Source: Candidatus Hadarchaeum sp. (GTDB lineage Archaea; Hadarchaeota; Hadarchaeia; Hadarchaeales; Hadarchaeaceae). Taken from it: DNA of 64,000 bases. Positions 1 to 64,000 of this stretch are shown here, one piece after another; the first letter of the stretch is position 1, and every line of letters begins with the position of its first letter. The stretch is taken from the NCBI RefSeq assembly GCF_049969415.1, contig NZ_JBMFOX010000002.1, forward strand, positions 32,001 to 96,000. Reading direction: 5' to 3'. The notes under the pieces were generated by a model. It saw nothing but the letters and a program-made list of their open reading frames with translations. It was not told where the DNA came from and searched no databases. The position numbers and the translations under genes are program-made.

Positions 1-518
<518 letters not shown>

Positions 519-571
519 GCGAAACCCTTATATTTTTAGCTTCAGCGGATAACTGACATATTGGTGATTCT

Positions 572-1459
572 GTGGAGATAGTATTCGGCTCTGAGCGGCT
601 CAAGAGGGGCTTCGCTAAGATGCAAAAAGGCGGGGTTATCATGGACGTTACCACTCCAGAGCAGGCCATCATCGCTGAGGAGGCGGGAGCGGTGGCCGTC
701 ATGGCGCTTCAGGCGGTTCCGGCAGACATCCGGGCTTCAGGCGGTGTGGCGCGCATGGCTGATCCCGCTATCATCGAGGCCATAATGAATGCGGTGACGA
801 TTCCCGTGATGGCCAAGTGCCGAATAGGGCATTTTGCCGAAGCTCAAGTGCTCGAGGCGTTGGGCGTGGACATGATCGACGAGAGCGAGGTCCTCACTGT
901 GGCAGACGAGGAGGCCCACATCGACAAACGCAAGTTCAAGGTCCCGTTCGTCTGCGGCTCTCGCGATCTGGGGGAGGCCCTCCGAAGGATTAACGAGGGG
1001 GCGGCCATGATAAGGACCAAGGGTGAGGCCGGTACCGGGAACATCGTTGAGGCGGTGAGGCACATCAAGGCCACCAAACGCCAAATAGCCGAGCTGGCGG
1101 GATTGAGCCGTGACGAACTCGAGGTGAAGGCCCGTGAATATCGCGTGCCCGTGGAACTGGTTGAGGAAACCGCCAAGCTCCAGCGGCTACCAGTTGTCTG
1201 GTTCTGCGCGGGAGGGATAGCAACCCCGGCTGATGCTTCTTTGGTCATGCAGATGGGTGTCGACGGGATTTTTGTGGGCTCGGGCATCTTCAAGTCAAGC
1301 GATCCACCAAGGATGGCCAGAGCCATAGTCGAGGCGACGAGATACTACGATGATCCGGAGGTCGTTTTGGAAGCCTCCAAGAACCTGCCGCTTCCGATGA
1401 AAGGAATTGACGTCAAGATGCTAAGACCAGAGGAGAGGCTTCAGGTAAGGGGCATCTGA
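572..1459 (+). CDS. pdxS: Pyridoxal 5'-phosphate synthase lyase subunit PdxS
   Basis: [54 protein letters not shown] 5 nt before the GTG start. Confidence 0.97.
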
Positions 1460-1477
1460 GGATTTTCTTCGGTGATT

Positions 1478-2752
1478 CTACATCCAGAGCAGCTGGAGCA
1501 ACAGGTGTCCCACTAGGACTGCCGCTATTGTCGGTGCTAAACTGATCTTCAGAAAGTCCTTTATCTTCACCCGATATCCTCGTTTTTCCAGTAGTCCGGC
1601 AGCGAAGACGTTGGCCGTCGCACCCACCGGAGTGATATTCCCACCGATTCCAGTGCCGAGTAGCGTCCCGTACATCAGGGGATAAGCGAGTCCAGCCGAA
1701 CCCAGCGCCAGCGCCGCGTTTTTGGCCACAGGGATCATGAGCACAGAGTAGGGGACGTTGTCGATAAACGAGGAGAGAGCAACCGAGAGCCAGACCAAGA
1801 TTGCCAGGGTGAAGACGGGGTTGTTAGAGCCGAGGCCGCCTATTCCTCGGGCGAGGTCGCTGAGAATTCCAACTCTGTCAACGGCACCGATTACGATGAA
1901 AATTCCGATTACGAAGAAAAACGAGTGCCAGTCGAATTCCTTTATCATCCTTGGTATGTTTCTGAAGCCGATGAGGACCGAAACCACCCCAACAATCAGA
2001 CCTATGAACCCAGGGCCCACCCTCAAATAAGAGTTCAGAGCCAAGGCGAAAATCCCGGCGAGGAAGACCAGCGTCGGCAGGTAATTCGTTTCAATTTTTT
2101 CTTCCTCGATGCTGACTTTTGTTTTCATTTTTCTGAGGTGGCAGAGGTAAAGGGTGATCAAGCCGATGATGGCAGCGATGGCCGAGATTATTCCTAGGCC
2201 CAGCCTGCCTTGGAACCAATAGAAGTCGAGGAAAGACATCCCGGCCTCGGAGGCCAGAATTATCGCCGGCGGATCGGCTATCATTGAAACCGTCGTCACC
2301 ATGTTGGAGCTGATGGCGATTGAGCACAGGTATAAAAAAGGGGAGGATTTGGTCCTCTTGGCTACCTCCATAGCAATTGGGGCCATGATCAGAACCACCC
2401 CCACATTTTCCAGAAAGCTCGAGAGAAAGGCAGTTATGGCGCAAAGGGAGAGCAGGGCCATTCCCTCATTTTTCGTGTGGTGCAACACGTGCCGGGCCAG
2501 ATGTTTCGGAACTCCGCTTTCCGAGAACAAGATGGAGACCATCATAAAGCCCCAGTAAATTCCAAGCACATCCCATCTGATTGCGTTCACAACTTGTTCT
2601 GGAGTCATCGCGTTGGTGGGGAGAAGAATGAGGAGAAGAATAATGGCAGAGGCAATGCTGACGTAGGCCATTTTAACCTTCCGAGATATCGCTAGCCCGT
2701 AGCAGACCACGAAGACCAGCAGCACGATTATTTTCAGCGTTGCTTCGATCAG
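1478..2752 (-). CDS. ArsB/NhaD (SLC13-like) ion transporter permease
   Basis: Multi-TM protein with SSFLENV, SSFIDNVP and GGNITPVGATAN motifs. First canonical start is GTG 2725; a CTG at 2752 follows a GGGGTG SD. Confidence 0.8.
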   Translation of the reverse strand: MIEATLKIIVLLVFVVCYGLAISRKVKMAYVSIASAIILLLILLPTNAMTPEQVVNAIRWDVLGIYWGFMMVSILFSESGVPKHLARHVLHHTKNEGMALLSLCAITAFLSSFLENVGVVLIMAPIAMEVAKRTKSSPFLYLCSIAISSNMVTTVSMIADPPAIILASEAGMSFLDFYWFQGRLGLGIISAIAAIIGLITLYLCHLRKMKTKVSIEEEKIETNYLPTLVFLAGIFALALNSYLRVGPGFIGLIVGVVSVLIGFRNIPRMIKEFDWHSFFFVIGIFIVIGAVDRVGILSDLARGIGGLGSNNPVFTLAILVWLSVALSSFIDNVPYSVLMIPVAKNAALALGSAGLAYPLMYGTLLGTGIGGNITPVGATANVFAAGLLEKRGYRVKIKDFLKISLAPTIAAVLVGHLLLQLLWM

Positions 2753-2824
2753 CGGTACACCCCTTTAAAATATTCTAGCATCGCTTTAAAGCAACGTTTT
2801 TGCAGTTTGAAGATCGGAGTAGGG

Positions 2825-3349
2825 CTAGCCTTCAGGGGTGTCGATTTTTATCAACGAAAATATCTCGTAATTATCTCCGATGGTCTCTCTTCCTCGGAGG
2901 TAACCGAGCTCGATGAGAAATCCGATTCCCACTACCTTGCCGCCGAGCCTTTCCACGAGTTCAATGTTGGCCTTCATCGTACCTCCGGTAGCCAACAGGT
3001 CGTCAACGAGCAGGACGTTCTGTCCGGGCTCTATGGCATCCTCGTGAATTTCGATCACGTCGGCCTCATACTCCTTTTGGTACATGTAGTCCACGCATTT
3101 GGCGGGAAGCTTTCCTTTTTTTCTGATGGGAACGAAGCCCGCGCCGAGTTCGTAGGCCAGAGGGGCAGCGATGATGAAGCCCCGGGCCTCGTTGGAAACC
3201 ACCACGTCAATTTTTCTGTCCTTGAAGTGATCGGCCAAAAGACGGATAGCTTCTCGGAAAGACTCTCGGTCCTTAAGTAAGGGGGTGATGTCCCAGAAGA
3301 CCACGCCCTTGAACTCCGGTATTCTTCTGATTTTAGATTTAAGGTCCAG
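2825..3349 (-). CDS. apt: Adenine phosphoribosyltransferase
   Basis: FWDITPLL, EARGFI, RKKGKLP and PRPP motif VLLVDDLLATGGT. Start is CTG 3349 (GGAGGTG SD) or ATG 3376. Confidence 0.93.
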   Translation of the reverse strand: MDLKSKIRRIPEFKGVVFWDITPLLKDRESFREAIRLLADHFKDRKIDVVVSNEARGFIIAAPLAYELGAGFVPIRKKGKLPAKCVDYMYQKEYEADVIEIHEDAIEPGQNVLLVDDLLATGGTMKANIELVERLGGKVVGIGFLIELGYLRGRETIGDNYEIFSLIKIDTPEG

Positions 3350-3362
3350 AGAACCACCTCCA

Positions 3363-4148
3363 TTAAACGAAAGCATTTTTCAGCGCGTTCTTGCATTCAC
3401 AGCTCCTTTCCCGAGGCATGATGGTTACTACTTCTGCGATCAGGCGCTTGACTTTCTCCAGATTTTCCTTCATGGTTCTCAGCACCTCTTCAGTAGTCAC
3501 TGGATGTTCTTTCCACACGTCGTAGTCGGTGACGGTCGCTATTGACGCGTAGCAGATTTCGGCTTCACGGGCTAGGACACATTCTGGTACTAGGGTCATT
3601 CCGATCACATCAGCCCCCCAGCCTTGGAACATCTTGGATTCGGCCTTGGTGGAGAACCTAGGTCCCTCGATGCACACATACGTTCCCCTTGGATGGGCCT
3701 CAAGGCCGATTCTTTTCGCCGCATCCATCAGAGTTTTTCTGATTTCGGGGCACATAGGTTCGGCCACGGAAATGTGACACACCTTGTCTCCCGTGTAGAA
3801 GGATTCCTCTCGCCTAGTGGTTCTGTCGATGAATTGATCCACAAAGACGATGTCTCCGGGCCGGTATTCTTCCTTTAATGATCCCACCGCCGAAGGTGCG
3901 AGGATCCTAGTCACACCGAGCTGCTTCATTGCGAAAATGTTTGCCCGGTAATTTATGTCGGTTGGTCTGATGGTATGTTTTTTTCCGTGCCTGGGGAGAA
4001 AAGCCAACTTTCTACCGTTCAGCTCTCCTAAAGTTATGGAATCGGATGGAGAGCCATATGGTGTTTCAACTTTGACTTCTCCAACATTCTTGAGGATTTT
4101 CGGGTCGTAAAGACCGGTGCCTCCAATTATCCCGATTTCGGCCCTCAT
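3363..4148 (-). CDS. mtnP: S-methyl-5'-thioadenosine phosphorylase
   Basis: IGIIGGTG, TPYGSPS, FLPRHG, EGPRFSTKAES, VIGMT, VTDYD. Confidence 0.93.
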   Translation of the reverse strand: MRAEIGIIGGTGLYDPKILKNVGEVKVETPYGSPSDSITLGELNGRKLAFLPRHGKKHTIRPTDINYRANIFAMKQLGVTRILAPSAVGSLKEEYRPGDIVFVDQFIDRTTRREESFYTGDKVCHISVAEPMCPEIRKTLMDAAKRIGLEAHPRGTYVCIEGPRFSTKAESKMFQGWGADVIGMTLVPECVLAREAEICYASIATVTDYDVWKEHPVTTEEVLRTMKENLEKVKRLIAEVVTIMPRERSCECKNALKNAFV

Positions 4149-4321
4149 ACTTACTACATTTTCGGTAGAGACCTATAAAAATAACGAGGCAATTGACGTT
4201 GTGAAAGACCATCTGAGCCGCTGCCAAGTCAGAGGGTCATGCCTAGGTATGTGATTGAGGCGACCTTAGTGAGTTACTAGCCATTGGGAATCGTGATGAG
4301 TCAAAAGCTGGTAGCGAAGAC

Positions 4322-4351
4322 TTATATAGTCAAAATTGATATCAACTTTGA
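4322..4351 (+). promoter_or_regulatory. TATA box (TTATATA) followed by a 22-bp inverted repeat; putative PadR operator
   Basis: TCAAAATTGAT/ATCAACTTTGA at 4330-4351 (one mismatch) sits between the TATA box at 4322-4328 and the padR start. Confidence 0.55.
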
Positions 4352-4368
4352 TATTAAGGTGAAAAAAA

Positions 4369-4950
4369 ATGCGAGAAGAATATTGCCCCCCTCCCTTCAG
4401 ACACTGGATGCGGCACATGGCAGCAGTGCCAAAGGGGTTCCTGAGGTACCAGGTGCTGGAGCTACTGAACAAAAGACCGCTCTCAGGGTCTGAAATCATG
4501 GAGGAGGTAAAAAAGATGAGCAACGGATGCTGGCGGCCAAGCCCGGGGTCCGTGTATCCCCTCTTCGCATGGCTGAAGAAAAACGGATATGTAAAAGAAG
4601 TGCGGACGCCTGAGATTGGCATTAAACGTTATGCTCTCACCGAAAGAGGAAAGAAATTACTCGAAGATCAGAGAAGAATCAAGGCTAAGATTGGCTCTGG
4701 AAAGTTCATGCTACCACCTCTTTTTGGTTCCTTTTGGTTCGGGGTACCGCCGGAGAAAACCGGCGAAATCAGAAGGGCGACGAGGCGGCTGATTAAAACA
4801 TTCTTCGACGTTAGTTTGACTTTGGAGGACCGGCACTCTGAAAAGGAAATCGAAGAAGTCGTCGAAATCTTGGACGAAGCTGCAGCCAAACTTGAAGCCG
4901 TGGAAAAAAAGCTGGAGGGAAAGGATGAAAGACGAAGTGATAAAAGCTGA
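4369..4950 (+). CDS. PadR-family transcriptional regulator
   Basis: VPKGFLRYQVLELL, WRPSPGSVYP, YALTERGK winged-helix motifs. Confidence 0.88.
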   Translation: MREEYCPPPFRHWMRHMAAVPKGFLRYQVLELLNKRPLSGSEIMEEVKKMSNGCWRPSPGSVYPLFAWLKKNGYVKEVRTPEIGIKRYALTERGKKLLEDQRRIKAKIGSGKFMLPPLFGSFWFGVPPEKTGEIRRATRRLIKTFFDVSLTLEDRHSEKEIEEVVEILDEAAAKLEAVEKKLEGKDERRSDKS

Positions 4951-5926
4951 GGGTCTGGCAAAGGTTTTCAACAAGGGCTTGGTGGCTGTGGACCATGTGA
5001 GCTTCAGTGTTAAGAAAGGCGAGATATTCGGTTTCTTGGGGCCAAACGGTGCCGGAAAGACGACGACTATTAACATGCTGATAACCATCCTAAAACCGAC
5101 CGAAGGTACAGCTTCAGTGCTGGGGCATGACATTGTCAAAGAGGCCGACATGGTGAGGCGGGTGATAGGTGTCGTGCCCCAGGAGTACACGGCTGATGAG
5201 GATCTCACCGGCTACGAAAACATAATCCTCTGCGCCGATCTGTACGGCATCCCGCGGAAGGTTTCCAAGGAGAGGGCGAACGAACTGCTTAAGCTAGTCG
5301 AGCTAGCGCAGTTCAAGGATAAGAGGGTTGAGACCTACTCCGGAGGGATGAGGCGCAGGCTTGAGCTCGCCTGCGGACTGGTTAACCGCCCGCAGGTGCT
5401 GTTTCTTGACGAGCCCACCCTAGGTCTCGATGTTCAGACGCGGGCAACGATATGGGAGTATATCAGGCGCCTCAAAGAAGAGTTTGGCATGACCCTTTTC
5501 ATGACAACCCACTACTTGGAAGAAGCAGATGCTCTCTGTGACCGTGTGGCAATAATCGACCACGGGAAGATATTGGTCACCGGGGCTCCGGGTGAGCTCA
5601 AGAAGGCGCTGGGCGGGGACGTGATAACACTGAAAATAAAGGAGAACGATGATGTGAGCAAGCTGATAAGGGAAGTGAAGCACGTGAAGGAAGTGAAAAA
5701 GGAGGACGGGAGCTACCGTGTGAAGGCCGAGTTAGGAAGAGTAACCGCACCACTGATAATTGAAAAATTGATGAAAAAGGGTTATACGGTGACCAAGCTA
5801 TCATTGACGGAACCCACGCTGAACGACGTCTATCTGGAGTACACGGGCAGGTCTATGCGGGACGCCGAAGAGTCCCCGGAAACCTTCAAAACACGCAGGC
5901 TAATTATGAGGAGGGCGAGGGCATGA
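4925..5926 (+). CDS. ABC exporter ATP-binding protein (DrrA family)
   Basis: Walker A GPNGAGKTT, signature YSGGMRRRL, Walker B LFLDEPT, H-loop TTHY. Confidence 0.93.
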   Translation: MKDEVIKAEGLAKVFNKGLVAVDHVSFSVKKGEIFGFLGPNGAGKTTTINMLITILKPTEGTASVLGHDIVKEADMVRRVIGVVPQEYTADEDLTGYENIILCADLYGIPRKVSKERANELLKLVELAQFKDKRVETYSGGMRRRLELACGLVNRPQVLFLDEPTLGLDVQTRATIWEYIRRLKEEFGMTLFMTTHYLEEADALCDRVAIIDHGKILVTGAPGELKKALGGDVITLKIKENDDVSKLIREVKHVKEVKKEDGSYRVKAELGRVTAPLIIEKLMKKGYTVTKLSLTEPTLNDVYLEYTGRSMRDAEESPETFKTRRLIMRRARA

Positions 5927-6753
5927 ACGAGTATCGACCCAGCAGTCTGCGTGGCGTATGGGCCCTTACTACCAGGGAGCTCAAGAAGTGGCTGAAGGAC
6001 CCGATAATTCTTACCATGACCATCATCCAGCCGGTCATCTGGATGGGCCTGCTAGGTAAGGCCATGAACCTCGGTGGAATGCTTTCCGGTCTTCCTCCGG
6101 GAGTAGGTGAACAGATAATGAGAAGCACCTTCGGGACGGCGGACTACTTCTCCTTCATGGCGGTTGGGATAATCTCGTTCACAGTGATGTTTACGACCAT
6201 GTTCAGCGGTATGTCTGTAGTCTGGGACAGGCGCTTGGGCTTCTTGGACAAGGTGCTGAGCACACCGGTTTCTCGGGCAGCGATCGTATTCTCAAAAATA
6301 TTGAACTCGACGCTCAGAGGCATGTTCCAGGCAACCATCATTCTGATTATCGCCGTTCTATTAGGTTTGCAGCTGGATCCAAGCTTCACGCTGCTTAACC
6401 TTCTTGGAATTTATCTCGCGATATTCCTCTTCAGCGCCGGACTTTCATCCTTGTTCATAGCCCTTTCCCTGAGATCAACGAGGCAGGAAACCCAGATGGC
6501 GATAGTGAACCTCGTAAACCTTCCCCTGATGTTCGCCAGCAACATATTTTTCCCGGCTTCAATGATGCCGGAGTGGTTGCAGGTAATAGCCCGCGTAAAC
6601 CCGGTCAGCTATTTGACCGATGCCCTCAGGCAGCTGACGATTTTGCAAATGGATGTCTCGGCCCTGGCGCTTGATTTCGCCTATCTGGGAATTTTCGCAG
6701 CCGTAGTGTTCACGGTTGGCGTCGTGCTGGCTAGGAGATTTCTCACCAAATAG
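5923..6753 (+). CDS. ABC-2 type exporter permease
   Basis: About 6 TM segments, WDRRLGFLDKVLSTPVSR, MPEWLQ..ARVNPVSY; ATGA overlap with the ATPase gene. Confidence 0.9.
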   Translation: MNEYRPSSLRGVWALTTRELKKWLKDPIILTMTIIQPVIWMGLLGKAMNLGGMLSGLPPGVGEQIMRSTFGTADYFSFMAVGIISFTVMFTTMFSGMSVVWDRRLGFLDKVLSTPVSRAAIVFSKILNSTLRGMFQATIILIIAVLLGLQLDPSFTLLNLLGIYLAIFLFSAGLSSLFIALSLRSTRQETQMAIVNLVNLPLMFASNIFFPASMMPEWLQVIARVNPVSYLTDALRQLTILQMDVSALALDFAYLGIFAAVVFTVGVVLARRFLTK

Positions 6754-6923
6754 ATGGAGATAGTCCGTTCTTCAGAAGTTTAATTAAGAAATCCTTTGTG
6801 TAAACGTACAAATATATGCATTCGACTAGTCGCGAAGGTTGGCTTGCTGGATTTTGTTGGTCTGGTTTGAGTTGTAAAACTTTTGGGACATTTTTGAAAA
6901 GACGGTAAAATCAGCTCGAAGGA

Positions 6924-7000
6924 TGGCGGGCCCGTCGGGATTTGAACCCGAGTCCTAAGCTCCGCAGGCTCATGTCCTATCCAGGCTAGACTACGGGCCC
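6924..7000 (-). tRNA. tRNA-Arg(GCG), CCA encoded
   Basis: Minus strand reads GGGCCCGTAGTCTAGCCTGGATAGGACATGAGCCTGCGGAGCTTAGGACTCGGGTTCAAATCCCGACGGGCCCGCCA: cloverleaf, anticodon loop CT-GCG-GA, T-loop TTCAAAT. Confidence 0.96.
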
Positions 7001-7085
7001 ATTACCAATTTATCTTTAACCTTTAATTTGATGAGGTAGGTTTTTAAGAGGGCGTCGGTCACATTATACCAAAGTGGGGTTTTCA

Positions 7086-8012
7086 ATGGTCGGTTCAGCG
7101 ACCTTAGATGCAATCGAGCGTGTCAGCCGAAGCGTGGTCAACATCAGCACCCTTTCTCAGATTCGGGACGTCTTCTTCAGGCCGATTCCGCTGAAGGGCA
7201 TGGGATCTGGGGTTGTCATCAGATCCAGTGGCTACATCCTCACCAACAACCATGTGGTTCAAGGGGCCGACAAAATCACCGTCACCTTTCACGATGGTAG
7301 AGTGATGGAGGGCAGGGTGGTTGGTACATGTCCCAGCTTTGACGTGGCGGTGATCAAGGTGGAAGCTGAGAATTTAGAAGCGGTGGAGATAGGAGACTCC
7401 GATAAGCTCAGGGTCGGACAACCGGTTTTCGCCGTTGGAAATCCTTTCGGCTTGGCGGGAGGCCCCACCGTAACCTCCGGAGTCGTGAGCGCATTGGGAC
7501 GAACGATACAAGCAGAGAGAGGCACGCTGGATAACCTCATTCAGACCGACGCGGCTATAAACCCCGGAAACAGCGGTGGCCCGCTTGTGGATGAGAACGG
7601 CAAGGTAATCGCGATTAGTACTGCGATAATCCCGTTTGCTCAGGGAATAGGCTTTGCCATTCCAATTAAGGTGGCCATTCGTTGTGCCGACGATATAATC
7701 AGGTATGGACGTGTTCGGATACCTTGGCTGGGAATAGACGGCGTGAGCATAAACGAGGCTGTTGCTTATCGATATAACATCCCAAGCGCTGTTGGTGTTC
7801 TCGTCGTTAGGGTCGTCGAGGGAAGCCCGGCCGATGTTGCCGGGATTTCGCCCGGAGACGTGATTTTGGAATTCGGGAAGAAGCCGGTGAGGACAATCGA
7901 GGAGCTGAGGCGGAAGATAATGTCCAGCAACGTCGGTGACGAGGCCCAGATTAAGATAATCCGCGACGGACAGAGTCACCAAGTTAAAATCACCCTCGGG
8001 GCAATGCCTTAG
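7086..8012 (+). CDS. HtrA/DegP-like trypsin serine protease with PDZ domain
   Basis: [33 protein letters not shown] and a C-terminal PDZ; no obvious N-terminal TM. Confidence 0.92.
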
Positions 8013-8062
8013 GTGAGATGTTAATTTTTATAGATGTTCCAACCAACGGATATGGCGAGACC

Positions 8063-8227
8063 ATGACAAACGTTTGCACCTCTTGTAGTCGGGACATCCC
8101 ACAGGGTGAGATCGTCGTGAAGTTTCCCTGCCCCAGCTGTGGCGAGGTCGAGATCCTGCGCTGCGCCAAGTGCCGGCGCCTCAGTAATCCCTACCGCTGC
8201 CCTAAATGTGGGTTCTCGGGGCCGTGA
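8063..8227 (+). CDS. Double Zn-ribbon protein (DUF1610/HVO_2753-like), conserved next to EF-1beta
   Basis: CTSC, FPCPSCG, RCAKCR and [11 protein letters not shown]; directly upstream of aEF-1beta. Confidence 0.88.
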
Positions 8228-8237
8228 GGTGTTTAAG

Positions 8238-8495
8238 GTGGCCGAGGTCGCCGTTACCTTGCGCGTCATGCCCGAAAGCGCCGAGTTGGACTTGAACCAG
8301 CTCGAGGCTAAGATCCGGGAGCGTGTTAAGGTTCACTCAGTTTCCCGGGAGCCAATTGCCTTTGGACTGGTGGCGTTGAGGGTGGTGGCCATCGTTGAGG
8401 ATGCTGCGGGAGGAACCGAGCCTCTGGAGAACGAAATCTTGGGCATCCCCGGCGTGGGCAACGTTCAGGTAACCGGCATCACGAGGCTTTTGTGA
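8238..8495 (+). CDS. ef1b: Translation elongation factor aEF-1beta
   Basis: VTLRVMPES, EPIAFGLVAL; GAGGTG SD before GTG 8238. Confidence 0.92.
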   Translation: MAEVAVTLRVMPESAELDLNQLEAKIRERVKVHSVSREPIAFGLVALRVVAIVEDAAGGTEPLENEILGIPGVGNVQVTGITRLL

Positions 8496-8583
8496 AATTT
8501 AAGCGGTCTCGAGCGGTTGTTAGGGAAAACAGATTAAGGCAGTAAGGATAATTTAGACTTGAATATGGGGTGGGGCGGAAATC

Positions 8584-9792
8584 TTGACCAAGAGCGTTGA
8601 TGAGGTTAGGGCGGATATACCGTTTTTGCGCACGGGAATTATCTACCTGGACAATGCCGCCACCACACCCACGCCCGAGCCGGTGATTGAGGCAATGTTG
8701 AGTTACTACCACGAGTTCAGCGCAAACGTGGGTCGGGGTTTGCACCGGGCGGCCAAGCGTGCCACTGAAGAATTCGAGGCGGCCCGCGAGAAGGTTGCCC
8801 GCGTCATAGGCGCCAAGCCTGATGAAATAATCTTCACCAAGAACACGACCGAGGCCATAAACCTCGTTGCCCGCGGGCTGGGTCTGAAAAGGGACGACAA
8901 GGTAATAACGTCTTTGTTTGAGCACCACAGCAATCTTTTGCCTTGGCAGCGGCTGGAGAGGGAGCGTGGGGTGAAGCTGGAGGTGGTGGGGAGCTCCCGA
9001 GAGTGTCTGCTTAATCCCGCCGAGTTCGAGGCAGCGATTGACCGGAACACCCGCCTCATAACCACCCACCATGTTTCTAACGCAATCGGCAGCGTACAGC
9101 CGGTTGAGGAAATCGGTAAGTTGGCCCGGGATTATGGGGTCCTTTACTTAGTCGATGCCGCGCAGTCGGTAGGGCATATGCCCGTTGACGTTCGCAAGAT
9201 TGGCTGTGATTTCATGGCGGCGCCCGGGCACAAAGGCCTCCTTGGTCCGCAGGGAACTGGCTTCCTTTACGCCCGTGAGGACAAGATTTCCGCGCTGGAG
9301 CCTCTTTTGACAGGAGGGGGAATCGTGGAGGATGTCGACCTGCACAGCGCCAGGCTTGTCGATCCCCCTCAGATTTTCGACGCCGGGACGCCGAACATTC
9401 CGGGCATCATCGGCTTGGGCAGGGCCTGCGAGTATGTGATGGACATTGGCATTGATAAAATTGCGGAGAGGGAGATGGAGCTTACTAGGCGCATGCTTAA
9501 GATAGCGGAAAACAGCAGAGTTGAAGTCTACGGTCCCAGAGGCTTGGAGCGGCGCGGAGGGGTGGTTAGCTTCAACATCAGCGGGCTCAGCCCTCACGAG
9601 GTGGCCTCCATGCTCGATGAACTGGCCAAGATCGCCGTTCGTTCCGGGCACCACTGCGCCCAGCCCACCTTCAGGCATCTGAGGATCAACGGCACCGCCC
9701 GCGCCTCGGTTCACTATTTCAATCTGGAGAGCGAGGTAGAAAAGTTCGTGGAGCTGGTAGGAGAGATAGCTAAGGAGTTAGGGACTTTATAG
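8584..9792 (+). CDS. Cysteine desulfurase, SufS-like (class V PLP enzyme)
   Basis: YLDNAATT, EHHSN, VDAAQS, PGHKGLLGP, catalytic RSGHHCA. Confidence 0.9.
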   Translation: MTKSVDEVRADIPFLRTGIIYLDNAATTPTPEPVIEAMLSYYHEFSANVGRGLHRAAKRATEEFEAAREKVARVIGAKPDEIIFTKNTTEAINLVARGLGLKRDDKVITSLFEHHSNLLPWQRLERERGVKLEVVGSSRECLLNPAEFEAAIDRNTRLITTHHVSNAIGSVQPVEEIGKLARDYGVLYLVDAAQSVGHMPVDVRKIGCDFMAAPGHKGLLGPQGTGFLYAREDKISALEPLLTGGGIVEDVDLHSARLVDPPQIFDAGTPNIPGIIGLGRACEYVMDIGIDKIAEREMELTRRMLKIAENSRVEVYGPRGLERRGGVVSFNISGLSPHEVASMLDELAKIAVRSGHHCAQPTFRHLRINGTARASVHYFNLESEVEKFVELVGEIAKELGTL

Positions 9793-10815
9793 CGACCATT
9801 TCTCCGAGAGGGCCATTTTTACCTCATCGATTACTTTCAAATGATTTCTTACTTCCGGAGTAGCGAATTTTTCACCCTGCATTGCTCGAACTACATAGAC
9901 AGCACCGCTGGCGAGGGCTTCTAGATCATATCCACCTTCGAGGAGAAAAACCACCCTTCCCTTACACCACTTCTCCGCTTGGTCAATCACGGTGCTGGAC
10001 AGCCAACCGTAGGCTTGGGTGGATAGATGCAGTCCAGTCAGAGGATCGTCGAAGTGGGCGTCAAATCCCGCTGAAACGGCGAAGAACTCCGGCTTAAATT
10101 TTTCACAGAGCGGGATGAAGATTTCCCTCATTGCCCCCCAGTATTCCGCATCACCGCTGCCTGGCGGCATCGGTACGTTGACCTTTAGCCCACGGCCTTT
10201 GCCCTCACCAATCTCGTCGGGAAATCCGGTACCGGGGTAGAGCGTCAGCGGGTGCTGGTGCAGTGACATGTAGAGCACGCTCGGGTCATCATAAAATATC
10301 TCCTGCGTCCCGTTCCCGTGATGGGCGTCGAAGTCGAGCACAAAAAACCGTTTCAGTTTGAAGTCTCGCTTCAGGCGTTCAATCATTATCGCGACGTTGT
10401 TGAAGTAACAGAAACCTCCGCCGCGGCTTCGGCCAGCGTGGTGGCCCGGTGGCCTCACTAGGGCAAAGGCATTTTTGACCCGGCCTGACATCACGATGGT
10501 GCCGGCATCAATCGCCCCACCGGCGGCGAGCAGCGCCAGCTCAAAGGTATTTTTTTTCGTAGGGGTGTCGCCGTCGATCGGCCTTTCCATTGCACTCATT
10601 TTTTCCACGAGTGAGACGTATTCGGGGTCGTGGACCAGTTTGATGTCTTCGGGCTTGGCGGGGCGAGGCTCGATTACCCCGATTTCCGGCGTCTGCCAGA
10701 GATTGAACCTCTTCAGCCCGTTGACGATTGCCTTCAGACGTTCTGGCCTTTCCGGGTGACCTAGGCCCGGGTTATGTTCCAGATATTTTTCCGAGTAAAC
10801 AAGCGCGGTTCTCAT
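9787..10815 (-). CDS. Histone deacetylase-family (AcuC/AphA-like) Zn hydrolase
   Basis: HPERPERL, RPPGHHA, GFCYFNN, DFDAHHGNGTQ, SAGFDAH, LEGGY. Confidence 0.93.
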   Translation of the reverse strand: MRTALVYSEKYLEHNPGLGHPERPERLKAIVNGLKRFNLWQTPEIGVIEPRPAKPEDIKLVHDPEYVSLVEKMSAMERPIDGDTPTKKNTFELALLAAGGAIDAGTIVMSGRVKNAFALVRPPGHHAGRSRGGGFCYFNNVAIMIERLKRDFKLKRFFVLDFDAHHGNGTQEIFYDDPSVLYMSLHQHPLTLYPGTGFPDEIGEGKGRGLKVNVPMPPGSGDAEYWGAMREIFIPLCEKFKPEFFAVSAGFDAHFDDPLTGLHLSTQAYGWLSSTVIDQAEKWCKGRVVFLLEGGYDLEALASGAVYVVRAMQGEKFATPEVRNHLKVIDEVKMALSEKWSL

Positions 10816-10818
10816 GGT

Positions 10819-11496
10819 TCACTTCTCCACAAATTTAGCTTCCTTGATAAGTAAATACCCATTGGTCCCCGTCCAGATCTTTTCCACATTTACGGCTTCA
10901 ATTCTTTTTTTAAAAAGAGGCGCGTCTAGAACGAAGCTCTCATATTCCCCGCCCTCGCCGCTAGGATTTATCCCATACTTTTTACTCAACTTCTCCAGGT
11001 CCTCGATGGTCCCCTCGTCGATTCTCCTACCCAGCCAGCTCTGGTCAAATCCTTGGGCGGAGACGCTGGTGATAATGATTTCAAATCCTGTTTTAGTCAT
11101 CTTATAAAGGATTTCAATAGGGTTGGATCCCCAGAGAGGAGAAAGGGAAACTAGGCCCAGCTCTCTGGCGATTAGGTCAATCCTGTTTTTCTGGTACGAG
11201 CTGGAGATGCTTCCGCTGACGATTCCCTCTATCTCTTTCCTCACCCCTTCGATGGCCTCTTTAAGGTCCCTGAGTTCGCTCTCTTTTTCACCGGGCGTCT
11301 GCCGGATAATCTGTTTGATCCCCATGGCCTCAGCTTGTAGCTTGGTGGCTTCGATGTTTACTGAGTGAAACATCCAAGAGTAGGGGTTCTTGGGGAACAT
11401 CGTGATGAGGTATTTCACTTCCAGCCCCCTTTTGAGGGAGAGATAGGTGGCGTAAGTTGAGTCCTTTCCCCCGGTGAAGAGAACGGCGGCTTTCAT
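10819..11496 (-). CDS. Diphthine--ammonia ligase (Dph6 family PP-loop ATPase)
   Basis: FTGGKDS, SWMFHS, YQKNRI, PLW, GEGGEYES.VLDAPLF. Confidence 0.88.
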   Translation of the reverse strand: MKAAVLFTGGKDSTYATYLSLKRGLEVKYLITMFPKNPYSWMFHSVNIEATKLQAEAMGIKQIIRQTPGEKESELRDLKEAIEGVRKEIEGIVSGSISSSYQKNRIDLIARELGLVSLSPLWGSNPIEILYKMTKTGFEIIITSVSAQGFDQSWLGRRIDEGTIEDLEKLSKKYGINPSGEGGEYESFVLDAPLFKKRIEAVNVEKIWTGTNGYLLIKEAKFVEK

Positions 11497-11569
11497 CTGA
11501 GCACGACCAATCAGGTGGATTTAATTTCAACTTTAAATAGATAGGTTCAGAATTAATTTCGGTGCCCGG

Positions 11570-11926
11570 GTGAAGAGACCGCTGGTAGCCCTTCTGGTTC
11601 TTGTGGCTGGAGTATTTTTGATGCTGGAAGGCTCAAAACTTTACACCGTTTCATTTTTGACCGATTTAATTCTGCTCATCGGCGGTGCCGTTCTCACCAT
11701 ATCCTACCTACCGCTAATGGGAGACTACCTTACAAAAAAATTCGGCGGAAACTCTGTCATAACTTACCTCCCCGTTCTCGCAGTTTTAGGTGCTGGATTG
11801 ATCTGGCAGTCGGGCTTTAGAATTCTGGCCTTGACGGACAGGATTATTTTTGTCGTTATTGGGGCAATCTTACTGGCCGCTTCTTTGATTTATCTCCGTG
11901 GCATCATGAAATCTGGTTCGAAATGA
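11570..11926 (+). CDS. Hypothetical 4-TM membrane protein
   Basis: Four hydrophobic segments; GGTG SD 5 nt before GTG. Confidence 0.65.
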   Translation: MKRPLVALLVLVAGVFLMLEGSKLYTVSFLTDLILLIGGAVLTISYLPLMGDYLTKKFGGNSVITYLPVLAVLGAGLIWQSGFRILALTDRIIFVVIGAILLAASLIYLRGIMKSGSK

Positions 11927-11941
11927 TTCCACCGGCCAGAC

Positions 11942-13852
11942 TTAAATTACTCCCCGGTTAAAGTGTCCCGTTGTATAACCTTTCCTTATTTTGCAGTCGT
12001 CAAATGGTTCGAAGTTCAATATTTTTCGATAGATGCGTATGAACCTATCGACGTCCTTCTCTACGTCGATATAAAAATATTTTATGTCGGCTCGGACGTA
12101 GTCGCGAGCCTTGTTGAACAAACCCAGTTGTTTCCAGTTTAGTATTTCTGTTATGCCGTGGTTGTTTCTGACCCTGAAACGTCTGCCCTGCTCGTCGATG
12201 AGTTCCTTGGCCTTCAACTTCTGCCTACTGTTCATTAATACGATGTCACCGTGGATCATCACGATGAAACGCTTGTTCTTCAGCGAGACCATTTCTCGGA
12301 AATTTAGTTCTGGAGAGATGATGGGGATGCCCGGGTAGCAGCTGAGATCGACGTCGTTGAAACAGTTGAAGGAATAATCCAAGTGGATGTCGATCCCATT
12401 CAAAAATGGCAACAGCCCCCGATTACCGACCAGCACACCTTCGGGGCCTATTTGTTTTATTTCTTCAGCGATTTCAACCAGACGTTGATCCGAGATTATT
12501 CGCGGGGTGTAGACGAAGAATCTAGATTTCTTCACCAAGTTTTTAACTTCCCTGCAATCTTCCTTGAGGACATCGTAGTAAACCACGTCAGCACCAGCTT
12601 CTTCGGCGGCTATCGCCATTTCGCGATTGTAGACCTTAGCAAAGATTTTGACAGCCGAATTGTTTTCAACTGGTTTAAAGCTGGGCAGCGTGATTTTGTT
12701 CGTTTTCAAGGTTGCTTTTACAGGTTTTATTTCATCGCCCAGTTCAAGCCTAATGTCAACAGATGAGGTTTTGTATATCAGGGAGCCGTCATCCGCTCCC
12801 CTAGTGTCTATCTCAACCTCGTCACCGGCAAAAGCCTGTTCCACCTCAACGCCGTCTTTTAAAATTCTGCCTACCTTGTATCCCCGAATTTCCTCGTTGA
12901 TCCAGATGGCCACCCCATCGCCGATTTTCAGGCCGGCCCTTAGTCTCAACTTGCCGCCCTTGATACAGCCAAGAAACAGACCCCGGTTCTTCGGACTTTT
13001 TGAGTCCACGATGTTGTCGTTGAAGGCGAAGCCGGTGGTGAACCCCCTGTTGAAGACGACCATGAGGTCTTCGATGTCCTTTTTATCAACCTTGAAATTC
13101 CCCTGATAATAGGCGTCGATGTATTTGTGATAGATGCGAGCCACCGTGGCTACATAGAGCGGGCCCCTCAGCCGCCCCTCGACCTTCAGGGACTTAACGC
13201 CGGCCTCGATTATCTCGGGAAGCTTTGGCAATAGACAGAGGTCCATGGTACTCAGCGGATACTTGTTGTTGTATTTCTTCCGGCAGGGCTGGGCACACAT
13301 TCCCCTGTTGCCGCTCCTGCCACCGGCGATTGAGGAGAAGAGACATTGCCCGCTGTAGCTAAAACAAAGTGCCCCGTGGACGAAGACTTCCGTGGGGAAT
13401 TTTTGAGACATGGCCTTTACTTCCCCGTAGGATAGCTCCCTAGCGAGAATGACTCGGTCGATGCCCTTAGGTATCGAATAGCTGTTGACCGTTGTTGCCT
13501 GCGTGGAAAGATGGATCTCCAGACCGGGGAAGTTTTGCCTGATCAACGGGATGAGGCAATGGTCTTGGATAATGATGGCGTCAGCTCCAGCAGAATAGGC
13601 CACGTTAATCAGCTTGAAGTAGTCCTCAAGTTCATCATTTTTGACTAGGGTGTTGAATGCCACGTAAACCCTGACTTTTCTTTCGTGACAGTAATTCACG
13701 GCACTGAAGATGTTTTTCTCGTTGAAATTTTCGGCCAACATTCTGGCGTTGAATTTGCTCAGGCCGAGATAGACGGCGTCGGCTCCATTTTTTACCGCGG
13801 CCCTTAGGCACAGCTCATTGCCAGCAGGCAGAACCAGTTCCACTTTCGACAT
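11942..13852 (-). CDS. U32 peptidase-family protein (Fe-S, RlhA/TrhP-like RNA hydroxylation)
   Basis: GADAVYLG, HLSTQ, LARELS, HGALCFSYSGQC, NRGMCAQPCR, LKVEGR, C-terminal YTTGHF.RGV. Confidence 0.88.
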   Translation of the reverse strand: MSKVELVLPAGNELCLRAAVKNGADAVYLGLSKFNARMLAENFNEKNIFSAVNYCHERKVRVYVAFNTLVKNDELEDYFKLINVAYSAGADAIIIQDHCLIPLIRQNFPGLEIHLSTQATTVNSYSIPKGIDRVILARELSYGEVKAMSQKFPTEVFVHGALCFSYSGQCLFSSIAGGRSGNRGMCAQPCRKKYNNKYPLSTMDLCLLPKLPEIIEAGVKSLKVEGRLRGPLYVATVARIYHKYIDAYYQGNFKVDKKDIEDLMVVFNRGFTTGFAFNDNIVDSKSPKNRGLFLGCIKGGKLRLRAGLKIGDGVAIWINEEIRGYKVGRILKDGVEVEQAFAGDEVEIDTRGADDGSLIYKTSSVDIRLELGDEIKPVKATLKTNKITLPSFKPVENNSAVKIFAKVYNREMAIAAEEAGADVVYYDVLKEDCREVKNLVKKSRFFVYTPRIISDQRLVEIAEEIKQIGPEGVLVGNRGLLPFLNGIDIHLDYSFNCFNDVDLSCYPGIPIISPELNFREMVSLKNKRFIVMIHGDIVLMNSRQKLKAKELIDEQGRRFRVRNNHGITEILNWKQLGLFNKARDYVRADIKYFYIDVEKDVDRFIRIYRKILNFEPFDDCKIRKGYTTGHFNRGVI

Positions 13853-13950
13853 CCGAAAAGATAGTTGAACCTCTGTTTGTAAAAGGTTTGAACCAACTTA
13901 ATATCGGCGCGCCGCCACTTATTTTGGAGGTCGAAATCAGGAGGGATCCG

Positions 13951-14808
13951 ATGAACATCTCAGCAGGGGTGCCTTTTGGGTTGGTGGCGATGCTTTCTTG
14001 GGGCATAGCCGATTTCTTTGCGGCCAGAGCGATTAGAAACGTAGGAGTGTTCAAAACGCTTGTCTGGGGGCAAACTATCGGCCTGCTGGTTTTGATTTTC
14101 ACCTCTTTCTTGGTCGGAGTCTTCACCCCCACTATTGACATGATTGGGATTATTTTGCTTGCCGGATTTCTTAACGTGGTCGCCTGTTTGTCTTTTTATC
14201 AGGGACTACAGGTCGGGAAGGTTTCCATAGTCAGTCCCGTTTCAGCTTCCTGGGTCGTAGTTACCGTCATTCTGAGCTTAATTTTCCTCGGAGAAACTCT
14301 TTCCTCATTGCAGGCCGCCGGCGTTGTTCTTACCATTTCTGGAATTTTTCTGATTTCTTTCAGATTGCGGGACCTCTTTGGTCTTAGGTTGAAAAACATC
14401 GCCGCCGGGGTGCAGTTTGCGGCAGTGTCGATGGTGGCCTGGGGAGTGCACTACATTTTCTTCGATATCCTTGTCGCTGGATGTGGCTGGTTCTTGCCTG
14501 TTTTAGCGGTCAAAGCTGTCACCGTGTCCTGCTTGTTGCTGTACGCAGGCTTTGCGAAGAGGGATGTCTCCTATCCGAGGAATGTAGCACCTCTGGTGAT
14601 TATGGTTGGATTTTTAGAGGCCGCGGCTTTCTTGTCCTACGGAGCCGGAGTGTCCTTAGAGTTCACGGCAATCGTGGCTCCAGTTGCGGCAACTTTTCCC
14701 TTGGTGACCATTGTGCTGGCTAGGATATTTTTCAAGGAGATGATGGAGGTTAACCAGAAAATTGGTATCGGCGCGGTATTATTGGGCTTGGTTTTGCTAT
14801 CAGTTTGA
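13951..14808 (+). CDS. EamA/DMT-family transporter
   Basis: About 10 TM segments, two EamA repeats (GKVSIVSPV; IVAPVAATFPLVT); GGAGGG SD. Confidence 0.85.
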   Translation: MNISAGVPFGLVAMLSWGIADFFAARAIRNVGVFKTLVWGQTIGLLVLIFTSFLVGVFTPTIDMIGIILLAGFLNVVACLSFYQGLQVGKVSIVSPVSASWVVVTVILSLIFLGETLSSLQAAGVVLTISGIFLISFRLRDLFGLRLKNIAAGVQFAAVSMVAWGVHYIFFDILVAGCGWFLPVLAVKAVTVSCLLLYAGFAKRDVSYPRNVAPLVIMVGFLEAAAFLSYGAGVSLEFTAIVAPVAATFPLVTIVLARIFFKEMMEVNQKIGIGAVLLGLVLLSV

Positions 14809-14811
14809 TTT

Positions 14812-15471
14812 TTAGCTTACCAAATTCAGTTTTTTCAATCCTGCCACGATTTGTTCAGTAATCAACTCTGGAGGGGCATCCACGGAGTTGCAGGTGACGG
14901 TTATCACCGGTATCCTTTTCTTGTAATATTCCAGCAGAGGTTCGGTTTGTTTTTCATAAACCCGGAATCTTTCCTCGATGACCGACTCTTTATCGTCGTC
15001 CCTCTGATAAAGAGGTCCGCCGCATTTATCGCAAATTTCATCAACCTTCGGCTTTAGTACAAGGAGGTTGTAGACCGCCCCGCAATTTTTACAGACCCTT
15101 CTCGCCGAAAGCCTTTTCACGATGATCTCCTTAGGTACCGACAAGTTGATGCAGGCGTCTATTTTCACGATCTCATCTAGGGCCCTGGCCTGTTCCAGCG
15201 TTCGGGGAAAGCCGTCAAGGATGAAACCATTTTTACAGTCGGGCTGATTGATCCTTTCCCTTATCACTTCAATCACGATTTTGTCCGGAACCAGCTGACC
15301 GCTGTCCAAATATTTTTTAATTTTTTTGCCCAGCTCCGTACTTTCTTTAATTTCATTCCTGAAGATGTCTCCCGTGGAGATGGCCGGGATGTTAAATATT
15401 GATTTTAGCCTTGAGGTCTGGGTGCCTTTGCCCGATCCCGGTGCTCCCAGCATTATCAGTTTCACCCTCAT
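14812..15471 (-). CDS. adk: Adenylate kinase, bacterial-type with Zn lid
   Basis: GAPGSGKGTQ, ISTGDIFR, GFILDGFPRT, lid CKNC...CDKC, QRDDD. Confidence 0.94.
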   Translation of the reverse strand: MRVKLIMLGAPGSGKGTQTSRLKSIFNIPAISTGDIFRNEIKESTELGKKIKKYLDSGQLVPDKIVIEVIRERINQPDCKNGFILDGFPRTLEQARALDEIVKIDACINLSVPKEIIVKRLSARRVCKNCGAVYNLLVLKPKVDEICDKCGGPLYQRDDDKESVIEERFRVYEKQTEPLLEYYKKRIPVITVTCNSVDAPPELITEQIVAGLKKLNLVS

Positions 15472-15583
15472 CGCCCCGTCAACGTTTTTGGTTCAAGAAT
15501 CTATTTGAGCACCCCTATAATAAACTGTCGTGGGAAAGGCTCTTGGAGGTTCAAAACCGTGGTTTATTGAAGGGGGTGAGCAG

Positions 15584-16006
15584 ATCATTGAAGTAATAAT
15601 TTTTATTCTGGGGCTGCTGCTGGGAATCGCCTTGGCTTTCATCTACTTAAGGGGACAGCTGGCGATTCGGTTTGAGCGCTGGAAGTCAGAATTTGAGGAA
15701 AGGATCAGACAGGAGGTCCTCGAGAGAAGCCGCGCCGTGCTCAAGGGAAAGATAGCCGAACAGCTCGCCCCGCTGTTGCCCATGTTCAAGTATGAACCCG
15801 CCGACGCAAGATTTCTGGGTTCCCCTGTGGATTATGTGGTTTTCGAGGGTTACAAGGAGGGAGAACCAAAAGGGGTGGTCTTCGTTGACATCAAGACGGG
15901 CAAGAGCGCCGATCTCACGCCGCTACAGCGGAAATTAAAGCAGGTGATTGAACAGGGAAGGGTGCACTGGGAGACCATTCATCTGGGTGGCTTAGAAAGC
16001 GAATAA
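15584..16006 (+). CDS. Membrane-anchored Holliday-junction-resolvase-like PD-(D/E)xK endonuclease
   Basis: N-terminal TM, SRAVLKGKIAEQLAP, RFLGSPVDYVVF, FVDIKTG. Start is ATC 15584 (GGGGGTG SD) or GTG 15530. Confidence 0.8.
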   Translation: MIEVIIFILGLLLGIALAFIYLRGQLAIRFERWKSEFEERIRQEVLERSRAVLKGKIAEQLAPLLPMFKYEPADARFLGSPVDYVVFEGYKEGEPKGVVFVDIKTGKSADLTPLQRKLKQVIEQGRVHWETIHLGGLESE

Positions 16007-16020
16007 TTTTTTGGTGGTGC

Positions 16021-17247
16021 TTAGAGGCCGAGGATGTCCAAAGCGCTGCCTTTTACACCAGCAAAGAAGAGGATGCAGGGTACCATGAGCACTCCCATGG
16101 CGTGGGTCCTTTTGACCTTTGATACGGCGGGCAAAATCCCGATGGCCGTGGCGGTGGCGAGCACCAGAATTCCCATCACTCCGGAGCAGTGAATGGTGAG
16201 TGCGAGTATGAATACCATGACGGTGATACCGAGGCCACGATAGGGAAAACGGTCTATGTATCTTGCGGCAAGCTTCCCCAGCTGGAGCTGCAGGTTTGCT
16301 GCGATTCCTCCAGCAAGTAAAACCGCGCCGATGATTAGTAGCGGGGTGATGGTCCCTGTATCCATGATCTTCTCGACGGCAACCGCGGCCCCGCTTCTGG
16401 CCCTCCCGATGGCGAAGATGGCAACGAAGGAGAAAACTGCCTTGGAGACGTTCACGCTGCTCACTGATATTAGAAATTCTTCGTTGCCTTTGGAACGTAC
16501 AGCCAGCTGGGCCAGCACGGTTCCCTGTGACGGACCGATGCTCGGCACGATTCCGGTCAAAATTCCTGCAGCGGCTCCCGCACACACGGGTTTTAATCCC
16601 GTTTTGATATTCACCGGTTCATCTTCAGTATGCTGTTCCGGAAGAGAGCTGCAGTTGAAGATGCTGGGCAACAGCACGCTAACTCCGAAAAGGCCGGAAA
16701 GCAGGGGCAGCAGAGAGGAGTCTGCAGGCATCAGTCCGGTGTCCAGTGAAAAAAGACCGAGTAATCCAGACATCAAAAAGATCGCCGCGGCCCAGACAAT
16801 TTTCCTCAAGGAGCGCTCTAGAAAAATCATTATTCCGGCGACAGCGAGAAGCAACCAGTGCATCTGGGGCCTGATGGCGGCATAAATCGGTCCGATGACG
16901 GGCATGAGTGGCAAGGCCAGAGCCGCGGACAGCAACACTCCACCTAGGCACCCGGTTGTTGTGAGCCTTATTGCCTGATACCCCCTACCCTCAAGAAGAA
17001 GCCGGTGTGCGGGCAGCACGGACAACTCGTTGCCTTCTTCCGGGGCCGCCAAAAAGGTTGCCGGAATGTAGCTGATGAAAGCGTTCGTGATCGACATGGC
17101 GACTATCAGAGCCGCCATCTCCGCCGAGGCACCGGTGGAAAGAGCGATTAGAATCGGAGCTAGGTTATTGACGTGAAGGCCCGGAATCAGACCGGTCAGG
17201 GTCCCTAGAGCCACACCCGCCAAGACGTGGGCGAGCGTTTCCAGCAT
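16021..17247 (-). CDS. Archaeal TctA-like (DUF112) multi-pass membrane protein
   Basis: GTLTGLIPGLHVN, SYIPATFLAAP, SVLPAHRLLLEGRG, PLLSGLFG, KRTHAMG. Confidence 0.82.
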   Translation of the reverse strand: MLETLAHVLAGVALGTLTGLIPGLHVNNLAPILIALSTGASAEMAALIVAMSITNAFISYIPATFLAAPEEGNELSVLPAHRLLLEGRGYQAIRLTTTGCLGGVLLSAALALPLMPVIGPIYAAIRPQMHWLLLAVAGIMIFLERSLRKIVWAAAIFLMSGLLGLFSLDTGLMPADSSLLPLLSGLFGVSVLLPSIFNCSSLPEQHTEDEPVNIKTGLKPVCAGAAAGILTGIVPSIGPSQGTVLAQLAVRSKGNEEFLISVSSVNVSKAVFSFVAIFAIGRARSGAAVAVEKIMDTGTITPLLIIGAVLLAGGIAANLQLQLGKLAARYIDRFPYRGLGITVMVFILALTIHCSGVMGILVLATATAIGILPAVSKVKRTHAMGVLMVPCILFFAGVKGSALDILGL

Positions 17248-17913
17248 CTAGGCATCCTCGATCACATGCAAATGCGAGGCGCTAGTTAACTTCAGCTCGA
17301 CTTTTCCGTTGTAGAGCTGCACCCAGCCGTCCACTCGGACGGTATCACCGACGTGCACTTCGGGCAAGCCATCTTCGACAATCCAAGACGGAATGAAGAC
17401 CTGTATCAGGTTACCGTCATCTTGTAGCGTCAGCACCAGATTTCCGCTCCCAACGATTTCACGCTTGGAGATTACACCTTGGACCTTGGCTGGAGAGCCG
17501 GCGTTTGCCTCGGTGATTTCGGACAACGCCACCGGCGCTGTATGCACGACTTTGATGTCTTCAGCTTCCTCTGGAATAACTTCAAACTCCCCTTGGTAGA
17601 GGGCGACCTCCCCCGTTATCTCCACGTTGTCCAGCAGCTCAATTAAGTCCTCAAGTTGGGCACGGGTTCGGGAGAAAATCGGCACGTTGACGAGGCTGCC
17701 GGACTTATCCTTCACCTTCAAAAAGAGGTGCCCCGCCTCATGTTCCCGATAGTCGATGACCTGTCCCGACACGGAGACCCTAAGACCGATGAAGCTCTCG
17801 TTCAGGCTAGCGATTGGCGTGATTCTAGGCCTGTTCGAGATCGCGGCCGCATATATGGCGGCCAAGCCCACCAAGGAACATATCAGGCTCAGCTTAGCCA
17901 TGTTTCTTGCCAT
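17248..17913 (-). CDS. Membrane-anchored protein with two OB folds
   Basis: N-terminal TM, then two repeats (HLFLKVKDKSG...VEITGEVALYQGEFEV; LVLTLQDDGN...VRVDGWVQLYNGKVEL). Confidence 0.75.
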   Translation of the reverse strand: MARNMAKLSLICSLVGLAAIYAAAISNRPRITPIASLNESFIGLRVSVSGQVIDYREHEAGHLFLKVKDKSGSLVNVPIFSRTRAQLEDLIELLDNVEITGEVALYQGEFEVIPEEAEDIKVVHTAPVALSEITEANAGSPAKVQGVISKREIVGSGNLVLTLQDDGNLIQVFIPSWIVEDGLPEVHVGDTVRVDGWVQLYNGKVELKLTSASHLHVIEDA

Positions 17914-18020
17914 GTTTTACCCAGCGGTGCTTTGCGGGATGGTTTTTAATAAGTGAAAAAGCCGAGCAGCGGGGAGACGATAATTATTATAACCTGTGGG
18001 TTTAGTTAATTTTGATCTTC

Positions 18021-18632
18021 ATGTTTGGGTTCACCGGTACCGTAGTTGGTCTGAGATGCAAGGAAGGCATAGCGCTGGCATCGGACACCCGCGGTACTTC
18101 ATATTACCTTGTGGTCAGCAAGAGGGTTCCTAAGTTGTTTAAGCTTGACGATTTCATCGGTGCCGCGATTGCGGGAAATTCTGGAGATATTCAGAGCTTT
18201 GTGAGCCTGCTCCGGGCCGAGGCCAACCTCTATCGGTTGAATCAAGGCCGCCACATCACGACAAAGGGCTTGGTGCAGGTGGCATCGAACCTCCTCTTCG
18301 GCAGGCGGGCTTTTCCCTACATTGTCGCCGGCATTATCTCCGGCATAGACCCAGAGGGACCCAACCTGTATTTCCTTGACCCGGTGGGCGGGAAGATTGA
18401 GGAGGAGAAGTTTGCCAGCGCTGGAACGGGGTCGACGATTGCCTACGGGGTCCTCGAGCAAATGTACCGAGAGGACATGTCGTTGGAGGAATGTGCTAAG
18501 CTGGCGGCGCAGTCGATAAAAACGGCCATCGAGAGAGACGCAGCCACGGGTGAAAAAACAGTGGTGGCGATCATCGATAAAAATGGTTACCGGGAACTCT
18601 CTGACGAGGAGATCGCTAATTTACTCAGATAA
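18021..18632 (+). CDS. psmB: Proteasome beta subunit (Thr1 replaced by Gly)
   Basis: GTVVGLRCKEGIALASDTR, K33 in VPKLF, GTGSTIAYGVLE, AIERDAATG. Confidence 0.9.
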   Translation: MFGFTGTVVGLRCKEGIALASDTRGTSYYLVVSKRVPKLFKLDDFIGAAIAGNSGDIQSFVSLLRAEANLYRLNQGRHITTKGLVQVASNLLFGRRAFPYIVAGIISGIDPEGPNLYFLDPVGGKIEEEKFASAGTGSTIAYGVLEQMYREDMSLEECAKLAAQSIKTAIERDAATGEKTVVAIIDKNGYRELSDEEIANLLR

Positions 18633-18649
18633 TCAAGATTTTTAGGCAG

Positions 18650-19621
18650 CTAGCCAAAGATGGGGAGCAAGTAGTCAGTTTCCTTGCGGAGAATCTCCTT
18701 ATAATTTATCGCCTGTTCGATGCTTTTGACCTCCGTTTCCACGACGACGGTCTCTGCCCTTTTTATCTTAGCCAGCCTCGCATAGCGCTCGAGGTTGTAA
18801 TGTTTTAGTAACCCCCATTCCAGATGCAATGGCGGTCGTAGGGTCATTTCTCCGGGAACGTAGTCGCTCAAATGAAGCTCCTTGATGTAATCGGGCGGTA
18901 TTGGTTCAAGAGCGCTTTCCGGTTGTGGTGGCGTTTGGTGGGTAAATTCGGCATTGGTCAGCCAATTTCCTATATCGAAGTTGAAGTAGATAGGGAGGTC
19001 CTGTTCCCTGAGCTTTTTCACCAGTTTGAGACATTCATCGATTTCGCTGCAGATGCCTTCAAAGGCAGTGTTGTTCTCCAAGTGAAGGGCCAAACCTAGC
19101 TCCCGGGAAAACTTTCCGAGTTCCACTAGGCTATTGATTAAGGCGTTGTGTACCATCTCTCGATAATTATCAGTCCTGTTTTCTGCAGGGACGTTTCCTG
19201 GACGCAGATTTACGTATTTAGCCTCGACATCGGCGGCCAGTTGGATGTGTTTTTTCTGGATTTCTGTTGCGGCTTCCCTGTCTTCTTCCCGGAGCGAGCC
19301 GATGCCACCGTTGGCGAAAGAGTGGGGCAGGTTTACGGACAAGGTTATTCCGTTTGAGTTGGCGAGTTCTTTGATCCGTTTCCTTTTTTCAGGGTAAAAG
19401 TCCAAGTAGGCGTCGGTGGCGTCAAGTTCGATTTCAAGGTGTGGCATCCCGAGATCGGTGATGATTTTAATCTGCCGTTCAACGTTCAAAGTGGCCTTTT
19501 TAAAAACTTCAGGTTTAATCGATTTTAGGTCTAGGTTCCCCTTTATGAAGGCGAGCCTTTCCCTTTCGTCGAGGTGTTCTATCAGGAGACAGTTCTTGAA
19601 ATTTCGGCCGAGGTTAACCAT
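18650..19621 (-). CDS. Sugar-phosphate isomerase/epimerase / AP-endonuclease-2 TIM-barrel protein
   Basis: LHLENN, FNFDIGN, ELHLSD; several usual metal His residues appear substituted (SVNLP, VNLRPG). Confidence 0.65.
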   Translation of the reverse strand: MVNLGRNFKNCLLIEHLDERERLAFIKGNLDLKSIKPEVFKKATLNVERQIKIITDLGMPHLEIELDATDAYLDFYPEKRKRIKELANSNGITLSVNLPHSFANGGIGSLREEDREAATEIQKKHIQLAADVEAKYVNLRPGNVPAENRTDNYREMVHNALINSLVELGKFSRELGLALHLENNTAFEGICSEIDECLKLVKKLREQDLPIYFNFDIGNWLTNAEFTHQTPPQPESALEPIPPDYIKELHLSDYVPGEMTLRPPLHLEWGLLKHYNLERYARLAKIKRAETVVVETEVKSIEQAINYKEILRKETDYLLPIFG

Positions 19622-19695
19622 TTTTATCCCAGTATAAACTATTGCGTTGCTTTTTACGCTTTACGGGGTTATCAGAAAAGAGTCTATTCCAGCTT

Positions 19696-20277
19696 TTATT
19701 CCAAGGCCTTACGTCCCAGCTCCGTCGGTTTGAGTCGGGAATCCAAGTATTCCAGTATCTGGAGCCTTCTTATCTGGCCCTTGGCAACGATTAGTGGCAT
19801 GCCGGCAGCGGAAGCCGCTCGATCTATCGATGCCCCCTTATCCAGAGCTTTCATTATCGTTCGCCCGGCTTCGCCCACCAGAATTTCGTCGGCTATCCTC
19901 CTCTTCACCGCCGGGTCTATGTTGGGCCTAGCGTCCATTATCCTGGTGAGAAGCTCGAAGCCCTCCACATCGCCGTATTTGCTGCGAAGCACCTTTTGAG
20001 AGATGGTCGAGCCAGCAATGGCTCCCCGAAGGCTCTCCAGGTCCCTGATGAATTGGAAGAGCTCTTGGTAGCGTCTCAGCTTGCCCTCTTCGCTGAGCCC
20101 AAGGGCGTTACGCAACGATTCGTTAGCTTCCCTCAGCACCCTCAGCTCTTCGCGTTGGGCCTCGATTTCCTGTTGTAACTTGCGCTGGCGTGCCCCGCCA
20201 CCGGAGTAAAGTATCCAGCCCAGAAGAATTAGGATGATTGCGACCAGAAATATTTCAATCCAGATATCAACTGTCAT
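19696..20277 (-). CDS. Hypothetical protein: N-terminal TM, coiled coil, C-terminal winged-helix-like domain
   Basis: IFLVAIILILLGWILY; RKLQQEIEAQREELRVLREANESLR; IDRAASAAGMP..AKGQIRRLQILEYL...PTELGRKAL. Confidence 0.65.
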   Translation of the reverse strand: MTVDIWIEIFLVAIILILLGWILYSGGGARQRKLQQEIEAQREELRVLREANESLRNALGLSEEGKLRRYQELFQFIRDLESLRGAIAGSTISQKVLRSKYGDVEGFELLTRIMDARPNIDPAVKRRIADEILVGEAGRTIMKALDKGASIDRAASAAGMPLIVAKGQIRRLQILEYLDSRLKPTELGRKALE

Positions 20278-20367
20278 CCCATCTCCCATACAGGTTTGAG
20301 TGTCGGGGCATTTAAAACTACAGGGCACTTCATTATCTTAGGGTGCAAAGGGGGCGGAGGTGAAATA

Positions 20368-21606
20368 TTGCCCTTTTCAGAGCTCAGATGTCTCCGGTGT
20401 GGAAAGGTGCATCGGCCAGCTAAGAATCTCTACGTCTGCGAGAAGTGCGGCGGGAAGCTTGAGGTGATTTATGATTATCAGGTTATTGCAGAGAGTGTCA
20501 GCAAAAAGGAGCTGGTCAAAAGAAAGGGAGGGGTTTGGAAATATTTTGAGTTGTTGCCTTTGATGAATAGAAAAAACATCGTCTCGCTTGGAGAGGGAGG
20601 CACGCCGCTGATTCTGGCGAAAAATCTGGCAAAGGAGCTGAAGATGAAGCAGCTGTACCTAAAGGATGAGACTAGGAACCCGACCTCCTCGTTCAAGGAT
20701 CGGCCCATGAGTGTGGGGGTGTCGAAGGCGGTGGAGTTTGGTGCCCGCGCGGTGGTCTGCGCTTCAAGCGGCAATGCTGCCATAGCTCTCTCCGCATATG
20801 CGGCCAAGGCGGGGATCAAATGTCACGCCTTTGTTCCCGCTGGTGCCCCGGAGAGCAAAGTGGCCCAGTTGCTGATGCACGGAGCCCACGTCGTCCAGCC
20901 CCAGGCGACCGGAGAAGGGGACCCGACCTATAGACTCATGTGTGAGGCTTGGAGAAAGTTCGGCTGGCATCCGATACCTAGTGGGGGGGCCTTTAACCCC
21001 TACCAACCTGAGGGCTCGAAGACGATTTCCTATGAAGTTTGCGAACAACTGGATTGGCAAGCACCTGACTGGGTAATTGTTCCCACCGGTGCCGGCACGC
21101 TTCTTTCCGGTACTGCTAAGGGCTATTTTGAGTTCGAAGAGATGGGGCTGATAAAAGAAGTGCCTAGGCTCGTCGCGGTTCAGGCAGAAGGCTGTGCACC
21201 CATCGTCAAGGCGTTCAGGGAAGGCACACTGCCTTATGAGATACCTACGTGGCCCAATCCGAAGACAGTTGCGGGCGGGTTGGTCGATCCCTATCCTTGG
21301 GACGCCGACACGGCAATCCCTGCGATTAAGCGTTCAAATGGTACTGCCGAGGCCGTCAGCGACGCAGAAATACTAGAAGCTGTTAAGCGCTTGGCTAGAA
21401 GCGAGGGAATCTTCGCCGAGCCCTCCGGCGCTGCAGGTTTGGCGGGATTGATTAGATTACTGGACAAAGGCGTCATCTCCTCGTCTGACGTGGTCGTGGT
21501 TGAGATCACGGGCGGAGGTCTCAAGGACGTGGCCACAGCATTGAAGGTGGTTGAGAAACCGATAACGATAGAGCCAAAGCTGGAACAGTTGGAAAATCTG
21601 TTGTAA
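20368..21606 (+). CDS. thrC: Threonine synthase
   Basis: N-terminal CxxC/CxxC, SLGEGGTPL, NPTSSFKDR, ASSGNA, FAEPSGA; GGAGGTG SD before TTG. Confidence 0.85.
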   Translation: MPFSELRCLRCGKVHRPAKNLYVCEKCGGKLEVIYDYQVIAESVSKKELVKRKGGVWKYFELLPLMNRKNIVSLGEGGTPLILAKNLAKELKMKQLYLKDETRNPTSSFKDRPMSVGVSKAVEFGARAVVCASSGNAAIALSAYAAKAGIKCHAFVPAGAPESKVAQLLMHGAHVVQPQATGEGDPTYRLMCEAWRKFGWHPIPSGGAFNPYQPEGSKTISYEVCEQLDWQAPDWVIVPTGAGTLLSGTAKGYFEFEEMGLIKEVPRLVAVQAEGCAPIVKAFREGTLPYEIPTWPNPKTVAGGLVDPYPWDADTAIPAIKRSNGTAEAVSDAEILEAVKRLARSEGIFAEPSGAAGLAGLIRLLDKGVISSSDVVVVEITGGGLKDVATALKVVEKPITIEPKLEQLENLL

Positions 21607-21727
21607 AAGATTTGGGATTAGACGCAGGATTTGAAATCAGTTCCATATCTTAAGGAGCATGAGACCGCCCTTTCTTTTTCTCGTGTGCGGAGGTGTATCG
21701 TCCTCTTCCGAGTAGCTGAAATGCCGT

Positions 21728-24565
21728 TCAGGCGTCCCAAAAGCGCCTGGTGCGGGAATAAATTCTTTCCGCTTGGAGTATGGCTCGGTAAAATTTTTCA
21801 TCCGATGGGTTGTTGCGGAGAATTCTGGTCGCCGTCTGCGGCCCGATGCCACGGCCGGAGAGAGCGATTATCGCCCGTTTACCATAGGTCAGGACCAAGT
21901 TCGCGGCTTGAAAAGCCTTCTTCAATAGGCGTTCCTCCTCCTTGTTGAGCTTTTTTCCAGCAGCTTGCTTTCTTATTGCCGATAAAACCAAATTGCTCTC
22001 TCTTGGCAGCACGGTGATCAGCTTGGCCCCGCACTTCTTGCAGACGGGCGGATCCTGAACGCGGCCGACGCGGGTGGTAGCAGACCAGCCATTGCAGTTA
22101 AGGCAGTAAAGCCTGACGACCTGCTGGTCCAAGCGACGCATTAGCGCACGGACAATCTCACGTTCCGCTCGCTTGGGTAGGATTAATTCACCACCCGAGA
22201 TTTCGTTCAGAACGGGCCAAGCCAACGGTGTCGGGCTTTCGCCGCTAAACGTGGAAATCCTGATTTTTCCGGATTGCAGCAGCCTGAATATTTCCACTGT
22301 TTTCTCGGCGTCCAATTTCTCGATCATCGTCTCCTTTAGGGCTTCTTCATAAATTGGCGTGCCTTCAAAATGTTTCACTAGACGGCGTAGGTTTATCTGG
22401 CCTAGTTCCGCGTCCCTCTTTATTGCCCCGAATCTCTTCGCTACCTGCACCAGACGCCAGCGGAAAATGGAGCTGTCTTTTAAGGTTATTTTCAGGAGTG
22501 GCAACAGGTAATCCGGTTTCAGTTCCGTGATAATATTCTTAACGAGATTTGGATCGGCTTCAATCGGCAACTTGAAGGCGATTCGGTAGGGGTCAACTTT
22601 AACCGCGACGCTCGCCCCAATTCTAGCCGTCAGCAAGGCCGCAATCACCAGCGCCAGGGTCTGATTGACGAGGCTGCCGAAGCAGGCGTGCAGGACCAAG
22701 AAATTCTCGCTGGTTTCAATAAGTAGCAAATCATGGCAGGGGACCGCTCCTGAGGTGACCTGCTCGCTGACCTGTTCCACCAACCAACCCGCCGCTGGTT
22801 CGTTTACGGGATATTCTCGGCAAAGTGTTGCGACTATCTCTTCGAAGTTTTTACCCTCCTTGAGAAGTTGGGAGATTTTTGATCGGAGCGAACCGACCTC
22901 AAAAGCGACTTCAAATGGAACCGGGATTAGTTCTCCCTCCCAAGCAGGGATGGCTCCGAGAAGGTCGTTGCTGGGCTCAACTAGAACCTGTCTCCGTTCA
23001 TCGTCAATCTCGATTATCCTCCAGACTTCGCCCTTCATTATGAAATTTAAATCCTGAACACCACAGGAGGCGACGAATTCCTCATCTAAGGAACCAACGG
23101 TTTTTCTGGAGGCGATGTCCTTTATAGTGTAGCGCCGGGTGTCCGGTATCATCGACAAATTGGTGAAATAATAAGAAAATCCGGGCCGGCGGAGGCTGAA
23201 GCTATCTTTTTCCAACCGCACCATACCTTCGGAGCCAAGCTGTCTCAGGACAAGTTGGGCGGAATCGACGTCTAGATCTCGGTAAGGCTGAGCTTTCCTT
23301 AACAACGTGACCGTCTCTTCGATATTACTCCTGCCTTGGTCTAAGGAGATCCCAACCAATTGGTGGGCCAGCACGTCCAGCGCCAGAAAGTGGAATTTCT
23401 CCAACTCCAGTTCACCTAACATGGCCTTCTTGCCGATGACCATCGCCTCAGCAATGTCATCCGGGTTGGCTGCAATTACGATTCCCTCGGAAATGGCCTC
23501 CGCACGGTGACCTGAGCGTCCTACCCTCTGGACCAGTCTGACCACCTGTCGCGGTGACATGTACTGTATAACCAAGTCTACCGCCCCGATGTCTATTCCA
23601 AGTTCCATAGAGGAGGTGCAGATGAGACCCTTCAAACGGCCGCTACGGAATCCCTCCTCGGCCTCTATTCTGATATCCCTGGCTAAGGAGCCATGATGGA
23701 TGCCTACCTTCAGCGATGGGTCCAGTAGTTTTAACCGAGATCCTAGCGTTTCCGCCGTCTCCCTCGTGTTGACGAAGATCAGGACTGAACGATATTTGTT
23801 AATTAGTTCATGGAGTCTTCTCAGCCTAGCCGCCATCGTAGGTTCTACATAGAGACGTTCCGCAAGAGCAACGTCATCTTTGGAGGGGATTGGGCTCTCA
23901 ACTTTAATTTTAATCTCCTTCTCCATTGAGGCGTCTATAATCTCTACGTGGCGATTCGAGCCGGCTAAAAACCTTGCTACCTCGTCTTTTGAACCAACAG
24001 TGGCCGAGAGTCCAATGCGCTGGAACTCTCCAGCGATTTTAGCGAGTCGTTCCAGACCTACGGCAAGCTGAACACCTCGTTTGTCCGGGGCCAGCTCGTG
24101 TATTTCATCTACAATTACCCAGCGCACGGCTTTCAGGTGCTTTCCAATAATTTTGCCCGGGATTATGGCTTGAAGAGTTTCCGGCGTCGTGATTAGCATA
24201 TTTGGTGGTTCAATTGTCTGCTGCTGTCGTTCACCAGCCGTTGTATCCCCGTGCCTGACTGCAAGGGTAATCCCTAAATTCTTGCAGAGGCGCATAAGCC
24301 TCTTGAGCATGTCCCTGTTAAGCGCCCGCAGCGGCGCGATGTAGAGTATCTCGATTCCGGCATCTCGTTTCTGTGAGAGGTGGAGGCTGAACACCGGAAA
24401 AATGGCGGCCTCGGTTTTTCCGGTCCCCGTGGGCGCAATTAACAGCACATTTTTTCCGCTTAGAATCGCGGGGATGGCCAGCTCCTGAGGCTTGGTTGGG
24501 CTGTTTATACCCAGTTCCCGGATTGCCAGCCTTACGGGCTCCATCATTTGGGAAAAAACATCCAT
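21728..24565 (-). CDS. Lhr-like SF2 DEAD/DEAH helicase
   Basis: APTGTGKT, PLRALNRD, TTPETL, DEIHE, LSAT, HHGSL, ELGIDIG, QRVGRSGH; C-terminal Zn finger and GRGIGP. Confidence 0.92.
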   Translation of the reverse strand: MDVFSQMMEPVRLAIRELGINSPTKPQELAIPAILSGKNVLLIAPTGTGKTEAAIFPVFSLHLSQKRDAGIEILYIAPLRALNRDMLKRLMRLCKNLGITLAVRHGDTTAGERQQQTIEPPNMLITTPETLQAIIPGKIIGKHLKAVRWVIVDEIHELAPDKRGVQLAVGLERLAKIAGEFQRIGLSATVGSKDEVARFLAGSNRHVEIIDASMEKEIKIKVESPIPSKDDVALAERLYVEPTMAARLRRLHELINKYRSVLIFVNTRETAETLGSRLKLLDPSLKVGIHHGSLARDIRIEAEEGFRSGRLKGLICTSSMELGIDIGAVDLVIQYMSPRQVVRLVQRVGRSGHRAEAISEGIVIAANPDDIAEAMVIGKKAMLGELELEKFHFLALDVLAHQLVGISLDQGRSNIEETVTLLRKAQPYRDLDVDSAQLVLRQLGSEGMVRLEKDSFSLRRPGFSYYFTNLSMIPDTRRYTIKDIASRKTVGSLDEEFVASCGVQDLNFIMKGEVWRIIEIDDERRQVLVEPSNDLLGAIPAWEGELIPVPFEVAFEVGSLRSKISQLLKEGKNFEEIVATLCREYPVNEPAAGWLVEQVSEQVTSGAVPCHDLLLIETSENFLVLHACFGSLVNQTLALVIAALLTARIGASVAVKVDPYRIAFKLPIEADPNLVKNIITELKPDYLLPLLKITLKDSSIFRWRLVQVAKRFGAIKRDAELGQINLRRLVKHFEGTPIYEEALKETMIEKLDAEKTVEIFRLLQSGKIRISTFSGESPTPLAWPVLNEISGGELILPKRAEREIVRALMRRLDQQVVRLYCLNCNGWSATTRVGRVQDPPVCKKCGAKLITVLPRESNLVLSAIRKQAAGKKLNKEEERLLKKAFQAANLVLTYGKRAIIALSGRGIGPQTATRILRNNPSDEKFYRAILQAERIYSRTRRFWDA

Positions 24566-24612
24566 TTTATTCAGCTCAAACGATGTATTTAATTGAAGTT
24601 ATAAATCAAACG

Positions 24613-25140
24613 ATGTTGATCCAGATGTGTGAGAATAAACCGCTGAAGTTGCCCGAAAATTTGCGTCCGAGACTTCAGTCCCCGCTAGGTCGGTTGTTTA
24701 CTCATATTACCGATGTTTTTTACCACATCCAGAAGGTTAGGCCTACCCGGTTGATTACTGTTGGCGACATGGTAACCTCTTGCTTTCTTAGCGCTGGATT
24801 TAAGCCCGACATCGCCGTGGTGGATTTAACCCTAATGAGGTCTCCGGTCAACGAGAAGATCAAATCTCTAATAGATTCTTTTGAGGCCAACGTGGTTAAA
24901 GTCGAAAATCCTGCCGCCACGATAACTCCGGAGCTTTGGCGGGCGCTGGAGTCAGCAAAATCTCCCACCAAGATAATCGTGGTTGGTGAGGAGGATCTCG
25001 CCACCATTCCTGCGGTCCTCACTTCGCCTGATGGGTCGGTTGTGGTATACGGGCAACCTAGACAAGGGGTTGTTTTAGTTGAGGTCGATGAAAAAAAGCG
25101 TCAAGAGTTTCGTGAGATTCTGAGCCATTTTGTGAGGTGA
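24613..25140 (+). CDS. GTP-dependent dephospho-CoA kinase (DUF359)
   Basis: LITVGDMVT, VENPAATIT, VGEEDLA, VVYGQPRQG; usual neighbour of rps24e. Confidence 0.88.
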   Translation: MLIQMCENKPLKLPENLRPRLQSPLGRLFTHITDVFYHIQKVRPTRLITVGDMVTSCFLSAGFKPDIAVVDLTLMRSPVNEKIKSLIDSFEANVVKVENPAATITPELWRALESAKSPTKIIVVGEEDLATIPAVLTSPDGSVVVYGQPRQGVVLVEVDEKKRQEFREILSHFVR

Positions 25141-25237
25141 TTAGGACTATCGGCTGGCTCTACTATGGTGCCTCAGGCCAAATAATTTAAAACGTTGAGT
25201 TTATTTTAGTATAGCCTTATTGAAGAAAGGGATGAAA

Positions 25238-25594
25238 ATGAAAGTTGAAGTGATCAAGAGGACAGAAAACCCATTGCTTAAACGGGTCGAGGTTGAGTTT
25301 AGAATAGATCACGCCGGAGCACCGACACCAAGGCGACTTGAGGTCAAGTCGCAGTTAGCCGCCCTGCTGGGAACGTCCGAAGACCTCTTGGTAATCGAGA
25401 GGTTGACCAGCACGCACGGCCGCCAGATGGCAACAGGTGTGGCGCGGGTTTACAACACGCGCGAGCAACTGGAGGCGATGGAGCCCAAGTATTTGTTAAA
25501 GCGCGGATTGCCTAAGGAGGAAAAGGCCGCTGAGGCTAAGCCGGAGAAAAAGGCGCCGCCGGCAAAAAGTGAGTCAGGTAAAGGAGAGGGTTAA
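25238..25594 (+). CDS. rps24e: 30S ribosomal protein S24e
   Basis: [30 protein letters not shown]. Confidence 0.93.
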
Positions 25595-25596
25595 CT

Positions 25597-25764
25597 ATGG
25601 GTAAGAAGGTTAAGGCATCGAAATCAAAGCTCTACAAGTTGGATGGAAAATCGGTTAAGCGTCAGAGACCTCAGTGCCCCCGCTGTGGGCCGGGAGTTTT
25701 TATGGCGGACCACAAAAACCGATGGTCCTGCGGCAAATGCGGGTACACGGATTTTAAGAAGTGA
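25597..25764 (+). CDS. rps27ae: 30S ribosomal protein S27ae (not in the ORF track)
   Basis: Translates to [55 protein letters not shown]; follows rps24e. Confidence 0.95.
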
Positions 25765-27046
25765 TTTCTATCTTTGTGCCGAGGAGTTCACCGGCCGATT
25801 TCTGCAGAACATTCTTCTTAGAAACCAGCTCCTCGAGCATATCTCTGATTTTACTTTCGAGCTGTTCAATGGCATGCAGGGATTCCTTTCGCTCCTCTTC
25901 CAGCTTTTCTATCAGGTTTTCAAGTTTAACAACTTCTTCAAATAAGGGATTTTCGGAATCCCTTTTCATATTTTCAGCATTTTCCATCAGCATAGCTAGG
26001 TTCTTCTTGACTTCCTTTAACCTAGAGGGCAGAGAATGTGCTGCGGCTTCTAGGTTTTTCATTTCTCGTTTGTCTAGACCTATCTTACCACAACCGGCGA
26101 GTTCGAGAGTTCTCCGAAGAAGTTTATCAAAAGCGTTTAGGTTATCTTCTGAGGAGATTAGCTCTCCAGGTTCGTTTATGCAAATTTCCAGTATCTTCTC
26201 TAATTCAGGAACCGTCTGAAGTTCACCAGCCTTTAAGCTCTTTTCCAGCTTTCGGAATGGACGGTTTAGCTCGGAAATCAAGCAGACGGTACTTTCCCTC
26301 GCTTTGCTTATTTCGTGCCGTGTTCTCTCAAGTTCACCTGCCAAATCAGTTGCCCTTTTGAATTCCGGGCTTACTTTAATCCGAGCGATTTGAGAAGCAA
26401 TTTCGTTGATTTCGATCTCAAGTTTTTTGACTTTATCTTGCAAATGGGCGATGTTCCCTTTGATCCTTTCCATCTCCATTTGGGTCAGCTTATAGGACGA
26501 AATTTCCGAAATCAGTCCATCTAAAGCGTTTATTTCAACGATTATGTGGTTGAGGGTTGGTTGAGTTTGAATGATTAACTCGTTCAGTTTGCGCAGGTGG
26601 AACTCAAACTCAGCGTATTTTTTTCCAAAAACTGCTCGCACATAGCGTCCATGCGCTTTCATCGCATCGGCGATAATGGAGGTCGCTTTCGAAATTTTTT
26701 CGTTGAATTTAAGGAGAGAATCTGCAGTGAACTCTTGCGGGCACTCCATATTGGCGATGGCCCGCGAAATCTTTTCGTAAAAGAGCTTTCTCGCCTCCGT
26801 TGCCGATTTTACCAATCCGTGATGAACCTCGTCCTCTGGCTCCGATTGATAAAGATCTTTCAGGCTAAGAGAAAGCGGGGTACGTATTTTATTAATCTCT
26901 ACAACCAGTGCGGCCAGTTGCGGCTTATTTTTTTCGATTTTTTCCTCCTTCATCCTTGTGGCACGGTTTCGCAGGGAATCTGGGTCTAGCCTTTCCAGAA
27001 CAGGTTCGGGTGGTTGCGGTTTGCTGAAAATTCTCCTCAAGAACAT
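25754..27046 (-). CDS. Hypothetical long coiled-coil protein
   Basis: 430-aa ORF with E/K/L-rich heptads and no ATPase motifs. Confidence 0.7.
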
Positions 27047-27183
27047 TGATACAAATAGTCCTCCAATGTTTTTTTAGTTTATTGCAGCAGTCGCTCATTT
27101 ATGTCGTTGAACCGCGTAAAACTTTGGTTTTAAATCAATTTAAAAACGAAAAAGTTAAATGTTATGTCTTAAGATGTTTAACT

Positions 27184-27606
27184 ATGCATCTTCTAGTGCC
27201 GAGAAACGTACGCTTTGAGTGCCAGCGATGTGCCAGATGCTGTGGTGACACATCGCACCGTGGTAGAAATTTGCTTCTGACCAAGAGTGAGGTGGAAGAG
27301 ATTTCCGAAAGGACCGGCTTGAACCCACTTTCCTTCGCCACGCCCATTTCAAACAAAGGAATTTACCAATACAGGATGAAAAAGCGCGGGGGCAAGTGTA
27401 TTTTTTTAGATGGTAAAGCATGTCGGATTTATGACATCCGCCCCTTGGTTTGTCGTTTTTATCCCTTTTCGGTTTGTAAAAAAGATGAAAAATACGTTTT
27501 CAATTTTGCTGAGGACTGTCCCGGTATTGGTTTGGGCGATGTGGTGGCGGAGGATGTTTTTGAAGAGTTAGTCACCGAGGCGCAGTTTAAATTAAGGACC
27601 AGCTAA
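27184..27606 (+). CDS. YkgJ-family cysteine-cluster (Fe-S/Zn) protein
   Basis: FECQRCARCC, CIFL...CRIYDIRPLVCRFYPF, CPGIG. Confidence 0.88.
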   Translation: MHLLVPRNVRFECQRCARCCGDTSHRGRNLLLTKSEVEEISERTGLNPLSFATPISNKGIYQYRMKKRGGKCIFLDGKACRIYDIRPLVCRFYPFSVCKKDEKYVFNFAEDCPGIGLGDVVAEDVFEELVTEAQFKLRTS

Positions 27607-27628
27607 ATAATTGTTACTGGTGGTTTGA

Positions 27629-27910
27629 ATGAGGGAGGCCCCGATTTACCTAGAAGAAGATGAAGACGATTTCGAGAGTGAGGAAGATCTTTCCATGGAG
27701 ATCAAGAGAAGCGTTGTCGAGTTTGTCGTTAGGAGATTCGGGCTGTACAGTTCAGCTGACATCGCCAAGGCCCTGAACTGGAAGGTCAGAGAAGTCAATC
27801 GGGTTCTGAAGCATCTGGAGTGTTCGGGAAGAGTTAAGCGCGAAAAGATTGGGAAAACCTTCATTTGGATGCCGGTTGAGGAGCGCCACATCAGCCCCAT
27901 GTACTACTAG
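27629..27910 (+). CDS. Small winged-helix DNA-binding protein with acidic N-terminus
   Basis: SSADIAKALNWKVREVNRVLKHLECSGRVKREK. Confidence 0.7.
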   Translation: MREAPIYLEEDEDDFESEEDLSMEIKRSVVEFVVRRFGLYSSADIAKALNWKVREVNRVLKHLECSGRVKREKIGKTFIWMPVEERHISPMYY

Positions 27911-27994
27911 CGCCACTGGGTCAACAATTTTTTGCCCGATTCTAACACCACCCAAACTTATATTTTGTTTCAGTGATTTCTCTAAAGTGATGAC

Positions 27995-28474
27995 ATGGTT
28001 CGCATGGTCGACATAGGGCATAAGGAGGCAGTACCCAGAATGGCCCGGGCCAGCGGCCTTATCCGACTTAAAGCGGAAACCCTGAAAAAAATAGAGGCTA
28101 GGGAAGTCCCGAAGGGAGATGTTCTTGCGGTCGCACAGACGGCGGCGATAATGGCTGTGAAGCGGACAACCGAACTGATTCCACTTACTCACCCCATTCC
28201 GATAACCGGCGTTGACGTTGACCTTAAAATCGAAGAGAACGGTGTCCGTGCCGAGGTGGAGGTAAGGAGCCTCGGGAAGACCGGAGTTGAGATGGAGGCC
28301 TTGGCCGGAGTGATTGGGGCGCTTCTCAGCGTTTGGGATATGGTAAAGGGTTTGGAGAAGGATGAGGCCGGCCAATATCAGACAACTTGCCTCGAGGATA
28401 TTCGCGTGGTCAAGAAGGTGAAAGGTTGGGTTTCGAAGAGCACAGGAAAAAAGCGCCGAAAAAGCTCAGGATAG
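27995..28474 (+). CDS. moaC: Cyclic pyranopterin monophosphate synthase MoaC
   Basis: MVDIGHK, KGDVL, LIPLTHP, KTGVEMEAL, WDMVK. Confidence 0.94.
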   Translation: MVRMVDIGHKEAVPRMARASGLIRLKAETLKKIEAREVPKGDVLAVAQTAAIMAVKRTTELIPLTHPIPITGVDVDLKIEENGVRAEVEVRSLGKTGVEMEALAGVIGALLSVWDMVKGLEKDEAGQYQTTCLEDIRVVKKVKGWVSKSTGKKRRKSSG

Positions 28475-28941
28475 CCGTGTTGGTGGTCAGCGACACGAGA
28501 TCGGCGGCAATGGCGAAGGGATTGGATGAGGATATCTCGGGCAAGATCATCGTACAGAAGGCTCGCGAGGCCGGCCACGAGGCGGTGAGGACGATAGTCC
28601 CCGATGAAAAGGTAAAGATTCGCCGGGCCGTGACGGGGTTCGTGTCCGATGCCAGAATTGACGCGATAATAATTACCGGAGGCACGGGAGTCGCGCGGAG
28701 AGACGTAACAATTGAAACAGTGGCTCCGCTCTATGATAAGGAGCTCCCCGGCTTTGGAGAGATTCTTCGCAGGGTCGGCTATGATATGGTGGGAACACCT
28801 GCTTTGCTCACACGGGCCTCCGCAGGCATCATTAAGGGAAAACCAGTATTCTGCCTGCCTGGGGCACCAAACGCGGTTGAGACGGGCATGGGCATAATTC
28901 TTCCTGAACTGGGGCACATCATCAAGCATGCACGTGAGTAA
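28426..28941 (+). CDS. moaB: Molybdopterin adenylyltransferase MoaB/MogA family
   Basis: VVSDTR, DISG, IVPDE, TGGTG...RDVT, LPGFGE, TRASAG, LPGAP; AAGGTG SD 5 nt before TTG 28426. Confidence 0.9.
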   Translation: MGFEEHRKKAPKKLRIAVLVVSDTRSAAMAKGLDEDISGKIIVQKAREAGHEAVRTIVPDEKVKIRRAVTGFVSDARIDAIIITGGTGVARRDVTIETVAPLYDKELPGFGEILRRVGYDMVGTPALLTRASAGIIKGKPVFCLPGAPNAVETGMGIILPELGHIIKHARE

Positions 28942-28942
28942 G

Positions 28943-30178
28943 ATGTCAGTCAGGATGCGCGGGTTCTCCCAGTACACTAGGCTTTCGGAGGCGCTCAAGG
29001 TAATACTCTCGAAAGTTCAACCGCTCGATCCGGAAAGCATACCTCTGGAAAAAGGATTAGGAAGCGTTCTAGCCGAGGACATTGTTTCCGAAGTGGATAT
29101 TCCTCCATTTGACCGTTCCGCTGTCGATGGCTACGCAGTCAGGGCGGAGGATACCTTTGGGGCCAGCGCACAAAAGCCAGTAGAACTACGCGTGGTCGGC
29201 TCCGTTGAAATCGGCGTTCCGCCAAAGATTGGTCTGAAAAAAGGCGAGGCAGCGAAAATAATGACCGGCGCCGTGATGCCGCGCGGCTCTGACGCCGCGG
29301 TGATGGTTGAGAATACTAAGTTGGATGGTACTAGGCTTAAGGTTTTCGCGCCTGTAACCCCAGGTAAGAACGTCTCCGCCAGGGGTGAGGATGTCCGCGC
29401 TGGCGAGATCGCTTTGGCAAAGGGGCAGCTGCTCCGCCCGCCAGAGATAGGATTGTTGGCGGCGATGGGCAAGTTAAGGATAAAAGTCGTTAGAAGACCT
29501 GTGGTCGGTGTCTTAGCCACAGGCAGTGAGCTGGTCGAGCCTGGGAAAAAACCGCCCCCAGCTAAGTTGGTCAACGCAAACACCCATTCATTATCTGCAT
29601 GCGTTCAGAGCTGTGGCGCTGTGCCTAAGAGTTTAGGGATTGCTCCAGATGATCCTGAAGTTATCAAGACGATTCTACGCCGAAGCACTGTTTACGATAT
29701 GGTCATCGTTTCTGGTGGCAGTTCCGTGGGGGAGAAGGATCTGGTTCCCGATGCCATAGCCGAAACCGGTGAATTGCTTTTTCACGGAGTGGCAGCTCGA
29801 CCCGGGAGCCCCTCGGGTTTTGGAATCGTTCGGGGAAAACCGGTTTTCGCTCTTTCAGGTTTCCCAGCGGCAGCGCTCGTGGGATTTGAGCTTCTGGTCA
29901 GACCGGCCCTTCTGGCGATGCAGTGTTTGCCGCCGGATTACGGTCGTTGCCGCATCCATGCTAAGCTGGCGCGCAAAGTTAGCTCCACCTTGGGTCGGCT
30001 GGAGGTGGTAAGAGTTAGCTTAAGGAGGGATAAGGGGGCAATTTTGGCCGAACCGATAGCGATAACGGGCTCCAGCGCTTTCAGCTCCCTGACCCGGGCC
30101 GATGGGTATGTCATGGTGCCGGAAAACGTTGAGAGGCTTGAGGCAGGGCAAGAGGTCGAGGTGGTGCTGTACTCTTAG
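28943..30178 (+). CDS. moeA: Molybdopterin molybdenum/tungsten transferase MoeA (paralogue 1)
   Basis: PPFDRSAVDGYAV, IMTGAVMP, TGSEL, SGGSSVG.KD. Confidence 0.92.
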   Translation: MSVRMRGFSQYTRLSEALKVILSKVQPLDPESIPLEKGLGSVLAEDIVSEVDIPPFDRSAVDGYAVRAEDTFGASAQKPVELRVVGSVEIGVPPKIGLKKGEAAKIMTGAVMPRGSDAAVMVENTKLDGTRLKVFAPVTPGKNVSARGEDVRAGEIALAKGQLLRPPEIGLLAAMGKLRIKVVRRPVVGVLATGSELVEPGKKPPPAKLVNANTHSLSACVQSCGAVPKSLGIAPDDPEVIKTILRRSTVYDMVIVSGGSSVGEKDLVPDAIAETGELLFHGVAARPGSPSGFGIVRGKPVFALSGFPAAALVGFELLVRPALLAMQCLPPDYGRCRIHAKLARKVSSTLGRLEVVRVSLRRDKGAILAEPIAITGSSAFSSLTRADGYVMVPENVERLEAGQEVEVVLYS

Positions 30179-30180
30179 GA

Positions 30181-31227
30181 TTAGATAAGCGGCTTGAGTT
30201 CCGGCGAGGATTGGAATACAAATCCCGGCGTGTTTTCCACTTCCCACCATGGAAGCATTTGGTAAAAGATGTTATAGTTACCGAACTGAACTCTCCAAAC
30301 AGGATAGGTTGATACGTTCGTGGTCACTGCGGAGGCTTGGATTTTTGCGTCTGAGGGTATGGCCACGATCAAGTTATCACTGACCTGGCTCCATGTTCTC
30401 GATCTCAGATGTTTGAGCACCGCTTCTGGTGAGTACAGCCAGCCGGTCAGATAAGCGTTGTCTGGTGAGGGACAGGAAATCCAGGAAAAGTTGTCCTTAA
30501 GTTCAACATTTTCCAGAAGTTCCACAACCCACCAGTTTTCGATAGCCCCGACCTTGGTTAGATTTTCCCTGCCTTCGGCGCGATTGATGGTAGTTTCGTC
30601 ACCTTTCCTGATTTTTATCAGAATTGAGTCTGTATTTTCCCACACGTACGATACCACGATGACGTTTTCTCCTGAATGTGATCCCAAGGCGTTGAAGTAG
30701 GCTGCGGCTATGGCAGCGGCCTCTTTGGGAAACTGCTTGGAGAAGTGATAAAATTCGGGGGGCTCGGTGGGGGTGATTTTAACCACTTTTTCCGCCTTGG
30801 CCTCGATCGGTGAGGCGCTGGCGATGATCACATCACCATTGAACATGAAATAGACTTGGCCTCCGGGCGAGAATTTCCCGTCCTCTACAAGAATGGTCGA
30901 GTTAACTACGGCTGAATAAGAGGAACCCGACCTCCTTCCAGCCAAAATGCTCACCACAAAGATGCTGTTTTCCTTTACGCTTATGGAGTAGGTACTGCCC
31001 CCCAAGTACTCGGGTAGATTGATCGAGTGCAGGCCGCCTGATATTGAGGCAAAGGCGGTTTTGGCCAGTTCATCCGCGAGCGATTCAGCCTGCTGGTCAA
31101 CCAAGGCGTTAAGCTGCTGGTCGTAGACAAAAAGGAACAGAGCGGCGAAAAGGATGGCCAGAATTGCGCCGAACAGTATTATCAGAGGAAGGTTGTGAGC
31201 GCCCTTTTCCTCAAGTTTTGCCGACAT
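30181..31227 (-). CDS. Hypothetical surface protein with possible class III (pilin-like) signal peptide
   Basis: N-terminus MSAKLEEKG|AHNLPLIILFGAILAILF followed by a beta-rich domain. Confidence 0.55.
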   Translation of the reverse strand: MSAKLEEKGAHNLPLIILFGAILAILFAALFLFVYDQQLNALVDQQAESLADELAKTAFASISGGLHSINLPEYLGGSTYSISVKENSIFVVSILAGRRSGSSYSAVVNSTILVEDGKFSPGGQVYFMFNGDVIIASASPIEAKAEKVVKITPTEPPEFYHFSKQFPKEAAAIAAAYFNALGSHSGENVIVVSYVWENTDSILIKIRKGDETTINRAEGRENLTKVGAIENWWVVELLENVELKDNFSWISCPSPDNAYLTGWLYSPEAVLKHLRSRTWSQVSDNLIVAIPSDAKIQASAVTTNVSTYPVWRVQFGNYNIFYQMLPWWEVENTPGFVFQSSPELKPLI

Positions 31228-31576
31228 ACACCCCCTCCTCAACACGGCGAATGATAAGGTTTAAATTTTGCCCGCTGTAGACCGGCCCGCTAACCGGAAT
31301 GCCTACGGGAAAACTCTTTGCAACACCGCCGATTTTAATCGATACTGCGTTGTCAGAGAAGCTGAGTTCACAGCCAGCCGGAACGAAGATCTGGATATAT
31401 TCAATCGACCCCACGTCCTGAGCCGCCATGGCTTGGATTCTTTCAGCTAGGAGTTGGGCTCGGTACTCAAATTCCCTCTCCGCAGCCCCTTGCTGGTAGC
31501 TGAAATACATGGTGAAGCCAATGCCAATGAAAACGGCAGCGAGAACGGCCATGGCTAGGTAGTCTAGGGCCTCCAT
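31211..31576 (-). CDS. Hypothetical small pilin-like membrane-anchored protein
   Basis: N-terminal hydrophobic helix, amphipathic helix, short beta domain; architecture like 49752-50114. Confidence 0.55.
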   Translation of the reverse strand: MEALDYLAMAVLAAVFIGIGFTMYFSYQQGAAEREFEYRAQLLAERIQAMAAQDVGSIEYIQIFVPAGCELSFSDNAVSIKIGGVAKSFPVGIPVSGPVYSGQNLNLIIRRVEEGVYVGKT

Positions 31577-31805
31577 GCGATCAAAGTTAATCTCGTCAAA
31601 TGTTCTAAAAGGGTTAATGTGATTTCCAATTTTGTCGGCCATTCGGTTTGGTGAAGTTTGGCCAAGACCTAATGAAGCTGTGAAATCATCTTAACTCTAG
31701 GCGAGATGGACCCAGCATGTTGAAAAATAATGTGTAAGAAGAGTTTAGTTCGCCCGACCAGAAATAAAAATAAGATTCAAGAGCTTACTCAAAATTGTGG
31801 TTGGG

Positions 31806-32330
31806 ATGGAAGCCATTGAGGCCATTCGGTTGCGGAGGTCGATCAGGTCGTATGAAAGGAGACCGGTCCCGAGGGATAAAATTGAAAAAATTCTAGAGGC
31901 CGCCCGTTTAGCACCTTCAGCGAAGAATGTTCAGCCTTGGTACTTCGTTGTGGTAACCGATGACGAGAAGAGGGAGAAGATCGCTAAAAGCGGCAGGTTC
32001 GCCGGCTTTATCAAGGAGGCCCCGGTTGTGATTGTGGGCTGCGGTGATACCAAGGCCTCGCCAAAGTGGCACGTGGTCGACGTTTCCATCGCGATGCAGA
32101 ATATGGTCATCGCGGCCACGGCGGAGGGATTAGGGACCTGCTGGGTGGGCAGTTTTGACGAGCTTTTGGTTAAGGATATTTTGAAAATCCCGGAACACTA
32201 CAAGGTGGTTGCCCTTCTGGCGTTGGGTTATCCTCGCAAAAAATTTGACTTGACGGCAAAGCTGCTCCACTTCACCCGCAGAAAGAAGCATTTAGATCAG
32301 ATTGCAGGATTCGAGGAGTTCCAAGGCTGA
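31806..32330 (+). CDS. Nitroreductase-family protein
   Basis: RRSIRSY, APSAKNVQPW, AMQNM.IAA..EGLGTCWVG, LGYP. Confidence 0.92.
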   Translation: MEAIEAIRLRRSIRSYERRPVPRDKIEKILEAARLAPSAKNVQPWYFVVVTDDEKREKIAKSGRFAGFIKEAPVVIVGCGDTKASPKWHVVDVSIAMQNMVIAATAEGLGTCWVGSFDELLVKDILKIPEHYKVVALLALGYPRKKFDLTAKLLHFTRRKKHLDQIAGFEEFQG

Positions 32331-32343
32331 TTTAAGAATATAA

Positions 32344-33942
32344 TTAACCGCTCGGGCCGCTTGGTGGATTGTCGTTATCTTCATCGGCCCAGGCGTACTT
32401 TCGCTGTAACGTCTTGGGATAGTATTTCCTCCAGTCGTATCCAACCTTCTTGGCCCAGCTAACGAAGGCCCGGGGATCGATGTAGCTCTTGAGCGAGGTC
32501 CCGAGATTGTAATCTTTGGTGGCGGTCGCGAGCTCCACCTTCAGCTTGGCTTCCTTTATCTTTTCTTTTAGTTTTTTTATCTGTTTTTCACGCGCAGCCG
32601 TTTTCGGTTTTTTCATGACTTCTTCCAGTTTGGTTTCAAGCGTCCTTACCCTCTCCTTCTTTTTTTCTAGCGAGGTCTCCCAGTTTTTCGGAAGCTTCCT
32701 CTTGTGGTTGCAGGTGATTGCCGCTTCGAGGTTGGCCAAGGTGGCCACATATTTCTTTTTGAATTCAGGGTCCTCGGGTTTCACCTTGCTCTTGTTAAGA
32801 CACTCCCGGACCACCTTGGTGGCATGGTAGGTTCGGAAAACCTTGGCCGTCAACCATGGGGCCACCTCGCCCAGAAAATCATTTACCATCTCCGAGCGGA
32901 TGCCGTCGAAGATTGGTTCGTCGGGTCCCTTGATAAATGACTTCAGGTTTCTGATGACGACGGGCGGGGGCTTGATGCTTTTGGTCCACCTCACGGCGTC
33001 CTTCCCCAAAAAATCGAATTTCACCGTGTTCGAGTCCTCGAATTGAACGTGACAGCCCCGCAGGGTTGTGGCGCCCACAGTGTCGGCCTCATCCTCATCC
33101 TTTTCATCACCCACTCTCATCTTCAGCGTATCGATAAGATAGGCAACGGTAGCTATTTTGCGGCGCATGATATCTTCCGATTCCAGATTTTCGTTTATGT
33201 GCTTCCGGACCTTGTCGATGCTTTTTTCCAGTTCATTGGCCTTGTCGAACTTGTCCTTCTCCCGCTCCTGTTTGAAAAAGGCGCTGTCAGCCACCCAGAC
33301 GTATTTCAGTTCGCCGGTCAGCTTGTCTCTCCACTTGGCAATCCAGAGCGACTCGGGTTCGAAGACCCTGCCCCCCCAGCTATGCTCGGGAGGAGTTTCT
33401 GGCGTTGGTGCGTCATCTGAGAGATTAAGGATGATATCTTCATAAGTTACCCTTGGTTTCCACCTGCCGCGTAGCGGGTGCAATCCCCGCCCCACGAAGA
33501 TGCAAGGAGGCTCCACGGTATAGTTGGCGATTTCCACTAGTTGGCCGTTTACTTCGGCGTATCCATACTTTTGTTTGTTTTCCTCCTTGGCTTTCTTCCT
33601 CGCTTCGGCGAGCTTCTTTTTTTCCTCGCGGCTCATGCTTTCTTTTTTTGCCTTTTCGCTTTCGGCCCAGCGGATAATCTCAGAGAAGTCGAACTCCTCA
33701 ATAGGAACGGGATCTTTGAAGCCAAGGGCCTTTGAGAAATCTTCGCCGAAGTTTTTCACAAAAACCGGGTCCTTAACGTAATCAGTTCCCAGCTTTTTGA
33801 CCCAGGCCACGGCCATCTCTTCCTGTTCTGGGGTCAGCTTTATTGTTTTTCCCCTCCACCTAATGGAGAACCCCTTTGGCTCGTAGCTGGGGATGATGAC
33901 TCCGTTGTGCCGCAGCCTTTCTATTTTGAACTCCGGCGCCAT
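32344..33942 (-). CDS. DNA topoisomerase IB (eukaryote-like)
   Basis: LRHNGV, EPPCIFVGRGLHP.RG, MRVGDEK, DTVGATTL, FDFLGKD, AKVFRTY, CNH and catalytic TSLKSYIDPR. Confidence 0.94.
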   Translation of the reverse strand: MAPEFKIERLRHNGVIIPSYEPKGFSIRWRGKTIKLTPEQEEMAVAWVKKLGTDYVKDPVFVKNFGEDFSKALGFKDPVPIEEFDFSEIIRWAESEKAKKESMSREEKKKLAEARKKAKEENKQKYGYAEVNGQLVEIANYTVEPPCIFVGRGLHPLRGRWKPRVTYEDIILNLSDDAPTPETPPEHSWGGRVFEPESLWIAKWRDKLTGELKYVWVADSAFFKQEREKDKFDKANELEKSIDKVRKHINENLESEDIMRRKIATVAYLIDTLKMRVGDEKDEDEADTVGATTLRGCHVQFEDSNTVKFDFLGKDAVRWTKSIKPPPVVIRNLKSFIKGPDEPIFDGIRSEMVNDFLGEVAPWLTAKVFRTYHATKVVRECLNKSKVKPEDPEFKKKYVATLANLEAAITCNHKRKLPKNWETSLEKKKERVRTLETKLEEVMKKPKTAAREKQIKKLKEKIKEAKLKVELATATKDYNLGTSLKSYIDPRAFVSWAKKVGYDWRKYYPKTLQRKYAWADEDNDNPPSGPSG

Positions 33943-34064
33943 ATTATCAACTTATCTTAAACTAATCTTGAGGTATAAAAAACTGATTTCGGAATTTGCG
34001 GTTTTAGATTTCGTTACCAACACGCTATTTATAGTGGGAGACCATAAAGAAATCAGGCATATAT

Positions 34065-34523
34065 ATGGAACCAGCGACTGAAAGTGCTTCGGCACAAACG
34101 GTTAAGGTAAAAGATCTCACGCCGCAGTCAAGGCGAGTGAACCTCGTGGTTAAGGTGATTGGCGTGGGAGAGCCCAAGGAAATACCGGGCAGATTCGGTG
34201 GAGAACCAAAAAAGGTAGCCGACGCTCAGGTCGGGGACGAGACGGGCACGATCCTGCTCTCGCTTTGGCAGGAGCAGATCGGGTCGGTATGTGAAGGGGA
34301 TGTTTTGTCGATAGAAAATGGCTACGTATCTCTGGTGCAGGGCCACATGCGCCTGAACATAGGCAAATACGGAAAGATGACGAAGACGGATCAGGAGATG
34401 AAAGAGGTTAACACTGAAGTGGACCTCAGTGCCGCGGAGCACCCACGAGAAAGCAGACCGTTTAGACCGAGGCGCGGCGGTTATCAAAGCCGCGGACGTT
34501 ACGGCGGTAGCCGGAGATTCTGA
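34065..34523 (+). CDS. Single-OB-fold single-stranded DNA-binding protein with R/G-rich tail
   Basis: VGDETGTILLSLW, IENGYV, LNIGKYG; tail RPRRGGYQSRGRYGGSRRF. Confidence 0.85.
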   Translation: MEPATESASAQTVKVKDLTPQSRRVNLVVKVIGVGEPKEIPGRFGGEPKKVADAQVGDETGTILLSLWQEQIGSVCEGDVLSIENGYVSLVQGHMRLNIGKYGKMTKTDQEMKEVNTEVDLSAAEHPRESRPFRPRRGGYQSRGRYGGSRRF

Positions 34524-34571
34524 GCACTTTAAAGGAGAACCTCACCTATCGGGCTTTTAGCAGGTAGGCTT

Positions 34572-34988
34572 TCAGAAGACCTCAACTCTGCCGTCACCGC
34601 TGACGAAGATGATAAAGTCCTTAAGGGCCTTTCTGCGTCTGAGGCCAGATGTCCCGAGGACCTTGGTTATCAGCCTTACGATTTCGGAGTAATCGTGAGA
34701 TATCTTAATTTTCTTTACATCAGCTTCGTGAAAAACTTTTTCTGAAATTTCGTACACGTTGGAACCAGCCTTGGCTTCTATTTTTATGGGCCAGTCTATC
34801 ATCTCAATTAACTTCAGCGTGTTTTTGGATTTCCTAATGTTCTCCTCGGCGGTTTTGGCTATTGAGCTAACGTTGGCCCGGGTTGTGTGCAGTTCTCGGG
34901 CGATCTCGCTGAGGCTTTTACCGGCTATCCTCATCTTGAGAATTTCAAACTGTTTTTTGGTCAGGTGGGTTTTTTCTAGGTCAATCAT
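34572..34988 (-). CDS. Tfx-family DNA-binding protein
   Basis: LTKKQFEILKMR, EIARELHTTRANVS..AEENIRKSKNTL. Confidence 0.85.
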   Translation of the reverse strand: MIDLEKTHLTKKQFEILKMRIAGKSLSEIARELHTTRANVSSIAKTAEENIRKSKNTLKLIEMIDWPIKIEAKAGSNVYEISEKVFHEADVKKIKISHDYSEIVRLITKVLGTSGLRRRKALKDFIIFVSGDGRVEVF

Positions 34989-35080
34989 CTCGAACTCTCA
35001 CGTTTTCTTTGGTTTTGCTTTTTTAATGTTTTACTTAACCGCCGCACTTGTTTTTAATAAGCCGCGTTAGAATCAATATC

Positions 35081-35653
35081 GTGATCGGTGCGGTTATCTT
35101 GGGTGCGGGTGAATCGAGGCGGATGGGGACCCAGAAGCTGTTAATCGAGATAAGGGAAAAACCAATGCTGGGATGGGTGGTAAGCTCCTTTCAGCAGGCA
35201 GTGGATGATATCGTGGTCGTCTTAGGACACAGGCCGGAAGTTCTTATCCCGCTTCTTAGGCAGCTGGGCGTTAAGTGGACGATTAATGTCAATTATCGGG
35301 ATGGAATGATCACTTCGATTAAGGAAGGCCTGAAAATGCTGAAGGAATGCGATGCCGTTTTCGTGGCCCTGGGCGATCAGCCGTTGGTCGATGTTGACTT
35401 TCTGAAGAAGGCGATAGAAACTTGGAGAAAGGGGGCCAGAATAGTTTGTCCCATTGTCCGTGGTAAAAAGGGTCACCCCGTGTTATTCGATAAGAGTTTG
35501 TTTGACGAGATTTTGGCGCTGAGCAAAGACCAGTTCCTTAGGGACGTGATCCATAGGCACAAGGATGAGCTGAAGACTATAGAAGCGGAGGAGTGGGCAA
35601 TCACCGATATTGACACGCCGGAGGGCCTTGAGGCCTTTAAAAGGAAATTTTAA
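35081..35653 (+). CDS. MocA/MobA-like nucleotidyltransferase (probable Moco cytidylyltransferase)
   Basis: LGAGESRRMG..KLL, GMITS, LGDQP, GHPVLF, DIDTPE; adjacent to xdhC. Confidence 0.82.
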   Translation: MIGAVILGAGESRRMGTQKLLIEIREKPMLGWVVSSFQQAVDDIVVVLGHRPEVLIPLLRQLGVKWTINVNYRDGMITSIKEGLKMLKECDAVFVALGDQPLVDVDFLKKAIETWRKGARIVCPIVRGKKGHPVLFDKSLFDEILALSKDQFLRDVIHRHKDELKTIEAEEWAITDIDTPEGLEAFKRKF

Positions 35654-36431
35654 GACTGTTTCCGGTGGCGCCGGGCTTTCTGCGTTCCTTTATTATCTCA
35701 GCCATGATGCTGACGGCGATTTCCTCAGGAGTTTCAGCGCCTATGTCTAACCCGACCGGAGTATGTACCGTTTTAACTTTATCCTCGGCAAAACCCTCTT
35801 CGATTAATTTTTTCAGAGTCACCGCTGCCTTTCTCTTGCTTCCGACCATCCCGATGTAAGTCGCGTTGGAGTTAATCACTGCCTTTAGGGCGTCCTCATC
35901 GTATTTGTGACCAGTAGCGATGACAACGTAAGTTTGTCTCGTAATCTCGACCATTTTCACACCGTTTTCCACAGGTTCTGGGATGACCTTAACGTATTCC
36001 GGTAAGTTTTCCTTTTTCACAGCCGGGTCGATAACGGTAACCTCAAAACCGATATCGTGGCCAAGCTTGGCTAGCTGGGCGCCGATGTTACCGCCGCCGA
36101 TTATCAACAGCTTGGGTCTCGGGTTAATGACCTCGATATAGACTTCAGCCATTCCGCCGCATTTCATCCCGATGCCACCTAGTTCCTCCTCCTTCAGGGC
36201 TACGGTGAATGTTTTCGGCTTGCCCTCCTTTAGAGCCTCGAGGGCCTCGGCCACCGCACCCGCCTCCACGCAGTCCCCGCCGATGGTCCCAAATGTTTTG
36301 CCGTCTGGTAGGACGATCATCCTCGCCCCGGCCTTTCTGGGCGTGGAGCCCTCGGTCTTAACTATAGTCACTACTGCGAAGGTCTCGCCTTTTTCCAAAA
36401 GTTCGTTGATTTTTCTATAAATCTCGTGCAT
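35637..36431 (-). CDS. XdhC/CoxF-family molybdoenzyme maturation factor
   Basis: GSTPRKAGA, GTIGG.CVE, CGG, YIGMVGS, PVGLDIGAETPEEIAVSI. Confidence 0.92.
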   Translation of the reverse strand: MHEIYRKINELLEKGETFAVVTIVKTEGSTPRKAGARMIVLPDGKTFGTIGGDCVEAGAVAEALEALKEGKPKTFTVALKEEELGGIGMKCGGMAEVYIEVINPRPKLLIIGGGNIGAQLAKLGHDIGFEVTVIDPAVKKENLPEYVKVIPEPVENGVKMVEITRQTYVVIATGHKYDEDALKAVINSNATYIGMVGSKRKAAVTLKKLIEEGFAEDKVKTVHTPVGLDIGAETPEEIAVSIMAEIIKERRKPGATGNSLKISF

Positions 36432-36482
36432 AGTGGCAAATTTAGTTTCTTAACGGGCTATTTAATCATTTGCCGTTTAAAT

Positions 36483-37013
36483 CTAGATTTTTCTTTTGGT
36501 TGCTCCTCGCATGTACCCACCGTGTAGGGCGTGAACGTCCATGATGGTGTAGAATGCCTTTTTGTCGTTGGCTTCGAGGGTTTTTAAGAAGCGGTGGGTA
36601 TCCCTTCTTCTCAACACGATGTTATAAACGAATTCCGTTCCCTTCAGCCCTTCTCCCTCTATCACCGTCACCCCGAATCCGTGTTTCCTGAGAACGTCGG
36701 CAAGCTTGGTCCTTTTTTGGCTTGGGACAACGTAGGCAAAGCAGTAGCCCATTGCAATTTTCTCCTCCAGATAACTGCCGAGGTAATTTCCCGAGGCAAA
36801 GCCTAAGGCAAATGCGACGATGTAATACCATCGGTCCAGCTGGGTTATTACCCGGCTCACGGCCAGCACCCAGACCATTATCTCAAAGAAGGCTGAGAAG
36901 GCCGCTATGCCTCTTCTCCCCCTGATTAGAAGGATGGTGCGAAGGGTTCCCATTGAGACATCGGTCAGCCTGGCAAAGAAAATCAGCAGTGTCCACAGAA
37001 TTGCCTCTTCCAT
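36483..37013 (-). CDS. UPF0316/DUF2179-type membrane protein
   Basis: ARLTDVSMGTLR, FFEIMVW, GFASGNYLG, LRKHGFGVT..GEG. Confidence 0.82.
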   Translation of the reverse strand: MEEAILWTLLIFFARLTDVSMGTLRTILLIRGRRGIAAFSAFFEIMVWVLAVSRVITQLDRWYYIVAFALGFASGNYLGSYLEEKIAMGYCFAYVVPSQKRTKLADVLRKHGFGVTVIEGEGLKGTEFVYNIVLRRRDTHRFLKTLEANDKKAFYTIMDVHALHGGYMRGATKRKI

Positions 37014-37038
37014 GATTTCACCAACTGTTCAGTTAGTT

Positions 37039-38127
37039 TTAATACCTAATGGCGCGCGTGGGGCAAACTGACACACAGAGGCCGCATTGGTAGCACCTAG
37101 CTGCGTCGACCTTTGCCACCTTACCGATAACCTTGATGGCGTTGTAGGGGCAGTGCCTCTCACAGAGCCCGCAGGCGGTGCATTTTGAGTTAATGACTTC
37201 GACTGGTTTCGGTGTCACGCGCAGAGGCTGCTCCGGGAGATGCCGCAGCGCTATGCCCTTGATGTCGTTTATGGTGTTGTAGCCCTTTGCCCTCATGAAC
37301 TTGGCCATTTCATCGGCAATTATGCCGTAGATTTTATGCCCTCGAATAATCGCGGCGGTGCAGAGCTGCACCGCGGAGGCCCCGACCATGATGAACTCGA
37401 TGGCATCCCTCCCGGAGGTAATTCCTCCAACACCGATTACCGGTATCTTGACCGCACGAGCTATGTCGGCCACGCATCGCACGGCCAGAGGCTTTATGGC
37501 CTGGCCTGAGAGCCAACCGTAACCATGGGGGCTCCCCAGCATAGGCATGGCGTTTTCTATTTCTATGGCGAGGCATGGGCCCAAAGTGTTGATCGCGACA
37601 ATGGCGTCCGCCCCTGCTTTTTCCGCCGCTTTGGCAAACTGACCGATGTCGAGAACATTCGGGCTGAGTTTGACGAAGACAGGTATGTTGACCACTTCCT
37701 TGGCAGACTTTACGGCCTCCGCGACTGGCGCCGGGTCGTTGCCGAGATAGTGGGTGGAAAGTTCCAGTGCGTCGACACCTGCCGCCGCTACCTTGGGCGC
37801 GAGTTCTCTGATTTCCTCGGGCTTGTAACCAATGCTTGCGATTAACGGCACGCCTGCCTGCTTGGCCTTTTTGTATTCCACCTTCAACCACTGTTCCAAC
37901 GGTAAATCAGACCAGAGTTCAGCGTTTAGTATGCTGTCCTTTATCTTCACAATACAGGGACGAGGCACTTGGGCCGGGGTGAGGCTCACGGTTTTGGCTA
38001 CGAGTCCGCCGGCTCCTCCCTCCACGGCCAAGAGCATGCTGTTAGCATCGCGCACAGTGGGACCGGCGGCGGGCATTATCGGGTTCTTGAATTTCAACCC
38101 GCAGATTTCAACGGAGAGATCCACCAT
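37039..38127 (-). CDS. Dihydroorotate/dihydropyrimidine dehydrogenase-like FMN protein with C-terminal 2x[4Fe-4S] domain
   Basis: AKTVS, PVFVKLSPN, AINT, WLSGQAIKP, GVGGI; CTACGLC..HCP and CYQCGLCVSVCP. Confidence 0.85.
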   Translation of the reverse strand: MVDLSVEICGLKFKNPIMPAAGPTVRDANSMLLAVEGGAGGLVAKTVSLTPAQVPRPCIVKIKDSILNAELWSDLPLEQWLKVEYKKAKQAGVPLIASIGYKPEEIRELAPKVAAAGVDALELSTHYLGNDPAPVAEAVKSAKEVVNIPVFVKLSPNVLDIGQFAKAAEKAGADAIVAINTLGPCLAIEIENAMPMLGSPHGYGWLSGQAIKPLAVRCVADIARAVKIPVIGVGGITSGRDAIEFIMVGASAVQLCTAAIIRGHKIYGIIADEMAKFMRAKGYNTINDIKGIALRHLPEQPLRVTPKPVEVINSKCTACGLCERHCPYNAIKVIGKVAKVDAARCYQCGLCVSVCPTRAIRY

Positions 38128-38131
38128 CTTC

Positions 38132-39478
38132 TCACCTCTTTTTTATTGCTCCTAACTTCTGCCAGAGTTTCTCGGCAGATTTTCGAGAAATCTTGATTAC
38201 CTCCTCCTCTTCCATCGATAGCATCTTCCGGTCACGCATAAGTATGTTTCCTCCCACGATTACGGTTTCGACGTCTTTACCGCAGACGGTGTTGACCAGA
38301 TGTCCGACCACGCTTTCCGGTACTATTGGTGTCGGTGCTCTTTTTGGGTTGATAATGATGATGTCAGCCAGCTTTCCGGGTTCAATCGAGCCGAGTTCAT
38401 TTTCGAGACCGTAAAGTTCTGCACCTTTGATGGTCGCCATCTCCAGCGCCTCCATGGCTGAGACCACCCGAGGGTCCCTGAGCCCAATCTTGTGCAGCAG
38501 GAAAGCCGCCCGGATATTTTCAAAGCCGTCGAAGATATAGCCGTCGTTTCCCAGCCCAACGGGAATTCCCATCGACAGCATCTTGACCACCGGCGCCACA
38601 CCGACTGCGTTCAACATGTTGCTCATTGGGTTGTGGGCTACCTTGGCTCCGGTCTTCTTGATGATGGCCAGTTCGTCATCGTTGACGTGCACGCAGTGAG
38701 CCAGCACGGCATCGGGTCCGAGAACCTCGGCGTCCCGGAGCCGTTCGATGGTTCGCTTGCCGTAGCGTTCATAGTTGTGGTATAGGTCACATAGTCCCTC
38801 TGAGGTATGGACGGTCAGCGGAACCTTGTAGCGGCTGGCCAGCTCCCGGACATATCTGAAAAGCTCGTCGGACACGGTGAAGGAGGCATGAATGCTGAAC
38901 ATCCCATGAACCCGATGCTTCCTCTCCTTCTTCACCTTCAGGATGAAGCGCTCATTTTCCTTGATTCCCCTTGCCCCTTCGGTGTGGGTGTGTCTTTCGG
39001 TGGCTTCAAAGGAGATTATGCCCCGCATCCCGGACTCCTCCACGGCCGCCGCAATCCTGTCGAGAACTCCTGAGAGAGCGTTGGGCCCCGAGAAGGTGTC
39101 AGCGAACAGCGTGGTCCCCGTCTTTATGAACTCAAGACATGAGATCAGGGCGCTGGCGTAGGCGTCATCCTTGGTCATGGCTTCATCCATGGGCCACCAG
39201 ACCCGCTGAAGAATCTGGGAAAAGTCGGTTGGCGGTTCTATCTTGAGAGGGGCAGCCCGGAGCAGCATCCCGTAAAGATGCGTGTGCGAGCAAATGAGCC
39301 CTGGCATGACGATTTTTCCCTTGGCATCTATTACCTCCTCAGATTTACTTTTTCCAGCAAATCCCTTTTTGACGGACACGATGCGCCCCTCATCAATGGC
39401 TACGGAGCCATCGGCAATGATTCGACGATCTTTATCCATGGTCACAATGAGACCATTTTTTATCAAAAGTTCGACCAT
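38132..39478 (-). CDS. SsnA-like metal-dependent amidohydrolase
   Basis: PGLICSHTHLY, IHASFTVSD, VHTSEG, LAHCVH, HNPMSNM.NAVG, LGNDG. Confidence 0.85.
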   Translation of the reverse strand: MVELLIKNGLIVTMDKDRRIIADGSVAIDEGRIVSVKKGFAGKSKSEEVIDAKGKIVMPGLICSHTHLYGMLLRAAPLKIEPPTDFSQILQRVWWPMDEAMTKDDAYASALISCLEFIKTGTTLFADTFSGPNALSGVLDRIAAAVEESGMRGIISFEATERHTHTEGARGIKENERFILKVKKERKHRVHGMFSIHASFTVSDELFRYVRELASRYKVPLTVHTSEGLCDLYHNYERYGKRTIERLRDAEVLGPDAVLAHCVHVNDDELAIIKKTGAKVAHNPMSNMLNAVGVAPVVKMLSMGIPVGLGNDGYIFDGFENIRAAFLLHKIGLRDPRVVSAMEALEMATIKGAELYGLENELGSIEPGKLADIIIINPKRAPTPIVPESVVGHLVNTVCGKDVETVIVGGNILMRDRKMLSMEEEEVIKISRKSAEKLWQKLGAIKKR

Positions 39479-39572
39479 TCAACCCCTTTAGTGAAATGGT
39501 TGTGGTAGGTTTAAACCTTAATGAGCGAACAACAGGCTAAAATATCGGGATGTTTCACTAACATAAGAGAAA

Positions 39573-39785
39573 ATGCCGGAGTTTTTGCAAGCCACCATGG
39601 TCAAGTTGATAAAGAAAGCCGCCAAGGTCCGCGTCTCGCGCGACGCCGCGCTAGAGTTGAGCATCTTGATTGAGGATTATGCGCTGCGGGTGGCCACAGA
39701 GGCACTGAAGCTCAGGGACCATCGAGGTGCCAAGACCTTAAGCAAAGAGGATATAAAAGCGGCCGCGACTGCCATAACGAGATAG
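39573..39785 (+). CDS. Archaeal histone (HMf-like), divergent
   Basis: 70 aa; KLIKKAAKVRVSRDAA...EALKLRDHRGAKTLSKEDI histone-fold pattern. Confidence 0.85.
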   Translation: MPEFLQATMVKLIKKAAKVRVSRDAALELSILIEDYALRVATEALKLRDHRGAKTLSKEDIKAAATAITR

Positions 39786-39800
39786 ACTTTGGGTGATTTT

Positions 39801-41129
39801 TTGGTTGGTCTAGTCTTGCGTAACGGAAGAATAGTTCTACCTGAGGGCATAGTGGATGGTGAGATCTCGGTAGACAACGGGAAAATAAGTAAGATTGCTG
39901 TTAGCGGTCTTCCCAAAGGTGAGACCGAAATAGATGTCAGGGGCAGGACGGTAATACCCGGGGTGGTGGACGTTCACGTCCATTTTCACGATAAAAAGTT
40001 TCTGAACCGTGAGGATTTTGCCGGCGGTAGCACAGCGGCCGCCGCAGGAGGAGTGACGACGGTAATCGTCATGCCTTGGGACACGCCGGTTGTTTCAGGC
40101 CCGAGCATAGAGGAGACCATAGAGTTAGGCTGCAGGATGAGCATCGTAGACTTTTCCTTGCATGCTGGCAACATGAGCCCAGAATCGATAAAGAAAGTTC
40201 CAGAGATCAACTCCTTTGGTATAAAGTCGTTTAAGGCATTTACCTGCGATCCTTACCTAATGTCCTACGAGCAAATTGAGGAACTGATGTGTTACGTTAG
40301 GGCAATCGGTGGAGTCACTTTTATACATGCCGAGGATCAGAAGACTCTAAGCAAAAATTTGAGGGCCCTGAAGAAGAGGAAAGATCCGCTGGCCCATGCC
40401 CTGTCTCGCCCAGCCGAGGCCGAAGAAAAAGCGATAAAAAAAGTCCTTAAATCAGCGGAAAGGACAGGGTGCCGCACGCATATCGCCCATGTCACCACGC
40501 GCGAGGGATGTGAAGCGATTCAAAAGGCAAAGAAAAGGGGAGTGCACGTCAGCGCTGAAACATGTCCTCATTACCTGATTTTCAAAAGAGAGGACATGGA
40601 AAAGCTTGGACCTTACTTGAAGGTTAATCCTTCCCTTAAGTCAGATAGCGATCGCGCCGCGCTTTGGCAGGCATTGGCCGAAGGCATCGTAGACATCGTC
40701 TCGACGGACCATGCACCTGCCTCAAAAGAAGAAAAGGATAGAGGATGGATCGATATCTGGGAGGTACCTTCAGGAGTTCCTGGCGTTGAGACCAGTTTAC
40801 CTCTAATGCTCAGCGAGGGAGTTTCCAAGGGCAGGTTGACGCTGGAGCAGCTGGTCAACTGCATGTGCACCAAACCCGCGATACTGTTCGGCCTCTACCC
40901 GCGCAAAGGAGTGATCCAGGAGGGATCCGACGCCGACCTGATTATTTTGGATCTTAAGGAGGAGGCCCAGATATCGGCAGAGAGGTTGCACTATAAGGTG
41001 GGCTGGACGCCCTTCGAGGGCATGAGGGTCAAAGGGATCCCTGTCATGACGATCTTGAGGGGAACGATAATTGCCGAAGGAGGCAAAGTTATCGGGTCAT
41101 CAGGCTATGGCCAATTTTTACCCCGTTGA
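39801..41129 (+). CDS. Cyclic amidohydrolase (allantoinase/dihydropyrimidinase/dihydroorotase family)
   Basis: PGVVDVHVHF, AAAGGVTT, SFKAF, HAED, HIAHV, ETCPHYL, KVNP, STDHAP. Confidence 0.88.
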   Translation: MVGLVLRNGRIVLPEGIVDGEISVDNGKISKIAVSGLPKGETEIDVRGRTVIPGVVDVHVHFHDKKFLNREDFAGGSTAAAAGGVTTVIVMPWDTPVVSGPSIEETIELGCRMSIVDFSLHAGNMSPESIKKVPEINSFGIKSFKAFTCDPYLMSYEQIEELMCYVRAIGGVTFIHAEDQKTLSKNLRALKKRKDPLAHALSRPAEAEEKAIKKVLKSAERTGCRTHIAHVTTREGCEAIQKAKKRGVHVSAETCPHYLIFKREDMEKLGPYLKVNPSLKSDSDRAALWQALAEGIVDIVSTDHAPASKEEKDRGWIDIWEVPSGVPGVETSLPLMLSEGVSKGRLTLEQLVNCMCTKPAILFGLYPRKGVIQEGSDADLIILDLKEEAQISAERLHYKVGWTPFEGMRVKGIPVMTILRGTIIAEGGKVIGSSGYGQFLPR

Positions 41130-42443
41130 TTTTATGCCTTGAGGTCTTCTAATCTGTTTTCCCCAAGATTTTAGGATGCCTATTGCTTCCACGGCTTCCT
41201 CGATCTGGGTGTAGATGGGCAGGGTCGATTTGGAAACGATTTCCCTTAAACCCTCGCTATTATCGGCACAAAGCGCGGCATCGACCACGGGCTTTTCTTT
41301 GGATTTTTTGGCGACATCGGTGATTTTCCTGAGGTCGTCCATTTCGAACCGTGTGGCCTTCATTGAATTTATCATCATTATCCCGTCCACTTTTTCATCC
41401 GAGAGTAACAATTCCGCAGCCCGTTTGTATGCGTCAGCCCCAGCCGCCTTTCCCAGATTGATAAAATTGGATATTTTAGCTGCGGGGTGATTTTTCTGTA
41501 GTTTTTCTACGGTTTCGGTGGAAGGCTTGGCCAGCGAAATACCTTTTTCTAAGAGATATTTTTCAGAAAGTTCTGCAGGTCCGGTGACGTTGGTGATAAT
41601 CGCGATTCTTTCTCCAAGAAGCGGTGGTTGTTTTGCCACCGCAGCGCCCCCGTTTAACATCTCGCGGACGTGGTGGGCTATTATTCCTCCCGCCTGCTTC
41701 ACGGCGGCCTCCAATATTTCCGTGCCAGCAATTGTTCCGCTGAGAACAATTACAGGTTTTTCAGCAACGGCGTCAGCCAAAGTTTTTATGAATCTCCGGC
41801 CGCCCCTGACTTTTTTTAGGTAAATGCAGATGCATTTGGTTTCTTTATCCTTGGATAGATAGCTTAGGAAATCGGACTCATCGGTTCCAAAGTTTTCGTT
41901 GATATTCACCAATTTGCTGATTCCGAAGTTTGTGGCCAGACGGAGTATATTCCGGGCGATACAGCTGTCCTGTGAAATAACGGCCACATCCCCCCCGAAA
42001 ATCTGCCACTTTTCGGGAACAGCGATTAATCCAGTTTTTGTGTTGATAATCCCGATTGAATCCGGACCGACGATTATCGTCGTTTTTCTCTTCATCATCT
42101 TAACCAATTCCTCACTCATTTTTTCCTCCAACTCGTCCACCATCAACAAAAGCGACTTTGGCTGGCGTGAGACCAATTTATGTAGGTTTTTGGCCAGCGA
42201 TTTTTCAGGCAGCAAAACAATCGCCAGATCCAGACCAACCTTGACCATGTTCAAGTTGTTGCAGCTGCCCGGAATTTTTCCACTTAAGTCAATGAGGAAA
42301 ACTTTACCTCGTTTATAGCCAGATAAATTTTGCACCAGCAGATGGAAAAGATCTGAATAGATCCTATCCTCTCCGGTTAGTTCTGAATTTCCAACTAGAA
42401 AAATCGATCTGGGTTCAAAGAGCGGTTTTAGCTCAGCTGACAT
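41118..42443 (-). CDS. Degenerate acetate--CoA ligase (ADP-forming) alpha-like subunit
   Basis: LFEPRSI, IVGPDSIG, ISQ, KPVIVL, AVKQAG, RIAIITN; the catalytic SHTG loop is absent. Confidence 0.72.
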   Translation of the reverse strand: MSAELKPLFEPRSIFLVGNSELTGEDRIYSDLFHLLVQNLSGYKRGKVFLIDLSGKIPGSCNNLNMVKVGLDLAIVLLPEKSLAKNLHKLVSRQPKSLLLMVDELEEKMSEELVKMMKRKTTIIVGPDSIGIINTKTGLIAVPEKWQIFGGDVAVISQDSCIARNILRLATNFGISKLVNINENFGTDESDFLSYLSKDKETKCICIYLKKVRGGRRFIKTLADAVAEKPVIVLSGTIAGTEILEAAVKQAGGIIAHHVREMLNGGAAVAKQPPLLGERIAIITNVTGPAELSEKYLLEKGISLAKPSTETVEKLQKNHPAAKISNFINLGKAAGADAYKRAAELLLSDEKVDGIMMINSMKATRFEMDDLRKITDVAKKSKEKPVVDAALCADNSEGLREIVSKSTLPIYTQIEEAVEAIGILKSWGKQIRRPQGIKSTG

Positions 42444-43165
42444 TACTTGCCCTCTCCAAGGACAATCCGAGCATCCACGGCGACCGCCCCCTTACCCTTG
42501 TCGAAAACGAACACTGGATTTAAATCCATCTCGGCAATCTCTGGGAACTCATAGGCCAGTTGCCCCACCTTTTGAATTAATCCAGCCATCGCGTCGATAT
42601 CCGCTGGCGGAGTACCTCGAATTCCCGCCAAGACGGGATAACCCTTTATCTCTTTGATCATTTCCTTGGCTTCTTCGATGGTAAGAGGTGCGAGCCTGAA
42701 GCTGATGTCTTTGAGGACTTCAACCCAGATTCCGCCCAACCCGAACATAACGGTGGCGCCGAAGGATGGGTCCTGTATCGCCCCAACGATGACCTCGCGG
42801 GCAGGTGGCAAGTACTCCTGTATCGTCACCCCGAGTATTCTCGCATCGGGGTTGTATTCCCGCGCATTTTTCATGATTTCATTAAAAGCCTGTTTCAGCT
42901 CCAGCTCCGAGCTTATCCCCACCATAACACCCTTGGCATCACTCTTATGGATGATATCCGGGGAGGCTATTTTTATTACCAAAGGATAATGAATTTCTCG
43001 CCCGATCCTGATCGCTTCATCAACGTTTCTGGCTAGGGCGGTGCGGCTCACTGGTATCCCCCAAGCTTCGAGCACACGTTTTGATTCTATTTCCGAAAGG
43101 TGTCGGCGGTTTTCACTTCTGACCGAATTTAAAATTTCCATTATTTTTTCCTTGTTGGACGCCAA
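42443..43165 (-). CDS. Acetate--CoA ligase (ADP-forming) beta subunit, ATP-grasp
   Basis: YPLVIKIASPDIIHKSD, FGATVMFGLGGIWVEVLKD, EMDLNPV, AVDARI. Confidence 0.92.
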   Translation of the reverse strand: MASNKEKIMEILNSVRSENRRHLSEIESKRVLEAWGIPVSRTALARNVDEAIRIGREIHYPLVIKIASPDIIHKSDAKGVMVGISSELELKQAFNEIMKNAREYNPDARILGVTIQEYLPPAREVIVGAIQDPSFGATVMFGLGGIWVEVLKDISFRLAPLTIEEAKEMIKEIKGYPVLAGIRGTPPADIDAMAGLIQKVGQLAYEFPEIAEMDLNPVFVFDKGKGAVAVDARIVLGEGK

Positions 43166-43293
43166 GCGAATCACCGGGAATCAAAATTACTTGGCATTGA
43201 TTCATATAAGTTTTTTTACGAGGGAATGATCGAGCTAAGATTAAGCAAACACTTTTAATATCGGCAACTACTCTCTTACTTTTAGGTGTTTGT

Positions 43294-43950
43294 ATGAAGT
43301 TACTGGCAGCAGCTGACTTTCACGGCAACTCAGGTGCTGAAAATAACCTCTCTAAACTGCTTCGAGGTGGGCATGATTGCTTGGTCTTGATCGGAGACCT
43401 TACCAATTTTGGCCCGCCGGAAGTGGCAGAGAGCCTGCTGGACTTGGTTAAGGCGCACGGAATCACCTGTTTTTGTGTGCCAGGCAACTGTGATCCTAAG
43501 TCGATACTTCAAGTGCTGGATAGGAGGGGTGTGAACCTCCACGGTAGATGCAGTAGACTGGGCGAGTTCAACTTTTTAGGACTGGGCGGTTCTAACCTCA
43601 CCCCATTTAACACCCCATTTGAGCTTACTGAGGCGGAAATCCAGGAGGAGCTAGCCACGGCCTCTTGCGATACTGTCGGGGAGCTGATTCTGGTGACCCA
43701 CGCACCGCCCCATGGGACCGAGGTCGATAGGATCAGGGAGGGAACCCACGTGGGAAGCAAGAGCATACGCCAGTTTATCGAGAAAAGACAACCGTTGCTC
43801 TCCCTCTGCGCCCACGTTCATGAAGGTCGTGGGGTCGACCAGCTAGGTCGCACGCTTGTCATCAATCCTGGGCCAATGACGAAGGGTTTTGCGGCTGAGA
43901 TTGAAATTGGCGAAAACAATCAGGTTAACTTTCGGTTGTTAGAGATCTGA
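43294..43950 (+). CDS. Calcineurin-like metallophosphoesterase (Icc family)
   Basis: DFHG, GDLT, PGNCD, THAPP, HVHE, NPG. Confidence 0.9.
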   Translation: MKLLAAADFHGNSGAENNLSKLLRGGHDCLVLIGDLTNFGPPEVAESLLDLVKAHGITCFCVPGNCDPKSILQVLDRRGVNLHGRCSRLGEFNFLGLGGSNLTPFNTPFELTEAEIQEELATASCDTVGELILVTHAPPHGTEVDRIREGTHVGSKSIRQFIEKRQPLLSLCAHVHEGRGVDQLGRTLVINPGPMTKGFAAEIEIGENNQVNFRLLEI

Positions 43951-43959
43951 GGTAAAAAT

Positions 43960-44163
43960 TTGAAATCAAGGAGAAATTCCACCCACTGTCCTAGATGTGG
44001 CTCAGGTAGGTTAAAGTGGGCGTCCGGGCTGCCCCAGCTTTGGTCGGTTTATGACTGTGAGGAATGCGGTTATCGGGGCCCGCTTATCATTGAGAATGGA
44101 GAACTGGCCAAGAAAATTAGGAAGCGTTGGCTGAGTAAACGAGGCAAGCAGACGGTCGGTTGA
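43960..44163 (+). CDS. Small Zn-ribbon protein
   Basis: CPRCGS...YDCEECGYRGP; GAGGT SD before TTG. Confidence 0.7.
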   Translation: MKSRRNSTHCPRCGSGRLKWASGLPQLWSVYDCEECGYRGPLIIENGELAKKIRKRWLSKRGKQTVG

Positions 44164-44173
44164 AGATGCCCTT

Positions 44174-45034
44174 TTATTCCGCAGATTTAAGCTCGAGGTC
44201 TAGGGCGATGTGGTAGCATCGGGTGGCGTAAGAACGGATTTTTCTCGCGCCCAGCATTTTTGCCTCAAACCTTTTTTTGGAGGCCTCGGTTTTGACGAAA
44301 TCTATCGAAGGTCCGAAAATATCAGGTTCCTCTCCATAGTCGTAGAAATGGATTATACCCCCGGTGGGCTTCAGGGCTTTCAGGGCCACATCAAAAAAAT
44401 TATGGGAAAGCTCGGGTAAGGGCATGAGAACACGATCGGCCTTTCCAGCCAATTCCCTTTCCACAACCTCGCGAGCATCACCGAGGATAGCGATTACTCG
44501 ATCTCCAACTTTGTTTATCCGGATGTTGGTCTGCATGTATTCAAACGCGTGGGGATTAATGTCGATGGAGTAAATGAGAGCTGCCTTGCCTTGCTTGGCG
44601 ATGATGATTGAGTAGCTGCCAACCCCGGCGAAAAGGTTCACCACGGTTTCGCCCGGCTTTACCATTTTGGCAATTCGCAGCCTTTCTGTCGCCAGCCTCG
44701 GGGAAAAGTAGACCTTTGCCAGATCGACTTTGAAGGCACAGCCAGATTCGCGGTAGATTGTTTCGGTCCTGTTTTCACCGGCGATTACCTCCAGTTCCCG
44801 GGTGCGAAACTCACCTTTTACTGGAGAAAGTTGATTAAGCACCACACGCACGTTTTTTTGAACCTCCATTAGAGCTTTACCGATGATGTGTTTTTTAGGA
44901 AGCAGGTGTTCGGGTAACTTGACGATAGCGATATCGCCGACCACATCAAATGCCCTTATTAACCTTAGCTCGTCTTCGGAAAGGTAGCCCCTCAATCTTG
45001 TGCGCAAATCTTTCGCCATATCTCTCAAAAGCAA
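44174..45034 (-). CDS. Trm5/Taw2-family SAM-dependent tRNA modification enzyme
   Basis: FDVVGDIAI, GEFRTR, VYFSPRLATER, LFAGVG, IDINP, DRVLMPLP. Confidence 0.88.
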   Translation of the reverse strand: MLLRDMAKDLRTRLRGYLSEDELRLIRAFDVVGDIAIVKLPEHLLPKKHIIGKALMEVQKNVRVVLNQLSPVKGEFRTRELEVIAGENRTETIYRESGCAFKVDLAKVYFSPRLATERLRIAKMVKPGETVVNLFAGVGSYSIIIAKQGKAALIYSIDINPHAFEYMQTNIRINKVGDRVIAILGDAREVVERELAGKADRVLMPLPELSHNFFDVALKALKPTGGIIHFYDYGEEPDIFGPSIDFVKTEASKKRFEAKMLGARKIRSYATRCYHIALDLELKSAE

Positions 45035-45123
45035 TTACCTTATGGAGAAAAAGAACTTTTTTAAGCTTGGGAATGAGTGCTTTTTCGATGGAGGCAGCTT
45101 TATTTTGTTGTTACTAGATTATT

Positions 45124-47352
45124 ATGGTCGGTATGGAATGCCCAAGTTTGGAAATTAAAGATTCAGGACCGTTAAAGGTAGCCGAGTTTGACTGTCATGG
45201 TTGCAATTTTCCCGGGACGCTTAACGAATCAAAGTGTCGTTACTGCGTTTTAAGTCGGTTGCGCATGGAGGCCGAGGTTGACCGGGTCGTACTTCTACAA
45301 CCTTTGGTGAGAATCTATCACACCCGGGAGCTTTCCCAGCTGGCCAGAACAATCGCGGCGGCAGAACAGCTTGCCTTGGACCGTACCCTTTACGGTGGAA
45401 AGGAAGGAGATGCAAAGTGTAAAAAGTGCATAGAAACCCGTATGGCAGCCCTGACCGATGCCTTAGACAAGATAACTTCAGAACCGCATGATCTCAGCCC
45501 GCTTGACAACAGCTTGGTTATCTCCAGAATCAAGAGCAGCCCTGATTGCAAAAAGTGCAGTGAGGAAAACTACTTCAAGCTGGTTGATACCGTAAAAGCC
45601 ACGTTGAAAAGCAACCCCATATTCCGGCGTCTTTCACCGAAAAATTATGACGAGGTTTTTTCCGCTAGAGCTAAGCCTTTTTTCATTGAGGGCTTGTGGA
45701 ATCCACCACCTCGTGATGCTCGCCTGATTGAAAGCTATGGGCTGTCCGATGGTCGTGGTCGGGTGAATATTTATGAGCAGCGCGACCACCCTGTTCCTTT
45801 TTATGAATTGGTCTTGCCTGAGTTTAACCTCCCCGCTGACCAGCTGGAGATGTTGGATTCCGCCTACAGGTTTAAGATTGAGGAGGCACCAGGACATGCC
45901 CGGTTTGCCTACTCCACCCGCACCCATTCGTTCGCCGAGGAGTGGTATCACGCGCTACTCCACATGTTGCGGGAGAAGAAAGGTTCGGTTCCCGCCGCCG
46001 TTCGCAAGTTGGCGGAGCTAATGGCCAGCTGGTTGACTTACCGTCTCCTTGAGCCTTTTAGCCACGATGACCACATTACCGATATCTTTGTCCCGGCTCC
46101 TCCCGAGATACAGCCCATATATGTGGAACATGAGCGCTGGGGGAGGTTAGAGACCGGCATATACTGGACCACACCGGCGCTGCTTGGTTTGGGCGAGACG
46201 CTGGCTTCTCGATTGGGAACTTCTTTTGACGAGATCCGGCCCCAACTTGATGCTGAGATACCGGAGCTAGGTATGCGTCTGTTCTTGAGCCGTTATCCTG
46301 CCATATGGACACGGAGCGTCGAGATCGCGGTTCGCAAGCGTCGTTCTAGGCCATGGACGCAACCACTCTTTCTGGAACGAGGAACACTTTCGCCCTTAGC
46401 AAGTTCCTTTCTGGGCAATGTATTGAGGCTCGGCTCCAGCGCCTTCGTCATCGGGGAAATGGGGACGGCAAAGACCTCCCAAGTTGAGACCTACGTTCCA
46501 GAAATAGGTCCGCACAACCGAATAGTGGCCTTTCAGGACACCGAGGAGTTGCACATTGAGGACTTCATTTCCCACGGCTATAAGCTGGCCAACGTAAGGG
46601 TTTCGGACCCAGAGCAGCTTGAGCGACAGGTAAATGCCTTTCTCCGGGGCGGTCCCAGTTACTGGCTGATCACCGAAGTTCGGGCGGCCGAGGCGGTGAG
46701 AGCAGCGCTAGGTGCCGCTGCGAGGCAGGGTTCTCAGCCAGTGGTGGCGAGCTTTCATGCTAGGAGTAAGATGGAGATGTTTGACCTCATCGTGCATATT
46801 ATGGGACTGCACCCGGCTACCTTCAAGTATATCGACTTTATCATCAGCACGGCGAGGTTCACCACCCCCAGCGGCACTGTTAGGAGAATCGTTGAGATTT
46901 CCGAGGTGCTTAAGGACTGGAAGGATGAGCCGAAATATTCCGAGCTATTTGTCGATGACCGCAAGAGAGATAAGTTGATTCAGTCAAAGCTTCTCAGCGG
47001 ACCGAAAGGGTTGGTCAAAAAACTGAACTCCAGCGATCTCTCGTCCGTGAACGTAAATGGTGTGGTTAAAGCGGTCAGATTTCTGCCTCCGGAAAAGGGC
47101 GGCAGCCAGTTGATACCGAGACTTTGCCGTCGGCTGGCGATTGATGAGGAGGAATTTCTAGCCTCAATTTTGGCCGAGGCAAAGATGAAGTCCGAACTTT
47201 TGATGCTGGCTAGGAAATCAGGGGATTCCAGCTATCTTGAGTTGCCCTTCGTAAGCAGGGCCTACAATGCCTACTTCTACCTGCAGAAGCAGAATGCCCC
47301 GAACTATTCCAAGGTGCTGGAGGCTTGGCGAGCTTGGCTGAAAAGGACCTAA
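45124..47352 (+). CDS. Type IV pilus/Tad-like secretion ATPase with Cys-rich N-terminus
   Basis: Walker A GEMGTAKTS, Asp box QDTEEL, Walker B WLITEVR, His box SFHA, RRIVEISEV; N-terminal CHGC, CRYC, CKKC. Confidence 0.8.
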   Translation: MVGMECPSLEIKDSGPLKVAEFDCHGCNFPGTLNESKCRYCVLSRLRMEAEVDRVVLLQPLVRIYHTRELSQLARTIAAAEQLALDRTLYGGKEGDAKCKKCIETRMAALTDALDKITSEPHDLSPLDNSLVISRIKSSPDCKKCSEENYFKLVDTVKATLKSNPIFRRLSPKNYDEVFSARAKPFFIEGLWNPPPRDARLIESYGLSDGRGRVNIYEQRDHPVPFYELVLPEFNLPADQLEMLDSAYRFKIEEAPGHARFAYSTRTHSFAEEWYHALLHMLREKKGSVPAAVRKLAELMASWLTYRLLEPFSHDDHITDIFVPAPPEIQPIYVEHERWGRLETGIYWTTPALLGLGETLASRLGTSFDEIRPQLDAEIPELGMRLFLSRYPAIWTRSVEIAVRKRRSRPWTQPLFLERGTLSPLASSFLGNVLRLGSSAFVIGEMGTAKTSQVETYVPEIGPHNRIVAFQDTEELHIEDFISHGYKLANVRVSDPEQLERQVNAFLRGGPSYWLITEVRAAEAVRAALGAAARQGSQPVVASFHARSKMEMFDLIVHIMGLHPATFKYIDFIISTARFTTPSGTVRRIVEISEVLKDWKDEPKYSELFVDDRKRDKLIQSKLLSGPKGLVKKLNSSDLSSVNVNGVVKAVRFLPPEKGGSQLIPRLCRRLAIDEEEFLASILAEAKMKSELLMLARKSGDSSYLELPFVSRAYNAYFYLQKQNAPNYSKVLEAWRAWLKRT

Positions 47353-49307
47353 AACCGCTGCCGGAAAGGTTTCCGGTGCCGAGCGACGTCCGCCAGGCCC
47401 TGCAGAGGATTCTCGGGCCGAGGAAGAAAGGATTTTATGAAAAGTTTTGTTTTGCGGCCGGCAGGGTCTTCGGTGTTTTCACGAAAAATTCGAAGCTGAG
47501 CCAGAAAACCCTGCGTAATTTGAAAGAGGCCGGGATAAAGGTTGAGCCCAGAGAATGGGCGGCCGGATTGATACTTTCCCTGACAATACCGGCGCTGTTT
47601 TCAGTCTTAGTTTGGCTGTGGATTATTCTCTCCGGCGGGGATTTCCTCGGCTCCCTGTACTTGCCAATAGCCGGATTTTTAATTGGAGGAATTCTAATGA
47701 TGGCCTTCCAGAGCTATCCGGTTTCTGTAGCAGCCCAGCGCCGCGCTGATGCCCAAGCCAAGGCCATCGGGACGGTGATGTTGCTCAGTTTCTCCCTTTA
47801 TCATCGTCCCGATCTCAGAGGGGCTACCGTGCAGGCGGCCGATATGAGCGAGGGCAAGCTGGCCGAGGACCTTCAGAAAGGATTGTTGGAACTCGAGGAG
47901 CGACGGAGATATGATACTGTGCGTCATCTTCTGACGGTGGTGGCCAACGATTGGGGAGAAATAGATGACAGCGTTCGGCAGGCCATTTTCGACCTGCTTA
48001 GATCTACTGGGGCAAAGGAGGAGGCGGCAAGGCTGGCCGATGTCGCCAAGGCTCCGGAGCGGGTCTTGGAGGGTGCCGAGGAGCAGCTCACCAACCGCCT
48101 CAACCGCCTCATTCTGCCCACGCTGGCCTTTCTTACCTTCAGCTCGCTGGCCATAATCAGCGTTGTGGGTCTGTCCCCGATTTTTGGAGTGATCGGGCTT
48201 AACTTCGTCGACCTGAAATTTTTTGCCGCGATAGCGCTGGGTCTGATAGTCGCCTTTCTGGCGTTTACCCAGCTCATGTTGGGCAATCGGCCGGCCACCA
48301 TCCAGATTCAGAGCCTTCCTGAGGATGATCCGCGTCTACCGCCGCCGGGAAAGTTCACGATATTCGGAAGAAAAATCCCGTTATTAATTATTCCCATAAT
48401 AGTTTTTGCCGCAGTGGCCTGGCCAGGGGTTTTATATTTGATTGGAGAAAACGGCGGGCCGCTGGGATTTATATCTTTCAGTTTTTCGACCTTCTGGTTC
48501 GTCTGGGCCGTAGCCGCGGCCATTGGTGTTTACGCGTATCTTTACGTTTCGGGAAGGACCAAGATACGGGAGGAGGAGAGGCGAAAGCTGGTCGACTGGG
48601 GCAACGCGCTGAACACCATTGGCTCGAGAATGCTGGATGGTAAGCCGATGCCCCAGGCGATGGACGAGGCGGCCAACCTGATGGCGGGTTCTCCGTTAGC
48701 CGTTGAGCTAAAGGAGGTGAGCCGGAGAATGGGTTATTACGGGATGAACCTCCAAGAGGCTATGTTTGAGCGGCGCTCCGGCAGTCCGTATAACCCGATG
48801 ATAAAGAGCTTTTTGCAGATCATCTCCCGGATCAGGCGTGACAGTGAGGCAGCGGCGGGCCGGGCCTGCATGATGGCCGCAGAATTTTTGCGGACACTTC
48901 ACCGCGTTGAACGGCGTTTCCGAGAGAGGATTGATGAGGCAATGGGAAACCTCTGGCTGGTGGCCGCGGTGCTCATACCCGTGGTGTGTGCGATGTCGGT
49001 GTGGGTGATGGACTTTATGTCGGGCATGAAGTTCTCAATGGCGGCGCAGGCGGCAACGGCAGGTGTTACCGGGATTCCCTTTCTCATTGGTGTGATGAGT
49101 GTTATGGAGATCGCCCTGCTCCGGCTGATCATGGGAATCACCGCGGTGGCGCTGAGCTTTATAATCGCTAGATATATAGCCAACATCAGGGCCGCGGGTG
49201 ATCAGGTGGAGCTCTGGTCCTCTGTGGCAAAATCAGCCTTGGTTTCGGCAGCTATATTTACCGTCACGAGCTTCTTGCTAACGTTAATAACTGTCGGAGG
49301 TGGTTGA
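47325..49307 (+). CDS. TadB/TadC-like membrane platform protein
   Basis: Multi-TM protein with two helical cytoplasmic domains (GKLAEDL; SPLAVEL), coupled to the ATPase gene. Confidence 0.72.
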   Translation: MASLAEKDLKPLPERFPVPSDVRQALQRILGPRKKGFYEKFCFAAGRVFGVFTKNSKLSQKTLRNLKEAGIKVEPREWAAGLILSLTIPALFSVLVWLWIILSGGDFLGSLYLPIAGFLIGGILMMAFQSYPVSVAAQRRADAQAKAIGTVMLLSFSLYHRPDLRGATVQAADMSEGKLAEDLQKGLLELEERRRYDTVRHLLTVVANDWGEIDDSVRQAIFDLLRSTGAKEEAARLADVAKAPERVLEGAEEQLTNRLNRLILPTLAFLTFSSLAIISVVGLSPIFGVIGLNFVDLKFFAAIALGLIVAFLAFTQLMLGNRPATIQIQSLPEDDPRLPPPGKFTIFGRKIPLLIIPIIVFAAVAWPGVLYLIGENGGPLGFISFSFSTFWFVWAVAAAIGVYAYLYVSGRTKIREEERRKLVDWGNALNTIGSRMLDGKPMPQAMDEAANLMAGSPLAVELKEVSRRMGYYGMNLQEAMFERRSGSPYNPMIKSFLQIISRIRRDSEAAAGRACMMAAEFLRTLHRVERRFRERIDEAMGNLWLVAAVLIPVVCAMSVWVMDFMSGMKFSMAAQAATAGVTGIPFLIGVMSVMEIALLRLIMGITAVALSFIIARYIANIRAAGDQVELWSSVAKSALVSAAIFTVTSFLLTLITVGGG

Positions 49308-49745
49308 GTGGCGAAGGGACTGGATCAGCGTGGCGTTGAGCCTCTGGCGATGAAGCTTTTTGCCGGCATCGTACTCTTGGTCATCGGCTTGGGAATCGGC
49401 TATGCAGTTTATACTTGGGCTGGTAGGGAAGCCACCGGGATGCTCTCATTCACAGTTAGCGTTTCGCCCACAAGCGCCACGGTCAGCGCGGGAAGCACGA
49501 TAACCGTCAGCGTGTCGGTGCAACGCATCGGGCCCTACGATAAGGAAGTGACGCTGTCGGCATCAGGCGTTCCGGAAAACGTTACGGTTAACTTTGCGCC
49601 TCCTAGTGGGGTACCAGCATTTGGATCAACGATGACGATTGTGGTCGGAGACTCAGCACAGACGGGAACTACTACGATTACCATCAGGGCAACTGGCACT
49701 GATGGCGTCCAGCAGACGGCAAATTTTGAGCTGACGGTGGAGTAG
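49308..49745 (+). CDS. Putative pilin with class III signal peptide and Ig-like domain
   Basis: DQRG|VEPLAMKLFAGIVLLVIGLG, then a T/S/V-rich beta sandwich. Confidence 0.72.
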   Translation: MAKGLDQRGVEPLAMKLFAGIVLLVIGLGIGYAVYTWAGREATGMLSFTVSVSPTSATVSAGSTITVSVSVQRIGPYDKEVTLSASGVPENVTVNFAPPSGVPAFGSTMTIVVGDSAQTGTTTITIRATGTDGVQQTANFELTVE

Positions 49746-49751
49746 ATCTTC

Positions 49752-50114
49752 ATGCCGGCGTTGCGTACCCTTGGCTTAGTTATCCTAAGTGCTTTCGCTG
49801 TCGCGGTTGGGATATTCGGTTTCTTTTTAATCCGTGGGTTGGCGGATGAGGGGGTTGCCAGAGAGGCAGCCTTGAAGGTGGCTGAAGCCTGTGGCACGGT
49901 GATAGCTACAGGTGGCACGCAGAATGTCAGGGTGAACATCCCGGGAAACTATCACATGAGATTTATTGATAACCGGATTTTCGTCGACGGTTATGGTGTC
50001 CCGGAAGACGGCTTTGTGCTGCCATTTTCTGAAGACTCGCCTGAGCTGGGACCCGGTAGCTACGATCTCTCAATTTTCATCAGCGATGGTAGGCTGGTGG
50101 TAAGACGGACCTGA
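49752..50114 (+). CDS. Pilus-locus small membrane-anchored protein
   Basis: N-terminal TM followed by a short alpha/beta domain; within the operon. Confidence 0.6.
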   Translation: MPALRTLGLVILSAFAVAVGIFGFFLIRGLADEGVAREAALKVAEACGTVIATGGTQNVRVNIPGNYHMRFIDNRIFVDGYGVPEDGFVLPFSEDSPELGPGSYDLSIFISDGRLVVRRT

Positions 50115-50536
50115 TAAGGATTTTCAAATCAGTCTTAGCAATCTTGTTGGTGATAGTTTTTCTTTTCCTGCTAGTCTCAGCTTACAGCCAACACCAGAGT
50201 ATGCTGGCGACAGCAGGTTTGATTGATACCGCGACATCGATTACAAACAACCTAGTCCTTAACCGCTTGGCCCATGTTGAGGGGACTAGGCTACAGGAAT
50301 ATGTCGTCGATGTGGAAAGGATATCATCGCTGGAATTTAGACAAGAAATCGGCGGGGAGAATTACTCTTACCAAATAACAATTTTGTTCAACCCTGAGGC
50401 CGGGGTTGTTTTCGGGCCCTTCGGTCCCTCCCCTCCGGATGACAATCCGGTGAGCGCAATCTCAGTGCCGATTACCCTTTATCAAAACGGGCGCTTGGTC
50501 TACGCTAAGATGGAGGTTAAAGTGTGGCGGGCCTGA
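50105..50536 (+). CDS. Pilus-locus membrane-anchored protein (minor pilin-like)
   Basis: N-terminal TM, C-terminal KMEVKVW. Start is ACG 50105 after a GGTG SD, or TTG 50144. Confidence 0.6.
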   Translation, partial: TDLIRIFKSVLAILLVIVFLFLLVSAYSQHQSMLATAGLIDTATSITNNLVLNRLAHVEGTRLQEYVVDVERISSLEFRQEIGGENYSYQITILFNPEAGVVFGPFGPSPPDDNPVSAISVPITLYQNGRLVYAKMEVKVWRA

Positions 50537-51045
50537 GACGCGGCATAATAACCGAGAGGAAAGGAGTAAGTGATGTTTTATCAATAGCTTTCATGTTTTT
50601 GATAGTAGTCTTTGCCGGGGTTCTTTTGCACAGCTATCGTCTTGGGGCGATAGATTCAGCAGTCAGCCGGCAGATGCAGCTGAAAGCCGAGTACCTTTAC
50701 AGGGCCCTTGAACTATCCCAAGTGGAAAACTACTCACTCAGCTATCTTGCCGCCGTTGCCGAGAACGTGATTGGGGTATCACCCCAAGTAGTCCCAGGAG
50801 ACTATCTCCGGTCTCGGCTTGATGTTCTTTTGTCTTATTTGCGTCCTTCCGGCTATGGGGTTGTTTTTGAGGTCAGGCACGAGAACTCAGTTTGGGTCCA
50901 GATCAGCCCTAGCGACAGTGGACCACCTAGCCCTAACGTGGAGAAGTTTTCCTTTTCAGGAAAGTATACTATTGTGGTCGCAGGCTTGGCTGAAAACAGA
51001 GTGGCGCAGGCCGAAGCCACCATAACGCTGTTCAGAAAGGGGTGA
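50524..51045 (+). CDS. Putative minor pilin (class III signal peptide)
   Basis: ERKG|VSDVLSIAFMFLIVVFAGVLL. Confidence 0.68.
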   Translation: MAGLRRGIITERKGVSDVLSIAFMFLIVVFAGVLLHSYRLGAIDSAVSRQMQLKAEYLYRALELSQVENYSLSYLAAVAENVIGVSPQVVPGDYLRSRLDVLLSYLRPSGYGVVFEVRHENSVWVQISPSDSGPPSPNVEKFSFSGKYTIVVAGLAENRVAQAEATITLFRKG

Positions 51046-51051
51046 TAGTGA

Positions 51052-51729
51052 ATGGATGAGTTGGGATCAGCCGAACTGCTGGCGATATTCACGGTCTTTG
51101 TAATTCTTTCCAGTCTTGCGGCACTGAATACCTTTGAATCCGGTTACACGCGCCAGATCGAGTTGTTGCAAGAAAGGATGGCGGTTGACACCACTAGGGC
51201 CGTGGCTCTTGCTGTTGAAGCGGAACTGAATGATTCCCTTAGATCCGCAGTGGCCGCGGCCATGTTTGAGGCCGGTAAGTTTGCCGGATCAAAGGCAGAG
51301 GTGGAGTCACGCTTGCGAAACTACTTTAACCAGCGCATTGCCGCAGGGTGGTCCTACTCCAATTTCGATAATATCTACGTCCCGTTGAGCGATGAAAACT
51401 CGTTACAAATTGAGTGGCTACCTGATGGAGGCGTCCGCGTCTACGGCTATCTGGGGGCGAGCTTTAGCCATGTGTCCGGGGCCAAGGCCTTTGGAGTCAA
51501 GCTGGATGCTGGCGTTACCCCCCGCTACGGAAGAATGCTTTATCTAGCCAACTTGGCCTACGGCTGGGCACAGAAGGCAGCGGATATCGAGGCATTGGAA
51601 AGGGAGCTCAACGAGAACTATGCGGCGGAGATGTTTTCGTTCCACATTTACCGCGAAAACGGTGCCTTGAAGCTGACCATTACGGAGCTGTACGGCGGGC
51701 GGGCGATAACCCCGGAAGGCGAGGGCTGA
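51052..51729 (+). CDS. Putative minor pilin-like protein
   Basis: MDELG|SAELLAIFTVFVILSSLAAL, then a long helix; last gene of the locus. Confidence 0.6.
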   Translation: MDELGSAELLAIFTVFVILSSLAALNTFESGYTRQIELLQERMAVDTTRAVALAVEAELNDSLRSAVAAAMFEAGKFAGSKAEVESRLRNYFNQRIAAGWSYSNFDNIYVPLSDENSLQIEWLPDGGVRVYGYLGASFSHVSGAKAFGVKLDAGVTPRYGRMLYLANLAYGWAQKAADIEALERELNENYAAEMFSFHIYRENGALKLTITELYGGRAITPEGEG

Positions 51730-51784
51730 ATCTTGTATATTCCGCCGTATAGAATCGCCAGTTATAAATACCGAGGGCAAGGAG

Positions 51785-53125
51785 ATGAGAAGGGTTGAGA
51801 TATTGACCAAGGACGAGATAATCCAGACGGTGGAAAAGGAAGGCATCAAGTTCATCCAGATGCAGTTCACCGACATTTTGGGCACGGTGAAAAATGTCAC
51901 CATTCCCGCCACCAAGATCGAAAAGGCGTTGGACGAAGGAGTCTTCTTTGATGGTTCTTCTGTTTTAGGCTATGCCACCATCGAGGAATCTGACATGCGC
52001 CTGATGCCGGATCCGGAGACTTTCGTGATCATTCCATGGTTGCAGGACAATCTTAAGACGGCGCGGATGGTCTGCGATGTGTATGACCATGAGGGCAATC
52101 CATTTGAAGGAGATCCGCGGGCGGCATTAAAGCGGCAGCTGGAAAGGGCTAGGAAAAAGGGGTGGATTTTTAACACGGCTCCTGAGTACGAGTTCTTTTT
52201 CTTGATGTTGGATGAACAGGGGCTGCCCACAACCAGACCTTCAGATTCCGGCGGTTACTTTGACCTCATGCGGGACAGGGGAGACCTCATCAGAAAGGAA
52301 ATAGTTAACTACCTTAATCTGATGGGATTCGATGTGGAGGCTTCGCATCATGAGGTTGCCCCCGGACAGCATGAGATAGACCTCATGTACACCGATGCCA
52401 TGACCTCAGCCGATAGGGTGGCCATGATGAAGTACGTCACCAAGAATATTGCCTACCGCCACGGGCTCTACGCCACCTTCATGCCCAAGCCAATTTACGG
52501 CGTCAACGGCTCGGGAATGCACGTTCATCAGTCGCTCATGACGCTTGAAGGGAAAAATGTGTTTTACGATCCTAAGGGTCCGTACAAGCTGAGCAAGTAT
52601 GCGCTTTACTTCATCGGTGGGCTCCTGAAGCACGCCAAGGAAACCTGTGCCATTTTGGCTTCGACGGTTAACTCCTACAAGAGGCTGGTTCCCGGATATG
52701 AGGCCCCAGTTTACATTTCTTGGGCGAACAGAAACAGGAGCGCTTACATTCGCGTTCCGGCGGGCAGGGAATCCCACACCCGCATTGAGTTGCGAAACCC
52801 TGACCCTGCAGGCAACCCCTACCTCCAGTTCACGGTGATGTTAGCCGCCGGGCTAAAGGGGATCGAGGAGAAGATAGAGCCTCCGGAGCCTGTGGAAAAG
52901 GACATCTACCACATGGGCACCGAGGAGCGCGAGGCTTTAGGCATCGAATCGCTTCCGGAGAACTTGGGGCAGGCGCTGGATTATATGCGCCGGAGCCAGC
53001 TGGTAATGGATGCGCTGGGTGAGCATCTGTTCAAGCACTTTATCCATGTCAAGGAGAAGGAGTGGGAGAGCTATCGAGCCCACGTGAGCGATTGGGAACA
53101 CAAATTTTTGTTGCCAGCGCTGTAA
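51785..53125 (+). CDS. glnA: Glutamine synthetase type I
   Basis: FDGSS, HHEVAPGQHE, ATFMPKP, NGSGMHVHQS, NSYKRLVPGYEAP, NRSAYIR, RIELR. Confidence 0.96.
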   Translation: MRRVEILTKDEIIQTVEKEGIKFIQMQFTDILGTVKNVTIPATKIEKALDEGVFFDGSSVLGYATIEESDMRLMPDPETFVIIPWLQDNLKTARMVCDVYDHEGNPFEGDPRAALKRQLERARKKGWIFNTAPEYEFFFLMLDEQGLPTTRPSDSGGYFDLMRDRGDLIRKEIVNYLNLMGFDVEASHHEVAPGQHEIDLMYTDAMTSADRVAMMKYVTKNIAYRHGLYATFMPKPIYGVNGSGMHVHQSLMTLEGKNVFYDPKGPYKLSKYALYFIGGLLKHAKETCAILASTVNSYKRLVPGYEAPVYISWANRNRSAYIRVPAGRESHTRIELRNPDPAGNPYLQFTVMLAAGLKGIEEKIEPPEPVEKDIYHMGTEEREALGIESLPENLGQALDYMRRSQLVMDALGEHLFKHFIHVKEKEWESYRAHVSDWEHKFLLPAL

Positions 53126-53151
53126 TCAAAAAATTTAGTATTTTTGATTTT

Positions 53152-53355
53152 TGGCGCGGGGACGATCGCGAAACTACTCCGCGGCGGCTCGGTTACCCAG
53201 CCGCGCTTTCGTTTCGAGATCTTTATCCGACATCCATGCTTCGGTACACACTGCCGTGACCTTATCCACGGCCTCCCCCAGCTGCGCTGAGTTTTTCCGT
53301 GGATCCCCCGAACCCGTGGGTTCGAGTTCAGCCTGTTCTGTCGGCTTATCCCCGC
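53152..53355 (-). ncRNA. Unidentified 204-nt structured RNA with tRNA-like acceptor stem and encoded GCCA 3' end
   Basis: 5' GCGGGGA pairs with 3' TCCCCGC, followed by GCCA; several internal hairpins whose G-U pairs work only on the minus strand; AT-rich flanks with a TATA box about 25-31 nt upstream. Confidence 0.7.
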
Positions 53356-53379
53356 AATTTCCATTTAACAAATTTTTAA

Positions 53380-53392
53380 TAATAAATTTTTC
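53380..53392 (-). promoter_or_regulatory. BRE/TATA promoter of the 204-nt RNA
   Basis: Minus strand GAAAAATTTATTA, with the TATA element 25-31 nt upstream of G53355. Confidence 0.55.
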
Positions 53393-53455
53393 GATAATGT
53401 TTCAGCGTTTTTTGACGTTGAAAGTCTAGTTTTTGATCAACATTTGTGTTCTAGT

Positions 53456-54718
53456 TTACGGGAAGAGACCCAGTCTTTCTTGGGCGTCTATTACCCTTTT
53501 GACACCGAGGATGTAGGCGCCTGTGGGCAAATCAACTTGGTATTCATTCGCAGTCTTTGAAGCGTCGTGGTAAGCTTTCACCATGTGATTTTCTAGTTTT
53601 TGGTTGACCTCGCTTTCGCTCCAGTGCTCTCGGTGGAGGTTTTGTATCCATTCAAAATAGCTGACGGTAACCCCACCTGCGTTGGCCAGGATATCGGGAA
53701 CGACGAGCACTCCCTGCTCGTGCAATATTTCCCTAGCTTTTGGCGTGCTGGGACCATTCGCGCCCTCAGATATGATTTTTGCCTTGATTTTGCTCGCGTT
53801 CGCCTCGGTTATCACGTTTTCCATCGCCGCCGGTACCAGAATATCGCACTCTAGCTGTAGGAGTTCTTCATTGGTAATCTCCTCTCCGCGGCCGAACCCA
53901 CGCAACTTACCTGTTTTCTCCTTGTGTTTTATCGCGGCTTTGACATCAAATCCCTTCGGATCGTAGATGCCGCAGGTTGAGTCGCTCAAGCCAATTATCT
54001 TACAACCCATCTCTTCGAGGACCGCCGCTGCCCACTGGCCGACGTTGCCAAAGCCCTGAACCACGGCCGTTAGTCCTTTCATTTTCAGCCCCAGTTGTTT
54101 GGCGGCCTCTCTGGCACAGATGGCCGCACCGCGTCCGGTCGCTTGTTTTCTCCCCTCAGAACCGCCGAGTTCAATCGGCTTTCCGGTGACGACTTCAGGT
54201 ACCATATAACCCCTGAGCTGGCTGTAAGTGTCCATTATCCAGGCCATCGTTTGGGCATCGGTGTACATATCCGGAGCCGGCACATCTTTGAAGGGGCCGA
54301 TGTCGTCAAAGATCATGGCAGTATATCTTCTCGTCAATCTTTCAATTTCACCCTTCGACAACTGTTTTGTATCCACAGTTACGCCACCCTTGGCCCCGCC
54401 GTAGGGTATATCAACCACGGCGCATTTCCAAGTCATCCACATCGCCAGTGCCTTGACTTCGTCCATGTCGACTTTCGGATGGTATCTTATGCCTCCCTTG
54501 AAAGGACCTCTAGCGTGGCAATGCTGGACTCGGTAGCCGGTAAAAACCTTTATTTCCCCGTTGTCCATGCGCACGGGAACGGAGACAATAATTGTTCGGC
54601 GTGGGTGTTTTAATCTTATAGTTACACAAGGGTCCAACTTCAATATTTCTTCAATAATTTCCAATTGTTCTACCGCGGCTTTGTATGGGTTTAAATTGCT
54701 TGCCGTAATGTCACCCAA
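53456..54718 (-). CDS. gdhA: Glutamate dehydrogenase
   Basis: RGPFKGGIRYHP, MTWKCA, GGAKGG, DVPAPD, VTGKP, QGFGNVG, EGANGP, NAGGVTVSYFEW. Confidence 0.95.
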   Translation of the reverse strand: MGDITASNLNPYKAAVEQLEIIEEILKLDPCVTIRLKHPRRTIIVSVPVRMDNGEIKVFTGYRVQHCHARGPFKGGIRYHPKVDMDEVKALAMWMTWKCAVVDIPYGGAKGGVTVDTKQLSKGEIERLTRRYTAMIFDDIGPFKDVPAPDMYTDAQTMAWIMDTYSQLRGYMVPEVVTGKPIELGGSEGRKQATGRGAAICAREAAKQLGLKMKGLTAVVQGFGNVGQWAAAVLEEMGCKIIGLSDSTCGIYDPKGFDVKAAIKHKEKTGKLRGFGRGEEITNEELLQLECDILVPAAMENVITEANASKIKAKIISEGANGPSTPKAREILHEQGVLVVPDILANAGGVTVSYFEWIQNLHREHWSESEVNQKLENHMVKAYHDASKTANEYQVDLPTGAYILGVKRVIDAQERLGLFP

Positions 54719-54859
54719 AGAGAGTAGCTACAACTATTTATAAGATTTATCAAAAGCACCTAACTGGTATTTTTAGGATTATATTGGGGAAATGTTAATC
54801 ACAAGTACTTAACCAAAAGCAAGATAATAAGCCCTTGCGTTTAATATTAAGAGGATAAC

Positions 54860-56104
54860 GTGAACGATTTCACCCATGTGGTAACGCTGGAATCGGCCAA
54901 GGCAGCGTTGGAAGAAAAATGGCGGCCCAAGCCCCGCGATGTAGTTATTCCGGCCGCTTCCGCAGTTGGTCGGGTTTTGTCAAAGGATATAATTTCCAAA
55001 ATAGACGTTCCTCCGTTTGACCGGGCGACCTATGATGGCTACGCAGTAAAAGCCTCAGATACCTTTGGTGCTACCGAGCGCTCGCCCATTGAACTTAGGC
55101 TGGCGGGAAGGGTTGTGGCGGGAACTTGGCCAAAGATGGTTCTGAGGTCGGGATTCTGTGCTGAGATAACTACGGGGGCACCGCTGCCACGAGGAGCAGA
55201 TGCAGTGGTAATGTCGGAATACGTTGTGCCGGCGGATGGTTCGGTAACTTGCTACCGAGCTGTATCCCCCGGGGAGAACGTTACCAAGAGGGGCTCCGAT
55301 ATCAGAAAAGGACAGCCGGTGCTCAGGAGATTAAAACGGCTTAATTACCTTGATGTTGCTGTTCTTGCGGCGGCGGGGGTTGATAAAGTCATGGTTAGGG
55401 ACAGGCCAAGGGTGGCGATTATCTCTACTGGTTCGGAGCTGGTGGAGCCAGGAGCAAGGCTTAGGCCGGGAAAGATCTACGACGTTAATGCGACATCACT
55501 CTCGGAGTCGGTGAGGGCCTGCGGTGCCGAACCAATTTTTCTTGGCATTGTGCCTGACAGATTTTCGGCCATCAAAGCCGCGGTAAGTAAAGGAATCAAA
55601 GCCACCAACATAGTCCTGATCTCTGGCGGTTCTTCCGTGGGTGTGGGGGACATTACCCCTGGAGCGGTAGCCAGCTTGGGTAAACCGGGCATCATCGTTC
55701 ATGGTATCGCCATGAAACCGGGTAAACCGACTTTCATTGCCGTGGTCAAAAATAAGCCCGTCTTCGGCCTTCCAGGCTACCCCGTTTCTGCTCTCATGGT
55801 ATTTGACCAGCTCGTCGCCGATTACCTGCATGAACTCTCAGGAGTCCCGCGGAGCCCGCGGCGTATTGTCCCGGCAAAGCTCGCGTCCAGGATTCTTTCG
55901 GCTAAGGGCAGGAAGGAACTCGTCCCGGTCAGACTGGTGAAAAAAAACGGCCAGAATTTTGCCGAGCCGGTTCTTAAGGGATCGGGGGCCATCACTTCTC
56001 TCTCAACCGCCGACGGCTACATTGAGGTGCCGCTGGAGCGAGAAATCGTTGACGAGGGCGAGGTTGTTGAGGTGAAGCTTTTTGAAGGGGTCGACCATAC
56101 CTAG
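54860..56104 (+). CDS. moeA: Molybdopterin molybdenum/tungsten transferase MoeA (paralogue 2)
   Basis: PPFDRATYDGYAV, TTGAPLP, STGSEL, SGGSSVG, MKPGKPT, GLPGYP. Confidence 0.92.
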   Translation: MNDFTHVVTLESAKAALEEKWRPKPRDVVIPAASAVGRVLSKDIISKIDVPPFDRATYDGYAVKASDTFGATERSPIELRLAGRVVAGTWPKMVLRSGFCAEITTGAPLPRGADAVVMSEYVVPADGSVTCYRAVSPGENVTKRGSDIRKGQPVLRRLKRLNYLDVAVLAAAGVDKVMVRDRPRVAIISTGSELVEPGARLRPGKIYDVNATSLSESVRACGAEPIFLGIVPDRFSAIKAAVSKGIKATNIVLISGGSSVGVGDITPGAVASLGKPGIIVHGIAMKPGKPTFIAVVKNKPVFGLPGYPVSALMVFDQLVADYLHELSGVPRSPRRIVPAKLASRILSAKGRKELVPVRLVKKNGQNFAEPVLKGSGAITSLSTADGYIEVPLEREIVDEGEVVEVKLFEGVDHT

Positions 56105-56831
56105 GGCCGTTTCAGTTGTTGGCTTTCATGGCGCGGGAAAGACGAAACTGGTGGTCTCGATTATCAAGGAGCTGGTTAGACGCGGTTACCGAGTGGGCAC
56201 GGTGAAACACATCCCGGAAAGAAATTTCACCATTGATCAGGCCGGTAAGGATACATGGACGCACGCTAGGGCCGGTGCCGAGCTGGTGGTTTCCCTTGCC
56301 CCTGGCGAGTTGGCCAGAATTGAAAAACGTTCGGGAGGGCTAGATGAAATTCTAGGGGGCTTGTCTGGGATCGACTTTGTTATCGTTGAGGGTTTCAAAA
56401 GTTTCAGAGGTCTCGCAAGGATAATCGTGGCGAGGAACCGAGCCGAGGTCAACGAACTCGCGGACGAGTTCACCATTGCCTGCGTGGGGTTTAGCTCCTC
56501 CTCGATTCCGTCCTTTGATTTCAAGCAGGTTAAAGAGATAGTGGATTTAATCGAGCAAAGGTCCTTTCCACCTCTTCCGGGCATCGACTGTAAACACTGC
56601 GGCTTTGAGAGCTGCGAGAAGTTTGCCATCGCTGTAGTTTCCGGTAGGAGACGGTGGGAGGAATGCCAAGCGCTTGCCAGAGAGGTAGTTTTGAAAATAG
56701 ATGGCAGGCAGATTCCCCTCAAACCATTTGTCCAAGAATTTCTGGCCGGAGCGATTAAGGGGATGGTAAGCTCGCTCAAGGATACCCAAGGCAGAAACAT
56801 CGAGATAATGGTGATAAATCGTGATGGATAG
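56082..56831 (+). CDS. mobB: Molybdopterin-guanine dinucleotide biosynthesis protein MobB with Fe-S domain
   Basis: GFHGAGKT, VKH, GKDTW, VEGFK; DCKHCGFESC...C; IPLKPFVQ. Confidence 0.88.
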   Translation: MKGSTIPRAVSVVGFHGAGKTKLVVSIIKELVRRGYRVGTVKHIPERNFTIDQAGKDTWTHARAGAELVVSLAPGELARIEKRSGGLDEILGGLSGIDFVIVEGFKSFRGLARIIVARNRAEVNELADEFTIACVGFSSSSIPSFDFKQVKEIVDLIEQRSFPPLPGIDCKHCGFESCEKFAIAVVSGRRRWEECQALAREVVLKIDGRQIPLKPFVQEFLAGAIKGMVSSLKDTQGRNIEIMVINRDG

Positions 56832-57753
56832 ATACGGGCGTTCAGTCAATGGACTCAGGGTCTCGGTGACCGAGGCCTGCAATTTCAACTGCTTTTACTG
56901 CCATCGCGAGGGCTGCCCGGAGAGTTCCCGGGAGATGTCTTCCGAGGAAGTGGGCTGCATAATAGAGATAGCGGCGGGGTTCGGCGTGGAGAAGGTCAAG
57001 ATTACTGGAGGGGAGCCGCTGCTCCGCCGGGATATAGTTGATATTGTCGCCGCCTCGGTGAAGCCCGGGATAAAAGAGGTTTCCATGACGACCAATGGTG
57101 CCCTGCTTTCCGAAAAGGCGCAGGAGCTTGCAGAGGCAGGCCTTAATCGGGTCAACATCAGCCTAGACACCCTTGATGCCGAAAAATTTGCTAGGATTAC
57201 CCATAACGGGTCATTGGGGAAAGTACTTGACGGGATAGACGCCGCACTTGAGGCCAAGCTTGTTCCCATTAAGTTGAATATGGTGTTGCTCAAGGGAATA
57301 AATGAAGATGAGGTCGACCGAATGATTGACTTTGCTGGCAAGCGGGGCATGATACTGCAGCTCATCGAGCTGGTGGACTTGAACGGAGCTGATTTTAGGG
57401 AGCATCACCTCGCCCTCGAGGAAATCGAACGTAGCCTTGCCGCCCGAGCCACCGTTGTCAGAACAAGGCGATTGATGCAGTCCCGCAAGAGGTACCTGTT
57501 GCCTAATGGAGAGGTTGAGGTGGTGCGCCCGATGCACAACACGAAGTTCTGCGCCCACTGCCATCGGCTACGGCTGACACCCGACGGCTACCTCAAACCG
57601 TGTTTAATGAGGAACGACAACTTGGTAGATATTCTGTCGCATGTTCGGGAGGGAGACCTTAATGGGGCAAGGAGGGCGTTTGTCGAGGCGGTGCGGAGGC
57701 GGGAACCGTTTTTTAAGAGAACGGAGCGGGAGAGATGTCCGCACGCGCTGTGA
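56821..57753 (+). CDS. moaA: GTP 3',8-cyclase MoaA (radical SAM)
   Basis: LRVSVTEACNFNCFYCH, TGGEPL, NISLDTL, FCAHCHRLRLT.DG.LKPCL. Confidence 0.94.
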   Translation: MMDRYGRSVNGLRVSVTEACNFNCFYCHREGCPESSREMSSEEVGCIIEIAAGFGVEKVKITGGEPLLRRDIVDIVAASVKPGIKEVSMTTNGALLSEKAQELAEAGLNRVNISLDTLDAEKFARITHNGSLGKVLDGIDAALEAKLVPIKLNMVLLKGINEDEVDRMIDFAGKRGMILQLIELVDLNGADFREHHLALEEIERSLAARATVVRTRRLMQSRKRYLLPNGEVEVVRPMHNTKFCAHCHRLRLTPDGYLKPCLMRNDNLVDILSHVREGDLNGARRAFVEAVRRREPFFKRTERERCPHAL

Positions 57754-57850
57754 TCTGCGACGCGGTGGCAGCCTAAGATTTCCGGTTTTGGCGGTCCGGC
57801 CATAGGTGGTGATTTATAGATTAAAATCGAGGATTCCACTTGGTGTGGTG

Positions 57851-58948
57851 ATGGGGGGAAATACCTTCGGCAAGATTTTTAAGATAACCACCTTTGGAGA
57901 AAGCCATGGGCTGGCGGTTGGGGTGGTGGTCGATGGCGTGCCCGCAGGGATGCCGCTGAGCGAGGCCGATGTCCAGCGTGAACTTGACCGACGGCGCCCT
58001 GGTCAATCGATTTTAACAACGCAACGGAAGGAGCGAGATAAAGTGGAAATCCTCTCCGGAGTTTTTAAGGGGAGGACGATAGGCACCCCAATCTGCATGA
58101 TCGTTCGCAATCTCGACGTTGATTCTCGGCCCTATGAAAAAGTCAGAACAAAGCCGCGCCCGGGCCATGCCGATCTCACCTACTGGTTGAAGTATGGTCA
58201 TGTTGATTATCGGGGAGGAGGGAGAAGCTCCGCTCGAGAGACGATAGGGAGGGTAGCGGCCGGGGCCGTTGCAAAGAAGCTCTTGGCGGCGTACGGTGTA
58301 GAGATCTTGGGCCACACCGTGGAGGCAGCGGGCGTGGCCATCGACCGGCAGCCAACGCTGAAGGAGATTAAAAGGAACGTGGAGAAAAATCCGGTAAGGT
58401 GTGCCATACCTGAAAAAGCGGAGATGATGCTAAAGGCGATTTTACAGGCCGCCGCCGAAGGTGACAGTACTGGCGGCGTCGTCGAGGTGCAGGCGCACGG
58501 TGTCCCTGCCGGACTAGGTGAGCCTGTGTTTGGGAAGCTGGATGCTGAGATAGCTGCCGCGATGATGTCTATCGGTTCCGTCAAGGCGGTTGTCATCGGG
58601 GAGGGAGACAAACTTGCGCGCTTGCGGGGCTCTGAGGCCAACGATGCGATTGTAATTCGAAAAGGAAGGATAGTCACCGCCACCAACCGGGCGGGCGGCG
58701 TTCTGGGAGGAATCTCCACCGGGATGCCAATTGTGGTGCGTCTGATGGTTAAGCCCACACCTTCGATATCGAAACCGCAGCGGACCGTTGACTTGGTAAA
58801 AATGGAGGAAGCTGAGATCAGTCTCGAGGGGCGCTTTGACCCCAACATCTGTCCGCGGATAGTGCCCGTGGCCGAGGCGATGCTGGCGCTGGTCTTGGCC
58901 GACCACATGATCCGCGCTGGAAAAATTAATCCCGACAGATTTGTCTGA
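57851..58948 (+). CDS. aroC: Chorismate synthase
   Basis: [41 protein letters not shown]. Confidence 0.96.
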
Positions 58949-58961
58949 GGGAGGGGCTGGT

Positions 58962-59834
58962 TTGGGGAGAGGAGTCGGTATCGCTTCTGCCTGCGCTTCA
59001 GCCACCGTGGTCAACGCCATCGCGGCCGGAAAGGGCGCGGCCTTCGGGATTGATTTGAGAGTTCAGGCGACGGTAAGAATAACCAAGCAAAGGAAGATAT
59101 CCGGTAGAATCTTGGGTGAGAAAAAAGAAAGCCCGAAGCTGATCGAGACTTGCGTCCGGCGGGTTCTGGAAAGCATTGGCCTAGAAAAAAGCGGGGCCGT
59201 TGTCGAGACCACATCTGAAATCCCAATTGCGGCGGGGTTGTCGAGCAGCAGCGCAGCCGCCAACGCAACGGTTCTGGCAACTTTCGCAGCCTGTGATCAA
59301 CGGCCCACGCCGGAGCAGGTACTGGAACTGGGAATTGAATCGGCCTTCGAAGCCGGAGTCACGGTGACAGGGGCTCTCGATGACGCGGCGGCATCATTCT
59401 TCGGTTGCGGTGTGATTACCGATAATTTGAAGCGAAGGATTTTGAAGAAATTTAAGGTGGATCCGCACCTGATGGTGGTGATTCACGTTCCGCCGAAGAA
59501 GTTTTACACTTCTAAAGTCAGCCCAGAAAAACTGCACCATCTGCGTGGCCCGATTAAGTCGGTTCATCGCATGGCCAGTCGCGGCGAAATCTGGAAGGCC
59601 CTGACCATCAATGGTCTGCTTTATTCCACCGCGCTTGGCCATGACTCGATGATTGCAATCGAGGCCATTTCCCAGGGCGCTGTGGCCGCCGGGCTGACCG
59701 GCACTGGATCCGCCACCGTCGCGGTCGCAGAACCGGATAAAGTTGTGGACATAGTCAAGGCCTGGCGAAATTGGCCGGGCAGGATATTGATCACCCGGCC
59801 CGCAGTTGAGGGCGCGAGGGTGGAGGGAGTCTGA
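58962..59834 (+). CDS. aroK: Archaeal shikimate kinase (GHMP family)
   Basis: TVVNAIAAGKGAAFGIDL, IPIAAGLSSSSAAANA, TGALDDA, GLTGTG. Confidence 0.9.
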   Translation: MGRGVGIASACASATVVNAIAAGKGAAFGIDLRVQATVRITKQRKISGRILGEKKESPKLIETCVRRVLESIGLEKSGAVVETTSEIPIAAGLSSSSAAANATVLATFAACDQRPTPEQVLELGIESAFEAGVTVTGALDDAAASFFGCGVITDNLKRRILKKFKVDPHLMVVIHVPPKKFYTSKVSPEKLHHLRGPIKSVHRMASRGEIWKALTINGLLYSTALGHDSMIAIEAISQGAVAAGLTGTGSATVAVAEPDKVVDIVKAWRNWPGRILITRPAVEGARVEGV

Positions 59835-60622
59835 TGGCTGGCGGTGATTTAAAGGAGATTCGGCGCAGGATAGATGAGATCGATGAAAATCTGATCAAGC
59901 TGCTCGCGGAAAGGCTCAGGATCTCTCGGGACATCGCCGTTTTGAAAAAGAAGCTTGGCGCTAAGATTAGGGACGAGGTGCGGGAACGCTATGTGATTGA
60001 TCGTGCCCGCAATCTGGCGCGGGAACTTGGCATAGATCCTGATTTTATTGAAAGCGTGATGAGGTTGGTCATGGCCCAGATGGTTGGCGAGGAGAAGTTG
60101 CATCTGGGCGGCGTGGGGGTCTGGAACTGGGTTCAGCAGGCCTTCAGGGATTATCCCGCCCAGATGAGCGTGGCAAGGGTGATGTTCAAATATGGTCTCA
60201 GGGTTCTTGAGGATGGCACGATTGCCTGTGGCAACATCAGAATCCCCGCGGTTCAAATAGCTAAGGAGGCCGGGGTTGACCGGAGGGTTGTTGATGCCAC
60301 CGCCCGTCGTATCCTCAACAACCGGAAGCTACGCGAGATCTTTGAGAATCTGGAGCCCATCGCCTATCTCAAGGGTTTTGCGCAGCAGCTCGGGCTAGGG
60401 GTAATCGAGATAATCCCCGAAGATGCTTCTAGGCCAGGGATACTGGAGGAGGTTACCGGGGTTATTGCCAAATTTGGACTTAGCATCAGGCAGTCGGTGA
60501 CTGATGACCCCCATTTCGTGCCGCAGCCAAAGTTAACCATCATCACCGATGAACCGGTGAAGGGAAAGGTTATCGAGGCGCTGAGGAGGCTGCCCAGCGT
60601 CAGAAGCGTGATAGTTTATTAA
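59834..60622 (+). CDS. Chorismate mutase (AroQ) fused to an archaeal HTH-ACT amino-acid regulator
   Basis: N-terminal LKEIRRRIDEID..LIKLLAER...RDEVRE; C-terminal YPAQ..VAR, IAKEAGVDRRVV and ACT-like PGIL.EV...SIRQ. Confidence 0.82.
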   Translation: MAGGDLKEIRRRIDEIDENLIKLLAERLRISRDIAVLKKKLGAKIRDEVRERYVIDRARNLARELGIDPDFIESVMRLVMAQMVGEEKLHLGGVGVWNWVQQAFRDYPAQMSVARVMFKYGLRVLEDGTIACGNIRIPAVQIAKEAGVDRRVVDATARRILNNRKLREIFENLEPIAYLKGFAQQLGLGVIEIIPEDASRPGILEEVTGVIAKFGLSIRQSVTDDPHFVPQPKLTIITDEPVKGKVIEALRRLPSVRSVIVY

Positions 60623-60629
60623 TTCAGAT

Positions 60630-60920
60630 TCAGAGCCTGACTAGCTGGGCGTGTGGCACCCCCGCTATTCTGAGCACGTTTCTTTTTTCGATAATTCCGG
60701 CATCAATCGCGTGGTCCACTATTGAGCCTAGCAGGTTGGCGATGGTGGCGTTACGCAGGGCTTGAATGCACTCGTCAATGGTGGCCTCCCTCCCGCAATA
60801 AAAAGATTCCTTGACCTCGATCTGAAATTTACCTTCCTTGAATTTTTTCCCCAAAAGCTCGCGGTCGCAGATGATGACCAGATTTTCGCCTTGAGTTTGG
60901 ATGATTCTTAGTAAGGGCAG
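60630..60920 (-). CDS. DUF424-family protein
   Basis: LVIICDRELLGKKFKEG, ESFY, ATIANLLG, IAGVPHAQ; the family N-terminus extends up to CTG 60920. Confidence 0.85.
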   Translation of the reverse strand: MPLLRIIQTQGENLVIICDRELLGKKFKEGKFQIEVKESFYCGREATIDECIQALRNATIANLLGSIVDHAIDAGIIEKRNVLRIAGVPHAQLVRL

Positions 60921-60922
60921 AT

Positions 60923-61333
60923 TTACACTCCCCTGACCGGATTGCGTGCCCCGCAGGCTTCACACCTCAGGACGTAAACCCGTTCCCGCTTTTCCAGCCT
61001 GGTGTCTGGTTTTCCGCATTCCTTGCAGAGTACGAACTCTTCAGCATAGCGTCGGATTCTATCCTGAACCACGACGGCCGAGAACTTTCCCTGAAACACG
61101 GCTTGGGCCCCTTGGATATCGCCGGCTGCTCCGAGCTCCCTAAGAAGATACTTCATCAGGTGCTCCGGCTCACGGTTGAAGGCCGCCGCAATGCTTTTGA
61201 AATTTCTGAGGATGGTTCGGTTGCCCACCGTGGCTACGTCGGCCTCGGGAATCTGAAAACGGGAGCTCTCAAAGACAGTTTTGGGCACCTGCTCGATTGC
61301 CCTTTCCAGCAACTTTTCGTAGTCCTCTTCCAT
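60923..61333 (-). CDS. eif2b: Translation initiation factor aIF2 beta subunit
   Basis: YEKLLERA, RFQIP, NRTILRNF, YLLRELG, CKECGKPDT, CEACGA. Confidence 0.94.
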   Translation of the reverse strand: MEEDYEKLLERAIEQVPKTVFESSRFQIPEADVATVGNRTILRNFKSIAAAFNREPEHLMKYLLRELGAAGDIQGAQAVFQGKFSAVVVQDRIRRYAEEFVLCKECGKPDTRLEKRERVYVLRCEACGARNPVRGV

Positions 61334-61337
61334 CCCC

Positions 61338-62048
61338 TCACCTCGCCAGCCTGAACTTACCCGCTGTTGGTTCAAATACATCACCCTCGACGAACATAAC
61401 CCTGAGGATGTCGTTGACTTGGGAAAGGCTCAGGTTCAGCTCGTTGGCTATCTTGATGGGCTCCACTCCCGAGCCCGTGTCGAGCTTATCAATCGCGATG
61501 GCCACTTTCTTCTTGAGTTCGTCGGGGACAACCGGAAGAGGCTCCTCCTCAGCCTCTGCGGCCTCGGTGCCTACTTCTTGAGTGGCGGTTATCTTCAGTT
61601 CCTTGGGCTCCAGCCTGGCGAACTTTGGTCGCACTCCCGCGGCAATTGCCTCCCGCCTTGTAGCAATTATCTCGAGTTCCCTCACCAGCTCCCAGTTGAG
61701 GTCTTCGACACGGATGAGAAGTTCCGGCGTGAGATAGATCTCCCCTTGAAATTCTCTCACCCTCCCGATGACGTCCACGGTGTCACCCAAGTTGAATTTG
61801 TCGAACTCCTTGGCGCCCTCCTGCCAAGCCCTGAGGCTGATCGTTTCACTTCCGTCGTCTATCCTCAGCGTCGCGTAGTTTTGGTCCTCCCGGATGAATT
61901 TATCGACCAAAGTCCCCATCACCCGAACCCTAGTGACCTGCTCACCCCAAGGCGTTAGAAGGAAGCTTGGCTGCGTGCCGTCGGGGGAGCGGATATACCG
62001 GCCCAGCACGATGTCCTCTATCTTCATCTTATAAGCCACGGGTCGCAT
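61338..62048 (-). CDS. RPA32-like OB-fold protein with C-terminal winged helix
   Basis: RVRVMGTLVDKF, IDDGSETISLRAW, VIGRVREF; C-terminal GDVFEPTAG. Confidence 0.8.
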   Translation of the reverse strand: MRPVAYKMKIEDIVLGRYIRSPDGTQPSFLLTPWGEQVTRVRVMGTLVDKFIREDQNYATLRIDDGSETISLRAWQEGAKEFDKFNLGDTVDVIGRVREFQGEIYLTPELLIRVEDLNWELVRELEIIATRREAIAAGVRPKFARLEPKELKITATQEVGTEAAEAEEEPLPVVPDELKKKVAIAIDKLDTGSGVEPIKIANELNLSLSQVNDILRVMFVEGDVFEPTAGKFRLAR

Positions 62049-62074
62049 TATAATCGTGGAATATCTGGGGTCGA

Positions 62075-62650
62075 ATGCTTATGAGCTTTCCGCGCCGGGT
62101 CAAGATTTTCAAGATCAGGACCACAACCGGGGTTAGGTTTCTTGGTCTGGCGGCGGGCATCTTCATGGTGGACAGCGTGGATGATTTCATCAGGAGGATG
62201 GTCCAAATGGACGCCGAGATGGATACCGTCACTCAAGCCTTTAACGCCTCTCGGGTTGCTGGGGCTGAGCATCTTGTCCATTCCTCACGTTTGGCCATTA
62301 TCGCGAATGAAAGAGGATGCGGCTTTGCCGATTGCCTTGCCGTCGAGCTCATCTGCTGGGCCGCCGCCGAGCGTCAGATTTACCGGGCCTTCGAGAAGAT
62401 TGGTGTTCGCCAAGGTAGAAATGCTCTCGCGGTGGCCTCAGTTGGTCGCCCTGAGGTCAGGGTGAAAAAGACGGTCGGAAAAATTTTTGATGAATTTGGA
62501 GCTGAATGGGATAACTCGTTGATGGACTTCCGGCAGGAAAAATCCTTGGGATTGCAGCGGATTTTTTCAATAACCCCTGAGGAAACTGCGGTGGCACCCC
62601 TCCAGAAAATAGTGCTTGAAAGGGTGGCGCTGCTGGCGCTGGCGAAATGA
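62075..62650 (+). CDS. cgi121: KEOPS complex subunit Cgi121
   Basis: QAFNA..VAG.EHL, ELICWAAAERQI..AFEKIGV, VLERVALL. Confidence 0.82.
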   Translation: MLMSFPRRVKIFKIRTTTGVRFLGLAAGIFMVDSVDDFIRRMVQMDAEMDTVTQAFNASRVAGAEHLVHSSRLAIIANERGCGFADCLAVELICWAAAERQIYRAFEKIGVRQGRNALAVASVGRPEVRVKKTVGKIFDEFGAEWDNSLMDFRQEKSLGLQRIFSITPEETAVAPLQKIVLERVALLALAK

Positions 62651-62651
62651 G

Positions 62652-62954
62652 TTAAACGAGTCTGAGCTGCGTCAATAATTCTTCAAACTCCTCGTCCTTG
62701 GCCACGCCGACGATCCTCGAGCATGCAGGCATGATGGGTTTGTCTGAGGTCACAATTTTTCCCTCATCGTCTATGGTGGCATATTTTCCCGAGAGCTTTT
62801 CCTTAGCTTCTGTCACGAGGCAGACAACTTCCCTTTCCGATCCCACATAAAGGTAATAGTAGTGTTTTCCTTGGTGGTGGTAATAAAAGAGCCAGCCCTG
62901 GTTGCGGGCGATGCTCAGCAGATCCTCTATTTCATTGCACCAGATAGTTCGCAT
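62652..62954 (-). CDS. Hypothetical protein
   Basis: 100-aa ORF coupled to the upstream PhoU/TrkA-C gene; aromatic-rich beta segment GKHYYYLY. Confidence 0.6.
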   Translation of the reverse strand: MRTIWCNEIEDLLSIARNQGWLFYYHHQGKHYYYLYVGSEREVVCLVTEAKEKLSGKYATIDDEGKIVTSDKPIMPACSRIVGVAKDEEFEELLTQLRLV

Positions 62955-64000
62955 ATGGCGCAGGCCTCCTTCTGGAACTTTTCAATGCCCTCAAATGATC
63001 CGCGCACGAGGACGATGTCGTTGGCCCTTAACTTAACGTTTCCTCCTGGGGTGATGATGTGCTTTCCGTCCCTCTTTATCACCAGCACATAGACTCCGAC
63101 CGTGCCCCAGAGGTTCAGCTTTTCGAGTGTTTTGTTGACGAATCTCGAATTCGGAGATATTTTAACCCGGCAGATTTTTTCCAGCGACTCTGAAAGGGCC
63201 TTGGCGAAGACCGGGTGTAGCTCTATTTTTCTAATGACGATATCGACTATCGAGTCGGCGGCGTCAGTTATCGATTCCATATATCTCGCCAGCTGGAGGA
63301 CACTGTTCAATTCCGCGATGTTTCTCCTTTCCCTTGCCGCGATTTTCAGGGTGTCCAGCCAGGCCTGGTAGTTGAACCTGTTGAAAGCCTCCTCTATTTC
63401 CCTGACTTCTTCAGCGACTTCGGTAGAGCCCAACATAAGTGAAGAGTAGGCTAGGTCCACGGCGATGTCGCTCAAGTCGCGCATTTTTGAAAGTTCTTTG
63501 CGGAGTTTTTTCAGTTTAGTTTCGATAGTTAATGGCCCCATCGGCGTCCCGGCCATTTCATGAATAATTCTCATCCCATAGGGCGGGCCTTTGACCACCA
63601 GCTCATCTTCTGCCAAGAGCTGAGCGTCCTTAGCTATTGGAGCCATCCATTCGTTTTTCCTCTTGATGGCCATGACCCAGACCCCAATGCTGGAGGGCAG
63701 CCTAAGGTCGCGTAAAGATTTGCTGTCGAGCGAAGATCCGGGCGAGATCTTCAGCTTGCATATCTTTTCGTCTGCAGCTTTCAGGGCGTCCTTTATCACC
63801 GGGTGAATGCCGATTTTCATTTTGATGAGGTCAGCAATGTCACCGGCGGCGTTAGAAATGGCCTCTGCCGAACTGGCTACTTGCAGGATTCCAGTTATCT
63901 TATGCGCCTCCCTGACGTTTCGGGCCGCGACAGCTGCCATGATTCTTATCGTGTACATCAGCTCGTCCATCTTTGACTCCAACTGATGCACTAAATCGGC
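62927..64000 (-). CDS. PhoU/TrkA-C (RCK-C) domain protein, potassium-channel associated; 5' end lies outside the window
   Basis: Duplicated PhoU-like helices (AEAISNAAGDIA; MRDLSDIAVDLAYSS, MESITDAA) alternating with TrkA-C domains (GVWVMAIKR; GVYVLVIKR). Confidence 0.82.
   Translation of the reverse strand, partial: ADLVHQLESKMDELMYTIRIMAAVAARNVREAHKITGILQVASSAEAISNAAGDIADLIKMKIGIHPVIKDALKAADEKICKLKISPGSSLDSKSLRDLRLPSSIGVWVMAIKRKNEWMAPIAKDAQLLAEDELVVKGPPYGMRIIHEMAGTPMGPLTIETKLKKLRKELSKMRDLSDIAVDLAYSSLMLGSTEVAEEVREIEEAFNRFNYQAWLDTLKIAARERRNIAELNSVLQLARYMESITDAADSIVDIVIRKIELHPVFAKALSESLEKICRVKISPNSRFVNKTLEKLNLWGTVGVYVLVIKRDGKHIITPGGNVKLRANDIVLVRGSFEGIEKFQKEACAICELSGAMK

Follow-up and report, generated by a model that had tools for sequence, protein, structure and literature searches.

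The locus and its transcription signals

The window comprises 64,000 nt from Candidatus Hadarchaeum sp., and the RNA treated here lies in its spacer between glnA (51785-53125, plus strand) and gdhA (53456-54718, minus strand). A preliminary description had placed a stand-alone RNA with tRNA-like ends at this site; both flanking genes were borne out, and the sequence quoted there was located at 53152-53355 on the minus strand. The core of the RNA measures 200 nt (53156-53355, minus strand) from the 5' strand to the 3' strand of a terminal helix, P1, and is an S-type member of the family described below. As had been stated, no gene follows on the same strand, the downstream glnA being convergent. 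The RNA is a GC-rich island when compared with spacers of about 100 nt (GC 0.28-0.42), but hardly so when compared with the genome, the GC content being 0.61 for the RNA and 0.54 for the genome.

Upstream of P1, a TATA box (tttattat, 53379-53386, minus strand, -31 to -24 from the first base of P1) is preceded by a BRE-like purine-rich element (cgaaaaa, 53387-53393, minus strand, -38 to -32), both as read from the sequence. A TATA-like box starting at -33 to -27 was detected by a regular expression in 26 of the 27 S-type orthologues, a conserved distance that upholds the promoter proposed at the outset, and a cgaaaaa-type element also precedes the TATA box in those orthologues whose upstream sequence was inspected. 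Promoter spacing suggests that transcription from this BRE/TATA promoter of its own would begin at the first base of P1 or at most a few bases from it, so that no RNase P step would be needed. The transcript would end shortly past the 3' strand of P1. The T-run that had been claimed downstream fared less well: a run of six Ts on the RNA strand (53128-53133, minus strand), which from its sequence could be an archaeal terminator, lies 22 nt past the GCCA that follows P1 and 3 nt from the stop codon of glnA. Of the 22 long-form paralogues, 21 have a run of at least four Ts no further than 15 nt from P1, versus nine of the 27 S-type members.

In two metatranscriptome runs from different studies, one short contig each (168 and 178 nt) lies wholly within the RNA, and in a DNA-like run the contig extends into the flanks of the RNA. 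The extent of these two assembled contigs, which stem from relatives about 93-95% identical and carry no transcript ends, strand, or level, hints that the window RNA is expressed as a discrete unit. The earlier view of an independently transcribed, stand-alone structured non-coding RNA is supported.

Secondary structure and covariation

The minimum free energy of the RNA is -101.1 kcal/mol compared with -72.4 ± 4.4 kcal/mol in 200 dinucleotide shuffles (z = -6.51), none of which was as stable. Conservation and covariation in homologues, by which the preliminary description had proposed to judge the RNA, were found in the 27 S-type orthologues collected: 94.8% of the 1641 cells at the 61 proposed pairs are standard pairs, compared with 37-46% in a control with slid partners, 36 of the 61 pairs show compensatory changes, and none of 500 shuffles reaches any of these measures, shuffle controls being inflated by the relatedness of the genomes, all of which are metagenome bins. 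Among 61 family members (59 distinct), pairing amounts to 92.8% and compensatory changes occur in 51 of the 61 pairs; like those of the orthologues, these pair counts lean towards the model structure because the alignments were fitted to it. RNAalifold, used for an independent fold of 24 long-form members, arrives at the same architecture, with compensatory changes in 38 of the 61 pairs. Every proposed helix is paired and covaries among the orthologues.

In this structure, the 7-bp P1 clamps a three-way junction. Its strands comprise RNA positions 1-7 (53349-53355) and 194-200 (53156-53162; these and all following elements are on the minus strand), and in the alignment of the 27 orthologues all seven pairs are 100% paired, four of them with compensatory changes. 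The 5' domain consists of a P2-P3 stalk bearing a four-way junction with the hairpins P4, P5/P5a, and P6. In P2, placed by orthologue and family alignments, positions 12-17 (53339-53344) pair with 124-129 (53227-53232), four of the six pairs being compensatory, and in P3, which closes the four-way junction according to the family alignment, positions 24-26 (53330-53332) pair with 116-118 (53238-53240), two of the three pairs covarying family-wide (CG/UA/AU). Compensatory changes are seen among the orthologues in five of the seven modelled pairs of the P4 hairpin (30-49, 53307-53326), and six of the eight pairs of the P6 hairpin (95-113, 53243-53261) are compensatory. P5 together with P5a (54-90, 53266-53302), again from orthologue and family alignments, is laid out as a 6-bp stem, a 5x5 purine-rich internal loop whose strands AAAAA and GGAGG are conserved in the family, and a further 6-bp stem with a 3-nt loop.

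The A-rich joiner J2/7 of the three-way junction (130-134, 53222-53226) stands out by family conservation, a GGAaAaAGa block being nearly invariant in the 61 family members. The 3' domain (135-192, 53164-53221), built from P7, an internal loop, P8, and P9, forms an irregular hairpin in which the internal loop, GAAA/GAGUA, is loop-E-like; in the alignment of the 27 orthologues the helices of this domain are 91-100% paired and ten of their 18 pairs are compensatory. The internal loop, delimited by family conservation, opposes a GAAA strand (146-149, 53207-53210) to a GGAGUA strand (176-181, 53175-53180), with a gAGUARY block nearly invariant in the 61 members, and from its resemblance to the AGUA/GAA module we take it to be a putative loop-E or sarcin-ricin-like element. 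In the family alignment P9 of the window copy is capped by a GUAA tetraloop of the GNRA type (160-163, 53193-53196); the cap is GUAA or GAAA in genera g1, g9, and g12, and AUGA, AUAA, or ACAA in g8.

Several helices of the preliminary description are supported by covariation, i.e., the 7-bp terminal stem (P1), the hairpin CTCGAACC/GGTTCGGG (P4), the hairpin GCGGCT..GTAA..AGCCGC (P8/P9), and the pair CCGACA/TGTCGG, which had been offered as a long-range alternative and is P2. The D-arm-like AGCC/GGCT and the pairings GCCGTGG/TCACGGC, CGCGGA/TTCGCG, and GCTGA/TCAGC have to be given up, as they clash with the covarying P2, P3, P5, P5a, P6, P7, and P8.

Family, distribution, and database searches

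The window RNA is one of three paralogues in the source genome and belongs to a family of RNAs of 200-230 nt that was found in 51 of the 66 Hadarchaeota genomes searched, with at most five matches per genome. Model R1, to which the window RNA scores 236 bits but for whose construction the window sequence was one of five used, finds the family in 46 of the 66 genomes, and model R2 adds five of the 20 genomes left by R1. With the other members the window RNA has in common the three-way junction clamped by P1, the four-way junction closed by P3, the AAAAA/GRAGG loop of P5, and the GAAA/GAGUA loop. No family match was obtained in 15 of the 66 genomes, among them all seven of genus g15 (65-91% complete) and three of the four of genus g10, and a search of the syntenic DRG locus in five genomes lacking the RNA, run with the filters disabled, revealed no divergent copy (best score 7.5 bits, E 0.21). 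Being missing from 15 of 66 genomes, the family cannot be a core housekeeping RNA; it is accessory, not universal, and some Hadarchaeota lineages do without it. Outside the phylum one exact 23-nt pattern was scanned and nothing was found, so that the family is confined to Hadarchaeota as far as searched, meaning only that it was unseen elsewhere by this one pattern, and viral contigs scanned with two patterns gave no match.

The apical loop of the long form, UGGUCGAG, is invariant in all 24 aligned members. The long form would be the ancestral one, and S-type RNAs (about 200 nt) would have put a short GNRA-capped hairpin in the place of this loop. An apparent class of 185-188 nt was discarded; in the alignment its members look like long forms that R1 trimmed at the apical hairpin, a stretch similar in sequence to the 3' junction. 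Some paralogues are arranged in tandem, and up to five diverged copies occur per genome.

None of the 4227 families of Rfam 15 is matched by the window RNA. A scan of the window at gathering scores matched the tRNA-Arg alone, and in E-value mode all three paralogues gave only chance-level matches (E ≥ 0.085, at most 19.2 bits); a significant match to a known family, which the preliminary description had named as the result that would speak against it, is therefore lacking in Rfam. Full-text searches of the literature turned up no description of a structured ncRNA of Hadarchaeota, although a supplementary table of a large-scale intergenic screen could still list the family. Hadarchaeota are not mentioned in the passages matched by search terms in one preprint (10.64898/2026.10.21.760802), and further papers turned up in the ncRNA literature search are PMC10811742 and PMC6125680. 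The family is to be regarded as a previously undescribed RNA family of Hadarchaeota, and it is very likely that the window RNA is a stand-alone structured non-coding gene, namely the S-type paralogue of a Hadarchaeota family absent from Rfam.

Readings of identity and function

Whether the RNA might be a divergent universal RNA (RNase P RNA, SRP RNA, 5S rRNA) or the 97-codon ORF overlapping it (53071-53364, minus strand) might be a small protein gene deserves consideration, not least as three-way junction, terminal helix, and loop-E-like module recall 5S rRNA. Yet genes for all three universal RNAs exist elsewhere in the genome above the cut-offs, with RNase P RNA at C1:28967-29254 (196 bits, RF00373), SRP RNA at C16:17850-18157 (157 bits, RF01857), and two 5S rRNAs (93 and 80 bits, RF00001), which answers the proposed check for separate RNase P and SRP RNA genes. 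None of these three models matches at the ncRNA locus, and BLASTN of the three paralogues against the SRP and RNase P RNAs of the genome returns words of 7-12 nt only. Few orthologues keep the ORF open, stop codons interrupting every one of the three sense frames in 20 of the 27, and substitutions lack a 3-nt periodicity (0.237/0.274/0.246). These identities were ruled out, and the chance that one of them applies is close to nil. Another idea was that of a tRNA mimic, in which the terminal stem with GCCA would serve as an acceptor end, a substrate for RNase P and RNase Z and for aminoacylation or CCA-tagging. In the source genome the 7-bp terminal helix is indeed followed by GCCA (53152-53155, minus strand), with which the tRNA-Arg of the window also ends, as had been reported; CCA is found at or just past the end of 20 of the 32 tRNAs predicted by ARAGORN in this genome, by a crude count, and the 3' junction of the long form, GGGUCGAAAUCCCC, is slightly T-arm-like. 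However, an encoded NCCA directly after P1 is restricted to two members, G000 and G007, among the 27 orthologues, all 22 long-form paralogues lack it, and the A-runs past the GCCA are, as read from the sequence, the complement of the oligo-T tracts right behind the glnA stop codon. The D-arm-like hairpin is incompatible with the covarying P2 and P3 that displace it, the T-arm-like stretch is divided between the covarying P7 and P1, leaving no T-arm, and the promoter spacing would leave RNase P no 5' leader. ARAGORN reports the tRNA-Arg alone in the window and no tRNA at the loci of the paralogues, its intron mode yields no overlap, and the Rfam tRNA model (RF00005) has no match at the locus at E ≤ 10, in agreement with the earlier statement that no tRNA is present. 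The GCCA is probably no functional tRNA-like end, and sequence comparison appears to have largely refuted the tRNA mimic, which we now rate as highly improbable. The analysis shows a real RNA with the fold described above, conserved, present in several copies, non-coding, and different from tRNA, RNase P RNA, SRP RNA, and 5S rRNA; the earlier exclusion of SRP RNA, RNase P RNA, tmRNA, and tRNA stands.

With regard to function, the position beside two nitrogen genes invites the reading that the RNA regulates glnA in cis, by antisense action or a shared terminator, with read-through from the RNA gene into the convergent glnA lowering its expression. Consistent with this, 17 of the 26 S-type loci examined have a glnA homologue in convergent orientation no more than 2.5 kb downstream, the gap in the source genome measures about 30 nt, and members from genus g1 lack a strong T-run right after P1. 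Against it, the gap varies from 30 to 1219 nt across the 17 loci keeping glnA nearby, glnA is out of reach at the other nine of 26, antisense action needs no elaborate covarying fold, and both contigs of the RNA runs are confined to the RNA, which is a weak hint. The other two paralogues of the source genome sit in unrelated contexts, and long-form paralogues with the same conserved core adjoin unrelated genes (aminotransferase/GFO-type oxidoreductase; FAD oxidoreductase/DRG GTPase), each paralogue class keeping its own synteny. Among ORFs of at least 90 aa within 2.5 kb whose overlap with the RNA did not exceed 60 nt, no protein gene is common to all paralogue classes. The association with nitrogen genes does not go beyond regional synteny, and regulation of glnA is very unlikely. 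A trans-acting ligand sensor, i.e., a riboswitch-like aptamer without expression platform, or a ribozyme would account for the multi-helix junctions rich in conserved unpaired purines, the P1 clamp, the loop-E-like module, and the tetraloop, features of a kind typical of aptamers and ribozymes, and for the several copies with one common core per genome. There is, however, no downstream gene on the same strand, 21 of 22 long forms have a terminator right behind P1, no gene association hints at a ligand, and no Rfam riboswitch or ribozyme model matches; the only riboswitch listed at E ≤ 10, SAM-II, falls in a spacer at chance level (16.6 bits compared with a cut-off of 44). We consider such a sensor or ribozyme unlikely. 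A cis riboswitch, including a glutamine/glnA riboswitch, was rejected given the convergent downstream gene and the terminators of the long forms.

Our best guess is that the RNA is an RNP scaffold or a compact trans-acting tertiary fold. The conserved unpaired purines of junctions and internal loops could support a compact tertiary fold acting as scaffold of a trans-acting ribonucleoprotein, a reading that we favour only tentatively, and paralogues would then have a core partner in common and differ in their peripheral hairpins. Searches of the neighbouring genes and for the complement of the long-form loop yielded neither a partner protein nor a target. Counting both strands, the genome has 37 occurrences of the loop 9-mer and its complement, by eye nearly always in coding sequence as Val-Val-Glu codons, with one in a tRNA-like stretch and one in an apparent 23S rRNA, and these provide no target lead. 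A bolder and very improbable proposal is a new archaeal class of functional RNA with its own tertiary fold, i.e., a trans-acting ribozyme or a tRNA-docking RNA. The loop UGGUCGAG contains UGGU, the complement of ACCA at the universal 3' end of tRNA, and T-box antiterminators as well as the L15 loop of RNase P recognise the tRNA 3' end by such pairing. If this were true, long forms would bind or sense uncharged tRNA 3' ends and the loop-less S-type would be a specialised derivative.

To our knowledge, very few large, intricately folded ncRNA classes exist in archaea besides universal and guide RNAs. The present family combines strong comparative support with the size of small ribozymes and at most five matches per 1-Mb genome, in a phylum that is almost uncultured and inhabits the subsurface and hot springs. 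Covariance model, secondary structure, and promoter make it a defined target for structural work and pull-downs, and an entry in an RNA database would end the annotation of its loci as empty spacers or spurious ORFs.

Compared with known RNAs, the family resembles tRNA, the tRNA-like domain of tmRNA, and the module of bacterial Y RNAs in its 7-bp terminal helix, next to which GCCA stands in the source genome and one relative, but unlike tRNA and tRNA-like structures it lacks the T-arm, the D-arm, and the anticodon arm as well as a conserved NCCA. A Y RNA of a Ro RNP was rejected, as no match to PF05731 (TROVE) occurs in the 95%-complete genome. With 5S rRNA (RF00001) it has in common a terminal helix closing a three-way junction, one arm with a loop-E or bulged-G-like loop, and several dispersed gene copies, each with its own promoter. 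It is, however, about 80-110 nt longer, its 5' arm bears a four-way junction, and the AGUA-type strand occupies the 3' side of its arm, as opposed to the 5' side in 5S rRNA. Archaeal type A RNase P RNA (RF00373) is similar in its P1 clamp, a cruciform-like four-way junction of short hairpins, and A-rich joiners, but in the Hadarchaeota RNA no P4 pseudoknot was recognised, the model does not match, and sequence likeness does not exceed a 10-nt word. The raiA motif RNA, OLE, ROOL, and GOLLD are orphan "ornate" stand-alone ncRNAs of bacteria, and such RNAs have repeatedly proved to hold new biochemistry or RNP machines. They too are stand-alone genes with their own promoter and terminator (raiA being also about 200 nt long), have many covarying helices around multi-helix junctions with dense conserved unpaired purines, and show a patchy, lineage-restricted, non-essential occurrence beside genes that do not reveal a function. 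In contrast to them, the Hadarchaeota family is archaeal, does not match their Rfam models, shows no phage association in two scans of viral contigs, and comes in up to five diverged paralogues per genome, some of them in tandem.

Locus and transcription of the RNA gene

The 204-nt sequence quoted in the preliminary description is located at 53152-53355 of the window (minus strand). It lies between glnA (51785-53125, plus strand; TIGR00653, 538 bits) and gdhA (53456-54718, minus strand; archaeal GdhA model, 547 bits, short of the curated cut-off of 750 for this model), the latter being followed by MoeA (54860-56104). The GC content of the RNA is 0.61 versus 0.54 for the genome, and only the two short spacers flanking it are AT-rich (GC 0.28-0.42), so that the GC-rich island described earlier exists with respect to these spacers and is a local feature. 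An ORF of 97 codons (53071-53364) overlaps the RNA. This ORF lacks conservation, stop codons interrupt every sense frame in 20 of 27 orthologues, and substitution rates are flat across codon positions (0.237/0.274/0.246), which rules out a protein-coding reading.

A BRE-like element (cgaaaaa, 53387-53393) and a TATA box (tttattat, 53379-53386; -31 to -24 from helix P1) precede the RNA on its own strand, as had been noted from the sequence. A regular-expression search places the first base of a TATA-like box at -33 to -27 in 26 of 27 orthologues of the short form (S-type, ~200 nt) and at -32 to -30 in half of the long forms (~212-230 nt; 11 of 22), the remaining 11 having variant A/T boxes, read by eye, at the same place. 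The usual archaeal promoter spacing would put the transcription start close to the first base of P1, and 5' processing is therefore not needed. At the other end, 21 of 22 long forms but only 9 of 27 S-types have a run of at least four T no more than 15 nt past P1. The downstream T-run reported for the window's own genome (G000) does exist, as T6 at 53128-53133, but it lies 22 nt beyond the GCCA, and the A-runs following GCCA correspond, on the opposite strand, to oligo-T tracts that come immediately after the glnA stop codon. The spacer between RNA and glnA (53128-53152) comprises only ~30 nt with T6 on the RNA strand and two T5 on the glnA strand, and the convergent RNA gene and glnA seem to have a bidirectional terminator region in common.

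Four sequencing runs were compared with the window for expression. Two metatranscriptomes from different studies yielded one contig each, of 168 nt on 53156-53321 and of 178 nt on 53166-53339, both wholly inside the RNA. They show 9-12 mismatches and 1-2 gaps relative to the window and hence derive from relatives. In a run that is probably DNA, a 756-nt contig continues into the flank. The two metatranscriptome contigs, which show no ends, strand or level, hint weakly at a discrete small RNA of high abundance.

A covarying fold distinct from tRNA

The minimum free energy of the RNA is -101.1 kcal/mol versus -72.4 +/- 4.4 for 200 dinucleotide-preserving shuffles (z -6.51), none of which is as stable. 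A covariance model, R1, was built from the five closest sequences with a hand-checked RNAalifold structure. When the 27 S-type orthologues are aligned to it, standard pairs occupy 94.8% of 1641 cells versus 37-46% with 3' partners slid by 1-3 columns, both sides change in 36 of 61 pairs, and none of 500 column shuffles does as well; for 61 family members (59 distinct), 92.8% are paired and 51 of 61 pairs are compensatory, both alignments being fitted to R1 and leaning towards its structure. When 24 long forms are aligned independently with MAFFT, RNAalifold gives the same architecture (38 of 61 pairs compensatory), all genomes compared being metagenome bins related to one another.

In the 200-nt core (53156-53355), P1 (RNA positions 1-7/194-200) clamps a three-way junction with A-rich joiners. 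P2 (12-17/124-129) and P3 (24-26/116-118) form a stalk, and P3 closes a four-way junction of P4 (30-49), P5/P5a (54-90), which contains a conserved 5x5 loop AAAAA/GGAGG, and P6 (95-113). Positions 135-192 make up the 3' domain, an irregular P7-P8-P9 hairpin that is capped by a GUAA tetraloop and has a conserved GAAA/GAGUA internal loop, which we take to be a loop-E/sarcin-ricin-type module. Among the helices proposed from sequence, P1, P4, P8/P9 and the supposedly alternative CCGACA/TGTCGG are borne out, whereas the D-arm-like AGCC/GGCT, GCCGTGG/TCACGGC, CGCGGA/TTCGCG and GCTGA/TCAGC are incompatible with covarying helices. With its own BRE/TATA, lack of coding capacity and covarying, intricate fold, this is a real, stand-alone and independently transcribed non-coding RNA, as had been proposed.

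At gathering thresholds, Rfam 15 finds tRNA-Arg(GCG) at 6927-7000 as the sole match in the whole window and nothing at the RNA, and ARAGORN likewise reports the tRNA-Arg alone. In E-value mode, the 401 nt around the locus give chance-level matches only, the best being a Brucella sRNA model (19.2 bits, cut-off 115, E 0.16). G000 (1.47 Mb, 138 contigs, 95% complete) carries separate genes for archaeal RNase P RNA (196 bits), SRP RNA (157 bits) and two 5S rRNAs (93 and 80 bits), which excludes these identities. The preliminary description, which could match the RNA to neither SRP RNA nor RNase P RNA and suggested looking for separate genes of both, was right on this point. A TROVE/Ro gene is absent from the same 95% complete genome.

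That description had also read the RNA as a tRNA mimic with a GCCA end shared with tRNA-Arg. The tRNA-Arg(GCG) of the window (6924-7000, minus strand) indeed encodes CCA after discriminator G, and a rough tally gives 20 of 32 ARAGORN tRNAs of G000 with an encoded CCA at the end of the call or just past it. Since many tRNA genes of this genome encode CCA, a tRNA-like RNA would be expected to keep it. Directly after P1, NCCA occurs in 2 of 27 orthologues (G000 and its relative G007) and 0 of 22 long forms, other 3' flanks being variable (ACAAA, ACCUUU, ACUUU, CAUUU and others). The T-arm is absent, in agreement with the T-psi-C loop found missing at first reading, and the T-arm-like GGGUCGAAAUCCCC of long forms belongs partly to P7 and partly to P1, both of which covary. 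In intron mode, ARAGORN gives no call at any of the three G000 loci of the RNA. These data do not support tRNA mimicry.

Distribution, paralogues and gene neighbourhoods

BLASTN with the 204 nt finds matches in 14 of 41 related genomes including G000; apart from G000 these are 13/24 in its own family and 0/16 in other families. R1 was searched through the order with strict filters (~38 candidates scored per genome) and matches 46 of 65 genomes, most having 2-5 matches; by family and without G000, the counts are f1 39/45, f5 3/3, f2 2/6, f4 1/9 and f3 0/1. The phylum adds one genome without match (46/66). A second model, R2, from 24 long forms, detects the RNA in 5 of the 20 genomes missed by R1 (f2 4/4, f3 1/1, f1 0/6, f4 0/8, f6 0/1), and both models together in 51 of 66 phylum genomes. 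Covariance-model searches covered the genomes of the phylum, and beyond it the genome collection was scanned for exact copies of a conserved 23-nt motif. Among the 31 stretches found, 26 have Hadarchaeota-type titles (Hadarchaeota, Hadesarchaea, Hadarchaeales, Hadarchaeum), 3 are titled Hodarchaeaceae, 1 'uncultured archaeon' and 1 Myxococcota, and R1 confirms the RNA in all except the last. The Myxococcota record (L054:7472-7494) has one exact motif copy with no covariance-model match around it and is a chance match or fragment. Three RNA-bearing records (L048, L063, L067) are titled 'Candidatus Hodarchaeaceae archaeon', an Asgard family name. Two coincide with genome G009 in sequence or coordinates and the third with G010 in coordinates; both genomes are placed in the family of G000, and the titles probably reflect a Had-/Hod- labelling conflict.

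Besides the RNA described here (C2:85156-85355), G000 encodes two long paralogues on minus strands, at C2:100085-100312 (L044:3086-3313; 228 nt by R1 match limits), ~4.1 kb past the window's right end, and at C13:3690-3913 (L045:2991-3214; 224 nt by R1 match limits). The two share 81% identity with one another and 61-63% with the short form. Both have an A/T-rich promoter box of their own, T5-T6 at 3-5 nt past P1 and an apical loop with UGGUCGAG, which is invariant in 24/24 aligned long forms. In its place, S-types have a short hairpin with a GUAA or GAAA cap, or AUGA-type loops in genus g8. Outside family f1 only the long form (match lengths 212-230 nt) is found, and it is therefore probably ancestral. 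A third form of ~194-201 nt lies in several genomes ~90 nt upstream of a ~229-nt long form on the same strand (G049:C85:7881-8399, G047:C168:6067-6585, G056:C10:295-811, G051:C10:890-1406, G052:C64:45632-46150, G050:C14:13069-13586, G053:C10:21744-22261 and G055:C56:1958-2469), which looks like a local duplication giving a third paralogue class.

Each class has its own neighbourhood, and no protein gene is common to all. One long-form class is located between an FAD-dependent oxidoreductase in convergent orientation (17 loci) and a DRG-type GTPase in divergent orientation (14 ORFs, 13 loci), the same site as that of the tandem short form, and the other G000 long form adjoins an aminotransferase and a GFO/IDH-type oxidoreductase. 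One DRG-type GTPase homologue (L107, G033:C6:12752-13912) has a single in-frame TGA, which may reflect a sequencing error, a disrupted gene or recoding. The DRG loci of five RNA-less genomes give no match with filters off (best 7.5 bits); the RNA family is thus dispensable in some lineages. S-types have a convergent downstream glnA homologue in 17 tallied loci, one being a duplicate record (16/26 in the S-type locus count). With RNA-glnA gaps of 30-1219 nt, 10 of 26 loci without glnA within 2.5 kb and other paralogues beside unrelated genes, a specific link to nitrogen genes is unsupported.

Possible modes of action

The RNA's strong promoter and immediate terminator, together with the absence of cis targets, argue for action in trans. 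A ligand sensor or ribozyme seems rather unlikely, and it would be a bold proposal, with little probability in its favour, that the UGGU-containing loop of long forms is a putative binding site for the tRNA 3' end. The most likely mode, held tentatively, is that of an RNP scaffold. A compact tertiary fold is suggested by the concentration of invariant unpaired purines in the junctions and internal loops, along with the loop-E-like module and the clamp helix. Compared with known RNAs, this is a multi-copy family that matches no Rfam family and is found only in Hadarchaeota, the 23-nt pattern alone being the check outside the phylum.
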